From IMG/VR virus record IMGVR_UViG_3300032073_005220, positions 64,001 through 128,000 of that record: a DNA stretch of 64,000 bases; one strand, given 5' to 3'. The number at the start of each line of letters is the position of its first letter. Within the stretch, counting starts at the first letter, position 1. Both the position numbers and the translations under genes were made by a program. This stretch comes from a virus. The notes under the pieces were generated by a model. It saw only the letters and a list, made by a program, of their open reading frames with translations, searched no databases and was not told the origin of the DNA. Positions 1-64,000 of the stretch are shown in pieces.

Positions 1-597
1 GAGCTATATTTACATTCCAGTTTTGATTCCGAAGAAGAATCAGGAGTAGAATTTAGATCTGCTATAATGTTCGAAAAAAACGTAAGGTACTTAAATCAGA
101 TTTCTCATGATCCCATTTTAGTACACATGCACTTACCGGGAGGAGATTGGCAAGATTGTATGGGCATAGTCGATACCATAACCACCTCTCATTCAAAAAT
201 ATTTATACTGGCTTATGGTAAAGTAGAATCTGCTAGTAGTATATTATTTCAAGCTGCTCATCTTAGAGTATTAATGCCAAATACACACATGTTGATTCAT
301 TACGGATCTTTAAGTATCGAGGACGAACACCGTGCCGCTAAAAGTAGTTTTGAGTGGAGTGAAAAAGAATCTCTTAAAATGATTAACATGTTTAGTGAAA
401 GATGTATTGGTAGCCCAATTGCGAAAGAAAGAAATTGGAAAAAACATATCATTAAAAAACATATCATGTCACAACTAGATAATAAAAGCGATTGGATATT
501 AAATGCGGATGAATCTGTGTATTATGGTTTTGCTGACGGTGTATTAGGAGATAGAAAGTTTACTACAATAGATAAATTAAAAAGCAGAAAAAGATAA
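1..597 (+). CDS. clpP: ClpP-like serine protease (5'-truncated by window edge)
   Basis: Frame is open from base 1 (ELYLHSSFDSEEESGVEFRSAI-MFEK...). ClpP motifs: HLPGGD, GKVES (Ser), MLIHYG (His), SDWILNADESVYYGFADGV (Asp; cf. RDxxMxAxEAxxYGLID). Confidence 0.8.
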   Translation, partial: ELYLHSSFDSEEESGVEFRSAIMFEKNVRYLNQISHDPILVHMHLPGGDWQDCMGIVDTITTSHSKIFILAYGKVESASSILFQAAHLRVLMPNTHMLIHYGSLSIEDEHRAAKSSFEWSEKESLKMINMFSERCIGSPIAKERNWKKHIIKKHIMSQLDNKSDWILNADESVYYGFADGVLGDRKFTTIDKLKSRKR

Positions 598-598
598 T

Positions 599-1243
599 AT
601 GTACATAGAGTATTGTCTATATGATAGAACACTCAGCGAAAAAGATATATCCAAAGAAATAGAAAAAGCCCTAGACATGGGTGTGAAAAATTTCTGTTTA
701 CTTCCCTATTCTTTAGCCTCTTTAAAAAATAGTGGACTATTGAAAGAAATCAATGTCTCTGTACCGCTTGATTATCCTTTTGGAATTATGGATATTGATG
801 CAAGAAAAGCGGTTCTTTCTAATTTATTAAATAAATACAAGATACAAGCCTTAGATGTTATTGCTCCCTCCAAGATACTTTGCAACAACAAATACTCTAA
901 ATTTAGAGAAGATGTTGATAATGTAAACTCGGTGTCTGAAAATTACGGCCTAGACATTAGATATATATTAGAATATAGAATATTCAACTATGGAGTTCTT
1001 GCTCGATGTTGTCAAATTCTTACTGATAAAGGAATAGAAACCATTATTCCTTCTACGGGCAATATGATAGATGATATTCATGACAATATTATTGCTTGTA
1101 AATACCTAGAAAGCAAATCCAAAATTAAAACTATTTGCAGCGGCAATGTCTATCACAATAAACACCTGTCTTTATTAAAAACTAATAATATAGATAAAAT
1201 TAGAGCATTCAATATTAATACGGTCAATATGTTACAAAACTGA
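599..1243 (+). CDS. DeoC (deoxyribose-phosphate aldolase)-fold protein, probably catalytically inactive
   Basis: VPLDYPFG, ALDVI, RYILE, IIPSTG and ICSGN align to DeoC VxxFPxG, EIDMV, KVIIE, FVKTSTG and VKASGG, but the lysines are replaced. Confidence 0.65.
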   Translation: MYIEYCLYDRTLSEKDISKEIEKALDMGVKNFCLLPYSLASLKNSGLLKEINVSVPLDYPFGIMDIDARKAVLSNLLNKYKIQALDVIAPSKILCNNKYSKFREDVDNVNSVSENYGLDIRYILEYRIFNYGVLARCCQILTDKGIETIIPSTGNMIDDIHDNIIACKYLESKSKIKTICSGNVYHNKHLSLLKTNNIDKIRAFNINTVNMLQN

Positions 1244-1273
1244 TATTTTGAATTTTATTTATCTATTAATTAT

Positions 1274-1292
1274 GGTGTAATTTACTTATAAG
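1274..1292 (+). promoter_or_regulatory. Intergenic GGTGTA motif, candidate phage promoter
   Basis: GGTGTAATTTACTTATAAG, 57 nt upstream of ATG 1331; the same hexamer occurs in three other intergenic gaps. Confidence 0.45.
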
Positions 1293-1330
1293 CAATAGGC
1301 CTATTTGCACAAATAAACCGGAGATATAAA

Positions 1331-1918
1331 ATGAACTTAGCAGACAACATGAAACAGAACAGTGGTTCAGCAGTAACTTCTACTAGCACAGTAAATAATG
1401 CTGGCACATTTTTAGCTTTTGATAGCACAAACACCAAAATGGATGCAGTTAGCCCAGCATACGCAAACTATCTTGGGGGTTCAGTTCCAGCTGATACTAG
1501 CAATCCAAATACAGACCAAGCTTTATCTGATGGTAATTTTGCCCATAATAACCAAAATCCAATAGCCAAAGGTTTAACTACAGTTCTTGGTGGCGGAGCA
1601 GTAGATAGTCGATTACTATCTGGAGCTATGCTGACTTACAACGATACCGATTCCATACATGCTGTTGAAAATATCACAAGCACTAGAACTGCTACAGCTA
1701 TCAGAGCTGGTCAGTTCTTTATTGCTGGTAGAGATAATGACAGATATAATTTTCATCCAGATCCTACTACAGCTACAGATGCTTTTGGCAATGACAATGC
1801 TGCTAGAGTATCTAGAGCAACTCCTGGTAATTTAGTATACAAACTGGGCGGACCTTCAAGCGGTTCAAACCCTGTTGTAGACAGTTATTACTCGACTGCT
1901 GACGAAAAGACTGGCTGA
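1331..1918 (+). CDS. Hypothetical Ala/Ser/Thr/Asn-rich protein, possible virion protein
   Basis: GGAG RBS; own upstream motif and downstream terminator; composition typical of structural proteins. Confidence 0.55.
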   Translation: MNLADNMKQNSGSAVTSTSTVNNAGTFLAFDSTNTKMDAVSPAYANYLGGSVPADTSNPNTDQALSDGNFAHNNQNPIAKGLTTVLGGGAVDSRLLSGAMLTYNDTDSIHAVENITSTRTATAIRAGQFFIAGRDNDRYNFHPDPTTATDAFGNDNAARVSRATPGNLVYKLGGPSSGSNPVVDSYYSTADEKTG

Positions 1919-1945
1919 TATTTAAAGTTAATAATTTAATTATCT

Positions 1946-1980
1946 AGGACGGTGTATACTTTTATATGCCGTCCTTTTTT
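1946..1980 (+). terminator. Rho-independent terminator embedding a GGTGTA motif
   Basis: AGGACGGTGTATA-CTTT-TATATGCCGTCCT forms a 13-bp stem (2 G-U pairs) followed by a T-run. Confidence 0.75.
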
Positions 1981-1996
1981 ATTGGAGATACATAAT

Positions 1997-2323
1997 ATGG
2001 CAGATCCTAATACTTTAGGTCATTTTTTTGAAAACTTTACTACTCACATGGCTAGTGTCGTAATCGCACTTATTGGTTTCTGGACTACTTTTGTTCGAAA
2101 TCTAGTTAGCAGAAAAGAAGTAGAAGAAATGATAAATCATCAAAGTCAATATATGAAAGATAGAGAATTTATTATGGCTAGGTTAGAGGATCATAAAGCA
2201 GATAGCGCTACATTATTTAGAGCCCTTAATAAAAACACAGAGGTAATGAGTGAACTTAAAGTTCAAATAGCAATGCTGAGTAAAACTCTAGAAGCATTGG
2301 AAAACAGAATCGAAAGAACATAA
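1997..2323 (+). CDS. Membrane protein with one TM and a C-terminal coiled coil (holin-like?)
   Basis: Start reassigned to ATG 1997 (GGAG RBS). Hydrophobic MASVVIALIGFWTTFV; heptad-like C-terminus. Confidence 0.55.
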   Translation: MADPNTLGHFFENFTTHMASVVIALIGFWTTFVRNLVSRKEVEEMINHQSQYMKDREFIMARLEDHKADSATLFRALNKNTEVMSELKVQIAMLSKTLEALENRIERT

Positions 2324-2358
2324 CTTATATAAATTTCTCATAACATGGAGACAGACCA

Positions 2359-2562
2359 ATGCCTACTTCAGACGTTGCTTTTTCAAGCGATAGTGTTAAT
2401 CCTTCAGGAATGCCTAAAAACGGCAGTATAATTTTACATGCTGGAATTAGAACTGGTTTTTATGATGTGAATGATGCACATGCTGTATCTGGCACTACAG
2501 ACGACCAACTAGAAGTTAAATATTCTGGAAGATTTGACGACTATAAATATTATTTACAATAG
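2359..2562 (+). CDS. Hypothetical protein
   Basis: 67-aa ORF with GGAG RBS, in operon context. Confidence 0.55.
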   Translation: MPTSDVAFSSDSVNPSGMPKNGSIILHAGIRTGFYDVNDAHAVSGTTDDQLEVKYSGRFDDYKYYLQ

Positions 2563-2580
2563 TTTTAAGGTTAAACAATT

Positions 2581-3060
2581 ATGAAAAAATCATATCAAAC
2601 TAGTGAATTTTGGTTTACTATTGTTAGTTTTATCATAAGCGGTTTATTTATAGTAGGAGTAATTACAGAACCAGATACTAAAGACGACCTAATTAGTGTT
2701 GGCACCCATGTCGTTGAGAGTATTATTTTACTCGGCGGTCAGTTCATGGTATTTTCTAGATACTTAAACAAAAGGAAAATAGAAAAAGTAGAGTTTGAAA
2801 AGACCAAGCAAAAAGAACAAGATAATTTACGCAAAGAACTAGAGGATTATGTCGGAGTAGGGAAACAACACGAAATTGTGAATATAAACACAGCAGATTT
2901 AGGAGAATTAATACAGCTTCCCCATATAGGCCCACAACTTGCTCAAAAAATTATTGACTTCAGGAAGGATGGTAGGTTTAACAATATTAATGAATTGATT
3001 GAAATAAAAGGTATTGGAGATAGTGTTTTTTCCGATATTAGCAAATATGTCACGGTATGA
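2581..3060 (+). CDS. Two-TM membrane protein fused to a ComEA-type helix-hairpin-helix DNA-binding domain
   Basis: N-terminal TSEFW plus two hydrophobic helices; C-terminal VNINTADLGELIQLPHIGPQLAQKIIDFR...GRF...EL.EIKGIG is a classic ComEA HhH. Confidence 0.8.
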   Translation: MKKSYQTSEFWFTIVSFIISGLFIVGVITEPDTKDDLISVGTHVVESIILLGGQFMVFSRYLNKRKIEKVEFEKTKQKEQDNLRKELEDYVGVGKQHEIVNINTADLGELIQLPHIGPQLAQKIIDFRKDGRFNNINELIEIKGIGDSVFSDISKYVTV

Positions 3061-3070
3061 GGGTTAAAAT

Positions 3071-3499
3071 ATGAATAGTAAAGAATTAATAGCTAAAGAA
3101 TTTGATGTTTTGATTGACAATGTAAAAACTAGCCTAGATAATGTAAAAAGATTTGCTGTCGGTGAAGCGTGGAAAATCCTTCAGGTAGCCACAGCAAGTC
3201 TAATTCAAACCATTGAAAAATTCGGATCGGATCTAGAAGGTCCAGAAAAAAAGACCATAGCTATGGAATTATTATCTGGTTTTTATGATAAAATATTTTC
3301 AGCTGTTGATATTCCTGTTGTGCCTAATATTTTAGAGCCTATTATACATAAGAGTGTCAAGGCATTTTTAATGGTTTTGGTAAGCGCAACAATTGATGCG
3401 TTAGTCACAACATTTAGAGAGACAGGTATTTTTCTAAAGAAAAAACTAGATGAAAATCCTTATAGTAAAGAAGTTGTAAAAGTTTCCTATGTTCCATGA
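3071..3499 (+). CDS. Hypothetical helical protein
   Basis: 142-aa ORF with GAGG RBS; amphipathic helices. Confidence 0.6.
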   Translation: MNSKELIAKEFDVLIDNVKTSLDNVKRFAVGEAWKILQVATASLIQTIEKFGSDLEGPEKKTIAMELLSGFYDKIFSAVDIPVVPNILEPIIHKSVKAFLMVLVSATIDALVTTFRETGIFLKKKLDENPYSKEVVKVSYVP

Positions 3500-3511
3500 A
3501 AGGGATAGATT

Positions 3512-3895
3512 ATGAATTTTAGCCAAAGTTTTGAGGAATTTAGTAGCAGTTTAGGCCCGATGGATTTGGCTTTATATGCTGGGGTAGGCATAGTTTTATG
3601 GGTCTTATTTAAAGACAAACTAAGTCCTGTTCAGAAAATTATAATAGATTTAGTAAATAAAGCAAAGTCTTCTTTAGGACAAGATGGGAAACCCGCAGTA
3701 TCTGTTCCATTGCCAGATAGTATGAAAAATGCTCCTGTGAAGACTCAAAATGTATTTTTTGATTTAGTTGTGTCTTGGAAGCAAACAAGAGACCTAGCAG
3801 AACTCAGCGGTTGTAAGAAAGCAGTTGAAGTAGCTGATCAAATGTTTCCTTACTTAAGTCCAACAATATGTTCGGAGGATAAAGATGCAGAATAA
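3512..3895 (+). CDS. Hypothetical membrane-anchored protein
   Basis: Hydrophobic LALYAGVGIVLWVLF near the N-terminus. Confidence 0.6.
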   Translation: MNFSQSFEEFSSSLGPMDLALYAGVGIVLWVLFKDKLSPVQKIIIDLVNKAKSSLGQDGKPAVSVPLPDSMKNAPVKTQNVFFDLVVSWKQTRDLAELSGCKKAVEVADQMFPYLSPTICSEDKDAE

Positions 3896-4391
3896 ATTAT
3901 TATTATTTGTAGGAGTCGTATTAGTATTATTTGGCGTATTTAAGCCCGATTTATCTAATTTGTCTTTGCCTGTAGGTGGTAATACTGTATGCGTAACATC
4001 TAATCATGTTACAGATGCTCCTGCCGATGAAGTATTATTAAATAAAGCTAGAGCTATTACTGAAGTATTACTTGCTTCTGATGATTCTACCAGAAAAAGC
4101 GATTGTATAAAACTATCTTCTTTATACTGTGATATTGCAACACTAATAGAATTAGACGAAACAGACTTAGTAATTGCCGATACATCAACAATCAGAGAAG
4201 TAAATAGTATTGCTGGTAAGATGTTAAGATTAGATATAAAAGATAAATATCCTAATCTTGCTGAGTTAGCTAAAGATCTCGTTGTGACCAATATAGGTGA
4301 CGACGATGTGATTTTAGATGAAGAACTTAGACTTAAAGCTGTAGAGGCTTTTCGAGCATTAAGCTGGGCATTTTGGGAGGGTAGTAAATAA
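3885..4391 (+). CDS. Hypothetical exported or membrane-anchored protein
   Basis: N-terminal KLLLFVGVVLVLFGVF signal/anchor; GGAGG RBS. Confidence 0.6.
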   Translation: MQNKLLLFVGVVLVLFGVFKPDLSNLSLPVGGNTVCVTSNHVTDAPADEVLLNKARAITEVLLASDDSTRKSDCIKLSSLYCDIATLIELDETDLVIADTSTIREVNSIAGKMLRLDIKDKYPNLAELAKDLVVTNIGDDDVILDEELRLKAVEAFRALSWAFWEGSK

Positions 4392-5317
4392 TGCCAAGAA
4401 TGACCCCAAAAAACTTATATGATGCTTATAGACAAGGATATAACGGATGTCTGTGGGAAGAACACGTTTTCGCAGAACTAATAGATAGCTCAAGATATGG
4501 TTATTTTAAAGACGGGGCTAAAAAAATTAAAGATAGCGGAAAAGGCAAACTGTCAACTCCTTTTATGTCTGTATTAAAATTTGATAAAAATGCATATATA
4601 GAGAGACAAACTACAGGAGATTGTGTGTCTCACGCAACTCGAAACGCATGTGACATAACGAGAGCAGTAGAAATCGACATTAAGGGAGACAAAGAAAGTT
4701 GGATTGCCAGAGGTGCTACTGAAGCTATATATGGATGCAGAGGTCATGGTGGCCAAGGAATGAGCTGTAGTCGTGCAGCTACTTTTGTTACTCAATCCGG
4801 AGGAATATTAGTTAGAAAAAATTATCCTGGTGTTGCTAACTTTTCTAAATACAATGGCTCTATGGGCGCTAAATGGGGCTCCAGAGGTTTACCAGATAAA
4901 GTTATAGACAAAGCAGATGATCATCAAGTAAAAACAGCTTCCCTAATAAGAACTGTTGAAGAAGCTAGAGATGCTTTGGCTAATGGGTATGGATTAAGTG
5001 TTTGTAGTAATTATGGATTTTCCAGCAAAAGAGATAGCAAGGGATTCGCTAGAAAAAGTGGGTCCTGGAATCACGCAATGTCCTGGACGGCCTGTGACGA
5101 TACTGGTAAAGAACCTGCTTTTCTTATACAAAACAGCTGGGGCAAATTTAATAGCGGAGGGCATCCAGAATGGGGTCCAATTCCTGATGGTTCTTTTTTA
5201 ATACATGCTGATGTTGCAGAAGGGATGCTTCGACAAAATGGGGCTTATGCCTTTAGTGATTTTAATGGATTTCCTCCACAGAAACTTCCTGATTATGGCT
5301 TCGGAGATTATTTATGA
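4391..5317 (+). CDS. Papain-like cysteine peptidase (family C1)
   Basis: QTTGDCVSH (oxyanion Gln and catalytic Cys), WNHAM (His), IQNSWG (Asn). Confidence 0.85.
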   Translation: MPRMTPKNLYDAYRQGYNGCLWEEHVFAELIDSSRYGYFKDGAKKIKDSGKGKLSTPFMSVLKFDKNAYIERQTTGDCVSHATRNACDITRAVEIDIKGDKESWIARGATEAIYGCRGHGGQGMSCSRAATFVTQSGGILVRKNYPGVANFSKYNGSMGAKWGSRGLPDKVIDKADDHQVKTASLIRTVEEARDALANGYGLSVCSNYGFSSKRDSKGFARKSGSWNHAMSWTACDDTGKEPAFLIQNSWGKFNSGGHPEWGPIPDGSFLIHADVAEGMLRQNGAYAFSDFNGFPPQKLPDYGFGDYL

Positions 5318-5475
5318 GACTATTAGATAAGATTGCACTTAACAGTTTAATTAAAACCATTACTAGTTTTATACTAGCTATATTAAAAATGTTTGCCCCA
5401 AGTAAATCTGACAATATAACTCCTAGAGAGAGAAAACGTCCTGTACTTGACTTTCTTAAAAGATGGATGAAATAA
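5314..5475 (+). CDS. Small 53-aa membrane/amphipathic protein (absent from ORF track)
   Basis: ATGA overlap with the peptidase stop; MRLLDKIALNSLIKTITSFILAILKMFAPSKSDNITPRERKRPVLDFLKRWMK fills the gap to the next gene. Confidence 0.6.
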   Translation: MRLLDKIALNSLIKTITSFILAILKMFAPSKSDNITPRERKRPVLDFLKRWMK

Positions 5476-5479
5476 AATT

Positions 5480-5728
5480 ATGAGCAAAATCTTACTTAGT
5501 GCAATTATTAGCTTGCCTTTAATATTCGGTCAGTTTTTCTTTACCAATGTAGTCAACCCACGTTCTTACAGCACAACAGCTATCGTTGCTTTGGTTGGTG
5601 CCAAAATAGCTGCACAAAAAGATGTTGTGAAAAAATACAAAAGAAAAGATTGTCCTGTCTGTAAGGGTAAAGGCTGGTATATCAGTGGTGACGGTATAGC
5701 TAAAATAAGCTGTCAATACTGTGAGTAG
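5480..5728 (+). CDS. Membrane-anchored protein with a DnaJ-like zinc finger
   Basis: Hydrophobic N-terminus; CPVCKGKG...CQYC. Confidence 0.6.
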   Translation: MSKILLSAIISLPLIFGQFFFTNVVNPRSYSTTAIVALVGAKIAAQKDVVKKYKRKDCPVCKGKGWYISGDGIAKISCQYCE

Positions 5729-5758
5729 TACGGTGTATTTACATTCTGTAAAGCCGTA
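5729..5758 (+). promoter_or_regulatory. Intergenic GGTGTA motif within an imperfect hairpin
   Basis: TACGG-TGTA-TTTACA-TTC-TGTAAA-G-CCGTA; GGTGTA at 5732, 52 nt before ATG 5784. Confidence 0.4.
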
Positions 5759-5783
5759 TAATTCATAAAGGACGATCTCTATA

Positions 5784-6863
5784 ATGTCAGATATACAAAA
5801 AATAGACACTAGTAAGTCTATAGATCATGGTGGACTTACCGTTAGGCATCCATTCGGTGAAGGAGAAGGTCGTGACGCTAAGATATCTAGTCAGGACATC
5901 AAGACTCAAGCAGATAATTTATTAAATAAGTTTAAACCATTAAGAAGGTTTGAAGCAAAGACATTCTCATCCTTGTACTCTATGATGAATGATGGAACTC
6001 TAGGAATATATCAGTCTGACCTACCCTATCCTGGATTATCTAATTTTACATTAAAAACAACAATTGATCTAGGCATTCCTGCATTCTCTCTTAATGCCCA
6101 ACATTATATCTTTAATTATGGAAACTATCAGTACGTTATGTGTCCTGATAGTAATATTAAATATTTAGATTCAGCTTTTAATATAGCTGAAATTGATATT
6201 AATAATAGATTTGACTCTATTTTTGTCAAAGATACCAATACCATATTTTCTGTAATAGATAGAACTGTTTATGAAATTGACTTATCAAATAACACCAGTT
6301 CTGTATATGGAACTCTAGATAGTTCTATAATATATCCAATGTCTTATATTTTATATGACTCGATAAACAATAAATTTGTTGTAATAGATGGAGAAGAAAC
6401 CTCTGACAATATATATGTATTAGATAGTTCTCTAAATATCATTTTTACTATAAATATGACGTCAAGTTATACCGGGAAAATACCTACATGTATATTTGAT
6501 AATAAAAACGGTACTATTTTAATTATTTTACAAAATACAAATTTAGAATCAGAATTGTTAAACCTACAATTAGACTTATCTGATAATAGCATCTCAGAAA
6601 TAAATGCATCAAATATAATTTATAAAAAATATTACTTAGATATATTTAATAAGTATAGTGTGCAAAACGATGGTACGAATTCTGTTATATATGATAACTC
6701 CAACACTTTAGTTTCTTTTCCTGTTAATAAATATCAACATATTCTAAATATCAATCCAGTTACTGATACAATAATTGTGAAGCAGTATGACGGCAAAAAA
6801 TGTGTTTATGCATTAAGCACTATTACCTCTTCTAAACCTCAAAAAATATTAGAATTAGATTAA
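5784..6863 (+). CDS. Hypothetical beta-rich protein, possible beta-propeller virion protein
   Basis: Repeating short strands (VYEIDL, YDSINNKFVVID, IYVLD, FDNKNGTILI). Confidence 0.5.
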   Translation: MSDIQKIDTSKSIDHGGLTVRHPFGEGEGRDAKISSQDIKTQADNLLNKFKPLRRFEAKTFSSLYSMMNDGTLGIYQSDLPYPGLSNFTLKTTIDLGIPAFSLNAQHYIFNYGNYQYVMCPDSNIKYLDSAFNIAEIDINNRFDSIFVKDTNTIFSVIDRTVYEIDLSNNTSSVYGTLDSSIIYPMSYILYDSINNKFVVIDGEETSDNIYVLDSSLNIIFTINMTSSYTGKIPTCIFDNKNGTILIILQNTNLESELLNLQLDLSDNSISEINASNIIYKKYYLDIFNKYSVQNDGTNSVIYDNSNTLVSFPVNKYQHILNINPVTDTIIVKQYDGKKCVYALSTITSSKPQKILELD

Positions 6864-7456
6864 TGAGTAATTTAGTAATAGCACAATCTGGAGTTCAACA
6901 GACACCCACACCCACTCCGAATCGTTCTGCAACACCAACTCCAACACCAAGTGTTACATCTACCCCTATAGTGGTCACCGTTACTCCAACTGCTACATCT
7001 ACAGTAACGCCTACTCCTACTCTTACCAAAACACCAACCCCTACCCCAACAACATCTCCTAGACCAATATCTATATTACATCACCCTCAATCTAAAACAA
7101 TAGACATAGAAGAAAGACAAAATTGGTTTTTTAGAACAACCACAGACAGTGATTCTACTCATTACTATTCTTGGCAATACTCCGACAATGGGGGTTCTGA
7201 TTGGAATTTTATTACTGTAAGCGGAACCGCTAACACTTCTAAAGAATCTAATCCAACGTCTTACTTATTCTTAAATAATCTCACGCCCGCTCAACATAAC
7301 AATCAATACAGATGTCAGATTACTAACGGAGTATTTACTACTGAAACAAATGCGGCCACACTTACAATATTAACAGATATCAATATCACGACACAACCAG
7401 TAAACGCTACTATCTCAAGCAGTGGCACAGCAACATTTTCCATAGGTGCAGAATAA
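6863..7456 (+). CDS. Thr/Pro-linker plus Ig-like domain protein
   Basis: (TP)n tract followed by an Ig pattern YSWQYSDNGG...YRCQIT...AATLTI; ends in a partial Ig domain (ITTQP...ATFSI). Confidence 0.75.
   Translation: MSNLVIAQSGVQQTPTPTPNRSATPTPTPSVTSTPIVVTVTPTATSTVTPTPTLTKTPTPTPTTSPRPISILHHPQSKTIDIEERQNWFFRTTTDSDSTHYYSWQYSDNGGSDWNFITVSGTANTSKESNPTSYLFLNNLTPAQHNNQYRCQITNGVFTTETNAATLTILTDINITTQPVNATISSSGTATFSIGAE
6899..7062 (+). repeat. Thr-Pro low-complexity linker (ACN-CCN codon repeats)
   Basis: Encodes TPTPTP...TPTPTPS...TPTPTLTKTPTPTPTTSP. Confidence 0.8.
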
Positions 7457-10400
7457 TGTCTATCAATTATCAATGGCAACAATCTAAAGACAACGGAACA
7501 AGCTATGGAAATATCTCAGCTACTGGATCAACTTTACAAATAAACCATATCAAACCCAACCAACACAATTATCTTTATAGGTGTCGAGTTAACAGAGATG
7601 GCAGCAGTAAGTATAGGTACAGCGATCCTGCCAAACTTACAGTTTTATCAGAGATATCTCTTGGTAAATTACCTAGCAATGTTTCTATTGATGACGGAAA
7701 TCTTTCTTTAAGCCCAACTGTTACTGTTAATAGCAGCGCTACAACATCTTTTCAGTGGCAATATTCTGATGATGAAGCTATCAATTATTACGACTTACCA
7801 TCGGCTACAGGATCTGGACTGTCTTTAACTAGTTTATCTAGTGCAAACAATAACTGGCTATATAGACTGCAGGCTAAAAGTTATTATTACTCAGGCATAG
7901 TTAATACGGTTAAATCAAACAATACTCTAGTTCATATCGAAAATGATTTACCTAAACTACAAATATGGAGACAACCTCAGCACTATTATGGAACAGGACA
8001 ACCCGAATTTGAAGTTTTAGTTGCTAGCACAGGATTAAACAGCAACAATATTCCAAATACTTTTTACGATAATTCTGCAACAGATATTACATACGCATGG
8101 GAATATTCTTTTGATGGTCAAAATTGGAGACCAGCAACATATCAATCTAGTGGACAAAATAAAATATACGCGTCAAACAATATAGCTGGTGTTCAATATC
8201 GAGTGAATGTCTCTAAAAGTGGCCACTCGGTAGAGTCAGCATCTGCTTCAATCATACAAGAATTCTGCTTTCCTCCATACTCAAATAATTTTGATGATGA
8301 ATCTAAAATATATAGCATGAATCATTTTGACATCAGAAGCTCTAACGGAAAGACAACTTTAGGACTATTTAGTAATTGTCCTCAAATTCTAGAAACTGCA
8401 GAACGCAGAGCCAATATTAAGATGTTGAGCCTAGAATCTGAAGGAAATAAGTATGATCTAGTTTTTAATATGATTAGAAGTACAGATAGTCTCACAGTAA
8501 AGCCTTACAACTTAGCAATAGAGGATATATCTCTATTTAAAAACAACACAATAATTAAGAAGGCTAGTGTGAATCCAGATTCAATAGAGGATGTAAAAAC
8601 ACCATTCGATCTAAATTATTCATCATATAATAGCACTATAACAATATCACGCCCTGATATTTCTGCTGGTGCTGCTGGCAGGCCATACGGAGACGGGTAT
8701 TGCATAAATCTTGCTAATCCCTTGCACGGTGATAACTTAAATAATATAAATTATAAAAACTTTATTAGCAATTGTATAGCTAAGTCTAGTAGTATACGAT
8801 ATGGGGCTATTAAGGTAGGAGTTACAACTACAGGCAACTCCTCCGTAGATACTGATTTAATATCTAAACTTCCAACTGAATTAAAAATTAAAAATGGAAA
8901 TGACACAATTGTTAACTTAAGGATTAGTTATGAAATAATAGGTAGCGCAAGCGCTATATCAAAAGATACATTAGCAAATATAAATGTAGTAATATTAAAT
9001 CAAGGATACAATTGGTCTTCTAGAAGCTTTACTCAATCAGAACAGGAAGCTTTAAAATATCATGTAAATGACGGAGGAGGATTAATTACATCCGAATGGG
9101 TCTTATGGAATAGTGCTTACGGAAGATTTGACTACCTGAAAGAAGTGTTTGCTGCAGAACCTAGTCGTGACTACCAACTTGAAAATCAAGTGAGATATTA
9201 TAAATATAATTCTAATTTAATTATAAATAACGAGGTTTCAGACGATTTTAAATTCGCCCCTACCAACGTTGCTGGAGGAACAGAAACTACATTTACTAGT
9301 TTCAAAACAGGATCTCAATTATTCTATATCAAAGAACCAAAACCGATTTCTATTATTAATTTAAAACAAGCAAAATTCAATTTGCTAGATTTATTCTATT
9401 TCACAGCACAAGAGGCAGAAAATACAACCAACTCAACTCTTGATGGACTTAATAAGTTTTTTACAGGATCTTTTCATTGGGAAGGCAAAGTATCAAAAAA
9501 TATAAAAATTGGAGGAGCTTTATATTGGATATATAAATCTTTGATTGAATACCACAGAAAAGCTGACGAGGGAGTAGATAAACCCAATTCTGCTTGGTCC
9601 TTAGGCAGAGGTCTTATAGGAGATAAAACCGATGGTATAAATCACATACTTAGCGAGAATGGGTTAAATATATCTGATTTTACATTCAGTAATCTGGAAA
9701 CAATTAAGGAGTCTCCCGAAGAAGAATTAACAGCCAACGACAATTTTTGGAAAGATATGTCTAAATTGTTAAGTTCTTTAAAGCCGTCTAATAGTAATTA
9801 CAGGCATAACAGAGAAGTAGTAACAAACAAATGTAATATAGTACAACAACCAAATTTTAAGTACAAGCCCAACCCTTTGCCGTCAGGAAACATACTAATA
9901 GATTGTTTCGTAACAAATCCTTCAGAACTTCCTATTTCGTATTGTCTGCAAAAAAACAGTGGAAACAATTTTGTTGATATACAACAAGATAGTTTTGTAA
10001 ATAATAGAATAATATTTTCGGGGCTTCAGTCATCTGATCTTGATACTGGAATAAATCATAGGATATTATTCAAAACTTCATATGAATATCCTGAAGGAAC
10101 AGGAACACCTTCAGATTCTTTCCAATTTGTTAGCAGGAAAACAGGTAGACCCAGAAAAGATATTACCGAAGGACTTCAAGACTATTCTCAGAGCACGATA
10201 ACCGATGGTAATGGAGTTTTTGTAAAATTCATCGAATCTAGTGGAGCTAACATACATGATGGTATTTCTTCATCTTCTTTTGGAAATTCAGGAAATATTA
10301 TTAGTTGGCAATATTCTTATGATAATGTTAATTTTTACAATACAACATCTGGCGTTAATGTATCAGGAAGCAGTAGTATTCTAACTTTAGGAAGTGGCAA

Positions 10401-10806
10401 TCACAATAAAAATATTAGATATTCTTTCCATCCTTTAACAAACTTGAAGCATACTGACAGTGTAGGTCAAAATACTCCCATTATTAAATCCATAGCATAT
10501 AGTTCATCAAATAGCTACGACCCTCAAGGAGCCGTGACTTTTAGTTCTAATATAGATAACTATTATACTTCTGGAGGACAGCAGTATTGCAGTATGTCTG
10601 TCTACTTAAATAATACAGGAATTAATACAAATATTAATCCTTCAGATATTACATGGGAACAATACAATTACTCAACGAACTCTTATGATGGCCTGCCCAG
10701 CCTTTCTGGTAATAGGCTCTTTGCTGTCAGCGGAATTAAAGTGTCTTTGATAGACACCTACAAATTTAGAGCCATAATCAACAACAGGATATTTTATCTA
10801 TCATGA
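7456..10806 (+). CDS. Large multi-Ig-like domain protein, putative virion fibre/adhesin
   Basis: Repeated YQWQQSKDNG/FQWQYSDD/YAWEYSFDG/ISWQYSYD with YRC/YRL/YRV strands; central VILNQG...EALKYHVNDGGGL segment resembles a GATase1-like domain. Confidence 0.7.
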   Translation: MSINYQWQQSKDNGTSYGNISATGSTLQINHIKPNQHNYLYRCRVNRDGSSKYRYSDPAKLTVLSEISLGKLPSNVSIDDGNLSLSPTVTVNSSATTSFQWQYSDDEAINYYDLPSATGSGLSLTSLSSANNNWLYRLQAKSYYYSGIVNTVKSNNTLVHIENDLPKLQIWRQPQHYYGTGQPEFEVLVASTGLNSNNIPNTFYDNSATDITYAWEYSFDGQNWRPATYQSSGQNKIYASNNIAGVQYRVNVSKSGHSVESASASIIQEFCFPPYSNNFDDESKIYSMNHFDIRSSNGKTTLGLFSNCPQILETAERRANIKMLSLESEGNKYDLVFNMIRSTDSLTVKPYNLAIEDISLFKNNTIIKKASVNPDSIEDVKTPFDLNYSSYNSTITISRPDISAGAAGRPYGDGYCINLANPLHGDNLNNINYKNFISNCIAKSSSIRYGAIKVGVTTTGNSSVDTDLISKLPTELKIKNGNDTIVNLRISYEIIGSASAISKDTLANINVVILNQGYNWSSRSFTQSEQEALKYHVNDGGGLITSEWVLWNSAYGRFDYLKEVFAAEPSRDYQLENQVRYYKYNSNLIINNEVSDDFKFAPTNVAGGTETTFTSFKTGSQLFYIKEPKPISIINLKQAKFNLLDLFYFTAQEAENTTNSTLDGLNKFFTGSFHWEGKVSKNIKIGGALYWIYKSLIEYHRKADEGVDKPNSAWSLGRGLIGDKTDGINHILSENGLNISDFTFSNLETIKESPEEELTANDNFWKDMSKLLSSLKPSNSNYRHNREVVTNKCNIVQQPNFKYKPNPLPSGNILIDCFVTNPSELPISYCLQKNSGNNFVDIQQDSFVNNRIIFSGLQSSDLDTGINHRILFKTSYEYPEGTGTPSDSFQFVSRKTGRPRKDITEGLQDYSQSTITDGNGVFVKFIESSGANIHDGISSSSFGNSGNIISWQYSYDNVNFYNTTSGVNVSGSSSILTLGSGNHNKNIRYSFHPLTNLKHTDSVGQNTPIIKSIAYSSSNSYDPQGAVTFSSNIDNYYTSGGQQYCSMSVYLNNTGINTNINPSDITWEQYNYSTNSYDGLPSLSGNRLFAVSGIKVSLIDTYKFRAIINNRIFYLS

Positions 10807-13800
10807 CTGCTTTACTTATCAATGTAACTCAACAGCCTGCTCTTTTAAGTTCTTTAGAAAATGTAAAACTGAATACAGATATATATTACGATAATAATAG
10901 ACAAAAAGATTTTTTACAAGAAAATAATACTCTTATTTATGAGTGGTTGTACTCTGTTGATGATGGTAAAACTTTCAGAACACTCAATGAAAATTCTGCT
11001 AATCTTACTATAGATTTAGATACTATTAATATAAATTTTATATACAAACTAAAAATATCTATTGATAGGCCTTCATCAGAGATAGCATCAAATACAGATA
11101 GTTCTACGGGTTTTATTACAAATAAAAGTAATAAATTTTTATTATCTAATCAGGAAAGCGACAATTCTGAAGTTTGGTACAGCAATAATATTAAAATTAA
11201 TCACAGTATAGATATAGCAGATATAATTGTAGATTTTGCTTTGAACGACATTATCGAACAATTAGAAGATCAGATTGATTTTGGTTTAACTTCAGATGCA
11301 ATAGATATCCAAGAAAATGAGTCGTCACAAATTTCTATTATTCCAGATGACGAAACAGCCACGATTGTTGAAGTAGATACAGATGAAACTAGCAGCACAT
11401 TATGGTTTCCGGGTCTAATGGATTGCTATACTCCGGCCACAATGACTAGTTGCGGCATCACCATAAATTATTGTATTTATGAACAGAAAAGTATATTGGT
11501 TGATGGTTTGGGTAATTGTGGCAGCATAAATGACTGTCCAGGAAATGGCTGCGTTCTAGACGGAGGTCCTGTAATTACAGCCAACGGACCTGTCGGCAAT
11601 TGGCTAAATGTTAAGCTGGGAGATTCATATACAGCATGCTGGAAAAATTTTGAGGGTGCCATAGACCCCCAGCAGTGGGACGGACAGAGAAGTAAATCAG
11701 TAGACTCATGCGGCGAACCGATAATAGGTGATTCTCAATATGACTCTTTGGTGCTTTGCGATGACCCTGGTAAGGCATATGCTAGTGCGTATTTCTGCGC
11801 AAATCCGCCTGGTGAAGGCAATATGTCGTGTCCCGGACAAATAGTTAGTAATCGGTGTGACCCAGGTGGAGCAATGAATGACATGCCGTGCTTAGGAACA
11901 TTTCAACGATTGGCTGTTCCCAGTAACAAGTATCGCTGCCACCAAAATAAATACTATTACCCGTCTACCTGCAGGTGTAACGGCAAGATCCTTAGCTCTA
12001 TAGATACAAATCTCGCCACATGTCAAGCAGACCAAGACCAATGCAAAACGGTTGATCCTCCAAATTTATCATATTATTGTAGGGAATTAGGCGTTACTGT
12101 TCCTGTTTTGAGAGAAGTAGATGATGATGGAAATTACACCGGAGTATTGTATGTAAACTTCGGACCAGTTGCCGCACCTCCCGGAACCACAGAAAGTGGT
12201 AGGCTTGGCTGGGCTTTTCCCAAAGTATACACAGCACACTTACAAGGTTCAGCAAAAGGGGCGAATTACTCGCTATCTAAAAGCATTACCTTAACTGTTA
12301 AAAGTAATTCAGGGAAAACATCGAGCGAATGTTCTATTAAGACACTAACAGCTGCTAGCGATCCCTGGGGAGGTTGTATTGAAGCGGGTAATTGTTATGA
12401 ACATGATGACATACCTAAAACACTGCGTTGTTTTGCTAGTGATAAGTATTACAAAATTCAAGGATTAGGAAATAAAACCTTTAGCTGCTGGACAGAATGT
12501 AACAAATTTACCCCAGCAACGGCAACGGTGCCTGCGTTTAGAATTTATCCTGTAACCACCAGACCTGAAAGTTTGTATGGGTTATTATCATTAGCAGAAG
12601 CAGAAGCTAAACTAGAAAAAGATAATAAAGGTAAGGCTTATGCTGTAAGAAGGGACACTCTAAGACCAGGTTTTGGGTCAACATGCGTAGAAAGTTGTAA
12701 AAACTCTAAGGGATTTCCTAGTAAAAACTCCACAAGATTCTCCACTAATGGAGGTATAGTACAAGGATCTCTTGGGTTGGTTAATCCGTGCGTGAAATGT
12801 GGTTGCAAAGAAGATAAAGATTGTGGTGGATGCGGCGTATGTATGGATGGAGAGTGCATAGAATATCCTAATGACAATCCTAATTCGGCAGCGGTCCATC
12901 CTTGTGAAGCAGCAGCGAAAGGTGGAGGTACAGTATCATGTTGTGTTGGTTACGATGCTTTAGGAAAGAAAATAGTTAGCTGTGCTAAGTCGAAATATTG
13001 CGAAACTTGTCAAGATCCGCAAGTTGATGATCAAAGTATTCCAACAGGTGCTATTGTCGGTACTGTTGCTAGAGTAAGTTTTGACTCAAATGATCCTGCA
13101 AAAGATTGTTGTAATGGAGTAGTTTATGACCCTAGATGCCAAATTTGTGATGTTTCTACAGTTAGGCCTAAATGTAGACCTCCTGAAGAATGTAGATTAA
13201 CAGGAGACACTACTACTTGGGTTGATGAGGATGGATTTGAACAACAGTCTGACAATTATCATTGTATAATTCCTCCGTGCCCTCCTTGTCAAATAGAAGC
13301 TGATGATTATGACACAACAGGAAATTGCATAAGTTATAACGACACTCCAGAGGCTAAACAAAATTGTGAAGAATGTGAACCAATAGATAATCCCGATTAT
13401 CCTGGCGATAGCGATGAGCCTCTAATTCCAAATTTTTATTCTACACTAGACGAAGGACAGACATGCTGCCAAACAGGAGCAACTACCTTTGTTCCGTGCT
13501 CAAACTGTTGTGCTGATTCAGAAACAGGCTACAATACCTGTTGTCCTGGTGCAGACGACACTTGCTGCGACGGAGCTTGTTACGCAACAGTTGCCGGCAG
13601 AACTATCTGTTGTAACGGAAAAGAAGCCGCTTTTGGGGATGCTTGTAATCTTTGTAGCTTTGACGAATTCGGACAACAGGAAAGTAAATGCGATACTTAT
13701 TATAGTTGTTGCAGTAAAACTGTATCTGGAGTAGAATTTTTTACAGGGTGCTACAGCAATACCTACTGTGACTGTGAAACATGTAGCGGCGGAGAAGTAG

Positions 13801-13877
13801 TAACGGTTGAATCAGACGATCCAGATGATTGCTGTTACGCTGGTGCAGCTCCTCAGTCTATTTTCTATGAACCATAA
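10803..13877 (+). CDS. Ig-like N-terminus plus very cysteine-rich protein, putative virion appendage
   Basis: N-terminal YEWLYSVDDG Ig motif; about 75 Cys by manual count after residue ~205, including 9 CC doublets. Confidence 0.7.
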   Translation: MTALLINVTQQPALLSSLENVKLNTDIYYDNNRQKDFLQENNTLIYEWLYSVDDGKTFRTLNENSANLTIDLDTININFIYKLKISIDRPSSEIASNTDSSTGFITNKSNKFLLSNQESDNSEVWYSNNIKINHSIDIADIIVDFALNDIIEQLEDQIDFGLTSDAIDIQENESSQISIIPDDETATIVEVDTDETSSTLWFPGLMDCYTPATMTSCGITINYCIYEQKSILVDGLGNCGSINDCPGNGCVLDGGPVITANGPVGNWLNVKLGDSYTACWKNFEGAIDPQQWDGQRSKSVDSCGEPIIGDSQYDSLVLCDDPGKAYASAYFCANPPGEGNMSCPGQIVSNRCDPGGAMNDMPCLGTFQRLAVPSNKYRCHQNKYYYPSTCRCNGKILSSIDTNLATCQADQDQCKTVDPPNLSYYCRELGVTVPVLREVDDDGNYTGVLYVNFGPVAAPPGTTESGRLGWAFPKVYTAHLQGSAKGANYSLSKSITLTVKSNSGKTSSECSIKTLTAASDPWGGCIEAGNCYEHDDIPKTLRCFASDKYYKIQGLGNKTFSCWTECNKFTPATATVPAFRIYPVTTRPESLYGLLSLAEAEAKLEKDNKGKAYAVRRDTLRPGFGSTCVESCKNSKGFPSKNSTRFSTNGGIVQGSLGLVNPCVKCGCKEDKDCGGCGVCMDGECIEYPNDNPNSAAVHPCEAAAKGGGTVSCCVGYDALGKKIVSCAKSKYCETCQDPQVDDQSIPTGAIVGTVARVSFDSNDPAKDCCNGVVYDPRCQICDVSTVRPKCRPPEECRLTGDTTTWVDEDGFEQQSDNYHCIIPPCPPCQIEADDYDTTGNCISYNDTPEAKQNCEECEPIDNPDYPGDSDEPLIPNFYSTLDEGQTCCQTGATTFVPCSNCCADSETGYNTCCPGADDTCCDGACYATVAGRTICCNGKEAAFGDACNLCSFDEFGQQESKCDTYYSCCSKTVSGVEFFTGCYSNTYCDCETCSGGEVVTVESDDPDDCCYAGAAPQSIFYEP

Positions 13878-13898
13878 TAAATCCGGAGATAATTAAAA

Positions 13899-14366
13899 AT
13901 GAGTAGTATTAGAATTAAAAATTTACCTGCTTCTACTGGAGTATTAACTACAGATAACGTAATTGTTAGCTCTAATGACTTAAGCTATAAACTTCCGATA
14001 TCTGATATGAAAAAAGAATTTAATAAACAAAGTTCTACCTCCTTGACTTCTAGTACTGAAACAAATTACGATACTTCTACTAGTGATATTGGGACTATAT
14101 TAAACGTAAATAAAAGCATAGTTTCTACCATAAAAATTACTACAGCAACATCAAATGGAGCAAATATTGGGGATTCTATTGATGTTATTAACACTAGTTC
14201 TTTACAAGATGTTAGAATATTAGCTCAATCTGGGGTATATATAAGAAGCATGGGTAATCATTTAGATTTAACCAGGCAATATAGCGTAGGTAAAATTACT
14301 AAATTTTCCAGTAATGAATGGATGCTTACTGGAGACTTTTTCACTTCTCCTAGTGGTACATTCTAA
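13899..14366 (+). CDS. Putative tail-fibre-associated structural protein
   Basis: N-terminal IRIKNLP and C-terminal QYSVGKITK...WMLTGD, patterns typical of phage fibre modules. Confidence 0.5.
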   Translation: MSSIRIKNLPASTGVLTTDNVIVSSNDLSYKLPISDMKKEFNKQSSTSLTSSTETNYDTSTSDIGTILNVNKSIVSTIKITTATSNGANIGDSIDVINTSSLQDVRILAQSGVYIRSMGNHLDLTRQYSVGKITKFSSNEWMLTGDFFTSPSGTF

Positions 14367-14758
14367 TGAAAAATAACAAACAATTGGAAAGCCTATCTAA
14401 CAAGATAGCAAATGATTCAGGATTAACAGGCTGTGAAGAATATGGTAGTATTCTGTTAACTATTATGATAATTGGAATAATTTTAAATTCAATTAGAGTA
14501 ATTCAAGAGTGCAATAGTAGCAAATTAAACAAAATGTCTGATGAAGAAAAACATTCTTTTCTAAAAGATCAGATTAAAACTTTATCTAGTAAACGTGGAT
14601 GGTTTACTAAAATGCGTATTCGCAAAGTTATGAGAAGAGAACTAAAAAAAGAAACATACAAACAGTATGGTGCAAATATCGTAGATAGTATTTTAAATAG
14701 TGGAGAAAATATCACGGATGATGAACTTTCATCAATTCTGGAGGCTTTAAATGTTTAG
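14366..14758 (+). CDS. Hypothetical protein with one hydrophobic segment
   Basis: YGSILLTIMIIGIILNSI; TAATG coupling. Confidence 0.55.
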   Translation: MKNNKQLESLSNKIANDSGLTGCEEYGSILLTIMIIGIILNSIRVIQECNSSKLNKMSDEEKHSFLKDQIKTLSSKRGWFTKMRIRKVMRRELKKETYKQYGANIVDSILNSGENITDDELSSILEALNV

Positions 14759-15002
14759 TATAATTATATGGTGTGTATATGGTATATTCGTCGGAGCTAT
14801 TGCTAAAAGCATTGTTCCTGGAGAAGAAAATTTTGGCTTTTTTAAGACAATAGCATTAGGAGTAGCTGGCTCATACATGGGCGGCGCTGTATTATATCTA
14901 CTGGGGCAGTATAATGCACTAGAGCCTTCGGGCATATTCATGGGAATAGCTGGTGCTGTTTTAGCTTTAGTATTATATAATAAATTAGTAAATGACAAAT
15001 AA
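14751..15002 (+). CDS. GlsB/YeaQ/YmgE family (transglycosylase-associated) membrane protein
   Basis: WCVYGIFVGAIAKSIVPG...TIALGVAGSYMGG...GIAGAVLAL is the family pattern. Confidence 0.85.
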   Translation: MFSIIIWCVYGIFVGAIAKSIVPGEENFGFFKTIALGVAGSYMGGAVLYLLGQYNALEPSGIFMGIAGAVLALVLYNKLVNDK

Positions 15003-15945
15003 AGTTCCAGTATTAATATGGTTATATCACATTGATTTGTGGCCTGAAATACTGTCTTTATTATTACCTATCCAAGACCTAATAGAAGTGCATATAGGTC
15101 TTTACAAACACAACTCCGATAATTTTATAGTAGAAGATAGTGTTTCAACTATTTTTGATGATCACTATATTACATATCATGAAAATGCAGGCGGAGACGT
15201 TCTGCCTTTTCTTGACCAGTTAAATAATTTAAACCCTTCTAAATTTACGCATGATGTATTTTTAAAAATACACACTAAGAAAAGTTTATTTGCTGGTAAA
15301 ATTAATTGGAGAATAATTCTTCTACACAGCCTTATGGGTAGTCGGTCTTCATTTGTCAGTAACATAAACAGACTTTCTCATCATAAGTGCGGAGCCCTTA
15401 CTTGCTCTAATTTAATTATGAATGATATGGAGCATACTAATAGCGACATAATAAAAGATATATCAGAAAACATTTTGTCTATTCCTTACGACAAAGTCAA
15501 AAACAAAAAATTCTGTGGAGGTAATATGTTTTTTGGTAAAATATCTACATTTCAATCTTTTTTTAATAAAGATACTATAGAACTCATTAAACCAAAACTA
15601 GAAAAAGAAAAAGGTAAAATTAGCGACAACAAGCATGGGACATATGCTCATAGTTTAGAGAGACTTTTCGGATATATAGTTTCTTATAATAATCAGAAGA
15701 TTATACCTGCAACTTTGAAGTCTAGTAAAATATTAAACCCCCTTGCCAAAAACAACAAACTGCATATAATACTATTGTATGATGAAATTTCTTGTTACGT
15801 TCATGAAGATATTAATGTGTGTGGGAAGATCCTATCTAGCCGTAAGGACTATATTGAGATAGAATGGTTTCATTTAGATAGTCCAATAACTAAAAAATAT
15901 AAATACATTTCCAGCAATACCCTAGTGCCAGATGCAAAAACATAA
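14992..15945 (+). CDS. RgpF-like (rhamnan synthesis protein F) glycosyltransferase
   Basis: LYHIDLW, NAGGDVLPFL, LKIHTKKS, GGNMF and AHSLERLFG motifs. Confidence 0.8.
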   Translation: MTNKVPVLIWLYHIDLWPEILSLLLPIQDLIEVHIGLYKHNSDNFIVEDSVSTIFDDHYITYHENAGGDVLPFLDQLNNLNPSKFTHDVFLKIHTKKSLFAGKINWRIILLHSLMGSRSSFVSNINRLSHHKCGALTCSNLIMNDMEHTNSDIIKDISENILSIPYDKVKNKKFCGGNMFFGKISTFQSFFNKDTIELIKPKLEKEKGKISDNKHGTYAHSLERLFGYIVSYNNQKIIPATLKSSKILNPLAKNNKLHIILLYDEISCYVHEDINVCGKILSSRKDYIEIEWFHLDSPITKKYKYISSNTLVPDAKT

Positions 15946-16855
15946 GATATTACTTACAGGCGGTTCTGGTTTTTTAGGTCGACATGTGTATGATCGTTTA
16001 TTAGGTAAAAATTATTCAAATATATATATACCTAGAAAAGTAGATTATGATCTTAGAAATAGTTCTAAATGTAAAGATTTATTTAATAACTTTAAACCAG
16101 ATATTGCCGTCCATTTAGCAGCTACATGTGGCGGTATAGGGGCTAACAGTCGTTCTCCCGGCACGTATTTTTATGACAATCTTTCGATGGGGTTAAATAT
16201 AATAGAGCAAGCTAGGCTCCATAATATACGTAAAGTTGTCCTTATTGGGACTGTTTGTGCATATCCTAAATTTTGCAATATTCCATTTCAAGAAAAAGAT
16301 ATTTGGAGTGGATATCCCGAAGAAACCAATGCTCCATATGGAATTGCCAAAAAAACACTTTTTGTAATGCTGGATGCTTATCGACGAGAGTACGGTTTGA
16401 ATAGCACTATCTTAATTCCTTCCAACTTGTATGGTCCCTATGATAATTTTGAAGATCATTCTAGTCATGTAATACCAGCATTAATAAAGAAAATTGATTA
16501 CGCAAATAAAACAGGGCAAAAAACTGTTACTATATGGGGAGACGGAACTCCTAGCAGGGAGTTTTTATATGTAGATCAAGCTGCTCAAGCTATTGTAAAA
16601 AGTATTGATATTAATACAGGATCATCTCCTATTAATATAGGGTCTGGCGAAGAAATTAGAATTAAAGATCTTGTTGATAAACTAATAGAAAAAATGAATT
16701 TTACAGGATCTATAGTATGGGATAAAGCCAAACCCAATGGTCAACCAAGAAGGTGTGTTAGTACCAAAAAAGCTATGTCTTACTTAGGGTGGCAGAATAC
16801 AATAGATATAGATACTGGATTAGATATGACTTTGGAGTGGTATAATAATGCGTAA
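15932..16855 (+). CDS. fcl: GDP-L-fucose synthase
   Basis: TGGSGFLG, HLAATCGGIGAN, GTVCAYPK, YGIAKK, NLYGPYDNF, SHVIPALI, WGDGTPSREFLYV, KPNGQPRR. Confidence 0.93.
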   Translation: MQKHKILLTGGSGFLGRHVYDRLLGKNYSNIYIPRKVDYDLRNSSKCKDLFNNFKPDIAVHLAATCGGIGANSRSPGTYFYDNLSMGLNIIEQARLHNIRKVVLIGTVCAYPKFCNIPFQEKDIWSGYPEETNAPYGIAKKTLFVMLDAYRREYGLNSTILIPSNLYGPYDNFEDHSSHVIPALIKKIDYANKTGQKTVTIWGDGTPSREFLYVDQAAQAIVKSIDINTGSSPINIGSGEEIRIKDLVDKLIEKMNFTGSIVWDKAKPNGQPRRCVSTKKAMSYLGWQNTIDIDTGLDMTLEWYNNA

Positions 16856-19454
16856 TAAAATACCAGAAGATTTTGATTGGGAGTTTTATCTGGATTCTCA
16901 CCCAGATCTCATCAAAGCAGGTATTAATACAGAAAAATTGGCTCAATATCACTATGTTACTTATGGACATAAAGAAAACAGAATTTATAAAAAATCTCAA
17001 AATGAAATCTTAGGACACTTTGATAGGCATCAGGAGTCTGAAAATTCCAATATCGTGCTCTTCGTGCAGTGGTACGACGATCCTATTACACTAGAAAATA
17101 GAACTAAATGCTTACAACGGAACATTGAAAATCAACACATAGATTTTATAAACATATTCTATGAGCCAAACTCGCAATATTCTTTGTCTCGTGCAGCAAT
17201 AAATAATCCCAAAGTTGCTCTCATTGAGCTTGACGAAAGAATGAACTATGGTTTATGGATGGAATTTGCAGACAGAAATTATGCAAACAGCATTAAACTT
17301 TTATCTAATTCTGATATTTATTTTGACAACACCTTACAATTAGTTAAACAAGCTTCTTTCAGCGACAATAGAATACTAGCAATTACAAGGAAAGACGAGG
17401 ATTTAAACGGCAATATAGTTATTAGTAAAGAACGGTTTTCGAATGATGCAATAGACATTAATCCTCTCTATTCTCACGACTGCTGGATATATAAAGACAA
17501 AATCAAATCCATACAATACAATAACATTAAACTTAGTATAGGATATGAAAACTGCGACAGGATATTTAAACAGTATTGTCAAGAAAACAATATTGAGTTT
17601 ATTAATTTATTCCCCAATGTTAACGGAATTCATTTAGATCATAGATCTGAAAAAATAAGACCCGCTTACGATCTCAGCAAAGCACAAAAAATCGTTGAGG
17701 CAAACATAAAACTGCCAGAAATACTAGATAATCATGAAGATAATATAAAAAAAAAATTAATTCTATACACAACATACTATAAATCTAACAATACACAAAG
17801 ACAGCATGAGCTCGACATTGCATTAACAAAAAATATAAACAGCTCTTACTTTGCGAAAGTTTATATATTTCTAGACACAGGCGTAGAACTACCCAAATCT
17901 ATTCGAAATAAAAATTATGAAATTATTCATAGTAATGATAAACAATCTTATTTTGATTGGATATCTCACTCACAAAAGTATTTAAATGACACAGACATTT
18001 CGGTGTGGGGCCACACAGATATTGTGTTTAATGATACAATAAATATCTTATCTGATTATTTTACAGGAAAACCTACATTAGTTTGCTTAAGTAGATACGA
18101 GCAAAATCAACTATGTTCTGAACCCCATTGGTCTCAAGACACTTGGGCTTTTCAAGTTAAAGACATTAGAAATATCAAGTTTATTAATGACACAAAAATT
18201 AGGATGGGACATGCTAGATGCGACAACAAAATAGCCTTTGTTTTTGCTGTAAATGGTTGGGTTATGAAAAATCCTTGTTTTGATATTGTAACAGAACATA
18301 TTCATTATAGTCAACATAGATCCTATAAAATTAATGACGACGAAGTAGTGGGAGGTATGTGTTATATACATCCTTCTCGTGATCACAGCGTTTCTAAAAT
18401 AGATTATGCCATAGTCAATAAAAATCATAACCAAACATATAATGAGCATATTGCTATTTGGTCCTTAGAGATGTTAGACAAAACAAATAGTGTGGATATT
18501 GTTAAAAACTTTAAAACAATAGGGAGTATGTATAATAAAAATCATTTAATGGGAGGTTGGTCTACCGTTAATAATTTATTAGACAAATATCAAGAATCTA
18601 AAACTGCTAAGATTAACTTAGTAACATTTACTTGGGAGACTTTTTTATCAGGGCAATATGATGTGTTCGAACAACCTTGGATAGGAATAGATCATCTAGT
18701 AAATTTTGTACCGCAATATTATCGTAAAATTTCAAAAAATATATTACCTGAAAGTAATTTTTTTAATCGTATTCTACATAAAAGTAATGTATTAGAAAAT
18801 TGCAAAGGTATAATCTATACTTCAGATAGTACAAGATTGAATGGCCTTAATTGTAAATACACAAAACATATACCTAAATGCACCATTCATCATCCTGTTA
18901 TATTAGACCCAGAATCTAGACAATTCAATTTAGACGCGTATTTCAATAATAAAAATAAAAAACTTATTAATTTAGGTTGGTTCAATAGAAACTTTGGTTT
19001 TTTTGAAAGACTTAACATTCTTGACTTTGAAAAACTTTTTGTTTTTGGAGGCTTGTCTGGGTATAAAGGTTATGTTTTTACAGAAGACATGTATTATCAC
19101 GGTATTGATATGATTAGTACAGAAGTATCTGCTAGACTTTCTGATGAAGAGCTGAACAACCTTTTAAGCGAGAATTTGATATTCGTTAATTTATATGACT
19201 CTTCAGCTAATAATGCTATCATTAATTCTATTCAAAGAAATTGTCCAATAGTCATTAACAGGCTCGATGCTTGTGTAGAATATTTAGGCTCTGATTATCC
19301 ATTATATTACGACTACCCAGATGAAATACAAGACTTGTTGTCAGAAAGCTCTATAGCTTCTGCTCATGAATATTTAAAACAATTAGATGTTAATAGTTTT
19401 AGTATAGAAGCTTTTATAAGTAAAGTTAATAATTTCGTTGGAAAGGTATATTGA
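16848..19454 (+). CDS. Multidomain glycosyltransferase-like protein
   Basis: N-terminal FDWEFYL..HPDL...HY...G..E.R module; two tandem GT-A-like repeats (NSDIYFD/SHDCWIY/GYENCDR and HTDIVFN/SQDTWAF/GHARCDN); C-terminal GT-B-like LYDSSANNAI...VEYLGSDYPLYY. Confidence 0.65.
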   Translation: MRNKIPEDFDWEFYLDSHPDLIKAGINTEKLAQYHYVTYGHKENRIYKKSQNEILGHFDRHQESENSNIVLFVQWYDDPITLENRTKCLQRNIENQHIDFINIFYEPNSQYSLSRAAINNPKVALIELDERMNYGLWMEFADRNYANSIKLLSNSDIYFDNTLQLVKQASFSDNRILAITRKDEDLNGNIVISKERFSNDAIDINPLYSHDCWIYKDKIKSIQYNNIKLSIGYENCDRIFKQYCQENNIEFINLFPNVNGIHLDHRSEKIRPAYDLSKAQKIVEANIKLPEILDNHEDNIKKKLILYTTYYKSNNTQRQHELDIALTKNINSSYFAKVYIFLDTGVELPKSIRNKNYEIIHSNDKQSYFDWISHSQKYLNDTDISVWGHTDIVFNDTINILSDYFTGKPTLVCLSRYEQNQLCSEPHWSQDTWAFQVKDIRNIKFINDTKIRMGHARCDNKIAFVFAVNGWVMKNPCFDIVTEHIHYSQHRSYKINDDEVVGGMCYIHPSRDHSVSKIDYAIVNKNHNQTYNEHIAIWSLEMLDKTNSVDIVKNFKTIGSMYNKNHLMGGWSTVNNLLDKYQESKTAKINLVTFTWETFLSGQYDVFEQPWIGIDHLVNFVPQYYRKISKNILPESNFFNRILHKSNVLENCKGIIYTSDSTRLNGLNCKYTKHIPKCTIHHPVILDPESRQFNLDAYFNNKNKKLINLGWFNRNFGFFERLNILDFEKLFVFGGLSGYKGYVFTEDMYYHGIDMISTEVSARLSDEELNNLLSENLIFVNLYDSSANNAIINSIQRNCPIVINRLDACVEYLGSDYPLYYDYPDEIQDLLSESSIASAHEYLKQLDVNSFSIEAFISKVNNFVGKVY

Positions 19455-19455
19455 T

Positions 19456-21090
19456 ATGCTACCAACAAAGATATTATTGTTTAGTAATCCCAGACATGGC
19501 ACAACTTTTTTAATTGACAATATTAATAAGAATGAAAATATTAGGATGTGTTATGAGCTTTTGACTTTAGGAGAGGGTGTTGATAAGCACTATCATGAAT
19601 GCTTTACTAAAATTGTAGATAAACAAGCTTTAGATTTAGCAGACTGTGAGACGTATAACCAAGAAAGAAAACAAGATGAGACAAATTACTTTCAACATAT
19701 CTCTGAAAAGTTTAATGGTATTCAAAATATTAAAACTATAGGATATAAAATTTTTGCACAACAAATGGATGCTCCTTCAACGCAAAATAAAGTAATGTTA
19801 GAAAATGTCCTTGATCAATTTGACAAAGTTATATTTCTTGATAGAGATATGGTTTCTTATGCTTTTTCTTGGCTCAATGCAGGGAAATATGGATGGAGCG
19901 TGCTTAAGAGATCCTCGAAAGATACAAATTTAGTAGCTAGTACAAGAGACACGCAGGACATCGTCAGGCAAACTACGCATAAACATAAGCTTTTTGCAAT
20001 AGCTCATAAATACTTAGAAAAAAATAATATACCTTATTTAGATTTAAACTACAACGATTTAGATAAAGCTCCTGAATTATTGTCTAATTTTTTAAATACA
20101 GAAATACTATTTAAGAATAGTTTTAGACCCAATAAATATGACTATAAAACATTTTTAACTAATAATCCAGAATTAAGCAAAGCGGTCGATGATCAAAACA
20201 TTCTAATTGATTTAGAAAATACAACTGCTCCCCCAATGCCTGATTTTAAAAGACAAGACAATAAATTGGAGGCTATTAATGTTTTACATACGGGGAGCGA
20301 AGAAAGTTCTGAAGTAAATCATTTCGTAAATCAGATAATTAAATCTTTCGAATCCTGCGACTCAGACGCTAAGCTTGCTAAGAATATAGATCTAAATATA
20401 GCCACATCTTCTAATTCTATATTGAATTTTAGCACAGAACATATTGATATGCTCAAGGGCTTTTTCAGGAATGTCAATGTTTCAACCATACAAATTCCAC
20501 AAAATAAAGATTTTTATTTTAATGAAATGCCTGACAATTTAGATGATATTAGTTTAGAATATGGATTAAAGTCTGGTCCTAACTATGTGTTTTTTCGTTG
20601 CATGGATTTAATGAAAAACTATAATACTTGTTTGTTTTTAGAAATAGACACATACTTAAAAAATAATTGGCTTTCAGCAATAGCTAAGTATGTAAATAGT
20701 TGTGGCAATTTTTGGATTAGCGGACCTGCATATAGCGGTAATGCTGGAATAGTTGATCCTGATTTTTTGCTTAGTCATCATATTAACGGAGGAACATGTA
20801 TATACAATACAGGAAATCATAATTTTCAAGCCTTCATACAATGGTGCGAAAAACTATTTCCTATATTAACAAAAAATAGTCCAAAATTGCCTTATGATTA
20901 TTTAATACCTGTGCTCTATTTAATATATGTAAATTGCCACCATAAGGAAAGTTGGAGAATTGTTCAACTAGCTAAGCAAAATTATATCTACAATAACTTA
21001 ATATGCAATTTAAGCTTACCGGAAGATGTTAGTGAAACAAAAAATCCTATTCCGGGTTATATCATACATGAAAAATTAAAACTTGACTAA
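19456..21090 (+). CDS. Stf0-like sulfotransferase domain fused to a GT-like domain
   Basis: LLFSNPRHGTTFL (5'-PSB loop-like), GYKIF, KVIFLDR...SW, LNYNDL; C-terminal LEIDT...HINGG. ATG 19456 preferred over TTG 19438. Confidence 0.6.
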   Translation: MLPTKILLFSNPRHGTTFLIDNINKNENIRMCYELLTLGEGVDKHYHECFTKIVDKQALDLADCETYNQERKQDETNYFQHISEKFNGIQNIKTIGYKIFAQQMDAPSTQNKVMLENVLDQFDKVIFLDRDMVSYAFSWLNAGKYGWSVLKRSSKDTNLVASTRDTQDIVRQTTHKHKLFAIAHKYLEKNNIPYLDLNYNDLDKAPELLSNFLNTEILFKNSFRPNKYDYKTFLTNNPELSKAVDDQNILIDLENTTAPPMPDFKRQDNKLEAINVLHTGSEESSEVNHFVNQIIKSFESCDSDAKLAKNIDLNIATSSNSILNFSTEHIDMLKGFFRNVNVSTIQIPQNKDFYFNEMPDNLDDISLEYGLKSGPNYVFFRCMDLMKNYNTCLFLEIDTYLKNNWLSAIAKYVNSCGNFWISGPAYSGNAGIVDPDFLLSHHINGGTCIYNTGNHNFQAFIQWCEKLFPILTKNSPKLPYDYLIPVLYLIYVNCHHKESWRIVQLAKQNYIYNNLICNLSLPEDVSETKNPIPGYIIHEKLKLD

Positions 21091-21111
21091 CTACTCACCA
21101 TCAGATATCAT
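21083..21111 (+). promoter_or_regulatory. Sigma70-type promoter, probably producing a leaderless mRNA
   Basis: TTGACT (21083)-17 nt-TATCAT (21106); ATG at 21118 with no Shine-Dalgarno. Confidence 0.6.
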
Positions 21112-21117
21112 AATAGT

Positions 21118-21579
21118 ATGAGACCTAACTGGATAGATTATTTTTTAGGATTAGCAAAAGTTGTTTCTCAACGTAGTCACGACATACATACACAACATGG
21201 TTGTATTATTACAGATAGAGATAATCTTATTTTAGGTACTGGCTATAATGGTTTTCCTAGAAATATCGACGATACAATACTTCCAACATCTCGTCCAGAA
21301 AAATATGCTTGGATGATTCATGCTGAACGAAACGCACTTTCTAGTTGTACCCACAAACCTACTAACGGCATCGCTTATGTCACCGGACAATGTTGTAATG
21401 ATTGCATCATGTCTTTATGGCAAGCTGGTGTTTCTAAGGTCGTTATGGCTAACAGCCACGGAACTAAATTATTTGATGAACAAGCACAAAAAAGATTTGA
21501 TCTATTTGTGGAATTAACAGGAATAGAAATTGTAAGACATACACCAAATTTTTCGTGGATTAAAAAAATAGATTTTTAA
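21118..21579 (+). CDS. dCMP deaminase
   Basis: RPNW.DYFL.LA..VSQRS, GYNGFP, HAERNA, CCNDC zinc motif. Confidence 0.9.
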   Translation: MRPNWIDYFLGLAKVVSQRSHDIHTQHGCIITDRDNLILGTGYNGFPRNIDDTILPTSRPEKYAWMIHAERNALSSCTHKPTNGIAYVTGQCCNDCIMSLWQAGVSKVVMANSHGTKLFDEQAQKRFDLFVELTGIEIVRHTPNFSWIKKIDF

Positions 21580-21605
21580 AATCAAAATCAGGAGTAAAAG
21601 TTTGT

Positions 21606-21620
21606 GGTGTATTATAAAAA
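21606..21620 (+). promoter_or_regulatory. Intergenic GGTGTA motif upstream of nrdJ
   Basis: GGTGTATTATAAAAA within a 153-nt intergenic gap. Confidence 0.4.
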
Positions 21621-21732
21621 TAACAACGTAATAAAATGGCCTTGCATACTCTAACCAATGATTTATCATAAATTATGAACGAATCAATTCTTTCCATACA
21701 GGCCAATTCTTTTTAATTTTATAGGAGCTAGG

Positions 21733-23931
21733 ATGTCGGCATTAAATGAACTTCAAAATTATACCTTTGTTAGTAAATACGCCCGTTGGATCGAATCAGA
21801 GAACAGAAGAGAAACTTGGAAAGAAGCAGTAGATCGAGTCAGGAATATGATGCACACATATTATTCTGATAAAAATATCTCAGAAGAGATAGATTGGGCT
21901 TATGACATTATGTTTAAGAAAAAGGTACTGGGTAGCCAAAGAGCTTTACAGTTCGGAGGAGAACCCATATTAAAGCGTCACGCCAAAATATATAACTGTA
22001 CCAGCTCTTATTGCGATAGGTTAAGATTCTTCCAGGAATGTTTCTGGTTACTTCTATGTGGTAGTGGTACTGGCTTTAGTGTACAAAAACATCATGTGTC
22101 TAAACTTCCAACTTTGTCTCATCAAAAAAAAGACAAAAGAAAAGGTGTAAAGTATAAAATAGAAGACAGCATAGAAGGTTGGTCTGATGCTTTAGGTATT
22201 TTACTAAGTTCTTACTTCACAAAACCTGCTGAAGAAAAATTTAAAAAATATAAAGATCAATATATAGTTTTTGATTATAGTAATATTAGAGAGAAAGGTT
22301 CTAAGTTATCTTCCGGGGTTGGCAAAGCTCCTGGTTTTGAGCCTTTACAAAATGGTTTGGAAAAAATTAGAGAATTATTGGAGAGTTGCATTGAAAACAA
22401 ACAAAAAAAATTACGACCGATCGATGCTTATGATATTATTATGCACAGCAGCGATGCTGTACTATCTGGTGGTGTTCGTAGAAGTGCGTCATTAGCACTA
22501 TTCAGCGCAGATGATGAAGACATGGCCAAAGCCAAAACAGGCAATTGGTACGTGGATAATCCTCAAAGAGCAAGAAGTAATAATTCTGCTTTACTTATCA
22601 AAGACGATACTAGCTACGAACAGTTTGCAGAACTTATGGAATCTGTTAAGGAATTTGGAGAGCCGGGTTTTATTTGGAGTGATTCCAAAGAAATGACTTT
22701 CAATCCTTGCGTTGAAGTAGGAATGTGGCCTGTTGATGAAAAAACAGGTAAATCAGGATGGCAAGGCTGTAATCTTTCTACTATCAATTGTTCTTCCGTT
22801 ATAGACGAAGCAGATTTTTATGAAAGATGTAAAGCTGCTGCAATCATTGGAACACTACAAGCTGGGTTCACAGACTTAGAATATCTAGGAAAAACAACAA
22901 ACGCTATTTTTGAACGAGAAGCTTTATTAGGTGTTTCTCTAACTGGAATTATGGAAAAACACGAATTGGTATTAACAGAAAAAGTTCTAAAAAAAGGAGC
23001 TAAGATTGCTGTTGATACCAACAAGGAGTTCGCTCAGAAAATCTGCATTAATCAAGCTGCCAGAGTCACATGCCTAAAACCTGAAGGCACTTCAAGCTCT
23101 ATGCTGGGAACGTCGTCAGGTATTCACCCTCATCATGCAAAAAGATATATTAGACATGTACAAGCTAATATCCTAGAACCTCCATATCAATATTTTAAAA
23201 GCTATAATCCCTTAGCTTGTGAAAAATCATCATGGTCTGCAAATGATACAGACGAAGTAGTAAAATTCCCTATAGAAGTACCTGATGGGTCAAAACTAAA
23301 AAACCAACTACCTGCGGTAGAAATGTTGGGTGTTGTTAAAGACGCTCAGAAGAATTGGGTTCATTCTGGTAAAAACAGATCTTTATGTACTCAAGACTTT
23401 TTAAGTCATAATGTCAGCAATACAGTGACAGTACAACCGGATGAATGGGAGGCTGTTACTAAATTCATTTATAACAATAGAAAGTTTTTTGCTGGAATTA
23501 GTTTAATCCCACAGAGTGGAGACAAGGATTATCCTCAAGCTCCTTTTACCACAGTATATACCAGTAGAGAAATCGTTAAAGAATATGGCGATGCTGGGTT
23601 ATGGTGTTCAGGTTTGATTGAGTTAGGCTTAAATGCTTTTGACAACAATTTATGGGCAGCGTGTGACTATATCACATTAAATCAATCAACAGATAAAGAC
23701 ACCGAAGACAAAAAATTATTTGCGATTAAGATGCATAGATTTGCTAAAAAATATTTCGATGGAGATTTTAAGAGACTAACGTATTGTATGAAAGACGTAT
23801 ATAATTGGAAAATTTATACTGATTTATATGAGAGTTTTAGTAAGGTGGATTATACACAACTATTAGAAACAGAGGATAATACCGTAGGAATAGAGGAAAT
23901 CAGTTGTGCAGGTGGTGCATGTCTTATTTGA
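21733..23931 (+). CDS. nrdJ: Class II (adenosylcobalamin-dependent) ribonucleotide reductase
   Basis: YNCT, GSGTGF, GGVRRSA, RSNNS, FNPCVEV, GCNL, KPEGT and C-terminal CAGGAC; no ATP-cone and no beta-subunit gene nearby. Confidence 0.88.
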   Translation: MSALNELQNYTFVSKYARWIESENRRETWKEAVDRVRNMMHTYYSDKNISEEIDWAYDIMFKKKVLGSQRALQFGGEPILKRHAKIYNCTSSYCDRLRFFQECFWLLLCGSGTGFSVQKHHVSKLPTLSHQKKDKRKGVKYKIEDSIEGWSDALGILLSSYFTKPAEEKFKKYKDQYIVFDYSNIREKGSKLSSGVGKAPGFEPLQNGLEKIRELLESCIENKQKKLRPIDAYDIIMHSSDAVLSGGVRRSASLALFSADDEDMAKAKTGNWYVDNPQRARSNNSALLIKDDTSYEQFAELMESVKEFGEPGFIWSDSKEMTFNPCVEVGMWPVDEKTGKSGWQGCNLSTINCSSVIDEADFYERCKAAAIIGTLQAGFTDLEYLGKTTNAIFEREALLGVSLTGIMEKHELVLTEKVLKKGAKIAVDTNKEFAQKICINQAARVTCLKPEGTSSSMLGTSSGIHPHHAKRYIRHVQANILEPPYQYFKSYNPLACEKSSWSANDTDEVVKFPIEVPDGSKLKNQLPAVEMLGVVKDAQKNWVHSGKNRSLCTQDFLSHNVSNTVTVQPDEWEAVTKFIYNNRKFFAGISLIPQSGDKDYPQAPFTTVYTSREIVKEYGDAGLWCSGLIELGLNAFDNNLWAACDYITLNQSTDKDTEDKKLFAIKMHRFAKKYFDGDFKRLTYCMKDVYNWKIYTDLYESFSKVDYTQLLETEDNTVGIEEISCAGGACLI

Positions 23932-23955
23932 TTTCATTCCTAGAAGGGTACAACT

Positions 23956-24687
23956 TTGAGAAAAAAACAAAAGAATGGAACTCGTAAAGGGTCCATAAAG
24001 CTAGATAGCAATAAAATTAATCCAGAAGAAATTGTTGTAGGATTTAAAAACAGATTAAAACCTAGAACGATTAATCAAAAAAACTATATCAGAACTGTAG
24101 CAGAAAATACTATTACTTTCTGTCAAGGTGTTCCGGGTAGTGGTAAAACACATATAGCTATAGGTATGGCCCTAGAATATCTCATAGATGACAAGGTTGA
24201 AAAAATTGTAATTACAAGACCTGTTGTAGAAGCTGGAGAAAGACTAGGGTTTTTACCTGGATCAGCAGAGGATAAGTTACATCCGTATCTTTTGCCTCTG
24301 TTCGATGAAATTAATTACTTTTTACAAATGCAACATTATGCCAAACTCAAAGTAGGTAAAAGAATAGAAGTAGTTCCTTTAGGGCTAATGAGAGGTAGAA
24401 GTTTCCATAATGCTTTTATAGTTGCTGATGAGTGCCAGAATGCCTCATACGATCAACTAAAAATGTTATTAACTAGAATAGGTATGGACAGCAAGATGAT
24501 CTTAACAGGAGATGTCGCGCAATCAGATTTACAATTCGACAGACAGGGAGGCTTTCTGAGATTAATGCAGGTATTAGAAGGGGTGAATGGATTAGGTATA
24601 GCTGAATTAGAATCTACCGATATTGTAAGAAATGAAATAATATCTCGCGTTATATCTCGACTAGATGAGTATGAGAATAGACCATAA
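23956..24687 (+). CDS. phoH: PhoH-family ATPase
   Basis: GVPGSGKT, ITRPVVEAGERLGFLPG, MRGRSF, DECQN, LTRIG, GDVAQSD. Confidence 0.95.
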   Translation: MRKKQKNGTRKGSIKLDSNKINPEEIVVGFKNRLKPRTINQKNYIRTVAENTITFCQGVPGSGKTHIAIGMALEYLIDDKVEKIVITRPVVEAGERLGFLPGSAEDKLHPYLLPLFDEINYFLQMQHYAKLKVGKRIEVVPLGLMRGRSFHNAFIVADECQNASYDQLKMLLTRIGMDSKMILTGDVAQSDLQFDRQGGFLRLMQVLEGVNGLGIAELESTDIVRNEIISRVISRLDEYENRP

Positions 24688-25240
24688 ACCTTGCTTAGTG
24701 TTAAATGCTGATTACAGTCCTGTAGCCATTGTGGATTGGCAGAGAGCTATTGTTTGGGCGTATAGGCTCAAAAATAGACCTGAAGGTATCTCTATGGATA
24801 TTGTAGAGTATTATAAAACAGATTTTATAAAAAGCAGTAATGACAAGGTTATATTACCAGCTGTAATAAAAATAAAAAACTATTTAAAATTACATAAACA
24901 TTCTGTTAATTTTTCTAGAAAAAATTTATTTATTAGAGACAACTATACCTGCCAATACTGCAATCGTCAATATTCTCAACAAGAATTAACCTATGATCAT
25001 GTTATACCAAAATCTCAATGGATTTCTAAGAATACCTCTCCTACCACTTGGACAAATATAGTCACAGCATGTGCTAAATGCAATCTAAGGAAAAGCAATA
25101 AAACTCCACAACAAGCAAAAATGAAGCTACAAAATAAACCAATTAGACCATTTAGTACCCACAAGTACTTGCATGTTACATCTAAGCTTTCTATTATGAA
25201 AGATAAGATACCAGAAGAGTGGAAAATTTATACAGGATAA
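24665..25240 (+). CDS. HNH endonuclease (McrA-like)
   Basis: LVLNADYSP, RDNYTCQYC, TYDHVIPKS, WTNIVTACAKCN. Confidence 0.9.
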   Translation: MSMRIDHKPCLVLNADYSPVAIVDWQRAIVWAYRLKNRPEGISMDIVEYYKTDFIKSSNDKVILPAVIKIKNYLKLHKHSVNFSRKNLFIRDNYTCQYCNRQYSQQELTYDHVIPKSQWISKNTSPTTWTNIVTACAKCNLRKSNKTPQQAKMKLQNKPIRPFSTHKYLHVTSKLSIMKDKIPEEWKIYTG

Positions 25241-25245
25241 CCCAA

Positions 25246-25668
25246 ATGAGAATTGATCCAAGCGAGTTTGTCTCTGATAACTCTAAGAATGAACAAAAAA
25301 CAGAACGCTTATATTGTGCCTTAGGTTCCGAAGATTTTGTAGATAAAGACGGCTTTCCTAGGCTTGAACTAGAAACAGAAAGCCTATGCGCTAAGGCGCT
25401 ACCCGATAAACCTACCAAGCATTTCGGAGATAAAAGAGGTAATGATTATAGGTATTACATAAGGATGGATGCAGATCAAGAACTTTTTAATCCAATACAG
25501 ATATTATCTACAGTTAAAGATAAAAAGAACAATCACTTTATAAATTCTACATGCAAAAGCACAAAAGACTTTAAAGAAGTATCTCCTTCTATATTTGATA
25601 AATATACCAAGTATTTAAAATCAAAAGATTTAAGATGGCTAAAAGAAGCTCAAAGAGAATTAGTATAA
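25246..25668 (+). CDS. Hypothetical protein, paralog of 26361..26708
   Basis: Shared motifs with the paralog: AK, LxNP, FxxxTCK, FxxYxxxLKxKxLxWLxxAxRE. Confidence 0.65.
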   Translation: MRIDPSEFVSDNSKNEQKTERLYCALGSEDFVDKDGFPRLELETESLCAKALPDKPTKHFGDKRGNDYRYYIRMDADQELFNPIQILSTVKDKKNNHFINSTCKSTKDFKEVSPSIFDKYTKYLKSKDLRWLKEAQRELV

Positions 25669-26012
25669 TGCCAGAATATACCTTTATTTGCGATGATTGT
25701 GGGGAAATATTTAGCATAGTCTCTTCTATTGCTGAATATACAGACAAACAATTATGCACTTTATGTCAATCAAACAACACAAATAGATATTACCAACAAG
25801 ATTTAGCGAACATGAGAGGTTCTGTTATTAAGGCAGACTCTGAACTTAAAACTATTGGGGATTTAGCCAATAGAAATAGAGACAAGATGAGCGAGGACCA
25901 TAAACAAGCTTTGTTCAAAAAACATAATGCTTATAGAGAAAACGCCCCAGAAATGCCTCTACCAAAAGATATGAAAAGAATAAAGAAAACCAAGGGTATA
26001 AAATGGACATAG
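25668..26012 (+). CDS. FmdB-family zinc-ribbon protein
   Basis: MPEYTFICDDCG...CTLC; start at the TAATG overlap 25668. Confidence 0.8.
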   Translation: MPEYTFICDDCGEIFSIVSSIAEYTDKQLCTLCQSNNTNRYYQQDLANMRGSVIKADSELKTIGDLANRNRDKMSEDHKQALFKKHNAYRENAPEMPLPKDMKRIKKTKGIKWT

Positions 26013-26368
26013 ATAACAAGACGAATGCCGAATCTATTATGAAGTCATTAAAAGAGGCAGATATACCTCAAGATATAATAGACTCAATAGGTACAGCATA
26101 TGCTCAAAATGGTTTCTCGGATCTAGTAGATACTTCTGCCGATAAATTAATAGATTGTCCTAGAGAAATAGTGTTTAAGGTAGAAGGTACTGTACTAAAC
26201 CAAAGTGACGAAGGAGAAATTGTGGGATCAGAATTTATTTTTGATCAATCCTATCATATTCCTGTCCCCTCCGGCATAAATTATAAAGATTCTATGAATG
26301 CATTTTTAAATCATTTTACATCTAGTCTAGAACAAACAGCAAAAGAGCTTTGGAGAAATAATGTCTGA
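26003..26368 (+). CDS. Hypothetical protein
   Basis: 121-aa ORF overlapping both neighbours. Confidence 0.6.
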   Translation: MDIDNKTNAESIMKSLKEADIPQDIIDSIGTAYAQNGFSDLVDTSADKLIDCPREIVFKVEGTVLNQSDEGEIVGSEFIFDQSYHIPVPSGINYKDSMNAFLNHFTSSLEQTAKELWRNNV

Positions 26369-26708
26369 CACAATCTATTATACTAACTTGAATTCAGGTT
26401 CGGAAGACGATCAAGGAAACTTTGTATTGAAAGAAGATGGACCAGAGGCATATGCTAAAACGGTGAGGACACAAAATGTTGTCAAACACATGGTTCGTAT
26501 TGATCCTTCTCATAAACTACTTAATCCTTTTGACTACGACAATCAAGCAGAATTTAGCGGACATAAAAACTTTGTAGACAATACCTGTAAAGGATCAAAA
26601 ACAAACAGATATACTAGAGTAAATGGAAAATGTTTTAATTACTATCTATCGTTTTTAAAGACTAAAAATTTAGCGTGGTTAGTCAATGCTGAAAGGGAAA
26701 ACAACTAA
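26361..26708 (+). CDS. Hypothetical protein, paralog of 25246..25668
   Basis: Same shared motifs; GGAG RBS. Confidence 0.65.
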   Translation: MSDTIYYTNLNSGSEDDQGNFVLKEDGPEAYAKTVRTQNVVKHMVRIDPSHKLLNPFDYDNQAEFSGHKNFVDNTCKGSKTNRYTRVNGKCFNYYLSFLKTKNLAWLVNAERENN

Positions 26709-27067
26709 TGAATAATAATTTAATTAAAAGATATGCCATTCTATGGTTAGAGTCTCAAGGTAATGATATAGACAAAATTTCAGAAGATTTAGATATACCA
26801 AAGTCTAGCGTAAAAAGAATAGTTAAACTTTATGCTGATCAAAGTAAGAAAGAAACTACAGAACCGTCAAAAACAGCAGAAACTGTACAAGATAAAAGAA
26901 AAACAGCAAAAGACTTTATGATAAACGAAACAGCAGGCAAGGGCTCATCTGGTGTTACGATAATGACCAAAACAGCTTCCGAAATAAGCGATGCGTCTAA
27001 AAAGAATAATACAAATAATCAATCAAAACTTTCTAATTGCATATATAAATTAGACGAAAACAAATAG
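26708..27067 (+). CDS. Helix-turn-helix protein
   Basis: QGNDIDKISEDLDIPKSSVKRIV fits an HTH; low-complexity C-terminus. Confidence 0.55.
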   Translation: MNNNLIKRYAILWLESQGNDIDKISEDLDIPKSSVKRIVKLYADQSKKETTEPSKTAETVQDKRKTAKDFMINETAGKGSSGVTIMTKTASEISDASKKNNTNNQSKLSNCIYKLDENK

Positions 27068-27071
27068 TATA

Positions 27072-27488
27072 ATGGAATACATCTCTAAATACTCTAACGA
27101 TAAAAGAGTATCTGCTGCTCAGTATATCACAGAGATTATATGTGAGCACAAAGCAAAGAAAGAAAAAAAGGATTTGCATTTTAGGTTCTGGCAAACCAGT
27201 AAATACTGGGGAAAATATTATAGAAGTCAAATATCTACGGCTAATAAATTACTTAAAACTTATAGTTCAAAAGCAATTATAGATGCATTAAATGACAGTA
27301 AAGCTGTAAGAATTTTTTCGTTGAGAGCCCCTCACCTAAACGCTATTATAGAACATCATCAAAACTTAATTAATAACACAGAGACTAAGCCTCATGAAAG
27401 TATAGAAAGAGTTGACCACACCAAGTTAGAAACAAGACAAGAGTATAAATCTAATAAGAAAAATATAATAGATATTTTAGACGACTAA
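27072..27488 (+). CDS. Hypothetical basic protein
   Basis: 138-aa ORF directly upstream of recA. Confidence 0.6.
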   Translation: MEYISKYSNDKRVSAAQYITEIICEHKAKKEKKDLHFRFWQTSKYWGKYYRSQISTANKLLKTYSSKAIIDALNDSKAVRIFSLRAPHLNAIIEHHQNLINNTETKPHESIERVDHTKLETRQEYKSNKKNIIDILDD

Positions 27489-27498
27489 GGAATAGAAA

Positions 27499-28518
27499 AT
27501 GGCCAAATTAAAAGAAGAAGTAACGAAAGCTTTTGGAAAAAATATAATTTTATCAGCTAATTCGATTATAGACAAACCATCAACGGTAGTTCCTATCGGA
27601 CCCTCATTAGACATCATTTTAAATGGTGGTGTTCCTGAAGGTAGTTTTATTGTATTAACAGGACAGCCCAAATGTGGGAAAACTACAACGTCTTTATCCT
27701 TTGCTGCTACTGCCCTTAAACCTGAATATCAAGGAGACTTACCTTCTCCTAGAAAAGCGTACTACCTAAACATTGAGGGTAGATTGAAAAAACGAGATTT
27801 AGAAGGAATACCAGAATTAGACTTAGATAGATTTGATGTAATAGGTTCTCAGCAAGGTAAGATTTTACACGCAGAAGAATACTTACAAATTGCAGAGAAA
27901 ATAATCAATCAAGAACCAGGTAGTATATTAATCATTGACTCTTATTCAGCTTTATGCACAGAAGCTGAAATTACATCAGATATGAATAAGATGCAAAGAG
28001 CAGATGGAGCTAAACTCTTAGCTAAGTTTTGCAGAAAAGTCGCCAACGTTATTCCTGTAAACAAAAATTTAGTAATTGGTATTACGCACCTTATGGGAAA
28101 TCCAACAGGTTATGGCGCAGAGTTTAAAGAAAAGAGTGGTCAAGCTGTAGCATATCAAACGGATATTAAGCTTAGAGCTAAAACTTTCTCACCTTGGCTA
28201 TTAAATAAAGACACCAACTCTCAAATAGGACAAGAGGTAACATGGCAAGTCGTCACCTCTGCACTAGGTCCTCCAGGAGGATCTATTACTAGTTATTTGA
28301 GATATGGACAGGGTATAGATAAAGAAATGGAAGTAGTTAATCTAGCTATAGATTTAGGTCTTATCCAAAAGGCTGGAGCATGGTATACTCTTAGTTTTGT
28401 AGAGGAAAAAGAAAAACCCAAGGCTCAAGGGGTAGAAAAAGTTAGACAGTATATAGTAAATAATCCTGGATGTTATGAGAAGCTCTATGCTTTAATTAAA
28501 GAGACTATGGGTATTTAG
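27499..28518 (+). CDS. recA: RecA/UvsX-like recombinase
   Basis: SLDIILNGGVPEG, Walker A GQPKCGKTT, Walker B IIDSYSAL, GIDKEME...GLIQKAGAWY...QG. Confidence 0.88.
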   Translation: MAKLKEEVTKAFGKNIILSANSIIDKPSTVVPIGPSLDIILNGGVPEGSFIVLTGQPKCGKTTTSLSFAATALKPEYQGDLPSPRKAYYLNIEGRLKKRDLEGIPELDLDRFDVIGSQQGKILHAEEYLQIAEKIINQEPGSILIIDSYSALCTEAEITSDMNKMQRADGAKLLAKFCRKVANVIPVNKNLVIGITHLMGNPTGYGAEFKEKSGQAVAYQTDIKLRAKTFSPWLLNKDTNSQIGQEVTWQVVTSALGPPGGSITSYLRYGQGIDKEMEVVNLAIDLGLIQKAGAWYTLSFVEEKEKPKAQGVEKVRQYIVNNPGCYEKLYALIKETMGI

Positions 28519-28520
28519 TA

Positions 28521-28925
28521 ATGATAGTTATAGACTTGGAAGGAAATTCTACAAATTGGTTATTGACAGGCAACACTTCTCATGCTAGAATGCTTAATAA
28601 GTCAAAACTACATCTAAGAGCACGAAGTCTACTTAAAGAAGTTCATCCAACACTACAGATATTAGAAGAGATACCAATTCATGTTAGAAAAAAAGAGCTT
28701 TTATATTTAGATTTTTATATACCTTTGGTAAAAACCTGTATAGAAGTTCATGGAGAACAGCATTACAAATTTATTGGACACTATCATGGAAATAGATTTA
28801 ATTTTATTAAAGCTAAACAAAGAGATATGTCGAAAAAAGAATGGTGCGAGTTAAATAACATTACGCACCTAGAATTAAAGTTTGATCAAACAGATGAACA
28901 ATGGAAAGCAATAATAGAGAACTAA
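28521..28925 (+). CDS. DUF559/Vsr-like PD-(D/E)XK endonuclease
   Basis: LDFYIP...IEVHGEQHY...RD..KKEWC. Confidence 0.75.
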   Translation: MIVIDLEGNSTNWLLTGNTSHARMLNKSKLHLRARSLLKEVHPTLQILEEIPIHVRKKELLYLDFYIPLVKTCIEVHGEQHYKFIGHYHGNRFNFIKAKQRDMSKKEWCELNNITHLELKFDQTDEQWKAIIEN

Positions 28926-28926
28926 A

Positions 28927-29412
28927 ATGAATACAAAAGAGAAAGTCAAAGAATGGGACGAAGTTTTAGACTCCTATGAAAATAGTATTGGCTTCCCTAA
29001 ATATAATGAGTGTCTTATCAACGAGAAAGAACTTAACGAATACTTCTCTATGGACAGAAATGTTATTGAAAAATTATCTCCAGAAGACACAGCTCAAATT
29101 TCATATAGACTATCTCAGTTCGCTTTTCATGTACAAAGAACTTTAAACAGAGAAATAGCTAGACATAATTGGGCCGAGGAGACTATCAAAGAAACTATAG
29201 CTGATGAATTAAACAGCTATAAAGGTTATGGTTATGTAGAAAAATATTACCAAGCAGTTAAGCACAATGAAGCTGCTCAATCCTTAAGCAAGATTAAAAA
29301 ATACGCTAAACAGAGAATGGATAGATTGTCATATACTGCTAACTCCATAAAAAATCTTTCGGACATACTTATGGCTATTAATAGGAATAAGAATAAAAAT
29401 GGACATCAATAA
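28927..29412 (+). CDS. Coiled-coil protein, possible UvsY-like recombination mediator
   Basis: All-helical, similar in size to UvsY, and located between recA and dnaB; inferred from context only. Confidence 0.4.
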   Translation: MNTKEKVKEWDEVLDSYENSIGFPKYNECLINEKELNEYFSMDRNVIEKLSPEDTAQISYRLSQFAFHVQRTLNREIARHNWAEETIKETIADELNSYKGYGYVEKYYQAVKHNEAAQSLSKIKKYAKQRMDRLSYTANSIKNLSDILMAINRNKNKNGHQ

Positions 29413-29821
29413 ATTAAAACAAGATCCTGAAAAAATCCAACAGCTTATAGACTTGTTGGGCTCATTGCTGCCTGAAACGGAACTAGAACCTCAAGCAGTA
29501 AAGAAAAAGACTACAAAGAAAAAAGCGACAAAGAAAAAGACTTCAACCACAAAAAAGCCTAGAAACACTAGGAAAAAACCAGAAGAGCAAGAGTCTACTA
29601 ATAAATTTTTAGACATGCCCGAAATGAATATGCATAAAGAAGACGGGAAAATAGATAAACAACTTCAACAGTTCCCACCCACGCCTAGATCAAGACCTTC
29701 TGTCCAAAACGTTTCTGTTAGATGCAGGATTTGTGGCAAAGAAGAGACCATAAGCCAAGGTTTGCTTTTTGAGGGAGCAAACAGATATAAATGTAATAAA
29801 TGTTCTACACAGTCAGGCTAA
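29399..29821 (+). CDS. Lys-rich protein with a C-terminal zinc finger
   Basis: KKKTTKKKATKKKT tract; CRIC...CNKC. Confidence 0.6.
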   Translation: MDINKLKQDPEKIQQLIDLLGSLLPETELEPQAVKKKTTKKKATKKKTSTTKKPRNTRKKPEEQESTNKFLDMPEMNMHKEDGKIDKQLQQFPPTPRSRPSVQNVSVRCRICGKEETISQGLLFEGANRYKCNKCSTQSG

Positions 29822-29822
29822 A

Positions 29823-31286
29823 ATGATATTATCAAACCCTTCCGCTGAACGTGCTATATTAGCAGCCATAATCAAATATGGTTCAGATATATTTTATGAT
29901 GTTTCTGACATACTAACAGATAAGTGTTTTACTATAGATAGCAACTGCAATATTTTCCAGTGCATTAAAAAGTCTATAGAGAACAATAATCAAAGTCATA
30001 TTGACTTAGCTTCTATATATAGCAGTGCTCAGGAATTAGGAATGTCGAAAGTGTTTTCTACGAAAGAAGAGAACCAGCACCTTAAAGCTGTCATAGACTT
30101 TCCTGTAGAAAAAGACAACGCTAGGAAATTCGCTACGCAGATTAGAAAACTAGAAGTAGCTAGAGCCTTAAGAGAAAACCTACAATCTGCACAAAATGAT
30201 TTGCTAGAAGTAACAGGTACTGAAAATGTGTCATCTATTTTATCCATAGCAGAAGATAAAGTATTAAATTTTTCAGAAAGTTTGACAGATACAGAGAATC
30301 ATCCAGCTCCTATGAGCGATGATATAGATGAGTATATCCAGCATCTTATAGATAATAAAACAGAACAAGTGGGTATTCCTACGGGTTTTCCTGTCTATGA
30401 TTCTGCTATTGGAGGAGGACTTAGAAAAGGCACAGTAAATGTCATAGCAGCTAGACCTAAAACTGGTAAAACGCTTTTGTCTGATAACATGGGATTTTTT
30501 ATAGCAAGTAAAATGGGTATCCCTGTATTAAATTTAGATACAGAAATGAACAAAGAAGATCATATCAACCGTATACTAGCTATGATCACAGAAGTGTCTA
30601 TAGACAAGATAGAAACCGGTAAATTTGTAGATTCGGCTAGTCATAAAACTAAAATAGAAAAGGGCATACAGAAGATTAAAGACTCTAAGTTGTATTATAA
30701 ATCTATTGCAGGTAAAGGTTTTGATGAACAGATCTCTTTGATGAGAAGATGGATAATGACGGAAGTGGGCATGAATACTGATGGAACGGCTAAAGATTGC
30801 GTAATATTTTATGATTACTTAAAATTGATGGATACACAAGGCATGTCTCAAGATATGAAAGAGTATCAAGTCTTAGGGTTTATGATGACAGCGTTGCATA
30901 ATTTTGCCGTAAAATATAAAATACCTATTGTGTCATTTATACAATTAAATAGAGATGGAATCACAAAAGAAACTACTGATGCCGCAAGCGGCTCAGACAG
31001 AATCGTGTGGCTTTGTAGTAATTTCAGTATATTCAAAAGAAAAACAGATGAAGAAATAGCAGAAGATGGCCCCGATCATGGTAATAGAAAATTAGTTCCT
31101 ATTATCAGCAGGCACGGAGGAGGCTTAGATGATAATGACTATATTAATTGTCATATGAAAGGTTGGTGCGCTAAAATTACAGAAGGTAAAACTAGACTTG
31201 AGGTAGTTAATAACACAGGAGACGATAAGGATGGCTTTGTTATTGGAGAAGACGGTGAAGAAGCAGAAACATTCCCATTTAATTAG
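29823..31286 (+). CDS. dnaB: Replicative DNA helicase
   Basis: SAERAILA N-domain, GIPTGF..D...GG, AARPKTGKT, LDTEM, YDYLKL, QLNR, SRHG. Start reassigned to ATG 29823. Confidence 0.93.
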   Translation: MILSNPSAERAILAAIIKYGSDIFYDVSDILTDKCFTIDSNCNIFQCIKKSIENNNQSHIDLASIYSSAQELGMSKVFSTKEENQHLKAVIDFPVEKDNARKFATQIRKLEVARALRENLQSAQNDLLEVTGTENVSSILSIAEDKVLNFSESLTDTENHPAPMSDDIDEYIQHLIDNKTEQVGIPTGFPVYDSAIGGGLRKGTVNVIAARPKTGKTLLSDNMGFFIASKMGIPVLNLDTEMNKEDHINRILAMITEVSIDKIETGKFVDSASHKTKIEKGIQKIKDSKLYYKSIAGKGFDEQISLMRRWIMTEVGMNTDGTAKDCVIFYDYLKLMDTQGMSQDMKEYQVLGFMMTALHNFAVKYKIPIVSFIQLNRDGITKETTDAASGSDRIVWLCSNFSIFKRKTDEEIAEDGPDHGNRKLVPIISRHGGGLDDNDYINCHMKGWCAKITEGKTRLEVVNNTGDDKDGFVIGEDGEEAETFPFN

Positions 31287-32400
31287 TCAAGATAAACTAA
31301 AAGTAATCTGTGACGGATTGTGCGACAATATTGAAGAATTATTAGAAAAATTTGATATTGAATATTCTTGTAATGGAAAGCTTTTAAGTATGGCTTGCCC
31401 TATACACGGAGGGGACAATACGACAGCTTTAAATATATATCCTCAAGGAGATTCTTACAGAGGAAACTGGAAGTGCAGGACACATGGCTGCGAAGAAGTA
31501 TTCAAGGGCTCTGTTATAGGATTCATTAGAGGTATTTTATCTAGAAACAAACACGCTTGGGAACAATCTGGAGATAAAATGGTTTCTTTCCAAGAGACGT
31601 TAACTTTTTGTTTAGCTTTTCTAAATCAAGAGTTAGACAAAATATCTATTGACCATACCCATAGAGACAAAAGTAAGTTTGTTGCAGCTATTAAGAATAC
31701 CAGCAATCAATCAGAAAAAGTTTCTAGCGGAGTTCCAAGAAGCGTTGTCAGAAAACACTTAGACCTAACCCACCCCTATTATATAGACAGGGGGTTTTCT
31801 AAAGAAATTTTAGATAGATACGACGTAGGATACTGTAGCGTGTCTGGCAAAGAAATGTTTGGTCGTATTGTAGTTCCTGTCTATGACCATGACTATCAAC
31901 ATATGATAGGATGTACAGGTAGAACAGTTTTTCCTGTTTGTACAAAATGCAAACATTATCACGAAGCAGAATCAAAATGCCCTAACGAGAACGTGATGTT
32001 TCTTTACAGTAAATGGAGGCATAGCAAAGGACTTAAAACTCAAAATTATTTATATAATATATGGTTTGCAAAACAACATATCAAAAAAAGTTATACTGCC
32101 ATTATAGTTGAAAGTCCGGGCAACGTGTGGAGACTAGAAGAGGCTAATATACATAATAGCGTAGCCATATTTGGTTCTTCAATGAGCGATAGACAGAAAA
32201 TGATACTTGATGCTTCGGGAGCCATGAATATAATAACGATTATGGATAATGACGAAGCAGGACAAAAGGCTGCGGAAAAAATTAAAAACAAATGTTGCAA
32301 AACCTATAATGTTAAAAACATAAACATAAAAGCGTCAGATATCGCAGACATGTCTATACAAGAAATTGATGAAGAAGTGAAACCTTTACTTAATATGTGA
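31231..32400 (+). CDS. dnaG: DNA primase (CHC2-type zinc finger plus TOPRIM)
   Basis: CPIHGGDN...WKCRTHGC, Y..RG, GRIVVPVYD, GCTGR, VESPGN, MDNDEAG. The true start may be GTG 31255 (GGAG upstream). Confidence 0.85.
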   Translation: MALLLEKTVKKQKHSHLISQDKLKVICDGLCDNIEELLEKFDIEYSCNGKLLSMACPIHGGDNTTALNIYPQGDSYRGNWKCRTHGCEEVFKGSVIGFIRGILSRNKHAWEQSGDKMVSFQETLTFCLAFLNQELDKISIDHTHRDKSKFVAAIKNTSNQSEKVSSGVPRSVVRKHLDLTHPYYIDRGFSKEILDRYDVGYCSVSGKEMFGRIVVPVYDHDYQHMIGCTGRTVFPVCTKCKHYHEAESKCPNENVMFLYSKWRHSKGLKTQNYLYNIWFAKQHIKKSYTAIIVESPGNVWRLEEANIHNSVAIFGSSMSDRQKMILDASGAMNIITIMDNDEAGQKAAEKIKNKCCKTYNVKNINIKASDIADMSIQEIDEEVKPLLNM

Positions 32401-32407
32401 GTTTATA

Positions 32408-33133
32408 ATGAGTACAATAATAGCGCTTTCAGGAAGAAAGCAATCTGGTAAAACTACAATTGGTAATTTCTTTATTAGCTTATTTTTGTCTAATATGGGA
32501 ATTTCTAAAGAGATTAAAATAGAAGATAATGGAGACATTACGCTTTCTGATTTGTATGGCAATGAACTGTATAATAAAATAACACCAAGATATGAATTAG
32601 AAAAAGATTTCGTAATAAGCAATCTATACAAAGATCTAGATCAACATATAAAAATATATAATTTTGCCGATACATTAAAACAAAATGTTTGCATGGATGT
32701 TCTAGGTATGTCTTATCAGCAGTGTTATGGTTCTGATGAAGAAAAAAACAGCATGACCGGACTGTACTGGGAAAATCAAGAACTGTCCGCTAGAGAAGTC
32801 ATGCAGTTTATTGGTACCGACATCTTCAGGAAAGTTAAAAAAACTGTATGGATAGATAGCACAATGTCTCAAATAACTAAAGAAAAGCCGAAAATGGCAA
32901 TTATTACTGACTGTAGATTCCCAGACGAGGTTGACGCCGTTAAAAATGCAGGAGGTTATGTAATTAGACTGACTAGAGATTTACATAATTCATCACATAT
33001 TAGTGAGACTGCTTTGGACGAAGATAACTATGATTGGAATAATTTTGATTATGTGTTAGATAATCAGAATTTAACGATATATGAACAATCTTTACAAATA
33101 CAGGAATGGTTAGACACATTACCAGCTACATAA
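32408..33133 (+). CDS. Deoxynucleoside monophosphate kinase
   Basis: SGRKQSGKTT, FADTLK, REVMQFIGTDIFR, TDCRFPDE, HISE. Confidence 0.88.
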   Translation: MSTIIALSGRKQSGKTTIGNFFISLFLSNMGISKEIKIEDNGDITLSDLYGNELYNKITPRYELEKDFVISNLYKDLDQHIKIYNFADTLKQNVCMDVLGMSYQQCYGSDEEKNSMTGLYWENQELSAREVMQFIGTDIFRKVKKTVWIDSTMSQITKEKPKMAIITDCRFPDEVDAVKNAGGYVIRLTRDLHNSSHISETALDEDNYDWNNFDYVLDNQNLTIYEQSLQIQEWLDTLPAT

Positions 33134-33134
33134 T

Positions 33135-34178
33135 ATGATTATAACTTATTTTCGTTCTTCCAGCTATAACACGCACAACATGTGCCCTCAGCAATATTAT
33201 TTTGAATATGTTCTTGGGTGGAGAGGTAGTTCTGGACTAAAAGCTGACAAAGGTACTATTGTACACAAAGTATTGGAAATACTAGCTGTTATAAAACAAG
33301 GTTTACAAAACGATAAAAAAGAAATTATAGACGATATACTAGGGAATATTAGTACTACAGGATATGATTTAGAAGAAATTATTAAACAAGTGTATGATTA
33401 TTATTCTTCTCATAATAGTCACCATAACTGGAAACCCAGAGATAGTAAAGACTGTAGAGAATGGGTCTATAAAGCTTTGGAATTTAACGAGGGAATGTTT
33501 GATCCTAGAAATAGAGACATCTTAGAACCAGAGCAGCATTTTGATTTTGAAATAGATAAGACATGGGCAGACTATGATTATGACACTTCAGAAGGTAAAT
33601 TATCTGGTAAACTGGCACTAAAAGGAACAATAGATTTAATTACTTTAGTCAATAAAGACACCATAGAAATAATTGATTGGAAAACAGGAAAAAGGCGAGA
33701 TTGGGCTACGGGAAAAGAAAAGACTCAAGAAAAACTGGAGGTAGATCCTCAATTAAGGATATATTACTATGCTATTAAAAATTTATATCCCAATATTAGA
33801 TATGTCATTTTCTCTATATATTTTATAAATGACGGAGGTCCTTTTTCTGTATGTTTTGACGATTCTGATATGGAAGCAACAGAACACTTATTAAGACAAA
33901 AATTTGAACATATCAAACACACAAGAAAACCATTCTTGAAAAAAAGCTGGATGTGTAATAAGCTGTGCCATTTTGGAAAAACAACTTTTGAAGATACTCA
34001 TATAGAACCTATGGAAGAATACAGAGATAATCAAAGAACAACACCGGGTTATGTGATGACTAAATGCGAACAAGTTAAACACGATTTAGACTTGTATGGT
34101 ATCGACGCTGTCACTAATATATATAAACACCCTAATCACAAATTTGGAAAGTATCAAGCTCCCGGATCAACAGAATGA
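33135..34178 (+). CDS. PD-(D/E)XK exonuclease (RecB/Cas4-like, probable Fe-S cluster)
   Basis: SSY...CPQQY, GTIVHKVLE, KGTIDL, IIDWKTG, QLRIY, distal CNKLC...C. Confidence 0.85.
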   Translation: MIITYFRSSSYNTHNMCPQQYYFEYVLGWRGSSGLKADKGTIVHKVLEILAVIKQGLQNDKKEIIDDILGNISTTGYDLEEIIKQVYDYYSSHNSHHNWKPRDSKDCREWVYKALEFNEGMFDPRNRDILEPEQHFDFEIDKTWADYDYDTSEGKLSGKLALKGTIDLITLVNKDTIEIIDWKTGKRRDWATGKEKTQEKLEVDPQLRIYYYAIKNLYPNIRYVIFSIYFINDGGPFSVCFDDSDMEATEHLLRQKFEHIKHTRKPFLKKSWMCNKLCHFGKTTFEDTHIEPMEEYRDNQRTTPGYVMTKCEQVKHDLDLYGIDAVTNIYKHPNHKFGKYQAPGSTE

Positions 34179-36055
34179 ATCAGTATATACCCTTGCATGT
34201 GCATTCGCACTATTCTTTATTGGACGGATTATCTAAGCCTGCGCAGATAGCTGATAGGTGTTTAGAAATAGGCGTCAAATCTTGCGCTATCACAGATCAT
34301 GGTACAATATCTGGTTGTGTGCAGTTTTATGAAACCATGAAGAAAAAAAATATTAAGCCAATACTAGGTTGTGAAATCTATGTTTGTTCTCAAGATTCCG
34401 AAATTAAAAAACCAGAAAATGCTAAATTAAGTCATTTCCTACTTTTGGCTAAAAACAAGGCAGGCTGGGATTCTCTTATAAAACTAGTTTCTTACAGCAA
34501 TATGGAATCTAGATACTACCATAAACCCAGAGTTTCCCTGAATGATCTGCAACAATTTATAGATGGTAACACTATAGGTTTTTGTGGACATCTTGGTTCT
34601 ACCTTGGCTAATCTTATACAAAACAACAAAGATAATTCTGCAATTACAGAAGGTTGTGAATTTGTGTCTAGGATGCAAAGCATGTTTGGTAGAGATAATT
34701 TCTTTTTAGAAGCTCAACTTATGGACAGGGAAAACAATCCAGAGCAACAAGAGATGACAGATATAGTTAGAAATATATCTAATAAAACTAAATGTAAAAT
34801 CATCTGCACTCCAGATGCTCATTATTGCAGGCAAGAGGATTCTATAGACCAGAGAATACTATTGTGCAACAATTTAAAAACTACACTAATAGATGTAAAC
34901 AAAAAGTGTTTAAATAATGAAAAAGTTCCTATGGGTGTGTTTTTCACTTCGGATAATTATCACATTCTCTCTCAAGAAGAAATTTCTAACCTACATACAG
35001 AAGAAGAAATTGAAAACACGAATTTAATTGACAGTATGTGCGAAGAATATGATATTCTAAGCGCTCCTGTATTACCTCCGTATGATTGTCCAAACAATGC
35101 TGATCCAGCTGAATATTTAAGAGAATTATGCAGACAAGGGTGGAAGCAGAAAATAGCTAATGATGTGGACAAAGAAAAACATCAAATTTATGTAGACAGA
35201 ATAAAAAGAGAGCTAGACGTATTGCAAGGCGCTAATTTGTCTAGCTACTTCCTAACCGTTGTGGATATAGTGAATTATGTTAAAAGTCAAGGATGGCTAC
35301 CCGGTCCCGGACGAGGTTCAGCGGCCGGGTGTTTGGTTTCATATCTTATAGGTATTACCTCTATAGATCCTATTAAGTACAATCTTATTTTTGAAAGATT
35401 TTACAACTCTGGCAGAAATACTGAAGATAGGGTGTCTATGCCAGATATTGATGTTGATGTTCCTATTAATAAAAGAGAAGATGTTATATCTTATATAAAG
35501 AATAAGTATGGAGAAGATAAAGTTTCTCAAATGATTACATATAACACTATGAAAGGTAGAGGTGCTTTAAAAGAAGTATTAAGAGTCTATGGAAATATTA
35601 ATTTTGAAGAAATGAATAATATCACCAAGAACATACCTGATGAGGCTAAAATCGCAGATGAACTACAAGAAATGAAAGAGAATACAGGAGAATCGTCTAT
35701 TATTAGATGGGCATTAGAAAATAATGTTGACAGACTAAAGGAATGGTGCTATATTAATGATAGTGGAGAATTGGCTGGGCCACTCTCTAAAAGATTTGAA
35801 CAGGCCATTCGTTTGGAAGGCACGAAGTCTAATCAATCTAAACATGCTGCTGGTGTAGTTATTAGTAGCACTCCTTTAAGGGATATTTGTCCGATGGTTT
35901 TAGATACCAAAAATAAACAACAGATAGCCGGAATGGAGATGCAAGATTTAGAGGCCCTTGGCATGATTAAATTTGATATTTTAGGTATTGCTATGTTAGA
36001 TAAAATCATGTCTATATCAGCACAACTATCACAAGGAGACACCCATGATAACTAA
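34175..36055 (+). CDS. dnaE: DNA polymerase III alpha, N-terminal half (PHP plus palm/thumb)
   Basis: HVHSHYSLLDG, TDHG, DAHY, GRGSAAGCLV, FERF, PDIDVD, KHAAGVV, KFDILG; ends about 20 aa after KFDILG. Confidence 0.93.
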   Translation: MNQYIPLHVHSHYSLLDGLSKPAQIADRCLEIGVKSCAITDHGTISGCVQFYETMKKKNIKPILGCEIYVCSQDSEIKKPENAKLSHFLLLAKNKAGWDSLIKLVSYSNMESRYYHKPRVSLNDLQQFIDGNTIGFCGHLGSTLANLIQNNKDNSAITEGCEFVSRMQSMFGRDNFFLEAQLMDRENNPEQQEMTDIVRNISNKTKCKIICTPDAHYCRQEDSIDQRILLCNNLKTTLIDVNKKCLNNEKVPMGVFFTSDNYHILSQEEISNLHTEEEIENTNLIDSMCEEYDILSAPVLPPYDCPNNADPAEYLRELCRQGWKQKIANDVDKEKHQIYVDRIKRELDVLQGANLSSYFLTVVDIVNYVKSQGWLPGPGRGSAAGCLVSYLIGITSIDPIKYNLIFERFYNSGRNTEDRVSMPDIDVDVPINKREDVISYIKNKYGEDKVSQMITYNTMKGRGALKEVLRVYGNINFEEMNNITKNIPDEAKIADELQEMKENTGESSIIRWALENNVDRLKEWCYINDSGELAGPLSKRFEQAIRLEGTKSNQSKHAAGVVISSTPLRDICPMVLDTKNKQQIAGMEMQDLEALGMIKFDILGIAMLDKIMSISAQLSQGDTHDN

Positions 36056-36227
36056 AAAATTTGCAGATTTATCGATAAATGCAAAATTTGTACATAATAA
36101 TCTTGAGTATCAAAAGTTACAACCAATCAAAATATCTTGTTGCAAGTCCGTCAACGCTTGTGTAGCATCTCAACCTGCTAATAAAGTATTTATCAACCCC
36201 AACCAGGAAGTTAAAGTAAATGTCTAA
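36045..36227 (+). CDS. Small Cys-containing hypothetical protein
   Basis: 60 aa, GGAG RBS, overlaps both neighbours; SCC...C. Confidence 0.6.
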   Translation: MITKKFADLSINAKFVHNNLEYQKLQPIKISCCKSVNACVASQPANKVFINPNQEVKVNV

Positions 36228-36918
36228 TTTTCATAAAATTTGTGTATTTGATTTAGAAACAGACGGAACAGATCCCAACTCCTGCAGCCCTGTTCAAATT
36301 GCTGCTCTTATGGTAGATCCGTTAAAGTTAGAAATTATACCCGATTCTAAATTTAATATAAATTTAAAACCAGAAAAATTAGAAGATAACCCAGACTATT
36401 CTTATGAAGATAGCGATGTATTGGATTTTCATGCTAAAGTTAAAGGAATAACTAGCGCACAAGTATTAGACGAATGGAAAAACTATCATTCACAGAAGCA
36501 GGGATGGACTTCTTTTGTTAGCTATCTAGACATGTATCATTTAGGTAACAGAAAAAAGAAATCTCAATTCACCGCACCTATTGCTGCTGGTTATAACATA
36601 TTTAGATTTGATTTAAAGATTGTTGATAGGCTTAGTAGAAAATACGGTAATACAAATAAAGAAAAAAATAGCGACTTGTTTTTTCCTAGAGACACACTTG
36701 ACTTAATCAACAATGTTTTTTGTTGGTTTGAAGGAAATGACGAATTAAAAAATTACACCCTAGATCATCTCAGAGATTACTTTGGTATGGCAAAGGAAGG
36801 CGCTCATGACGCATTGAAGGATGTAGAGGACACTGCTGAATTGACTATTAGGTTTCTAAGACTTCATAGAAAACTTTCAGCAAAAATTAAATTTAAGGAT
36901 TCTTTTGTAGCACATTAA
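36220..36918 (+). CDS. dnaQ: DEDDh 3'-5' exonuclease (DnaQ/epsilon-like)
   Basis: ExoI FDLETDG, ExoII YNIFRFD, ExoIII HDALKD. Confidence 0.85.
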   Translation: MSNFHKICVFDLETDGTDPNSCSPVQIAALMVDPLKLEIIPDSKFNINLKPEKLEDNPDYSYEDSDVLDFHAKVKGITSAQVLDEWKNYHSQKQGWTSFVSYLDMYHLGNRKKKSQFTAPIAAGYNIFRFDLKIVDRLSRKYGNTNKEKNSDLFFPRDTLDLINNVFCWFEGNDELKNYTLDHLRDYFGMAKEGAHDALKDVEDTAELTIRFLRLHRKLSAKIKFKDSFVAH

Positions 36919-36924
36919 TATCTT

Positions 36925-38541
36925 ATGAAAAATAAATATTTGACTTTTTCTTGCGGGTGTAAGTTTCCGCTTGGAGATAATAACTCTGTATCTTTTGATA
37001 CAGATGTGACTTCTCTGAATAAGGAATGTTCTAAAACGTGGGACTTAATCTCAGATGGTAATACCAAGGGCTGCTTTCAGTTAGAGTCTAGGCTTGGTCA
37101 GTCTATGTCCAAGAAATTGAAACCTTCTAATATAGAGCAATTGTCTGGACTTATTAGTATTTTAAGACCTGGGTGTTTAGAAGCCTATAGAGAAGGCAAG
37201 AGCGTATCTAATCACTATATAGACAAAAAAAATAATTTAGAAGATATTGATTATTTTCATCCAAGTTTAGAAGATATATTACAGCCTACGTACGGAGAAA
37301 TGATATATCAAGAACAGGCTATGAGAATTACACAGAAAATAGCTGGGTTTGACCTAAAAGAAGCAGATATGCTCAGAAAAGCTATTGGTAAGAAAAAACC
37401 AGAAGAGATGGCCAAAGTAAAGAAAAGATTTATATCTGGGTGTAAACAGCAAAATATTGTTACGATAGAAGAAGCAGAAGAAATATTCGGCTGGATCGAA
37501 AAAAGTCAAAGATACTCATTCAACAAGAGTCACGCCATATCTTATGCAATAAACGCTTATCTTTCTGCATATGCTAAAGCCCATTTCCCCAAAATGTTTT
37601 TTGCCTCATATTTAAAGTTCGCTAAAGATAAAATCGATCCGCAACAAGAGATTAAAGAACTTATCAGAAACGCTAGTGAAATGGACGTTTCTGTTAGCAC
37701 TCCAGATTTAAGAAACCTAAACCGTTTATTCGTTGTTGGATCAGAATATATATATTTTGGACTAACAGACATTAAGGGGGTTGGCAATTCTGTGTTTAAT
37801 AAAATTATACAAATAACAGGTGACACAGATTTTGATATTAATAAAGAATCTTGGTGTTATCTCTTGTTTGGTCTCTTATTAAAAATAAACTCTACTGCCG
37901 TGAAAGCCCTAATTAGTTCAGGAGCTTTAGATTACCTTAAAATAAATAGAACTGAAATGCTCTTTGAATACGATGTGGCATCTTCTTTAACAAAAAAAGA
38001 AGCATCGATTTGTGAGGAAGCTTCTGTAGAAGAAAATAAGCTAAAAAATATTTTAGAAAATCTTTTAGATGCACCTCGTATCAACAAAAACAGAAAAATC
38101 AAAATAAATGATGCGATCAACATGCTTAAAAAACCTCCGTATTCTTTACAAGATAGGATAGAGTGGTTGTCAGACAGCGAAAGTTCATTATTGGGCGCCG
38201 CTATATCTTGCTGTAAGTTAGATTCTTATGATATAAGTATGACTAATACAGACTGCAAGACATTTAAAAAGACACACATTAAAAATAATATTATTATTGC
38301 TGGAGAAATAAGTGGAGTTAATATAGTCAAGACTAAAAAAGGTAAAAATCCTGGTCAAGAAATGGCTTTTGTCACAATAGAAGATAGTACGGGGTTGTTG
38401 GATTCTGTTATCATGTTTCCAGAAGCTTGGACCCAATATAAACACCATATTTTTAATAGTAATGTTCTGGTTTTTGTAGGCAATAAAACGAAACAATCGG
38501 ACGGTTTCATAGTAGAAAAATGTTTTGACGCGCACACTTGA
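36925..38541 (+). CDS. dnaE: DNA polymerase III alpha, C-terminal half (fingers, HhH, OB fold)
   Basis: GCFQLES, LRPG, TYGEMIYQEQ, ADMLRKAIGKKK, YSFNKSHA, GLTDIKGVG, MAFVTIEDSTG. Confidence 0.93.
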   Translation: MKNKYLTFSCGCKFPLGDNNSVSFDTDVTSLNKECSKTWDLISDGNTKGCFQLESRLGQSMSKKLKPSNIEQLSGLISILRPGCLEAYREGKSVSNHYIDKKNNLEDIDYFHPSLEDILQPTYGEMIYQEQAMRITQKIAGFDLKEADMLRKAIGKKKPEEMAKVKKRFISGCKQQNIVTIEEAEEIFGWIEKSQRYSFNKSHAISYAINAYLSAYAKAHFPKMFFASYLKFAKDKIDPQQEIKELIRNASEMDVSVSTPDLRNLNRLFVVGSEYIYFGLTDIKGVGNSVFNKIIQITGDTDFDINKESWCYLLFGLLLKINSTAVKALISSGALDYLKINRTEMLFEYDVASSLTKKEASICEEASVEENKLKNILENLLDAPRINKNRKIKINDAINMLKKPPYSLQDRIEWLSDSESSLLGAAISCCKLDSYDISMTNTDCKTFKKTHIKNNIIIAGEISGVNIVKTKKGKNPGQEMAFVTIEDSTGLLDSVIMFPEAWTQYKHHIFNSNVLVFVGNKTKQSDGFIVEKCFDAHT

Positions 38542-38565
38542 CTTATTCGATAATTAGGCTATAAT
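38538..38565 (+). promoter_or_regulatory. Sigma70-type promoter for ssb
   Basis: TTGACT (38538)-16 nt-TATAAT (38560). Confidence 0.7.
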
Positions 38566-38615
38566 ACACTATTGTTGTGTTACATTTTTAAATTTTTAGG
38601 AGTTAAATTAAAGTT

Positions 38616-39005
38616 ATGAATATTACTATTTTAAGAGGAAACCTTGCTAGAGATCCAGAGTACAGAACCGTTAATACAAATGGCAAGCAGACAGGAGTAG
38701 TCAATTTTACTGTCGCTGTTTCTAGAGAATACACAAAAGCAAATGGAGAAAGAGATAAGATCGCTTCCTTTATTAATTGTGAAGCTTGGGATACTGGAGC
38801 TGAAATTATTAGCAATTCTTTTAAGAAGGGCGACTTGGTTCTTGTAGAAGGATCTCTAAGGAATGATAGCTGGGAGAAGGACGGCGTTAAGCATAGCACT
38901 CTTAAGGTGAGAGTAAATAACTTTTCTAAGATTACTAAACTTAGCAGACAACAGAAGAAAGAAAAGGTCTCTTCTGGGCAGGAAAACGAACCCGTTAGCT
39001 TCTAA
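38616..39005 (+). CDS. ssb: Single-stranded DNA-binding protein
   Basis: MN...LRGNLARDPE, FTVAVSR, FINCEAW, KKGDLVLVEGSLR..SWE.DG; C-terminal EPVSF. Confidence 0.95.
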   Translation: MNITILRGNLARDPEYRTVNTNGKQTGVVNFTVAVSREYTKANGERDKIASFINCEAWDTGAEIISNSFKKGDLVLVEGSLRNDSWEKDGVKHSTLKVRVNNFSKITKLSRQQKKEKVSSGQENEPVSF

Positions 39006-39024
39006 ATAAAGAATGCTTTTAAAA

Positions 39025-39090
39025 ATGGTGTCTGTATTGCTAATCTAAGACTCACTCCTTTAGTTATAGCAATGCAGGCGCCATATTTTT
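39025..39090 (+). terminator. Long RNA hairpin after ssb (terminator or processing site)
   Basis: ATGGTGTCTGTATTGCTA pairs with TAGCAATGCAGGCGCCAT (18 bp, 3 G-U), followed by ATTTTT. Confidence 0.65.
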
Positions 39091-39110
39091 ATATTGAAAG
39101 TAATTAATAT

Positions 39111-40784
39111 ATGACACGAAAACCTAAAATATTAATGGCTACAGAAGCTAGTTTTCTTAGTACTGGCTTTGCCAATTATACTAGAGAACTACTAACAAGA
39201 CTTCACGCTACCAATAAATATGAGATAGCTGAATTTTCTGCATACGGTCATGTGAACGACCCTAAAGACGTTGGCATATCATGGAAATACTACGCCAATG
39301 CTGTTAGACCCAACGATAAAAGACATCAAGAGTATATGTCTAGCGCAGATAATCAATTTGGAAGATGGCGATTCGATCAAGTAGTGCTGGACTTTAAGCC
39401 AGATGCCGTTATAGATATTAGAGACTATTGGATGAGTCATTATGAGCAATTCTCTTCATTTAGAGATTTTTTTCATTGGATATTAATGCCAACCGTTGAC
39501 TCTGCTCCGCAACAGCAAACTTGGTTAGATACTTACGAATCTGCTAATGCAATATTCACATACTCTGATTTCGGAGCAAAAACTCTAAAGGAACAAACAA
39601 ACGACAATATCAATTATATTGACACTGTTTCTCCAGGCATAGACCTAAATACTTTTTTTCCTGAAACGGAAGAAAATAGAAAATTACTAAAACAACAAAT
39701 GGGGATACCTGTAGATGCGATCATAATTGGATCAGTAATGCGTAATCAAAAGAGAAAACTAATACCGGAACTTGTTAAATCTTTTAGGATAACATTAGAC
39801 TATTACAGGGAAAATAATCCAGAAATTGCAGACAAAATGTATCTGTACTTACATACCAGTTTTCCCGATGCTGGTTGGGATTTGCCAGAAATTCTTAAAG
39901 ACGAGCAAGTTCTTAATAAAACAATAATTACATATAATTGCGAGCAATGCAACAATATATCTCCTAGTAATTTTGTAGGACCAAGAGCAATCTGTCCGTT
40001 CTGTCATAGCAAAACTAGAATCATACCTTCTGTGGCTCAAGGTGTGAGCGTAGAAACATTACGTCGCATATATTCTGTCATGGACATATATGTTCAATAT
40101 GCTATATGTGAAGGTTTCGGCATGCCTCAAGTAGAAGCGGCTGCTTGTGGTGTTCCCATCGCTACTGTTAATTATAGCGCTATGGAAGACGTTGTAGAGA
40201 AACTAGAAGCATATCCTATATCTATAGGTTCGTATTTTAAAGAACTAGAGACAAAAGCTATTAGGGTATATCCTGACAACCAAAGTTTAAAAAATATTTT
40301 AATAGAATTTCTAAACAAGACAGAAAAAGAAAAACAAGATATTAGAGCAAGAACAAGAGCATTAACAGAAAAGCATTATAATTGGGAAAACATAGCTAAA
40401 AAATGGCAGAATTATTTAGACACTATTCCGTCTAGTGAAGCAAAATGGCAGGAACCTCCTAATTTTCTTGTTCCTATAGATCCAAATATCTGTAACGAAA
40501 ATCCACAGAATATAAACCATATGGCATTAATGACCAGCATATGTATAAATAATTTAAAAAATATAAAATTGATATCTAGCAAGAGAATATTAAATATTTT
40601 ACAAAATTTAGAATACGGTTATGTGCAGCAGGGACCTAATGTTAGATCCTATGGATTAAAACAAGCTGTAGAAGAACTCAATGTATATATACAAAATATT
40701 AACAACTCAGAAAAAGCCAGAACCTCTAACTATAAATCAGAAGAAGATTATATAAAATACTCTAAAATAAAGGCTTCTACATGA
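39111..40784 (+). CDS. GT-B (GT4-like) glycosyltransferase with a zinc-ribbon insertion
   Basis: STGFANYTRELL, RNQKRK, EGFGMPQVEAAACGVP, YNWENIAKKW; inserted CEQC...CPFC. Confidence 0.85.
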   Translation: MTRKPKILMATEASFLSTGFANYTRELLTRLHATNKYEIAEFSAYGHVNDPKDVGISWKYYANAVRPNDKRHQEYMSSADNQFGRWRFDQVVLDFKPDAVIDIRDYWMSHYEQFSSFRDFFHWILMPTVDSAPQQQTWLDTYESANAIFTYSDFGAKTLKEQTNDNINYIDTVSPGIDLNTFFPETEENRKLLKQQMGIPVDAIIIGSVMRNQKRKLIPELVKSFRITLDYYRENNPEIADKMYLYLHTSFPDAGWDLPEILKDEQVLNKTIITYNCEQCNNISPSNFVGPRAICPFCHSKTRIIPSVAQGVSVETLRRIYSVMDIYVQYAICEGFGMPQVEAAACGVPIATVNYSAMEDVVEKLEAYPISIGSYFKELETKAIRVYPDNQSLKNILIEFLNKTEKEKQDIRARTRALTEKHYNWENIAKKWQNYLDTIPSSEAKWQEPPNFLVPIDPNICNENPQNINHMALMTSICINNLKNIKLISSKRILNILQNLEYGYVQQGPNVRSYGLKQAVEELNVYIQNINNSEKARTSNYKSEEDYIKYSKIKAST

Positions 40785-41758
40785 ATATTTTAGTGTTTAG
40801 TCCTTACAGGCATATGAACAATCTAGGAATATATTCTGCTTTTTTATTAAAAAATTGCTTTGCTGAACACCAAAATGTAACTTACAGACACATAAATGTT
40901 AATAATGCACCAACAGACTATAATAAAAAATTGGAGTCTGAAGCTCTTGACAAATATGATGTAGTTATCCAACATTGTCCTTATGATTATATTAACTATA
41001 TTCCAGGCATAAAAAACATATGGATTCCGATCATAGATAATTTGTGTCATATACAAGATCCTTATATCGAAGATCTTGTGAAAAATATGGATCTTATATG
41101 TATAGAAAATCCATTCACAGAAATGGTTATAGCTAAATCCATTAAAGACTCGACAAAAATTAGACTGTTTGACTTTAAGCTAGACAGTAATGATATAAAA
41201 GAATGCAATAATATAGATTTTGGCATGCTTAACTCATCACATAAATATTACAGTGTTTTAGATTATAATTTAGATGAATTAGTTTTATTTAATCTTATTA
41301 AAAACTTCATAGCAGTCTATAGGAATAACACAGACTTCTCTTTAATAATTTTACTTGCTTGTTCACCAGAACAATATGATAACGTGACTAAAGCAATAGA
41401 ACAACTATCTAAAAATCTCTCTATAACAGGAAACTTGTCAAATATAAAAATATATGCAACAGCAAACATATCACTTCCAGATACGCTGCCTCTGCACAAA
41501 AGTTGTGACACATATCTTAATATTGAGAACAATACAGAAAGCATACATAAGCGATTCGCTGAGTTATACGGCTCTTCCGTGTCGGAAAAAATTGATTCAG
41601 ACTACTCTGAGGCTTATGGCTATATGAATAATTCTTGCTTCGGATACAAGAACAAAGTATATTCTTTAGTATCTGACAGTTTTGATAACATATATAAAGT
41701 ATCAAACAAATCACCAGATCGCCAAAAAACCTTAATGGAGATTTTAAGTGAAAAATAA
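40781..41758 (+). CDS. Degenerate GT-B-like protein
   Basis: MNILVFSPYR...G, YDVVIQH, LHKSCDTYL; lacks the EGFG-type motif. Confidence 0.5.
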   Translation: MNILVFSPYRHMNNLGIYSAFLLKNCFAEHQNVTYRHINVNNAPTDYNKKLESEALDKYDVVIQHCPYDYINYIPGIKNIWIPIIDNLCHIQDPYIEDLVKNMDLICIENPFTEMVIAKSIKDSTKIRLFDFKLDSNDIKECNNIDFGMLNSSHKYYSVLDYNLDELVLFNLIKNFIAVYRNNTDFSLIILLACSPEQYDNVTKAIEQLSKNLSITGNLSNIKIYATANISLPDTLPLHKSCDTYLNIENNTESIHKRFAELYGSSVSEKIDSDYSEAYGYMNNSCFGYKNKVYSLVSDSFDNIYKVSNKSPDRQKTLMEILSEK

Positions 41759-42548
41759 TATTAATAATATATATAGTATTATATCTAAAAATATCAATAT
41801 CAGCTATGCTGAAAATCCACTAAATAGCTCTGTTATAATTAATCAGATCTCAGAAATATATAATACGCTACCACTACATCATAGCTTGCAATATGGTATA
41901 AGGTCTAGTTATTGTTTGTTTTTTGATCCTATCAATCAAGAACAAGATATTTTATTGGCTAAGTCAAATAATATACAGCCAATATTGTTATTAAATCATA
42001 TTCCTCAGCAATTAGCCAAGAAAGAGGATTTTTATCTATTTAATGAATCTCATAAAGACACGTATAAAATTACAATGTTTCCCAGTTTGTTGAATATCTT
42101 TCAAACAGACGTTGTTTTGATAGATAGACCTCAGATATCTTCTGAGAATATAGAGAAACTAAAAAACAAAAGTAAGTATGACGCACTGATTTTATGCTCA
42201 AACCAATCTTTGGGACAATCTATAAATCAGGCAATAAGGTCGTTTAATCCTAATTATCAGATAAATTATATGGAGTCATACTCAAATATTAAGCATTTGG
42301 AAAATTTATATCAACAAGTATCGGAGTATAGCCTAATAGTAACAATAAATGACGAGCTACTTGCGCAGGTAGCGATGGATCTTAACATAAGAGCTATTAG
42401 TAATTTGGATATAGAAGGTGTTGAAAAATGTAATAGTACGAAAGATGTATCTGAATTATTAAACAACCCAACATCAAATAAGGTTGTAGAATTTAAAAAA
42501 TATGATTTTGAAAATAGTTTTAAAACATATATAAACAACTTAACTTAA
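41748..42548 (+). CDS. Hypothetical protein, possibly degenerate GT-B
   Basis: Weak GT-B-like C-terminus (LAQVAMDLNIRAIS); cluster context. Confidence 0.4.
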   Translation: MKNNINNIYSIISKNINISYAENPLNSSVIINQISEIYNTLPLHHSLQYGIRSSYCLFFDPINQEQDILLAKSNNIQPILLLNHIPQQLAKKEDFYLFNESHKDTYKITMFPSLLNIFQTDVVLIDRPQISSENIEKLKNKSKYDALILCSNQSLGQSINQAIRSFNPNYQINYMESYSNIKHLENLYQQVSEYSLIVTINDELLAQVAMDLNIRAISNLDIEGVEKCNSTKDVSELLNNPTSNKVVEFKKYDFENSFKTYINNLT

Positions 42549-42560
42549 CAGGATCAGTTT

Positions 42561-42983
42561 ATGAGTAAGAATATATTTATACTAAATAGCCCAAATGATG
42601 TCAATCCTTTTAAGGATCAAGTTACTTTTGATCCTGTGTCCATCTCGAACTTAGATCAATTAACAAATAATTATTGTAATATAATATGTGTTACATGTAT
42701 TGAGGATGTAGATTTAGAAAATAGAGATAAAATATTTCAAAGTATAATTACAAAACTTAGGCCTAGCGGAGAGGCTATAATTATTATAAACGACAAAAAA
42801 AACTTATGTAGACTATACCTGGACAATGTCATAGACGACGATATGTTTGTAGGCCAAATTGCTCAGTCTAGATATGCTATCAACGAAAAAAACATACTTG
42901 ATAGTCTTCAAGATCATTTCAATGTGATAAACATCAATAAAAACAATGGGAAAATAGTATTACATTTGGGCAAAAAACAATGA
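42561..42983 (+). CDS. Degenerate SAM-methyltransferase-fold protein
   Basis: IEDV...IITKLRPSGEAII resembles LEH...LKPGG; no glycine-rich motif I. Confidence 0.45.
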   Translation: MSKNIFILNSPNDVNPFKDQVTFDPVSISNLDQLTNNYCNIICVTCIEDVDLENRDKIFQSIITKLRPSGEAIIIINDKKNLCRLYLDNVIDDDMFVGQIAQSRYAINEKNILDSLQDHFNVININKNNGKIVLHLGKKQ

Positions 42984-43771
42984 AAACTAAATGCAAAGAA
43001 TGTTTGTATCTATCAGAAGATAAACAGTGCGAACACGATATCCATTCTCTGATATCTAATAAAATAGATTATGATCAACAAGCATATCCTGAGATTAATG
43101 AATATAGGTGTTTGTATGCTTTTCCTAAAAATTTCAGTACTCATCAAGAGCTGAAAGATTCAACATTAGACCAATTAGAAGAATTTAGACTGTCTAAAAT
43201 ACCGAAAATAAAAACAAGTATAATAGTAGATGGTTTCAAGCAGTCTTATGAAGAGATATATAAAACTATAGAGTCTTTAATGCCTATTCTAAATAACGAT
43301 AATCAGAATATTGTGTCTACAGACTTATGCGTACTACTTTGTAGTGAACAAAAAGACAAATTAAAATTTGTGGAATATTTAGAAAATAATATCAAAATTA
43401 AATGGAAATGTTCTTCAATGAAGCTTTGTTTGAATCTTTCTCATAAATTCCTATTCTCATTACAGCATATCGATCAAAAGTCAAAAATGATATTATATGT
43501 TAAAGCGGGTCACGACCCGATAAAAACTCAGCGTGTTATAGATGAGACTGTAAACGTATCTATAATTGAGCAAAGACCCTACGTATTTTTGCATAACGAT
43601 AGTCTTGATTTAGTAGACCAATTTGATTGCTTCTCTTGCAATCTAATCAATTTTAATACGTTAAAAAGACACAATACGTCAGATACGGATACTCAAGCAG
43701 ATAAAAACCTAATTTATGAATGGGTTTCCAGAGAAAATAAACCAGAATTAATAATTAATGTCAATAAATAA
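42980..43771 (+). CDS. Hypothetical protein with an N-terminal Cys cluster
   Basis: CKEC...C...C at the N-terminus; ATGA coupling. Confidence 0.5.
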   Translation: MKTKCKECLYLSEDKQCEHDIHSLISNKIDYDQQAYPEINEYRCLYAFPKNFSTHQELKDSTLDQLEEFRLSKIPKIKTSIIVDGFKQSYEEIYKTIESLMPILNNDNQNIVSTDLCVLLCSEQKDKLKFVEYLENNIKIKWKCSSMKLCLNLSHKFLFSLQHIDQKSKMILYVKAGHDPIKTQRVIDETVNVSIIEQRPYVFLHNDSLDLVDQFDCFSCNLINFNTLKRHNTSDTDTQADKNLIYEWVSRENKPELIINVNK

Positions 43772-44462
43772 ACTTACAGCTATTGTATTATACACAGATC
43801 TAATTAAAGGAGCTAAAACCAAGCAATGCAAGTCTATATGTAGCATAAATAAAAAAACAACAGTAATACAAGAACAAATTGCCTCTCTTAAGAAAATAAA
43901 CAGAAGAATAGAAATTATTATTTTGGCAGGCAAAGGCCATAAAGACATACATAAGGTTTTAGAAGAAACTAAAAATACTAACAAGGTAAAGCTAGTCTGC
44001 GTAGATGAGTATCTTCATGTTAATCAAGGCCAAGTATTCTTGAACGCAATAAATAAATTAAATGTCGAAAATAATGTGTTGCTTATATTAGGAGAAATAT
44101 TATTTAAGAATATATGTTGTAAAAAGCTTTCTAATAATACTACTTGGCTCATAGACAAAAAGAGAGATGACTTTAATATAAACTGTAGAACTTCAGAAAA
44201 TGACTCTGCGCAATATTTCTTTTATGACTTGCCAAACGAAAAGCAGTGGTCAGAAATTATTTTCCTTCATCATGACACTATAAAACAAATTAAACAATCC
44301 ACAGAAGTCAGCAACAAGATAAAACAAATATTTATGTTTGAACTACTAAATAAACTAATAGATAATTCTATAAAAATAGATACGCAGAAGATAAGATATA
44401 GAGACATTATTAAAGTTAGAGCTAGTAAAAATATACACAAAGCAAAGGCCTTTATTAGATGA
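43758..44462 (+). CDS. Degenerate sugar-nucleotidyltransferase (LicC/GlmU-like fold)
   Basis: TAIVL...K..K.I..I.KKTTVIQEQI..L...IIILAG, N..LLILGEILF; lacks AAGxGxR and has GE in place of GD. Confidence 0.55.
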   Translation: MSINKLTAIVLYTDLIKGAKTKQCKSICSINKKTTVIQEQIASLKKINRRIEIIILAGKGHKDIHKVLEETKNTNKVKLVCVDEYLHVNQGQVFLNAINKLNVENNVLLILGEILFKNICCKKLSNNTTWLIDKKRDDFNINCRTSENDSAQYFFYDLPNEKQWSEIIFLHHDTIKQIKQSTEVSNKIKQIFMFELLNKLIDNSIKIDTQKIRYRDIIKVRASKNIHKAKAFIR

Positions 44463-45160
44463 CAACACTAATACAATATCATACAGATAAATTTATCAAA
44501 TCTCTAGCAGGAAATCTAGAAAATAGTATATTATCTAATATAGACGGAGTATTGTATTCGCTATATTTCCAATATAATTTTGACAATGTTTGTTTTGTTG
44601 TTGATGGTAAAATTTCAACAGAAGTAAACAACTTTATTATTGAGTTTCAAGAAGCCAAAAATATTATTTTGTATTATGCAAACAATACTGAAGACTACAG
44701 TGAGACATTCAAATATGTTAAACATATTACCAGAAACGGACTATCTTTAAAAGGAAAGCATTTAGAATTACCCGAAATCATAGTAGACACCAACATATTC
44801 ACTAAAACAAACGAAGAAACAAGAAAAGATAAGTATTGCGTATTCTTAAATTATGCTAAAAGCTTACCGGACGATCTGTCTTGCTTGCTATATCCTAATA
44901 CAAATATACCGATTAATATGTTTGATTCTCCATATATTCCACATACGCAAAATTTAGGTATTGTTGCTTCCGAATTAGAAAAGTCTAAAATATTAAATAG
45001 ATATAAATATTTTATAGACATAGATCAACAATATGTTTACGAGGCTTATCTTTGCGGATGCACCTTAGTTAGTATAGACTGTAATAAGAATATAAGTAAT
45101 GTTTCGGTAGACAAAAATAAAATCGTATCTCTTAGCAATATAATCAAGGACATATTATGA
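44459..45160 (+). CDS. Degenerate GT-like protein
   Basis: QNLG...ILNRYKYFID...YEAYLCGC resembles a GT-B C-terminal segment. Confidence 0.45.
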   Translation: MTTLIQYHTDKFIKSLAGNLENSILSNIDGVLYSLYFQYNFDNVCFVVDGKISTEVNNFIIEFQEAKNIILYYANNTEDYSETFKYVKHITRNGLSLKGKHLELPEIIVDTNIFTKTNEETRKDKYCVFLNYAKSLPDDLSCLLYPNTNIPINMFDSPYIPHTQNLGIVASELEKSKILNRYKYFIDIDQQYVYEAYLCGCTLVSIDCNKNISNVSVDKNKIVSLSNIIKDIL

Positions 45161-45618
45161 TAGATAATGTAGGCTTCTTTCTTCCTAAGCTAGACGGAGA
45201 AAAACACACAGCTATTGTAGAACATATATCTACTTATATCTCTAACAATAAAAATAAACAAGTCGTTATATTCTGCAGTAATTCTAACATTATTTTTCCT
45301 TGGAATGTACCTGTTTTACACATTAATGAAGCAAAATATTTTGATGGATCTATAGTTGTATTCGATATACTTTCTGCTTTAATAATTAAAGATTTCAAAA
45401 CACATAACAATAAATACTTTTGGTTAGGCAGCGCGATACCTTGGTCTTCACAACCTTCTGAGAACTATAGAACATTTGAAGACATTTTTGATAATACGGA
45501 CATGAAACTAATAGTAACAGATAATACAATACAAGATATATATGAAATATGTTTTAATAAACCAGAATACGTATCCCAAGAGTTTAACCATGAAAACTTA
45601 CAAAGAATTATCAGATAA
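45157..45618 (+). CDS. Hypothetical protein (GT N-terminal Rossmann-like?)
   Basis: 153-aa alpha/beta ORF; ATGA coupling. Confidence 0.45.
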   Translation: MIDNVGFFLPKLDGEKHTAIVEHISTYISNNKNKQVVIFCSNSNIIFPWNVPVLHINEAKYFDGSIVVFDILSALIIKDFKTHNNKYFWLGSAIPWSSQPSENYRTFEDIFDNTDMKLIVTDNTIQDIYEICFNKPEYVSQEFNHENLQRIIR

Positions 45619-46378
45619 AGAAAAAAAGACCATCATACAAAAATTGTATGAAAAAGAAAATAAAAGCTTTGCAGACATAGCAAAAGAATACGATACATAT
45701 GCTAATAAGATTAGAAGAGATGCTATAAAATATAAAATTAATATTAAGAATAAAAGCGAAGCTCAAAAATTAGTATTATCTACAGGAAAAACCAAACACC
45801 CTACTAAAGGCAAGCAGAGAACAGAAGAAGAGAAAAACAATATAGGTATGGGTGTTTATAAAGCTTGGCAAAATATGGACGAAGAAATTCTAGAAAAAAG
45901 AAAACAAAAAAGTGCTGAAAATTGGCAAAAAATAGACAGACATAAAAAAGAAAATATGATGAACCAAGCTAATAAAGCTGTTAGACTAGCAAGTAAAACA
46001 GGATCAAAATTAGAAAAATTTTTCCTACAAGGCTTAATAGATGCTGGTTATAGAGTAGAATTTCACAAACAACAAGTTTTAGGAAATACCAAGCTTGAAA
46101 TTGACCTGTTTCTGCCTACTATAAACATAGCGGTAGAAGTTGACGGACCCTCCCATTTCAAAGAGATATGGGGTTCTGACAATTTAAAGAAAAATCAAAC
46201 ATATGATAGAAAGAAAACAGGACTAATATTGGGCAGAGGTTGGTATTTAGTCAGAGTAAAACAAGATAAAGATTTCTCTAAGTCTTATGCTAATATTTTA
46301 CTTAGCAAACTACTGCAACAAATATCAACTATAGAATCTAATGGAAGTAATATTAAAGAATTTTTTATAGAGGAATAA
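45590..46378 (+). CDS. HTH/NUMOD3-like plus DUF559 (Vsr-like) endonuclease, probable homing endonuclease
   Basis: KSFADIAKEY HTH, KGKQRTEEEK..I NUMOD3-like, SKLE, IDLFLP..NIAVEVDGPSH, D.KK. Confidence 0.7.
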   Translation: MKTYKELSDKEKKTIIQKLYEKENKSFADIAKEYDTYANKIRRDAIKYKINIKNKSEAQKLVLSTGKTKHPTKGKQRTEEEKNNIGMGVYKAWQNMDEEILEKRKQKSAENWQKIDRHKKENMMNQANKAVRLASKTGSKLEKFFLQGLIDAGYRVEFHKQQVLGNTKLEIDLFLPTINIAVEVDGPSHFKEIWGSDNLKKNQTYDRKKTGLILGRGWYLVRVKQDKDFSKSYANILLSKLLQQISTIESNGSNIKEFFIEE

Positions 46379-46379
46379 A

Positions 46380-47108
46380 ATGGCTAAAAAGCAAACTAAA
46401 GTACAAAAAACAGAAACTCCAGAAGCACAGGAACCACAAGAGATTTCCAAGCCTGATATTAATTCATTAGAATGGAACGATTATGTTCTAGGTCTATTAT
46501 CAGAAGAAGAAAAAATTGCTGGCAACCCTACGACGGATGGATTGAGAAGAGTATTCGAAATAGCTTTAGATTGTGTGATTATAGACTCAACTTCAGAAGT
46601 TGTGCAATCTCCAAGTCCAGACAACGAAAAAAGAGCAACAGTAGTGCATTCTCTAAGCTATTTTTTAAATGATGAGTCATTGCCAGTAGAAATTAAAGCA
46701 AGGGCTGTCAACGGAGCTGCTGACGTCTACTGGGGTAATTGTGATAAGGTTTATAGAAATCATCCTGTTGCAGTGGCTGAAACCAGAGCTGAAGGCCGAG
46801 CTCTTAGAAGGGGTCTTAAGTTAAGAAAGGTTATAGCAGCAGAAGAAGTGGCCAATGAAATTGAGGATGATCCGGATGGTATTAGTGTCTCAAAAATAAC
46901 AAATAATCAAATTAATTTCATTGACGTTTTGTCTAAAAGGCTTAATATAAATGTAAATAACATGTTGACGATTAAAAATATTACAGAATCTATATATAAT
47001 GTATCTCATACAGATGCTGTGACTTTAATTAGAGACTTGTCTAAATATCAGCAAAAAGTATCAGATATACCAGAGAATATCATCGGATACGATTCCTCGT
47101 GGAAATAA
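46380..47108 (+). CDS. Putative Rad52/ERF-like single-strand annealing protein
   Basis: DGLRR, AVAETRAEGRALRRGL...AAEE and C-terminal ITNNQINFI..L helical domain. Confidence 0.45.
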   Translation: MAKKQTKVQKTETPEAQEPQEISKPDINSLEWNDYVLGLLSEEEKIAGNPTTDGLRRVFEIALDCVIIDSTSEVVQSPSPDNEKRATVVHSLSYFLNDESLPVEIKARAVNGAADVYWGNCDKVYRNHPVAVAETRAEGRALRRGLKLRKVIAAEEVANEIEDDPDGISVSKITNNQINFIDVLSKRLNINVNNMLTIKNITESIYNVSHTDAVTLIRDLSKYQQKVSDIPENIIGYDSSWK

Positions 47109-47120
47109 AGGTAAAATATT

Positions 47121-47441
47121 ATGAAAGCCAAATATAAAGTAGGCGATAAACTTGAGTTTGAATTAGATGGTGCTGGCCAGAAAGAACTTTTTAAAGAAAT
47201 CGCTAGTATTCAAGAAATTTTTGGAGAAACTAAATGCGGAATATGTGGATCCGAAAATATTAAGTTTGTAGTAAGAGTTGTAGACGATAATGAATATTAT
47301 GAATTGCGTTGCATGGATTGTGGAGCAATCCTCTCGTATGGTCAACACAAAAAAGGCGGAACACTCTTCCCGAAAAGAAAAGATGCTGATGGTAAATGGA
47401 TGAAGAATAATGGTTGGTATAAATATGATCCAAAAGCTTAA
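47121..47441 (+). CDS. Zinc-ribbon protein
   Basis: CGICGS...YYELRCMDCGA. Confidence 0.7.
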   Translation: MKAKYKVGDKLEFELDGAGQKELFKEIASIQEIFGETKCGICGSENIKFVVRVVDDNEYYELRCMDCGAILSYGQHKKGGTLFPKRKDADGKWMKNNGWYKYDPKA

Positions 47442-47461
47442 AATATAACCACCAATACCTA

Positions 47462-50400
47462 TTATCCGCCAACGCCTATAGTTAATTGAGTTTCTCCTAT
47501 AATACCATCATAAAACACTATTCCAGCCGCACTTGTTGCCATTAGCTTAATGGCGTCGTTGTGACAAGAGAACTGATAAGGATCACAAGAGGGGTGTTGT
47601 GGTCCAGGTGTCTGTGATAAGCCTCCAGGAGGGACGTATTGTGGACCATCCTCTTCGTCTATTTCTGGTTCAGGAGTATACTCTCCTGCGCACTGACAAA
47701 CTAGTTGTAAAGTCATAAAAACTCCGCATGTTCCTTCGGTATCGGTTGAAACACCAGCTATATCGTCAGCAGTAACAGTATACGAAAAAGTGGCTCTATC
47801 ACATAATTCCTCAACACTTGGACCAGGAACACCGGGATACCCTACTGCATTATTTAAATTCATACCATAATAAGCTATTCTTCCATTTATTACTAAATTA
47901 TATACAGCTCTATTGCAACAGTGACCTTCAGGTATTCCTGCTGAAAAATCTAGTACAGCACCTAATAGAGTGCCTATATTCACACTGTCAGTAGCAACTT
48001 TATAGTCATAAGGTATCCATTCCCAAGCTTCTTGAGATGTTAATGCTATTTTATTGGTTTGTTCAACTCCGTCAGTACTGCCAAAAAATCCCCTAAAAGC
48101 CATTTCATTCATCATCTTAAAAAAAGGAGTAGTAGCAGTATATTGATTGTTTTGATCTACGCACCTCCAGCAATAAAACTCGTTAGCTATAGTACCAAAT
48201 TGAGTACTTATGGGCTTAACGCTTCTAGATAATCCTCCGTCTCTAGTAGGAATGTATATTTTTCCTCTCTGATCATGATATCTTAATTTTCTAGGCGGCA
48301 TTACCCTGAATTTCATATACACGGGCTTATTGAAATCTATCACTTCTTTAAGTTGATAATCTGCATATGTGCTTCCTAAAGCAGCAGGTCTTTCATAGGT
48401 GTCCTGCCAAGCAATTAATGCTCCATTCGTATTATCTCCAAAATTTAGTAGCATTTTATTTACGTCGACACTGCTTGTGTTTGTTGATCCAAAACTATAT
48501 TCTACCATATTGCTAAAATCTAAGCTAGGATCAACTTCTTTCCAAGCGTCTTTAACTTCTTGTTGTTTTTTATCTGTGTAGTCTATTCTATAATTTCCTC
48601 CGTTTAAGTCAGTAACTTCTATAACACCATCCTCTCCTTGAGGAACAGGATAAGTACTGCTATTGCTGTCAGGAGTAATATGACTTTGAGTGGTAATTTG
48701 GTTTCCATTAATAGTACTTCCGATATCAAGCAATTGATATTCAGTATATGTGGGTATTTTAACACTCATTTCATTACTAACAAAACAACCATTTTCTGGA
48801 TCTACATGTATCCAGTAATGACTAGTATCGTTATAAGATATAGAACTATCATTAGTTCCATTCATATTAAATGAACCCCTAGTATGAGGAGTCCTCTGTC
48901 CTCCCGTATATGCTATATTCAGAGCATGATAGATATCGTTTGCTTCATTTTCTTTACTGCGTATTCTGTGTTTAAGATAAGTTTTATGACAGTCTTCTGG
49001 AGTGTAATATCCAGATGTTTGACATTCTATGGGGTCGTTTGGTAAAGTGTTAAAGTAATTCCTTAATCCTATTAAATTACTCGACACCTTAGCCTGATCA
49101 AAAGTTGTTATGGCGTTTTCTTGGCGGCCTGTAATATCTTCATAATGACCTGTCATACTAGCATATTCTTGTGGATAAAATGATACGATCTTATTGTTGT
49201 AATTGAGGTCTTTGTCAATCATTAAAACCCCAGTATCTGATAGGTTAAAACTTCCTGAATCTTCAGCCTCTTCAAAAATTTCATTGTTAATATCTCTAAT
49301 TTTATTTGTTGCAATTTCAATAAAATCTTCTTCATATAATTCTTGTATAGCAAAATAAATAGGCTTATACGCATCATCTAGTGTTTTTGAAGAAATTGTG
49401 TCTACCCCTTGTGCAGAATCCAATAAATCTAATTCTTGAGATAAGCCGTGACCACTATATATTCCCAAGTCCTTAATACTGTATCTATATGCTCTCATTT
49501 TATCACCCGTCGAATCGTCGGACGAAAAAGTTAAACGAGAAGTTTTCTCTTCTAACATATAGTCTCCATCTATAGGATTACCCTCTTCATCCTCATTTAC
49601 TGCTATAGTTCCGAGCTCATCGACGTAAGGAGCTTTATGTGTTACAGAAAAATTGAAATACTTATATTGATCATTATTTTTATTATTAGCTTGATCATGT
49701 ATATCAAAAGATTTATTAGTTTTTTGCTCTGTGTCTAATGTTCCGTGTCTAATAGTGTCTGTACCGTATCCAATATTTCCCTCTGGTGTGGCGGTATTGG
49801 TGAAGTTGTGTGAATCTGTATTTAATCCCTGTTTGTGTTCTTCCATAGGCCATTTATAAACAAAATGTGAGTCTTCCACCCAGTTATTGCTTTTTTGGCT
49901 AAGATCTTGTTCAGATGTCTGGAATCTAGGATTAAAAACTAAAATCCTATTACTTGCAGAAGCAGAATAGCCTACGTAACCATCTCCTTTAACAGCTTCT
50001 CCAAATCCTAGTATTGTCTTATAACCAGAATTTGTACTAATTAAATTTGAAGATGTAATTGTATTAGCGATATTTCCAGCAAGCAAAACTGTTTTTCCTA
50101 CATCAAAATGATAATATGCTCGATAGCCGTCAATAATTATATGATGACCACCATACCAATTAGTGCTTGAGGATACATTAAGCTTATGATTTTGCAGAAA
50201 TATATAGTTATTATCAGGAAAACTAATCCAACTACCCTTCTGTACTAACCAATAACCATTATTTTCTAAAATAGGCTGGTTGTTTAATTGAACTATATCT
50301 CCAGCAAAAAGATTTATTTTCTTTTCATGAGTACTTCCATCAATAGTACTTTGGTAACTGTAGTTATGGTCTAATTTTTCTCCAATTAAATCTAAGTAAT

Positions 50401-53400
50401 CATTTGACATATCTTCGTTTAATACATATTTACAGTTTATCAAATCTAGCGATCTATAATTTTCTAATACAGAATAACTAAATCGACCAAGACCTCCGAA
50501 CGGACTTTTTTTATGAATCAAAACATATGCAAGTTGTTGACGATAGGATTGGGTAGTATTTTGATATTTAAAAATAGGAACCTCTGTAGCATACCAATAA
50601 GATTTATTATTACTTAAACATACAACAACTCTATCTGGTTTGCCAAAACCCGAATTTCTATAGACAGGAGTAAAGTATGCTCTATTCAAATTTTCTATTC
50701 TTGCTGCAATTCTATTTTGAATAAAGTAATTTACAATAGGATCATTTACTCCTCCATTAGATAAACTATTAGCTAAAGTAATTAATCCTCCCATAGCGCC
50801 AAGTCCAATACCTCCGAAAAAACTACCTATAAATAATAAATAACCAATAAGATTAGGAAACCCGACGGCAGTGGGCAAAGTGTCCCCAAGTAAATCATTT
50901 AATGCGTCGTAATAAGAGCAATTAGAAACGCCTTCTATATATGGATACGGCGCATTCACGTTCACATTAGGAATAATGGTTTTTCTATTTGCATTAAATA
51001 TATAATTAAAAGGACCAATACTATTCTGCACAGATGAGCTCTTGTCATAAGCTATTTTACCTAGAGTGTCTTTTCTGTGATATCCCGGAACATCATCTCT
51101 ATGTAAAATTAATTCCCAATTACATAAGCTATTGTTTATCGTATTTGATGTTGTTCTTTTATTTAGACTTTTCAAATTTGAAAGCGTATCATTAGATAAT
51201 AAATTATCCATAATTGTTGTTCTATAATCAAAAGGATTAATCACATAAACCGCAAGTTTGGCTGTAATACCTCCCATTTTTTCTTGGCTAAATTTATCTA
51301 AATGGGTAAAAAATCCTCCTATAGAACTGTTTTTTATAGCATTAACCATATGAACATCGCTTGCAGATTGGGTTTCTGCGCCTGGAAGATCAGCGAACGC
51401 TGTTGGCGATAATTTTTCTTCATTCTGATGGTCTGATAAATTGAGGTGTGTGCGTTGTGTACCTAAACTGTTAAATGTCTCTCTGGTACTAGCTACGATA
51501 TTCTTATTATAAAAATCAGAAAATCTCAAAACGTAATTAGGATTATAATTTTTTATATGTTCCTGATTAATTAAACATACCTGTCCCGTAGCATGCAAAA
51601 TTCTTAAAGCATCATAATAGTCTTTTAGATTATCATTATAGTCACTAGGCGGAGTATAGGACATGGTGTCTATCTGATTTTCATATTTAGTTCCATACTG
51701 ATCATACATTTCTAATACAAAACTTAGATTTTGAGGATTTTGATAATTTAAATAATTTAGATTTACTTCTACATGTTTAATGTCAGCATTTAAAGAATCT
51801 TGTTCGTACAGGTCGTAACTTTCTTGCAGTTCTCCTGTAACATAATCTTCATCATATCCATTAGGAGTACTCTCTCCTATACGATACATAGAATGATCTC
51901 CGTGTTTCGGTCCTCCAAAAGATTTGTATCCGTAAGAATCTCCTTTGCGCCTATTGTCTCCTCCTTGAAAAGGCTGATTGGGGTCTACAAATTTATTTGG
52001 GTTTATATAAATACTGCTTCTGTGAGGTTTAGATAATCCGTTTTCGACATGAGGTCGAAGATCATAAAAACCCCTACCTTCAAATAAATGGGTAGAATAT
52101 TTTTCTGTTCTATCTTCTAAGGCATATGATATGTTGTCTATAAAATTAGGATCATCGGGATATACAAAACCCACCTCAGGATCAAAAAGACCTTTTTGTA
52201 GAGCGATTTCATTGCCTGTAATAGCGATATTTTCTCTATAACAAAAAACACCTGTAGGCCTAAACATGTCGTTTCTTCTATCTAAAGCAGTCAGACCCTT
52301 GTGATTCGCAATTCTGCTTGATCCTAAAATTTGGCTTAATTGTCTTTCATCGAATCCTCCATACGATCTAACTGGAGCTCCTGTATATATCTCGTCTGTA
52401 GGCCATCCAAATTCTGTAAACACATTTGAAGAAAAATCCTTACTTTTCCAAGTTTGTAAATTTCCATTAACCCTATTAGGACCTCTATAAAAAGCAATAC
52501 CTTGCGGAGCTACGTCTCTTTTTGCATAAATTCTATCACTATAACTAGAAGCACAATAAGGATTACACTCATCTCTTAAGTAAGATATGTTTAAAGAATA
52601 TATCGAAATGGTAGTGTTTCCTGGTTTGTAAGTTAAATCTAGATAAGTATTGGTAGCAGCTATTGGCTGAATACCATCGAAAGCTTTACCTCCTGTATCG
52701 TCCGTAATAAACAATCTAATATCTTCAGCTTTTAAACATTCTGAATGGCCGCCTTCTACTATATTATTATCATTAGTATTAATATAATTAGGAGTATCTA
52801 CTAACCATATTAGTCCAGCTTTATCAAAAGCAATAGTATTGGCAAATCCGCAATTAATTTTACGAAAATAAATAGGTTTTGAAGTAATGTCTGATGATAG
52901 ATCGGGGAGTAAATAACTGTTTGATTCTGTAGTTATTATGGTTCTGTCAACTTGAGAAAATGGCCCTACACTTCTTATTAGCTCAATCTCCCAAGTTCCA
53001 GCTTGTGTTATGCCCAAAAATACGTCTGGTATAATCGCGGTGTTGAAAGTTTTACCAGTTCGGAAAGGTGTTCCTCTGACACCTCCTGCATTAATATTTG
53101 GTACTGATACGCTATCTTCATAACCGAATCTTAATCCTCCTGGTCCTTTTCTTACTCTCCAACTATATTGAGCGTCAGCATAATTAGTTTCAAGGGAGCT
53201 ACTATCAGGCAAAGCGTCCTCAATTTCTAATCGCTCGCCCGATGAAATCTCACCAAAACCAAAAGAAGTAGCTATACTCCCCACATGACCTCTACCTAAA
53301 TACAAAGTATTATCTGACATTGCAGGCAACTCATAGTCGGCATAATATACAATCTTATTACTTGATTTATCTGAAGTAAACTCAGGATCATCAGGTGGAG

Positions 53401-54919
53401 CCTTTTGAAAAGTGCTTATGTCGGCTTGACTTTGAGTTTCATTAAAATCTGTCTGATAGCTCATATATTGGTATTCGTCATGACCTAAATATATGCCGTA
53501 ATTATTATACAAAGTTGTTGACTCAGAAACAGAAGATTCATCATAGTATGTGGTGGCGATATTAGCGAAACTAAGATGTGGGCCATTTGTACCGTCTCTA
53601 AATGTTGATCTCCTATCTTGAGGTTCTTCTGGATCTACATAACGCAAAATAGTATTCTCTCCAGGACCCAAAGTTAATTCAGGAGTATACTTACTTATTA
53701 TCTTATAAAATAATTGTTCTTTGCTGGAAACATAATCATTTAAAGATATTCTATCCACTTTATCATACATACTATCGCTAGCAATATTGATAATATTATA
53801 GATACATTTAAATACTTCTAGTTTTTCTTGTTCTGGGTCTCCGCCTTGCAAACTATTTAGAAAATTTAAAACAGTAGTTTTAATACGACTATCACTAAGA
53901 CTACTAATAGTAACTCTATCTATTTGAGGTCCAGTGCTCATAAAATTACACAAAAGATTAAAAGCTCTGGTTTTATTTTCTGACATAGTATACCCTCTAG
54001 CATAAGGGTAAAGAGCATTAAATATCTCTCTATAGATACCATGTAATGCTGGAGACACATAAGAGTAACTATATAAACTAGAAGCTTGTGCTCTAGCCGC
54101 ATCTACTGCATTGTCATGAAAAGCAAAACTTTCTCCATTAGGTATGTAAATAGCATCTACTCGATTAGAAAAAGTACTGCCACCTACTATTCTAACAACT
54201 TGATAGCTTGTATCTCCGTTTAAACTATAATTATACAGTTCCTCCTCATCTGTAAAACTAAATTCTGGAGGATTATCTACATTCAAACTTGAATTTAGAA
54301 CAGATCTGTCTACAGATAATTTTTTAGCAGTTCTGTCATCTGTTTTTTGATAGTATCTATCCTCTTCATACTGTTCTTCTTGTACTAAGAATATCGTGCC
54401 AACTGGCATGAATCTAAATTTCATATTTAAATCAGCGGTTGAATTTCTACGATACCAGCATAAAACACCATATAAAGGCGAAAAATTGTTATATTTATTA
54501 GTTAATCTCCAATCGCTTGACATAAATCTGTTTACCTCAGATCCTCCATCGGCGTCCAATGTTTTCCAGTAATTAAATTTGCCAACAAAACTTATAAAAT
54601 CATTTATACCTAAAGAATCTTCTTTGAAATCTATTTTTTCGAGTACTGTTTTTTTACCTTGATCACTTTGGGATGTTGTAATAAAAGCAGGATACCAAGC
54701 GTTGTCTAAGGTGTCTGCATCCTGTTCTTCTGCTGTGCTAATACTACTTCCTATAATATCATTTAGTCTATCTATTTTTAAATTAACATCATAAGTATCT
54801 CCATTAGCTTCATATGTAATACTTCCATTATTGGTAATAGAAAAATAATATTGTCGCAAATCATTAAATAATGAGCTATTGTACATGCTACAATCAGGAT
54901 ATTGGCTGTGTGTATACAT
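47462..54919 (-). CDS. Very large putative virion structural protein (tail/baseplate/adhesin), 2485 aa
   Basis: Size and beta-rich composition; PKD-like YSWRVRKGP...GTWEIEL; P-domain-like IKHVEVNLNY...CNWELIL; internal hydrophobic segment; Cys-rich C-terminus. Confidence 0.6.
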   Translation of the reverse strand: MYTHSQYPDCSMYNSSLFNDLRQYYFSITNNGSITYEANGDTYDVNLKIDRLNDIIGSSISTAEEQDADTLDNAWYPAFITTSQSDQGKKTVLEKIDFKEDSLGINDFISFVGKFNYWKTLDADGGSEVNRFMSSDWRLTNKYNNFSPLYGVLCWYRRNSTADLNMKFRFMPVGTIFLVQEEQYEEDRYYQKTDDRTAKKLSVDRSVLNSSLNVDNPPEFSFTDEEELYNYSLNGDTSYQVVRIVGGSTFSNRVDAIYIPNGESFAFHDNAVDAARAQASSLYSYSYVSPALHGIYREIFNALYPYARGYTMSENKTRAFNLLCNFMSTGPQIDRVTISSLSDSRIKTTVLNFLNSLQGGDPEQEKLEVFKCIYNIINIASDSMYDKVDRISLNDYVSSKEQLFYKIISKYTPELTLGPGENTILRYVDPEEPQDRRSTFRDGTNGPHLSFANIATTYYDESSVSESTTLYNNYGIYLGHDEYQYMSYQTDFNETQSQADISTFQKAPPDDPEFTSDKSSNKIVYYADYELPAMSDNTLYLGRGHVGSIATSFGFGEISSGERLEIEDALPDSSSLETNYADAQYSWRVRKGPGGLRFGYEDSVSVPNINAGGVRGTPFRTGKTFNTAIIPDVFLGITQAGTWEIELIRSVGPFSQVDRTIITTESNSYLLPDLSSDITSKPIYFRKINCGFANTIAFDKAGLIWLVDTPNYINTNDNNIVEGGHSECLKAEDIRLFITDDTGGKAFDGIQPIAATNTYLDLTYKPGNTTISIYSLNISYLRDECNPYCASSYSDRIYAKRDVAPQGIAFYRGPNRVNGNLQTWKSKDFSSNVFTEFGWPTDEIYTGAPVRSYGGFDERQLSQILGSSRIANHKGLTALDRRNDMFRPTGVFCYRENIAITGNEIALQKGLFDPEVGFVYPDDPNFIDNISYALEDRTEKYSTHLFEGRGFYDLRPHVENGLSKPHRSSIYINPNKFVDPNQPFQGGDNRRKGDSYGYKSFGGPKHGDHSMYRIGESTPNGYDEDYVTGELQESYDLYEQDSLNADIKHVEVNLNYLNYQNPQNLSFVLEMYDQYGTKYENQIDTMSYTPPSDYNDNLKDYYDALRILHATGQVCLINQEHIKNYNPNYVLRFSDFYNKNIVASTRETFNSLGTQRTHLNLSDHQNEEKLSPTAFADLPGAETQSASDVHMVNAIKNSSIGGFFTHLDKFSQEKMGGITAKLAVYVINPFDYRTTIMDNLLSNDTLSNLKSLNKRTTSNTINNSLCNWELILHRDDVPGYHRKDTLGKIAYDKSSSVQNSIGPFNYIFNANRKTIIPNVNVNAPYPYIEGVSNCSYYDALNDLLGDTLPTAVGFPNLIGYLLFIGSFFGGIGLGAMGGLITLANSLSNGGVNDPIVNYFIQNRIAARIENLNRAYFTPVYRNSGFGKPDRVVVCLSNNKSYWYATEVPIFKYQNTTQSYRQQLAYVLIHKKSPFGGLGRFSYSVLENYRSLDLINCKYVLNEDMSNDYLDLIGEKLDHNYSYQSTIDGSTHEKKINLFAGDIVQLNNQPILENNGYWLVQKGSWISFPDNNYIFLQNHKLNVSSSTNWYGGHHIIIDGYRAYYHFDVGKTVLLAGNIANTITSSNLISTNSGYKTILGFGEAVKGDGYVGYSASASNRILVFNPRFQTSEQDLSQKSNNWVEDSHFVYKWPMEEHKQGLNTDSHNFTNTATPEGNIGYGTDTIRHGTLDTEQKTNKSFDIHDQANNKNNDQYKYFNFSVTHKAPYVDELGTIAVNEDEEGNPIDGDYMLEEKTSRLTFSSDDSTGDKMRAYRYSIKDLGIYSGHGLSQELDLLDSAQGVDTISSKTLDDAYKPIYFAIQELYEEDFIEIATNKIRDINNEIFEEAEDSGSFNLSDTGVLMIDKDLNYNNKIVSFYPQEYASMTGHYEDITGRQENAITTFDQAKVSSNLIGLRNYFNTLPNDPIECQTSGYYTPEDCHKTYLKHRIRSKENEANDIYHALNIAYTGGQRTPHTRGSFNMNGTNDSSISYNDTSHYWIHVDPENGCFVSNEMSVKIPTYTEYQLLDIGSTINGNQITTQSHITPDSNSSTYPVPQGEDGVIEVTDLNGGNYRIDYTDKKQQEVKDAWKEVDPSLDFSNMVEYSFGSTNTSSVDVNKMLLNFGDNTNGALIAWQDTYERPAALGSTYADYQLKEVIDFNKPVYMKFRVMPPRKLRYHDQRGKIYIPTRDGGLSRSVKPISTQFGTIANEFYCWRCVDQNNQYTATTPFFKMMNEMAFRGFFGSTDGVEQTNKIALTSQEAWEWIPYDYKVATDSVNIGTLLGAVLDFSAGIPEGHCCNRAVYNLVINGRIAYYGMNLNNAVGYPGVPGPSVEELCDRATFSYTVTADDIAGVSTDTEGTCGVFMTLQLVCQCAGEYTPEPEIDEEDGPQYVPPGGLSQTPGPQHPSCDPYQFSCHNDAIKLMATSAAGIVFYDGIIGETQLTIGVGG

Positions 54920-54927
54920 ATAAAATT

Positions 54928-57900
54928 TTAGTCCTTAGTAGAAATTAAAGTCCATGTTCCTTCTGAGTAAGTAAACATACCTACGCCATTTATAGTAGAT
55001 AAAGTTAATGGGTTTTTAAATGTAACTACCATACTAGGTGCTCCATCTCCCTTTTTCTTACCTTGTACATAACTCATTGTAATAGTTGCCGTATTAGTGC
55101 CTGGAGTTGTTGTTCCGTAAACTATAAATTGCTGCTTACTAATTGGTTCATAGTATCCTGTGTCTGTATCATATCTACAAAATAGCCTAGCTCCTCTTGG
55201 AGCAGTATATCCCGATCTGTCTCTTACATAAACTAATTTTCTTTGATTGTCAGCTAATGCCTGAGTAGAATAAGATGCGTCATCAAAAAATCCGCGAGCA
55301 GGAAAGGTCTCATCTAAATCGGGATCTTTTACCATATCTTCTTCTAGGGTTATATAAACATCCTTATAGACTTTAGGGCTGGTCATCCCCCAAACTTTTC
55401 TATTTTCGTCCCATCTTAAATCTACTGGGCCTACTGGCCACATATCTGGACGTTCAGCCCAATTGAGATAGAACTGTTTTAATTTAATTTTCTTTGTCCA
55501 GCCATTGGTGCCATATGATTGTGTCTTACTAATAATAGAACCGTCATACCCCTCGTCTGGTTCATAGCCTCCTTCCTCGCTTAAATCATCATTATAGAAG
55601 ACTGAATATACATCTGTACTTAACCCTATATCACCACCACCACCCCTGGACCAATCTGTATCATTTTGTAGTGTTAAGTTTGCTAGCTTTACTGTTTCCG
55701 ACTTATCATTCCCAGATTCTGCAAGAAATGCTGAACCTACAGCTAAAGAACTATAGGTCACTGCCGGTCCTAGTGTTCTTGTTCTCTTGAATCTTTTAGG
55801 CCTGCCAAATTCATCAATATCAATAGGTTCATCACAAGCATTCGGTACTGGATATCCTTCTGTGTCATAGCCCCATCCGTGTATCATCATAGGTCCTCTC
55901 AAGCCTACAAATCTCATATTGTGTTCTGGGCTTATGCCTGTTACGGGGTAGTCTGTATCAGAAAACCTATCGATAAATCTACTATCTAAATAATCATAAT
56001 CATAGTTTTTTACAGGTGTTGATTTACTAACACTACCAGGCTGTGATAAATGCGTCTGACTGCGAAATCCTGCTCCAACAATCTCTTTGTATATTGAACC
56101 CCTGCCTATTATAGAAATACTATTTCTTCCTTTATCTACAAAAGTTCTATTTTTTTCAGCTATTTGTAGTTCTTGATGAGCTCCATCAGGATGTTCTCCT
56201 ACATAATTTTGTGCATTAGCGTTTCTAAATTCGTGTTGTGGCATTACTATAGGCTGTAATGTAGTAATATTGATTGGTATATTTAAAGATAATCCCAGTC
56301 TTGCGGTGTTATCTCTAATTTGAGACTGATAAACTAAAGCATTATATTTTTTTAATTCTTCTAAAGAATTTCCTGTGGTGGTAATAAAAGGAGGGTACAA
56401 CTCTCCTTGTGCGGTGGTCGTTACGGTAGAACTATAAGCAGCTGCGTGTAACTTTTCATAAGGCTTCACACAACTATCACAATAGTATTCTACGATACCT
56501 GTTGCCAAAGTTGTGTTGGAAGACGGATATTTCTTGTATGTACGCTTAACTTTCTTAGTACCTGCGCAAATTGGACATGATTCTCGATCATACTTAGAAA
56601 TACTGTATGTACTTTTTGTATTAGTTGGATAAAAAGATATAGGAGAAAATATACCATCTAAACTCATAACAGAAGAATTAGACCACTCGTCCCGTAAGGA
56701 ATCTCCCAGTTCGCTGTCTGTATATATTTTAGTATCAGTATTAACTCTGTGTTCTAAATACAAATAAGGAAGCTGAGAATCATTTGATTGGTCAGAAAAT
56801 CCTCCTACTATATGCCCGCTACCTCCAGGATCATCCGAATGTTGATATCTAACTTCGGCTTTTTCTTGATCATTACCCAACAAAAGTCCTGGAGCAGAAA
56901 AACTCGAAAGCATCGCTTTTTCATCTAGTCCGCTAAACTTAGGCAAGAACTTATGTGCTGTACACACTATAGTTGTTACTGGACTTGTACCATAAGTCAT
57001 ACTGTTTTCAGGAATATTTCCTGCGTCTATTTGTCCTCTTCTTATCGCCTGTCTGTCCGTAAAGCGATTATTTACTATAGATCTTTTAAGATTGCCGATT
57101 TCTTTTTTTCTCAACATATTCTGTTGAGCCATTTTTTTAAATCTTTCTATATCTTGTCTATCAAATAATGATAACTTTCTAGTATATGTCCTAAAAGAGT
57201 ATTTGGTAGTAATTCCATTTTGACCCATACTCGTCATAATATTTGTCAATATAGGAGCTTGAGTATAGGAATCATGACGTATTCTATTGCCGTCTTCATT
57301 TACAATGGACACATCAGCAACAGCATATGGAATAGTTCCTTCTAGATAACTAGGATTCTCTAAACTCATATATTCATCTAGTTTGGTTAAAATAGGAGGA
57401 GCAAAGGATTTGTTGCTCTTAATCTCTGTAAAAACAAAATATTCTTTTTGGTTTACATTCTTAATATATCCATTTGTAGCATTTCTGCCAAATGAACCTC
57501 CTAAATTAAATATAGGACTACCCGCAATGTCTATACTTCCAACTTCTATGTTAGTTTGATAGTTTGCGTTTGCTCCAACATACTTTGTTGCATTCTCATC
57601 TAGTCCTCTCATTCCTCCGAAATTCCACGGGGCAAAATCTGAAACTACTTCAAACTTAGTGTCTCCAATCCAGTTATCTATTAATTTATGTTTTTGATCA
57701 TCTGAAGGTAACTCTAAAACGAGCTCCTCACAGCTACTATAATTTACATTACTGTTGCCGATATAAGTCTCGATTCCTGTAGCAAATACTTCGCTAGTAG
57801 GAGATAATGCTGGGTAGTTGGTCCAAGGGCCGTAAGAATAAATATTTGATTTAATCGGAATTCCAGCAAATAAAGGGTGTGCGCACTTTGGTGATATTTT

Positions 57901-60900
57901 TGTATTTTGTGCGGTAGGATTACCCCCCATAGAATTACTCTTTTGAAGACTGCCGAATGTAGAAATGAAAGGCTGAAAAAACCCTTTAAGTATCTTAATT
58001 CTATCGGGGTGACGACCACCAGCTCTAGTATATATAGCAAGGTCCTCCATGCCTATAGTTGCAGAAACCGTATTAGCAGGATCTGTTTGATATTGTTCAC
58101 TACTATTATTAAGTCTCAAAATATTAGTTTCTACCATCATTCTAGGATCTAGCATTTTTTCTGGATCTAAAAAGCTAAACTTAGGAGACACGTTGCAGTT
58201 TATATAAAGTTTTCTCTTTATTGCTCCGTGATTTTGCCCAAAAGCATCTAGTCCTGTAATTTTAGGAGGAGAAATGAAAGGATTTTGCGAGGCAATAGTA
58301 TTTTCCAAAGAGTTAGTGGCCATACAATCTACTATGACAAAACTACCAGCATTACTAGCCAAATCGCTTAGTAATAAGTTCTCAAAATAAAATTTATGTT
58401 TTTCAAGACCATCTCCTCTTTTAAGAGCTTGAGCATCATCCCAAGCACTATAACTAAAATAAGGATGCAAATCATCCACATCCGAATTCAGAAGCACATT
58501 TTGGGCATTAAGCTTGGAAGATTTAGCTAAAGCAAATCTTTGATAATCAAAAGAATATGTAGCATTATATCCCAATATAGGATTAATTTGACCTTTATCG
58601 TTAGACAGAGAAGCCCAATTTTCATCTCCGCATACAATATTATCGTCGATTTGATTTCCATACTCTTCCCAAGCTCCGTCTCCATCAGAGCAAGGCTCAT
58701 AACTATGTCTAATTTCTCCTCCGCCTTTAAATACATTAATGGTTCCCTGATCGTTTGATAAACTAAAAGAATACGGCTCCATCTCTGTTCTGCTTTGTAA
58801 ATATGGAGCTGTGACCATATATCGTTTACCATAGTATTCTTGACCAACAGATTTAATAAAAGCAGCTACAAGATCCAAATCTTTTCTAGCTTCTCCAGGA
58901 AAAGTAGCCATAGAAGTTGAACCCGTGTTCTCGGTGAGATCAGCATTTCCCTCTGGACCACAAGTATTTTCATTCGTGAACGACCATTTCCAATCATTTT
59001 CTTTTAGAGCCATCTCAGTCGCCCTGATATCACTGTGTCCTTCGTTAATAAAGTGTGCTTTAGATCTGGCAACGTAAGCACTATGCAGCATTATGTATAT
59101 GTCTGTTTTATATATTTTGCCCAAATTGTACGCTGCAAAACTATCGTTCCCGGCCATAGCTGACCTAATTTCTGATTCAGTAACCATAAACCATTCTGCT
59201 GTATAGCTTGGAGTAGCAGTTTCTTCTTCTGGTGATGCCTCGGTAGCTTCTGGTGGTGCGCCAGGATCAAAACCCTTCGTGTGAAATGACACACTAGAGT
59301 TTAGTATATTTACATTAGAAGCACGATTTAATTTATAGCTCGTATATCTACCCTGTAATCCAATTCTTGTAGCAGGCAACTCATCTTTATGAAACAGTAC
59401 ACATATTTGACCTGTCCAAAAATCATACCAAACCGGTCTAATTCTTCTAAAATCTGTGTTTGCGTTTTGAGCATCTATTTTATATCTATTTTCTAAAAGA
59501 TAACCAAAAAAAGGACAGATAGTATCTCTATATAAAGGGAAAAATCTTCTTGCTGTAATTTTAGACTGCTCTGTGATATTTGAACCTTCTGCGATATCTA
59601 GTGTTGTTACTGAAGTACCAGCACAAGGATCTAGTGCATATCTAACGTCGACCCCATGAGAAATAAATTTAGATTGACCATAATTACCACTTCTAATTTG
59701 TGTAGTATTAGGGTTTACTTCACTGTCTTCAAAAGCGGCATCTCTGTCGTTAAAAGCTAGTCCTAATTCAGCTTTAACTGCTTCGTCATTTTTTAAGCTA
59801 GTATTTCTATTATCTAATGCTGGATTTCTATTTGAGAAGAAAGCAGGAAATCTAATCTTTCCATAACCAAAAGTTTTAGTAAAATCAACAGAGATTCTCG
59901 TTCCAGTATTTGTGTCGCAATCCACCGAAGATAACTCTGGAACCCTAATTTTACCTAAAGTGTAATAGTCAACAAAACAACCACCAGCCTCTCCATCTTC
60001 AACATTATCTCCAGGGCTGTAAATATAAATGCTTTGTGTATATGCAAGTCTGGTATTTTTCGTCTGATATAGTCTTTGCTGATTAGGTCCAATAACTAGA
60101 GACCTACTGGAGGCGTCATTTTTTTCTTTACCGTAAGACAAAGATCCCACAGGAAAATTATCGCAAACTAATTTACTAACAGTACTTTGAATACCATTAA
60201 CTAAAGGAGCAAATCTCCTACTTACAGCAACCACCTTAATAACCCAGCCATCATTAGTATTAATCATGCTAGTAGTCCAATCCAATCCGTGGTCTTCGCA
60301 AATTTGATCAATCAGTTCGCTGATACTCATAGAATCAGCTTTAATTCTTTTATCACTTCCCATAATAGCGTAATGCAGATCTGACAGATCTAGTCTAAAC
60401 TGGCACCTATTATTACCTGTCCAGTTTCCCGGTGTAGGAGCAATTAGTCCCCATTTGTTTGTAGTTACAAAATCTCCTGTAATAGGATCATGAGCAGTAG
60501 GAGCTATAATTCTACCAAAAGGAGAAAAAGCATTTTTAGGACTAAAGTCATTATTTTCCGTAGAAGCTCTCAAGGTAAGATCGTCTGCACCAGCAAGTAC
60601 TCGTAGCCCCATTACTATATCTGTAACTAAAAAACCTTCTTCTTGTTTGTATGAAGAGCCTCCAAAATAATCAACACCAAAAGATTCTAAAAAACCATAA
60701 ACGTTAAATACATTTGGCATATTGCCGTAAGAATTATCTGTATTATTATATTTTAATTTATTGCCAACATAGTTAGTAGGAGCAGACCAATCAAAACTAT
60801 CCAGACTGCCAGCTATAGATCCTCCATAATTATCTAAAATTACAGTACAAGTATTTAAAATACTTTGAGGACTATTAACAACAACAGTATATATATCTCC

Positions 60901-61635
60901 GCTATTAGATTTGTTCTTTTTCCAAGATTGTACAAATCCACCAAAACTAAAATCTCCCATCTTAAAAAAAACTGGAGAATTAGTAATATTATATCCTCTA
61001 TTATTATAGAAATCTAAAAAGTCCGTCGACGGTATACCGTCAGGGTTCTCTTCACTTGGGGGAACGCTATATAGTCTATTAGTATTTGGAGGTACTACAG
61101 ATCCATCAAATTTAATATTATTTGCATCTCCTAAAAAACCAGGATCTTTTTTGGTCCACCAATACTGATCTACCTGTAATGTTCCGCTATCGTAAGGCCG
61201 ACGGAATTCATTTCCCTCAATATCCCTCCCTGCTGTAGCAGCAGGAAAATTAGTCTGATAATACACTTTGGCTTTAACTCTAGCTGTAGGATCACGCACA
61301 CTGCAGGGCTGATTATCTTTATTTATATAAATGTCTTCTTCTAGTCCTTGATAATAAGCATTAGCGGATATTCCCTTCCCAGGAGTACTACTAGAAGGAT
61401 GTTGATCATCACCACAGCCTACCGCAGTGTCTTCAGGCGATGTGTCTATTAGTGGAGCAGCATTATCGTTAACTAGATTTACAGTTAAAGTACTAGGTTG
61501 AGTGCCCCATCCTAGATTACAATTGTAGTCCATGACGCTAGCACCCAAAAAAATAGTTTGAGCAATAATCTTGCCATGCATTCTGTATTCTGTTTTACTT
61601 AAGCAATAATTTGGTCCATTAGCGTCATAGCTCAT
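54928..61635 (-). CDS. Very large putative tail/baseplate hub-like protein, 2235 aa
   Basis: N-terminal strands (STLTVNLV, FSFGGFVQSW, YTVVV) and SISELIDQICEDHGLDW resemble tail hub proteins; internal CPIC...CDSC. Confidence 0.55.
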   Translation of the reverse strand: MSYDANGPNYCLSKTEYRMHGKIIAQTIFLGASVMDYNCNLGWGTQPSTLTVNLVNDNAAPLIDTSPEDTAVGCGDDQHPSSSTPGKGISANAYYQGLEEDIYINKDNQPCSVRDPTARVKAKVYYQTNFPAATAGRDIEGNEFRRPYDSGTLQVDQYWWTKKDPGFLGDANNIKFDGSVVPPNTNRLYSVPPSEENPDGIPSTDFLDFYNNRGYNITNSPVFFKMGDFSFGGFVQSWKKNKSNSGDIYTVVVNSPQSILNTCTVILDNYGGSIAGSLDSFDWSAPTNYVGNKLKYNNTDNSYGNMPNVFNVYGFLESFGVDYFGGSSYKQEEGFLVTDIVMGLRVLAGADDLTLRASTENNDFSPKNAFSPFGRIIAPTAHDPITGDFVTTNKWGLIAPTPGNWTGNNRCQFRLDLSDLHYAIMGSDKRIKADSMSISELIDQICEDHGLDWTTSMINTNDGWVIKVVAVSRRFAPLVNGIQSTVSKLVCDNFPVGSLSYGKEKNDASSRSLVIGPNQQRLYQTKNTRLAYTQSIYIYSPGDNVEDGEAGGCFVDYYTLGKIRVPELSSVDCDTNTGTRISVDFTKTFGYGKIRFPAFFSNRNPALDNRNTSLKNDEAVKAELGLAFNDRDAAFEDSEVNPNTTQIRSGNYGQSKFISHGVDVRYALDPCAGTSVTTLDIAEGSNITEQSKITARRFFPLYRDTICPFFGYLLENRYKIDAQNANTDFRRIRPVWYDFWTGQICVLFHKDELPATRIGLQGRYTSYKLNRASNVNILNSSVSFHTKGFDPGAPPEATEASPEEETATPSYTAEWFMVTESEIRSAMAGNDSFAAYNLGKIYKTDIYIMLHSAYVARSKAHFINEGHSDIRATEMALKENDWKWSFTNENTCGPEGNADLTENTGSTSMATFPGEARKDLDLVAAFIKSVGQEYYGKRYMVTAPYLQSRTEMEPYSFSLSNDQGTINVFKGGGEIRHSYEPCSDGDGAWEEYGNQIDDNIVCGDENWASLSNDKGQINPILGYNATYSFDYQRFALAKSSKLNAQNVLLNSDVDDLHPYFSYSAWDDAQALKRGDGLEKHKFYFENLLLSDLASNAGSFVIVDCMATNSLENTIASQNPFISPPKITGLDAFGQNHGAIKRKLYINCNVSPKFSFLDPEKMLDPRMMVETNILRLNNSSEQYQTDPANTVSATIGMEDLAIYTRAGGRHPDRIKILKGFFQPFISTFGSLQKSNSMGGNPTAQNTKISPKCAHPLFAGIPIKSNIYSYGPWTNYPALSPTSEVFATGIETYIGNSNVNYSSCEELVLELPSDDQKHKLIDNWIGDTKFEVVSDFAPWNFGGMRGLDENATKYVGANANYQTNIEVGSIDIAGSPIFNLGGSFGRNATNGYIKNVNQKEYFVFTEIKSNKSFAPPILTKLDEYMSLENPSYLEGTIPYAVADVSIVNEDGNRIRHDSYTQAPILTNIMTSMGQNGITTKYSFRTYTRKLSLFDRQDIERFKKMAQQNMLRKKEIGNLKRSIVNNRFTDRQAIRRGQIDAGNIPENSMTYGTSPVTTIVCTAHKFLPKFSGLDEKAMLSSFSAPGLLLGNDQEKAEVRYQHSDDPGGSGHIVGGFSDQSNDSQLPYLYLEHRVNTDTKIYTDSELGDSLRDEWSNSSVMSLDGIFSPISFYPTNTKSTYSISKYDRESCPICAGTKKVKRTYKKYPSSNTTLATGIVEYYCDSCVKPYEKLHAAAYSSTVTTTAQGELYPPFITTTGNSLEELKKYNALVYQSQIRDNTARLGLSLNIPINITTLQPIVMPQHEFRNANAQNYVGEHPDGAHQELQIAEKNRTFVDKGRNSISIIGRGSIYKEIVGAGFRSQTHLSQPGSVSKSTPVKNYDYDYLDSRFIDRFSDTDYPVTGISPEHNMRFVGLRGPMMIHGWGYDTEGYPVPNACDEPIDIDEFGRPKRFKRTRTLGPAVTYSSLAVGSAFLAESGNDKSETVKLANLTLQNDTDWSRGGGGDIGLSTDVYSVFYNDDLSEEGGYEPDEGYDGSIISKTQSYGTNGWTKKIKLKQFYLNWAERPDMWPVGPVDLRWDENRKVWGMTSPKVYKDVYITLEEDMVKDPDLDETFPARGFFDDASYSTQALADNQRKLVYVRDRSGYTAPRGARLFCRYDTDTGYYEPISKQQFIVYGTTTPGTNTATITMSYVQGKKKGDGAPSMVVTFKNPLTLSTINGVGMFTYSEGTWTLISTKD

Positions 61636-63590
61636 ATATCATCCCAGTTATTTTCTGTAGTGCATTGTTGGTAAGCCCATGAAATTGAACGACTATATCT
61701 ACCTTCTGAAGGATTCCAACTTTCATCATCTCGCCTAACGAACACCTGTCCTCTGCTTAAAGCGGCTCTAGAACCCCCAGGAAATACACTGTTATCTCTA
61801 GCCCCAAAAGGTCTTAAGCCTGATACCATTGCAGACACAAGATTATAAATACTACCACTTTTATATAAAGGGCAGGCTGTTTGCGTCATAAAAAAGCCAT
61901 TGAATCCAGTAGGCGGCATTACAGTCAAATCAATATTTACATCTCTTGTAGTAGTAGTTTTAGCTCCTAAGTTTTGTAATACGGGACCTAGCTGCCTACC
62001 CAAAACAAAAACTTCTGCCAGCACATCTGTAGGCCCAGTATCGTTAACTGTTACACTTTCTGATATAGCTCCAGATATAGCAGATAATTTGTTACTAAAC
62101 TCATAGCTGTAAGATATAGATCCTTTTTTAGGATCAAATGTTTCACTAGTACTAATAGGAATAGGATTTAATAGACTTTCTCTACTATTGATAGGATTGT
62201 TTGTAGTACTAAATCTATTATAGTTTGCAGGAACAAAGTCTGAAGTGTAAATTCCATCTCTAGATGTGTTTAAAGCTGTACTAGCTCTCCAATATAATAA
62301 ATTTTTAATACCTCCAGTGTTATTAGTAGAACCATGCCAAGCTAGGGAGGCATTGTCAAATCTACTGGTTCCACTAGTAATTATACTTTCCCAGCCATCA
62401 GTCTTGCCTGTATAAGGCACCAATACGCCTCCAGTTATTGCTACTGCTTCACTGTCTCCAAGTGCTTTAAGCTCAACATCTCCACTAGGAGTCAAAGGCG
62501 TTCCATTTACAATATAAGTAGAGCTGGCCCCTATAGCTCCTTGTATATTTCCATTTACTCTTATGGTTTTCTGGTACTTTTCATTAGTGCTAACCTCAAG
62601 AGTGTACTCTTCTGTAAATAAAGATCCACTTGGCATACTAGTCCAACTGTCAACAACTTGATACAATGCAGTATTCATATCAAAATTGACAGACCTAACA
62701 AAATCGTATTTTCTATTAGGGTCTTCATCCGTCCTAGGGGCAACGCTTCTATTTCCATCTTGATTTTCTGCTGCGTCTAATCTACCACTTACCCATTTAC
62801 CAGCATTTTCTAACGCTTGTGCGTAAGCTTTTTCTACATCCTCTCCGCCTGTAAGACCTGTCCCGTTATCTCTAATGCCATTAGCAGCAACTGTATGTGT
62901 AACTTTAAATTTAGGGAAATTATATTCATGAACATTTTTACTTACAGCACCATTTGAAGTTTTGATCTTAGCATTCATAGTGATGTGTTCAAAATTAACT
63001 AAATCACTAACAGGCTCAATACTCCAACTGTCTATAGTATTTCTCACAGGAGCTTGTCCCACGCCTGTTATAAGGCCACTATTAACTCCTACAAAAGTCA
63101 TATTATATGTTAAATATTGTGTCCAATTATTTTCTGATTTATTTAGAGCTAAGTCTGTTGCCCTCGCAGAATCTAATTTATATAAAACATTCTCACTACC
63201 CTCAGGTCCACACTTAATTTCTAATGCTGCTATAGGGTTAGATAATAAGTGAGCTTCTAAGCCACTAGCTTTAGTAAGAAAAACTGATGGTCCAGCCCCG
63301 GTACTAATACCAGTAGCAATAATATAGCCTTCAACACTGACAGTATCTTCTACAGCTGTAGTGATACCTATATCGTTTTGAATAAAGTTTTTAGTAATAC
63401 TAACGAGAGGAGAAGGAGCTTCATCAGTACCTACTTGACATATCTCTCTAAATCCGCTACCAGCATAAAAGATATCTGTGTGGTCATGAGCATCTCCCGT
63501 ATTGTGTTGTATACTAATACTATTTCCGCCCATCTGACTACTATTAGTATAGTCATCAAACAGAGGGTTAATAAATACTCCGTCATGCAT
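61632..63590 (-). CDS. Putative tail structural protein
   Basis: Beta-rich Gly/Ser/Thr composition; repeated GSISYSYEF/GRYSRSISW strands; ATGA-coupled to the next gene. Confidence 0.55.
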   Translation of the reverse strand: MHDGVFINPLFDDYTNSSQMGGNSISIQHNTGDAHDHTDIFYAGSGFREICQVGTDEAPSPLVSITKNFIQNDIGITTAVEDTVSVEGYIIATGISTGAGPSVFLTKASGLEAHLLSNPIAALEIKCGPEGSENVLYKLDSARATDLALNKSENNWTQYLTYNMTFVGVNSGLITGVGQAPVRNTIDSWSIEPVSDLVNFEHITMNAKIKTSNGAVSKNVHEYNFPKFKVTHTVAANGIRDNGTGLTGGEDVEKAYAQALENAGKWVSGRLDAAENQDGNRSVAPRTDEDPNRKYDFVRSVNFDMNTALYQVVDSWTSMPSGSLFTEEYTLEVSTNEKYQKTIRVNGNIQGAIGASSTYIVNGTPLTPSGDVELKALGDSEAVAITGGVLVPYTGKTDGWESIITSGTSRFDNASLAWHGSTNNTGGIKNLLYWRASTALNTSRDGIYTSDFVPANYNRFSTTNNPINSRESLLNPIPISTSETFDPKKGSISYSYEFSNKLSAISGAISESVTVNDTGPTDVLAEVFVLGRQLGPVLQNLGAKTTTTRDVNIDLTVMPPTGFNGFFMTQTACPLYKSGSIYNLVSAMVSGLRPFGARDNSVFPGGSRAALSRGQVFVRRDDESWNPSEGRYSRSISWAYQQCTTENNWDDI

Positions 63591-63614
63591 TATGTTTTAT
63601 CCTTAATGTTCCTA

Positions 63615-64000
63615 TTAGCTTCTCTTTACAATACCAAAATGACCATTATTAATTTCTGTGGGTGTCCATTTTTTAGCGGGAGTGTGTAATGAGTTCTCCA
63701 TCAAATACTGATTTTGATATCTATAAACAGTACCAGTAACACTAAATTGTTGACCAATACCACTAACATCATAATCGTTAGTTAAAGGCAAGTCTCCAGA
63801 AGGAGCAAATACATTTTGAAATTGAACTCCTGTGCTTACTGCTCTAGAAGAATTAGTAATCTTAATTCCTCCAATAACATAATTGTTAATATTCAGAGCA
63901 GCATCGATGGTGATGTTATCAAAGTTAAACATTAAAGCATTATTATTATTTTCTGCATAAACGTAAGTATTATCTCCATCATCATCTTGCAAGTATTGTT
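63615..64000 (-). CDS. Putative virion protein, C-terminal fragment (5' end outside window)
   Basis: Frame stays open to the window edge; ends in WTPTEINNGHFGI, a pattern seen at the end of structural beta-sandwich domains. Confidence 0.5.
   Translation of the reverse strand, partial: QYLQDDDGDNTYVYAENNNNALMFNFDNITIDAALNINNYVIGGIKITNSSRAVSTGVQFQNVFAPSGDLPLTNDYDVSGIGQQFSVTGTVYRYQNQYLMENSLHTPAKKWTPTEINNGHFGIVKRS

Follow-up and report, generated by a model that had tools for sequence, protein, structure and literature searches.

An ORF check of the window (the whole stretch of viral DNA that was analysed, 64,000 nt in length) confirmed the four ORFs of the locus in the order dnaE-N, 60-aa ORF, exonuclease and dnaE-C. 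Together with a leader at the start of dnaE-C, the following features are found:

34175..36055, plus strand: dnaE-N (626 aa), comprising PHP domain, palm and thumb; based on Pfam PHP and DNA_pol3_alpha, phrog_405 and an alignment with Taq alpha
36045..36227, plus strand: 60-aa accessory protein, predicted small six-strand beta-barrel; based on a conserved family and an AF2 model
36220..36918, plus strand: DEDDh 3′-5′ exonuclease, likely proofreader; based on a Pfam RNase_T match above cut-off and phrog_192
36925..38541, plus strand: dnaE-C (538 aa), comprising fingers, HhH and an OB-like C-terminal barrel; based on Pfam, phrog_405, an alignment with E. coli alpha and AF2
36925..37002, plus strand: leader of dnaE-C, about 25 aa with a CGC motif, found in split forms only; based on the junction alignment and an AF2 hairpin

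The encoding of DnaE by two ORFs, as put forward in the original prediction, was thus borne out with exact coordinates, and the same applies to the placement and close coupling of a 60-aa protein and a DEDDh exonuclease between them. The start of the 60-aa ORF overlaps the stop of dnaE-N by 11 nt and its end overlaps the exonuclease gene by 8 nt (ATGTCTAA), while only 6 nt separate the exonuclease gene from dnaE-C. An AAGGAG sequence is located immediately 5′ of the ATG of the 60-aa ORF. Internal promoters and terminators at the locus did not exceed the count obtained in shuffled sequence. Strong purifying selection acts on each of the four ORFs (dN/dS 0.03–0.09). The two dnaE parts lie 870 nt apart in the window and do not encode one continuous polypeptide.

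The product of dnaE-N matches the Pfam family PHP (PF02811) at residues 7–181 (E 7e-38), an HVHSH motif being present as well, and the full length of DNA_pol3_alpha (PF07733) at residues 313–604 (E 6e-75). The motifs PDIDVD (aa 423–428, nt 35441–35458) and KFDILG (aa 599–604, with KFD at nt 35969–35977) align with the palm of Taq alpha and supply all three catalytic aspartates; the stop codon follows 22 aa past KFDILG, close to the roughly 20 aa given in the original prediction. For dnaE-C, matches to DNA_pol3_finger (PF17657, E 2e-45) and HHH_6 (PF14579, E 7e-8) were obtained. The predicted OB fold is represented by a weak match (E 0.0056, under the Pfam cut-off) beside a beta-barrel at residues 456–535, in the C-terminal part of the AF2 model (pLDDT 79). 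As anticipated, this ORF begins before the fingers motif GCFQLES (aa 49–55); GKKK and YSFNKSH are also found in the fingers. When compared with solved Pol III alpha structures, with 2HNH and 2HPI among the matches, dnaE-N aligned with Taq alpha residues 7–625 and dnaE-C with E. coli alpha residues 585–899, which places the break at the palm/fingers junction (around 625/636 in Taq and around 585 in E. coli). In the same way, dnaE-N covers positions 41–610 and dnaE-C positions 625–1064 of phrog_405, with only a loop absent between them.

The exonuclease gene is the sole RNase_T gene of the genome. Its product scores 41.7 bits against RNase_T (PF00929; cut-off 24), belongs to phrog_192 ("DNA polymerase exonuclease subunit") and contains the motifs ExoI (FDLETDG), ExoII (YNIFRFD) and ExoIII (HDALKD), the histidine in ExoIII assigning it to the DEDDh type. 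It is the likely proofreader, a role on which the linkage of its gene to dnaE and a conserved C-terminal motif bear. At its C-terminus it carries the motif (K/R)F(K/R)xxF, here KFKDSF (nt 36889–36906). Since this motif is kept in split and unsplit lineages alike, it does not represent an adaptation specific to the split.

The 60-aa protein contains cysteines at positions 32, 33 and 39, of which only the CC pair (nt 36138–36143) is invariant among its relatives; the original designation as a Cys protein is therefore overstated. AF2 predicts an all-beta protein of six strands with high confidence (pLDDT 93.8), for which no specific fold could be assigned, as only generic SH3/Tudor/KOW-like matches were returned (best Z 5.1, best Foldseek E 0.02). 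Searches in Pfam and PHROGs yielded no match, and the ESM Atlas returned only unnamed viral clusters. The family comprises 167 clusters, all of standalone proteins, and no fused ("Rosetta stone") form was found among 1.84 billion representatives. It is known only from the present context, always directly 3′ of dnaE-N, and is itself under purifying selection (dN/dS 0.05–0.09). About 8–11 of 82 split loci lack the protein: the family HMM misses 11 of them, three of which contain a divergent look-alike. The 3–4 subunits proposed originally are therefore an apt count, with the fourth, the 60-aa protein, being optional rather than a constant part. The resulting set resembles the E. coli Pol III core (alpha-epsilon-theta), in which the DEDDh proofreader is likewise separate from the C-family polymerase and a third, small subunit is present; there, however, alpha is one chain and the genes are dispersed. 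The theta subunit is helical, whereas the barrel described here is predicted to be all-beta, and a theta (HolE)-like role by fold was rejected for this reason. No HolE match was found in Pfam either.

The junction alignment showed that the leader of dnaE-C, with its invariant CGC motif at nt 36952–36960, is missing from every unsplit relative. Almost all split C-halves have it, also at loci without the 60-aa protein; three split loci (L062, L064 and L084) lack it. In the AF2 model, strands at residues 5–7 and 13–16 (pLDDT approximately 71–76) form a predicted beta-hairpin. As the leader and the 60-aa protein are each missing from some split loci, neither can be essential in a strict sense. A zinc site shared by the CC pair of the 60-aa protein and the CGC of the leader was considered as well; this idea is not supported, because the leader occurs without the 60-aa protein, and it is further weakened by the lack of split-specific Cys or His residues in DnaE-N.

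With the polymerase divided between two genes, elements capable of rejoining the products were searched for. Neither dnaE half gave a Pfam intein match, a six-frame search of the entire 157-kb genome with PF14890 was negative, no Rfam intron match was obtained for region 33500–39500 at E values up to 1, and neither the 60-aa ORF nor the exonuclease ORF gave a match to an endonuclease domain in Pfam or PHROGs. The site at which cyanobacterial DnaE is broken (Y|xFNKSH) is intact here as YSFNKSH (aa 197–203 of dnaE-C). These results agree with the original prediction, which had described the termini as free of intein motifs and YSFNKSH as uninterrupted; removal of the intervening region from the RNA by splicing, which it had named as a finding that would speak against it, is not indicated by the intron models.

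A covalent joining of the halves into a normal single-chain alpha, by unrecognised protein or RNA splicing or by ribosomal bypass, would have precedents, as split inteins rejoin cyanobacterial DnaE and the products of three "fractured" marine dnaE loci (PMC2677866). Among relatives of the present phage, inteins do occur in dnaE, at RPG|C, and in one relative (L050) a LAGLIDADG ORF interrupts dnaE at another site. Nevertheless, the sequence added at the break amounts to a tail of about 22 aa on the N-half and a leader of about 25 aa on the C-half, which is too short for split-intein halves, and the intervening DNA is entirely protein-coding and under purifying selection. Across the split loci the gap ranges from 861 to 5247 nt and includes unrelated genes such as those for UDG, Cpn10-like, SLOG and RCC1-repeat proteins, which argues against bypass and splicing, and dnaE-C has its own conserved ATG and leader in split forms. 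A conserved frameshift or readthrough was rejected as the frames of the four ORFs vary among relatives; in the window, exonuclease and dnaE-C share one frame, separated by TAA and two codons, a relation that is not conserved. Taken together with the negative searches, these observations make a covalent joining highly improbable. With no intein or intron to rejoin the genes, assembly of the enzyme from separate proteins is most likely.

The distribution of the arrangement is informative about its origin. For the scan of IMG/VR, a single unsplit protein (P0128) as query found nothing, whereas an alignment-based scan did recover related loci. Out of 89 non-redundant loci, 82 are split, all at the same site, and the exonuclease gene is situated between the halves in each of these 82. 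They originate from independent metagenomes, including Tara Oceans samples, and their N-halves share as little as about 50% identity; the recurrence in 82 non-redundant loci places the arrangement far beyond chance or artefact. The synteny proposed for examination is thus retained. No cultured relatives were found, and the best identities in the phage database reached about 34% with the N-half as query and about 31% with the C-half, with no match for the 60-aa protein. Every unsplit relative has its exonuclease gene outside dnaE, in otherwise syntenic genomes either just upstream of dnaE or beyond ssb. The gene is linked to dnaE in all three arrangements. A continuous dnaE in relatives had originally been named as evidence against the prediction. 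Such genes do exist in sister clades, but they illustrate how the split came about and are no refutation. The ancestral state would have been an exonuclease gene adjoining an unsplit dnaE, as still seen in basal relatives, and a single ancient rearrangement would have brought the exonuclease gene into dnaE at the palm/fingers loop. In the free tree, one unsplit clade is nested among split lineages, which may reflect a renewed fusion of the halves in this clade, but the AU test did not reject a monophyletic origin of all split forms (p = 0.14).

The 157-kb genome is 100% complete according to CheckV, and no other DNA polymerase was detected in it. The neighbours of dnaE encode DnaB, a primase, a nuclease and SSB. 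On both counts, the split polymerase is apparently the phage replicase. It is conceivable that the split genes are decaying or have been repurposed, with host Pol III replicating the genome and one or both halves no longer acting as a polymerase. This would be in line with the absence of Pfam matches for a phage clamp or clamp loader, which also counts against the reading favoured here, and with one lineage (L125) in which the catalytic residues of the exonuclease are replaced. Set against this are the low dN/dS values of both halves (0.03–0.05; 0.04 for dnaE-N), their intact catalytic motifs, their conservation over 82 loci despite the sequence divergence, and their position within a complete replication module (DnaB, primase, SSB, recombinase and RNR). 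Decay is accordingly considered very unlikely.

We consider it probable that the replicative C-family polymerase consists here of polypeptides that are translated separately and assemble non-covalently. A non-covalent multi-subunit replicase, as originally proposed, is the best reading since the split enzyme is the only detectable polymerase of the genome; synteny, the lack of intein and intron, and purifying selection support it as well, while physical assembly, stoichiometry and the roles of hairpin and 60-aa protein are inferred. DnaE-N would bring the PHP domain, the palm with its metal-binding aspartate triad and the thumb, and DnaE-C the nucleotide-binding fingers, the HhH DNA-binding module and the OB-like domain. 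With palm and fingers on different halves, the active site is proposed to be composite, both halves being needed. The exonuclease, encoded between the halves in one tightly packed operon, would be the proofreading subunit, docking probably via its conserved C-terminal peptide, and in most lineages the 60-aa beta-barrel would join as an optional accessory subunit. The CGC hairpin at the N-terminus of DnaE-C would have arisen with the split and probably aids docking of the halves, by analogy with the new tails of the split NrdA of phage Aeh1.

How the halves would be held together allows for a further explanation, in which the exonuclease, with or without the 60-aa barrel, is an obligatory bridge and the halves are joined only via the proteins encoded between them. 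The strict coincidence of the split with an exonuclease gene in the gap speaks for it. The L125 exonuclease has kept its C-terminal motif intact despite the replaced catalytic residues, and operon gene order often mirrors assembly order. On the other hand, inheritance from a single origin explains the perfect association equally well, the C-terminal motif also occurs in unsplit lineages, and in solved alpha structures the palm contacts the fingers directly over a large interface. An obligatory bridge is therefore regarded as unlikely. A bolder proposal, which we likewise regard as unlikely, is that the exonuclease forms the architectural core that bridges the halves (together with the small beta-barrel in most lineages) and is needed for polymerase assembly, and that the fission is reversible, because dnaE has apparently been re-fused in the nested unsplit clade, with expulsion of the exonuclease gene.

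Precedents exist in split PolB enzymes and in intein-split DnaE. A full-text literature search yielded no description of the present split-dnaE/exonuclease arrangement. The PolB halves of PhiKZ, DNAP-N and DNAP-C, form a 1:1 complex (PMC13648687), and gp43 of Aeromonas phages 25 and 44RR is split into 43A and 43B, with the phage 25 products co-purifying and being active, according to the account in PMC2988022 (citing Petrov et al. 2010). As far as these accounts go, they share with our locus a phage replicative polymerase encoded by two genes, with intein-free assembly known there and proposed here, and, for phage 25, other DNA between the pieces. By the same accounts, those enzymes belong to the B family with a built-in exonuclease domain, whereas a C-family DnaE is cut here between palm and fingers and a separate proofreader gene always occupies the gap. 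The two-piece dnaE genes of cyanobacteria and the "fractured" loci of marine metagenomes, the latter also holding a free-standing gene between adjacent pieces, differ in that they encode intein halves (N parts of 88–105 aa) and a homing endonuclease and their products are spliced (PMC2677866); here no intein is found, the break lies elsewhere and the intervening genes are replisome parts. For group 2.2 jumbo phages, it has likewise been predicted that two standalone proteins reconstitute the C-family catalytic module (Iyer et al. 2021, PMC7824862). That minimal split Pol III alpha, in contrast, is a core without PHP and other domains, encoded by distant genes beside a family B polymerase, while the present DnaE has the full-length architecture, adjacent halves and the role of sole polymerase. 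A further parallel is NrdA of Aeh1, an essential enzyme split at the gene level into NrdA-a and NrdA-b, the new tails of which are needed for activity (Crona et al. 2011, PMC3045599). The CGC leader is a candidate counterpart of these terminal sequences, although the Aeh1 enzyme is a ribonucleotide reductase and its interrupting gene is the homing endonuclease gene mobE.

The findings show that the bacterial-type replicase, too, has undergone fission without inteins, as was known for phage B-family polymerases and for ribonucleotide reductase. At the palm/fingers loop, Pol III alpha has a natural split site that evolution has validated, and the CGC leader is a candidate docking hairpin. Both are of direct use in studies of C-family polymerase assembly and in the engineering of split polymerases. 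As a replisome subunit, the 60-aa barrel is a new candidate that is specific to this context. With at least 82 distinct metagenome loci, the group is widespread, uncultured and aquatic. Around dnaE, the exonuclease gene takes three positions in genomes that are otherwise syntenic; such a stepwise record of gene fission, and possibly of re-fusion, is rare. If the proofreader indeed bridges the halves and the fission is reversible, this would be a natural replicase that was dismantled and rebuilt around its proofreader.

Analysis of the window confirmed the four-ORF layout described in the original prediction, in which the halves of one DNA polymerase III alpha subunit (DnaE) are encoded by the first and the fourth ORF:

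34175-36055, same strand as the other three: DnaE-N, 626 aa, with a PHP domain and a complete DNA_pol3_alpha palm domain (Pfam)
36045-36227, same strand: second ORF, 60 aa, no Pfam match
36220-36918, same strand: exonuclease, 232 aa, RNase_T above the cut-off (Pfam)
36925-38541, same strand: DnaE-C, 538 aa, with fingers and HHH_6, OB match below the threshold (Pfam)

All motifs named before, i.e., PDIDVD, KFDILG, GCFQLES, an uninterrupted YSFNKSH, and ExoI-III with the His, were found again. The IMG/VR virus record, of which the window represents bases 64001-128000, comprises 157,014 bp and was rated 100% complete by CheckV. Both DnaE ORFs aligned to one and the same PHROG polymerase profile, the first at positions 41-610 and the fourth at positions 625-1064, which shows that they are parts of one DnaE with a clean break in a loop. 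Mapped onto solved structures, this break falls between approximately residues 625 and 636 of Taq alpha and just before residue 585 of E. coli alpha, at the palm-to-fingers transition. The ORFs are tightly packed: two neighboring pairs overlap (11 and 8 nt), a spacing of 6 nt separates the third, and promoter-like or terminator-like sites were no commoner at this module than in shuffled sequence.

A first scan of IMG/VR yielded 38 related loci, and every sufficiently long one among them showed the gene order PD-(D/E)XK nuclease, DnaE-N, small ORF, exonuclease, DnaE-C, and SSB. Another 80 loci came from a second scan based on a profile, and look-ups in other collections gave further ones; after removal of duplicates, 89 loci spanning both sides of the junction were obtained. 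DnaE is split at the same place in 82 of these 89 non-redundant loci. An exonuclease gene is present between the halves in all 82 split loci, so that the predicted arrangement is borne out by synteny, and a member of the 60-aa family was detected there by HMM in 71 of the 82. Identity of the N-half to that of the window ranges from 94% down to approximately 50% among split loci. All four ORFs showed dN/dS values of 0.03-0.09 against close relatives, indicating purifying selection.

Searches with intein families yielded no match on either half nor anywhere in the genome (six frames), in agreement with the earlier claim that the split is intein-less. The extra sequence past the homologous DnaE core amounts to approximately 22 aa at the end of the N-half and 25 aa at the start of the C-half; the N parts of split inteins in fractured genes comprise 88-105 aa (PMC2677866). 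Rfam families, including introns, gave no match at E up to 1. The reading frames of the four ORFs relative to one another vary among the relatives, and neither a programmed frameshift nor readthrough is conserved there. In the window, the exonuclease and dnaE-C share a frame and are separated by just TAA and two codons (36916-36927), so that stop readthrough would join them; this frame relation is not kept in relatives. The distance between the halves varies from 861 to 5247 nt, and in divergent lineages the gap contains unrelated genes (L070:9908-10456, L119:9607-9864, L116:9806-10165, L123:10050-12512; L-numbers denote related metagenomic loci). These encode a uracil-DNA glycosylase (family-4-like), a Cpn10/GroES-like protein, a YspA/SLOG protein, and an 820-aa RCC1-repeat protein; the gap also holds many unnamed ORFs. 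Given this variable gap and its unrelated cargo, the break behaves as an ordinary intergenic position, which speaks against bypass or splicing and in favor of two proteins that are translated independently.

Full-length relatives share 42-57% identity with the N-half and belong to genomes of the same synteny. In these otherwise syntenic genomes, the exonuclease gene occupies three positions around dnaE. It is found just upstream of dnaE in a basal unsplit clade (L129:6547-7245, L130:7304-7996), after ssb and a glycosyltransferase gene in a second unsplit clade (L042-L045 and L049; L042:9463-10146, L043:12500-13183, L044:12320-12985), and inside dnaE in all split forms. The phylogeny of the exonuclease follows the DnaE groups; the exonuclease is therefore a single partner gene, inherited vertically, which has held three positions. 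A tree built from the initial loci recovered the split forms as monophyletic. When divergent split forms were added, the second unsplit clade nested among split lineages (SH-aLRT 95), which, if the nesting holds, would imply re-fusion of dnaE in this clade. A single split clade was not rejected by the AU test (p = 0.14). One ancient fission is the minimum.

Mobile elements also enter dnaE in this group, where mapped at sites other than the split. An intein (PF14890) is present in the dnaE products of several unsplit relatives, namely P0126 (L044:6001-10191, L045), P0129, P0137, P0150, and P0158, one of them with LAGLIDADG. The intein of P0126 was mapped to RPG|C, which corresponds to residues 83/84 of the window's C-half, a position other than the split site. 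In another locus of the unsplit type (L050:8001-12475), dnaE is cut elsewhere, at approximately residue 420 inside the palm, into ORFs of 425 and 816 aa, which lie in different frames and flank an ORF for a LAGLIDADG homing endonuclease (9327-10037). Rfam gave no intron match for this interruption, which is either an intron that has diverged past detection or another split, mediated by an endonuclease.

When split and unsplit relatives were aligned together, split C-halves were seen to start with a leader of approximately 25 aa, with the pattern aromatic residue, any residue, CGC, any residue, Phe. This leader is missing from every unsplit relative in the alignment and occurs in almost every split lineage, also where the 60-aa protein is lacking. 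At the start of dnaE-C in L062, L064, and L084 it is absent, and all three loci retain the 60-aa protein. AlphaFold2 predicted, with moderate confidence, a beta-hairpin with CGC in the turn. The split NrdA of phage Aeh1 depends on its new tails for activity (PMC3045599), and by analogy the leader is a candidate docking element for the halves.

The 60-aa family comprises 167 clusters at 50% identity, all of them standalone proteins of approximately 57-67 aa, with invariant F6, F15, and C32-C33. Every member with examined context, including weak ones, directly follows DnaE-N. The predicted fold is a six-strand small barrel (pLDDT 93.8), which rules out a theta-like fold, and matches to solved structures were solely generic SH3/Tudor/KOW-like ones. 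Look-alikes occur in divergent lineages (L120:10800-11180, L121:7448-7933, L051:9862-10530, L125:9851-10514), some with long acidic C-terminal tails and some without the CC pair. Those of L120 and L121 lack the pair and end in a Cys-rich acidic tail; L125 contains two tandem copies. The idea of a zinc ion shared between the CC pair of the 60-aa protein and the leader CGC is weakened, as the leader is also found in loci lacking this protein and DnaE-N has no Cys or His specific to split forms.

The exonuclease carries a C-terminal (K/R)F(K/R)xxF motif (window 36889-36906), common to split and unsplit lineages, which is a candidate docking peptide for polymerase or clamp. In the exonuclease of L125 (11568-12287), the ExoI and ExoIII catalytic residues are replaced and the motif is kept, hinting at a structural function independent of catalysis. 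In this locus, the two dnaE halves are separated by 5.2 kb.

Intein-free split replicative polymerases have been reported for the PhiKZ complex (PMC13648687) and for the 43A/43B products of phage 25 / 44RR (PMC2988022); however, these belong to family B, whereas the enzyme described here is a DnaE. For some jumbo phages, a minimal Pol III alpha core made of two proteins has been predicted (PMC7824862), in contrast to the full-length DnaE observed here, and the split dnaE genes of cyanobacteria and marine "fractured genes" contain an intein (PMC2677866), while none was found in the present case. Full-text literature searches yielded no account of a full-length DnaE that is divided at the palm/fingers loop and has the proofreader gene embedded. 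No close cultured phage is present in the database, the best reaching approximately 34% identity for the N-half and 31% for the C-half.

Neither a family A or family B polymerase nor a second DnaE was found in the genome (Pfam, six frames for PolA/PolB), and Pfam searches in six frames detected no beta clamp or clamp loader in the whole genome (G000, 157,014 bp). Neighbors of the module encode a DnaB-like helicase, a Toprim primase, a dNMP kinase, SSB, a UvsX-like recombinase, and ribonucleotide reductase. Judging from the sequence, the split enzyme appears to serve as the replicase of the phage. The N-half contains the palm Asp triad and the C-half the fingers, which in Pol III alpha bind the incoming nucleotide, so that polymerase activity should need both halves. 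As far as sequence analysis reaches, the original prediction of a non-covalent replicase is supported, and it is quite likely that the two halves assemble without a covalent link.
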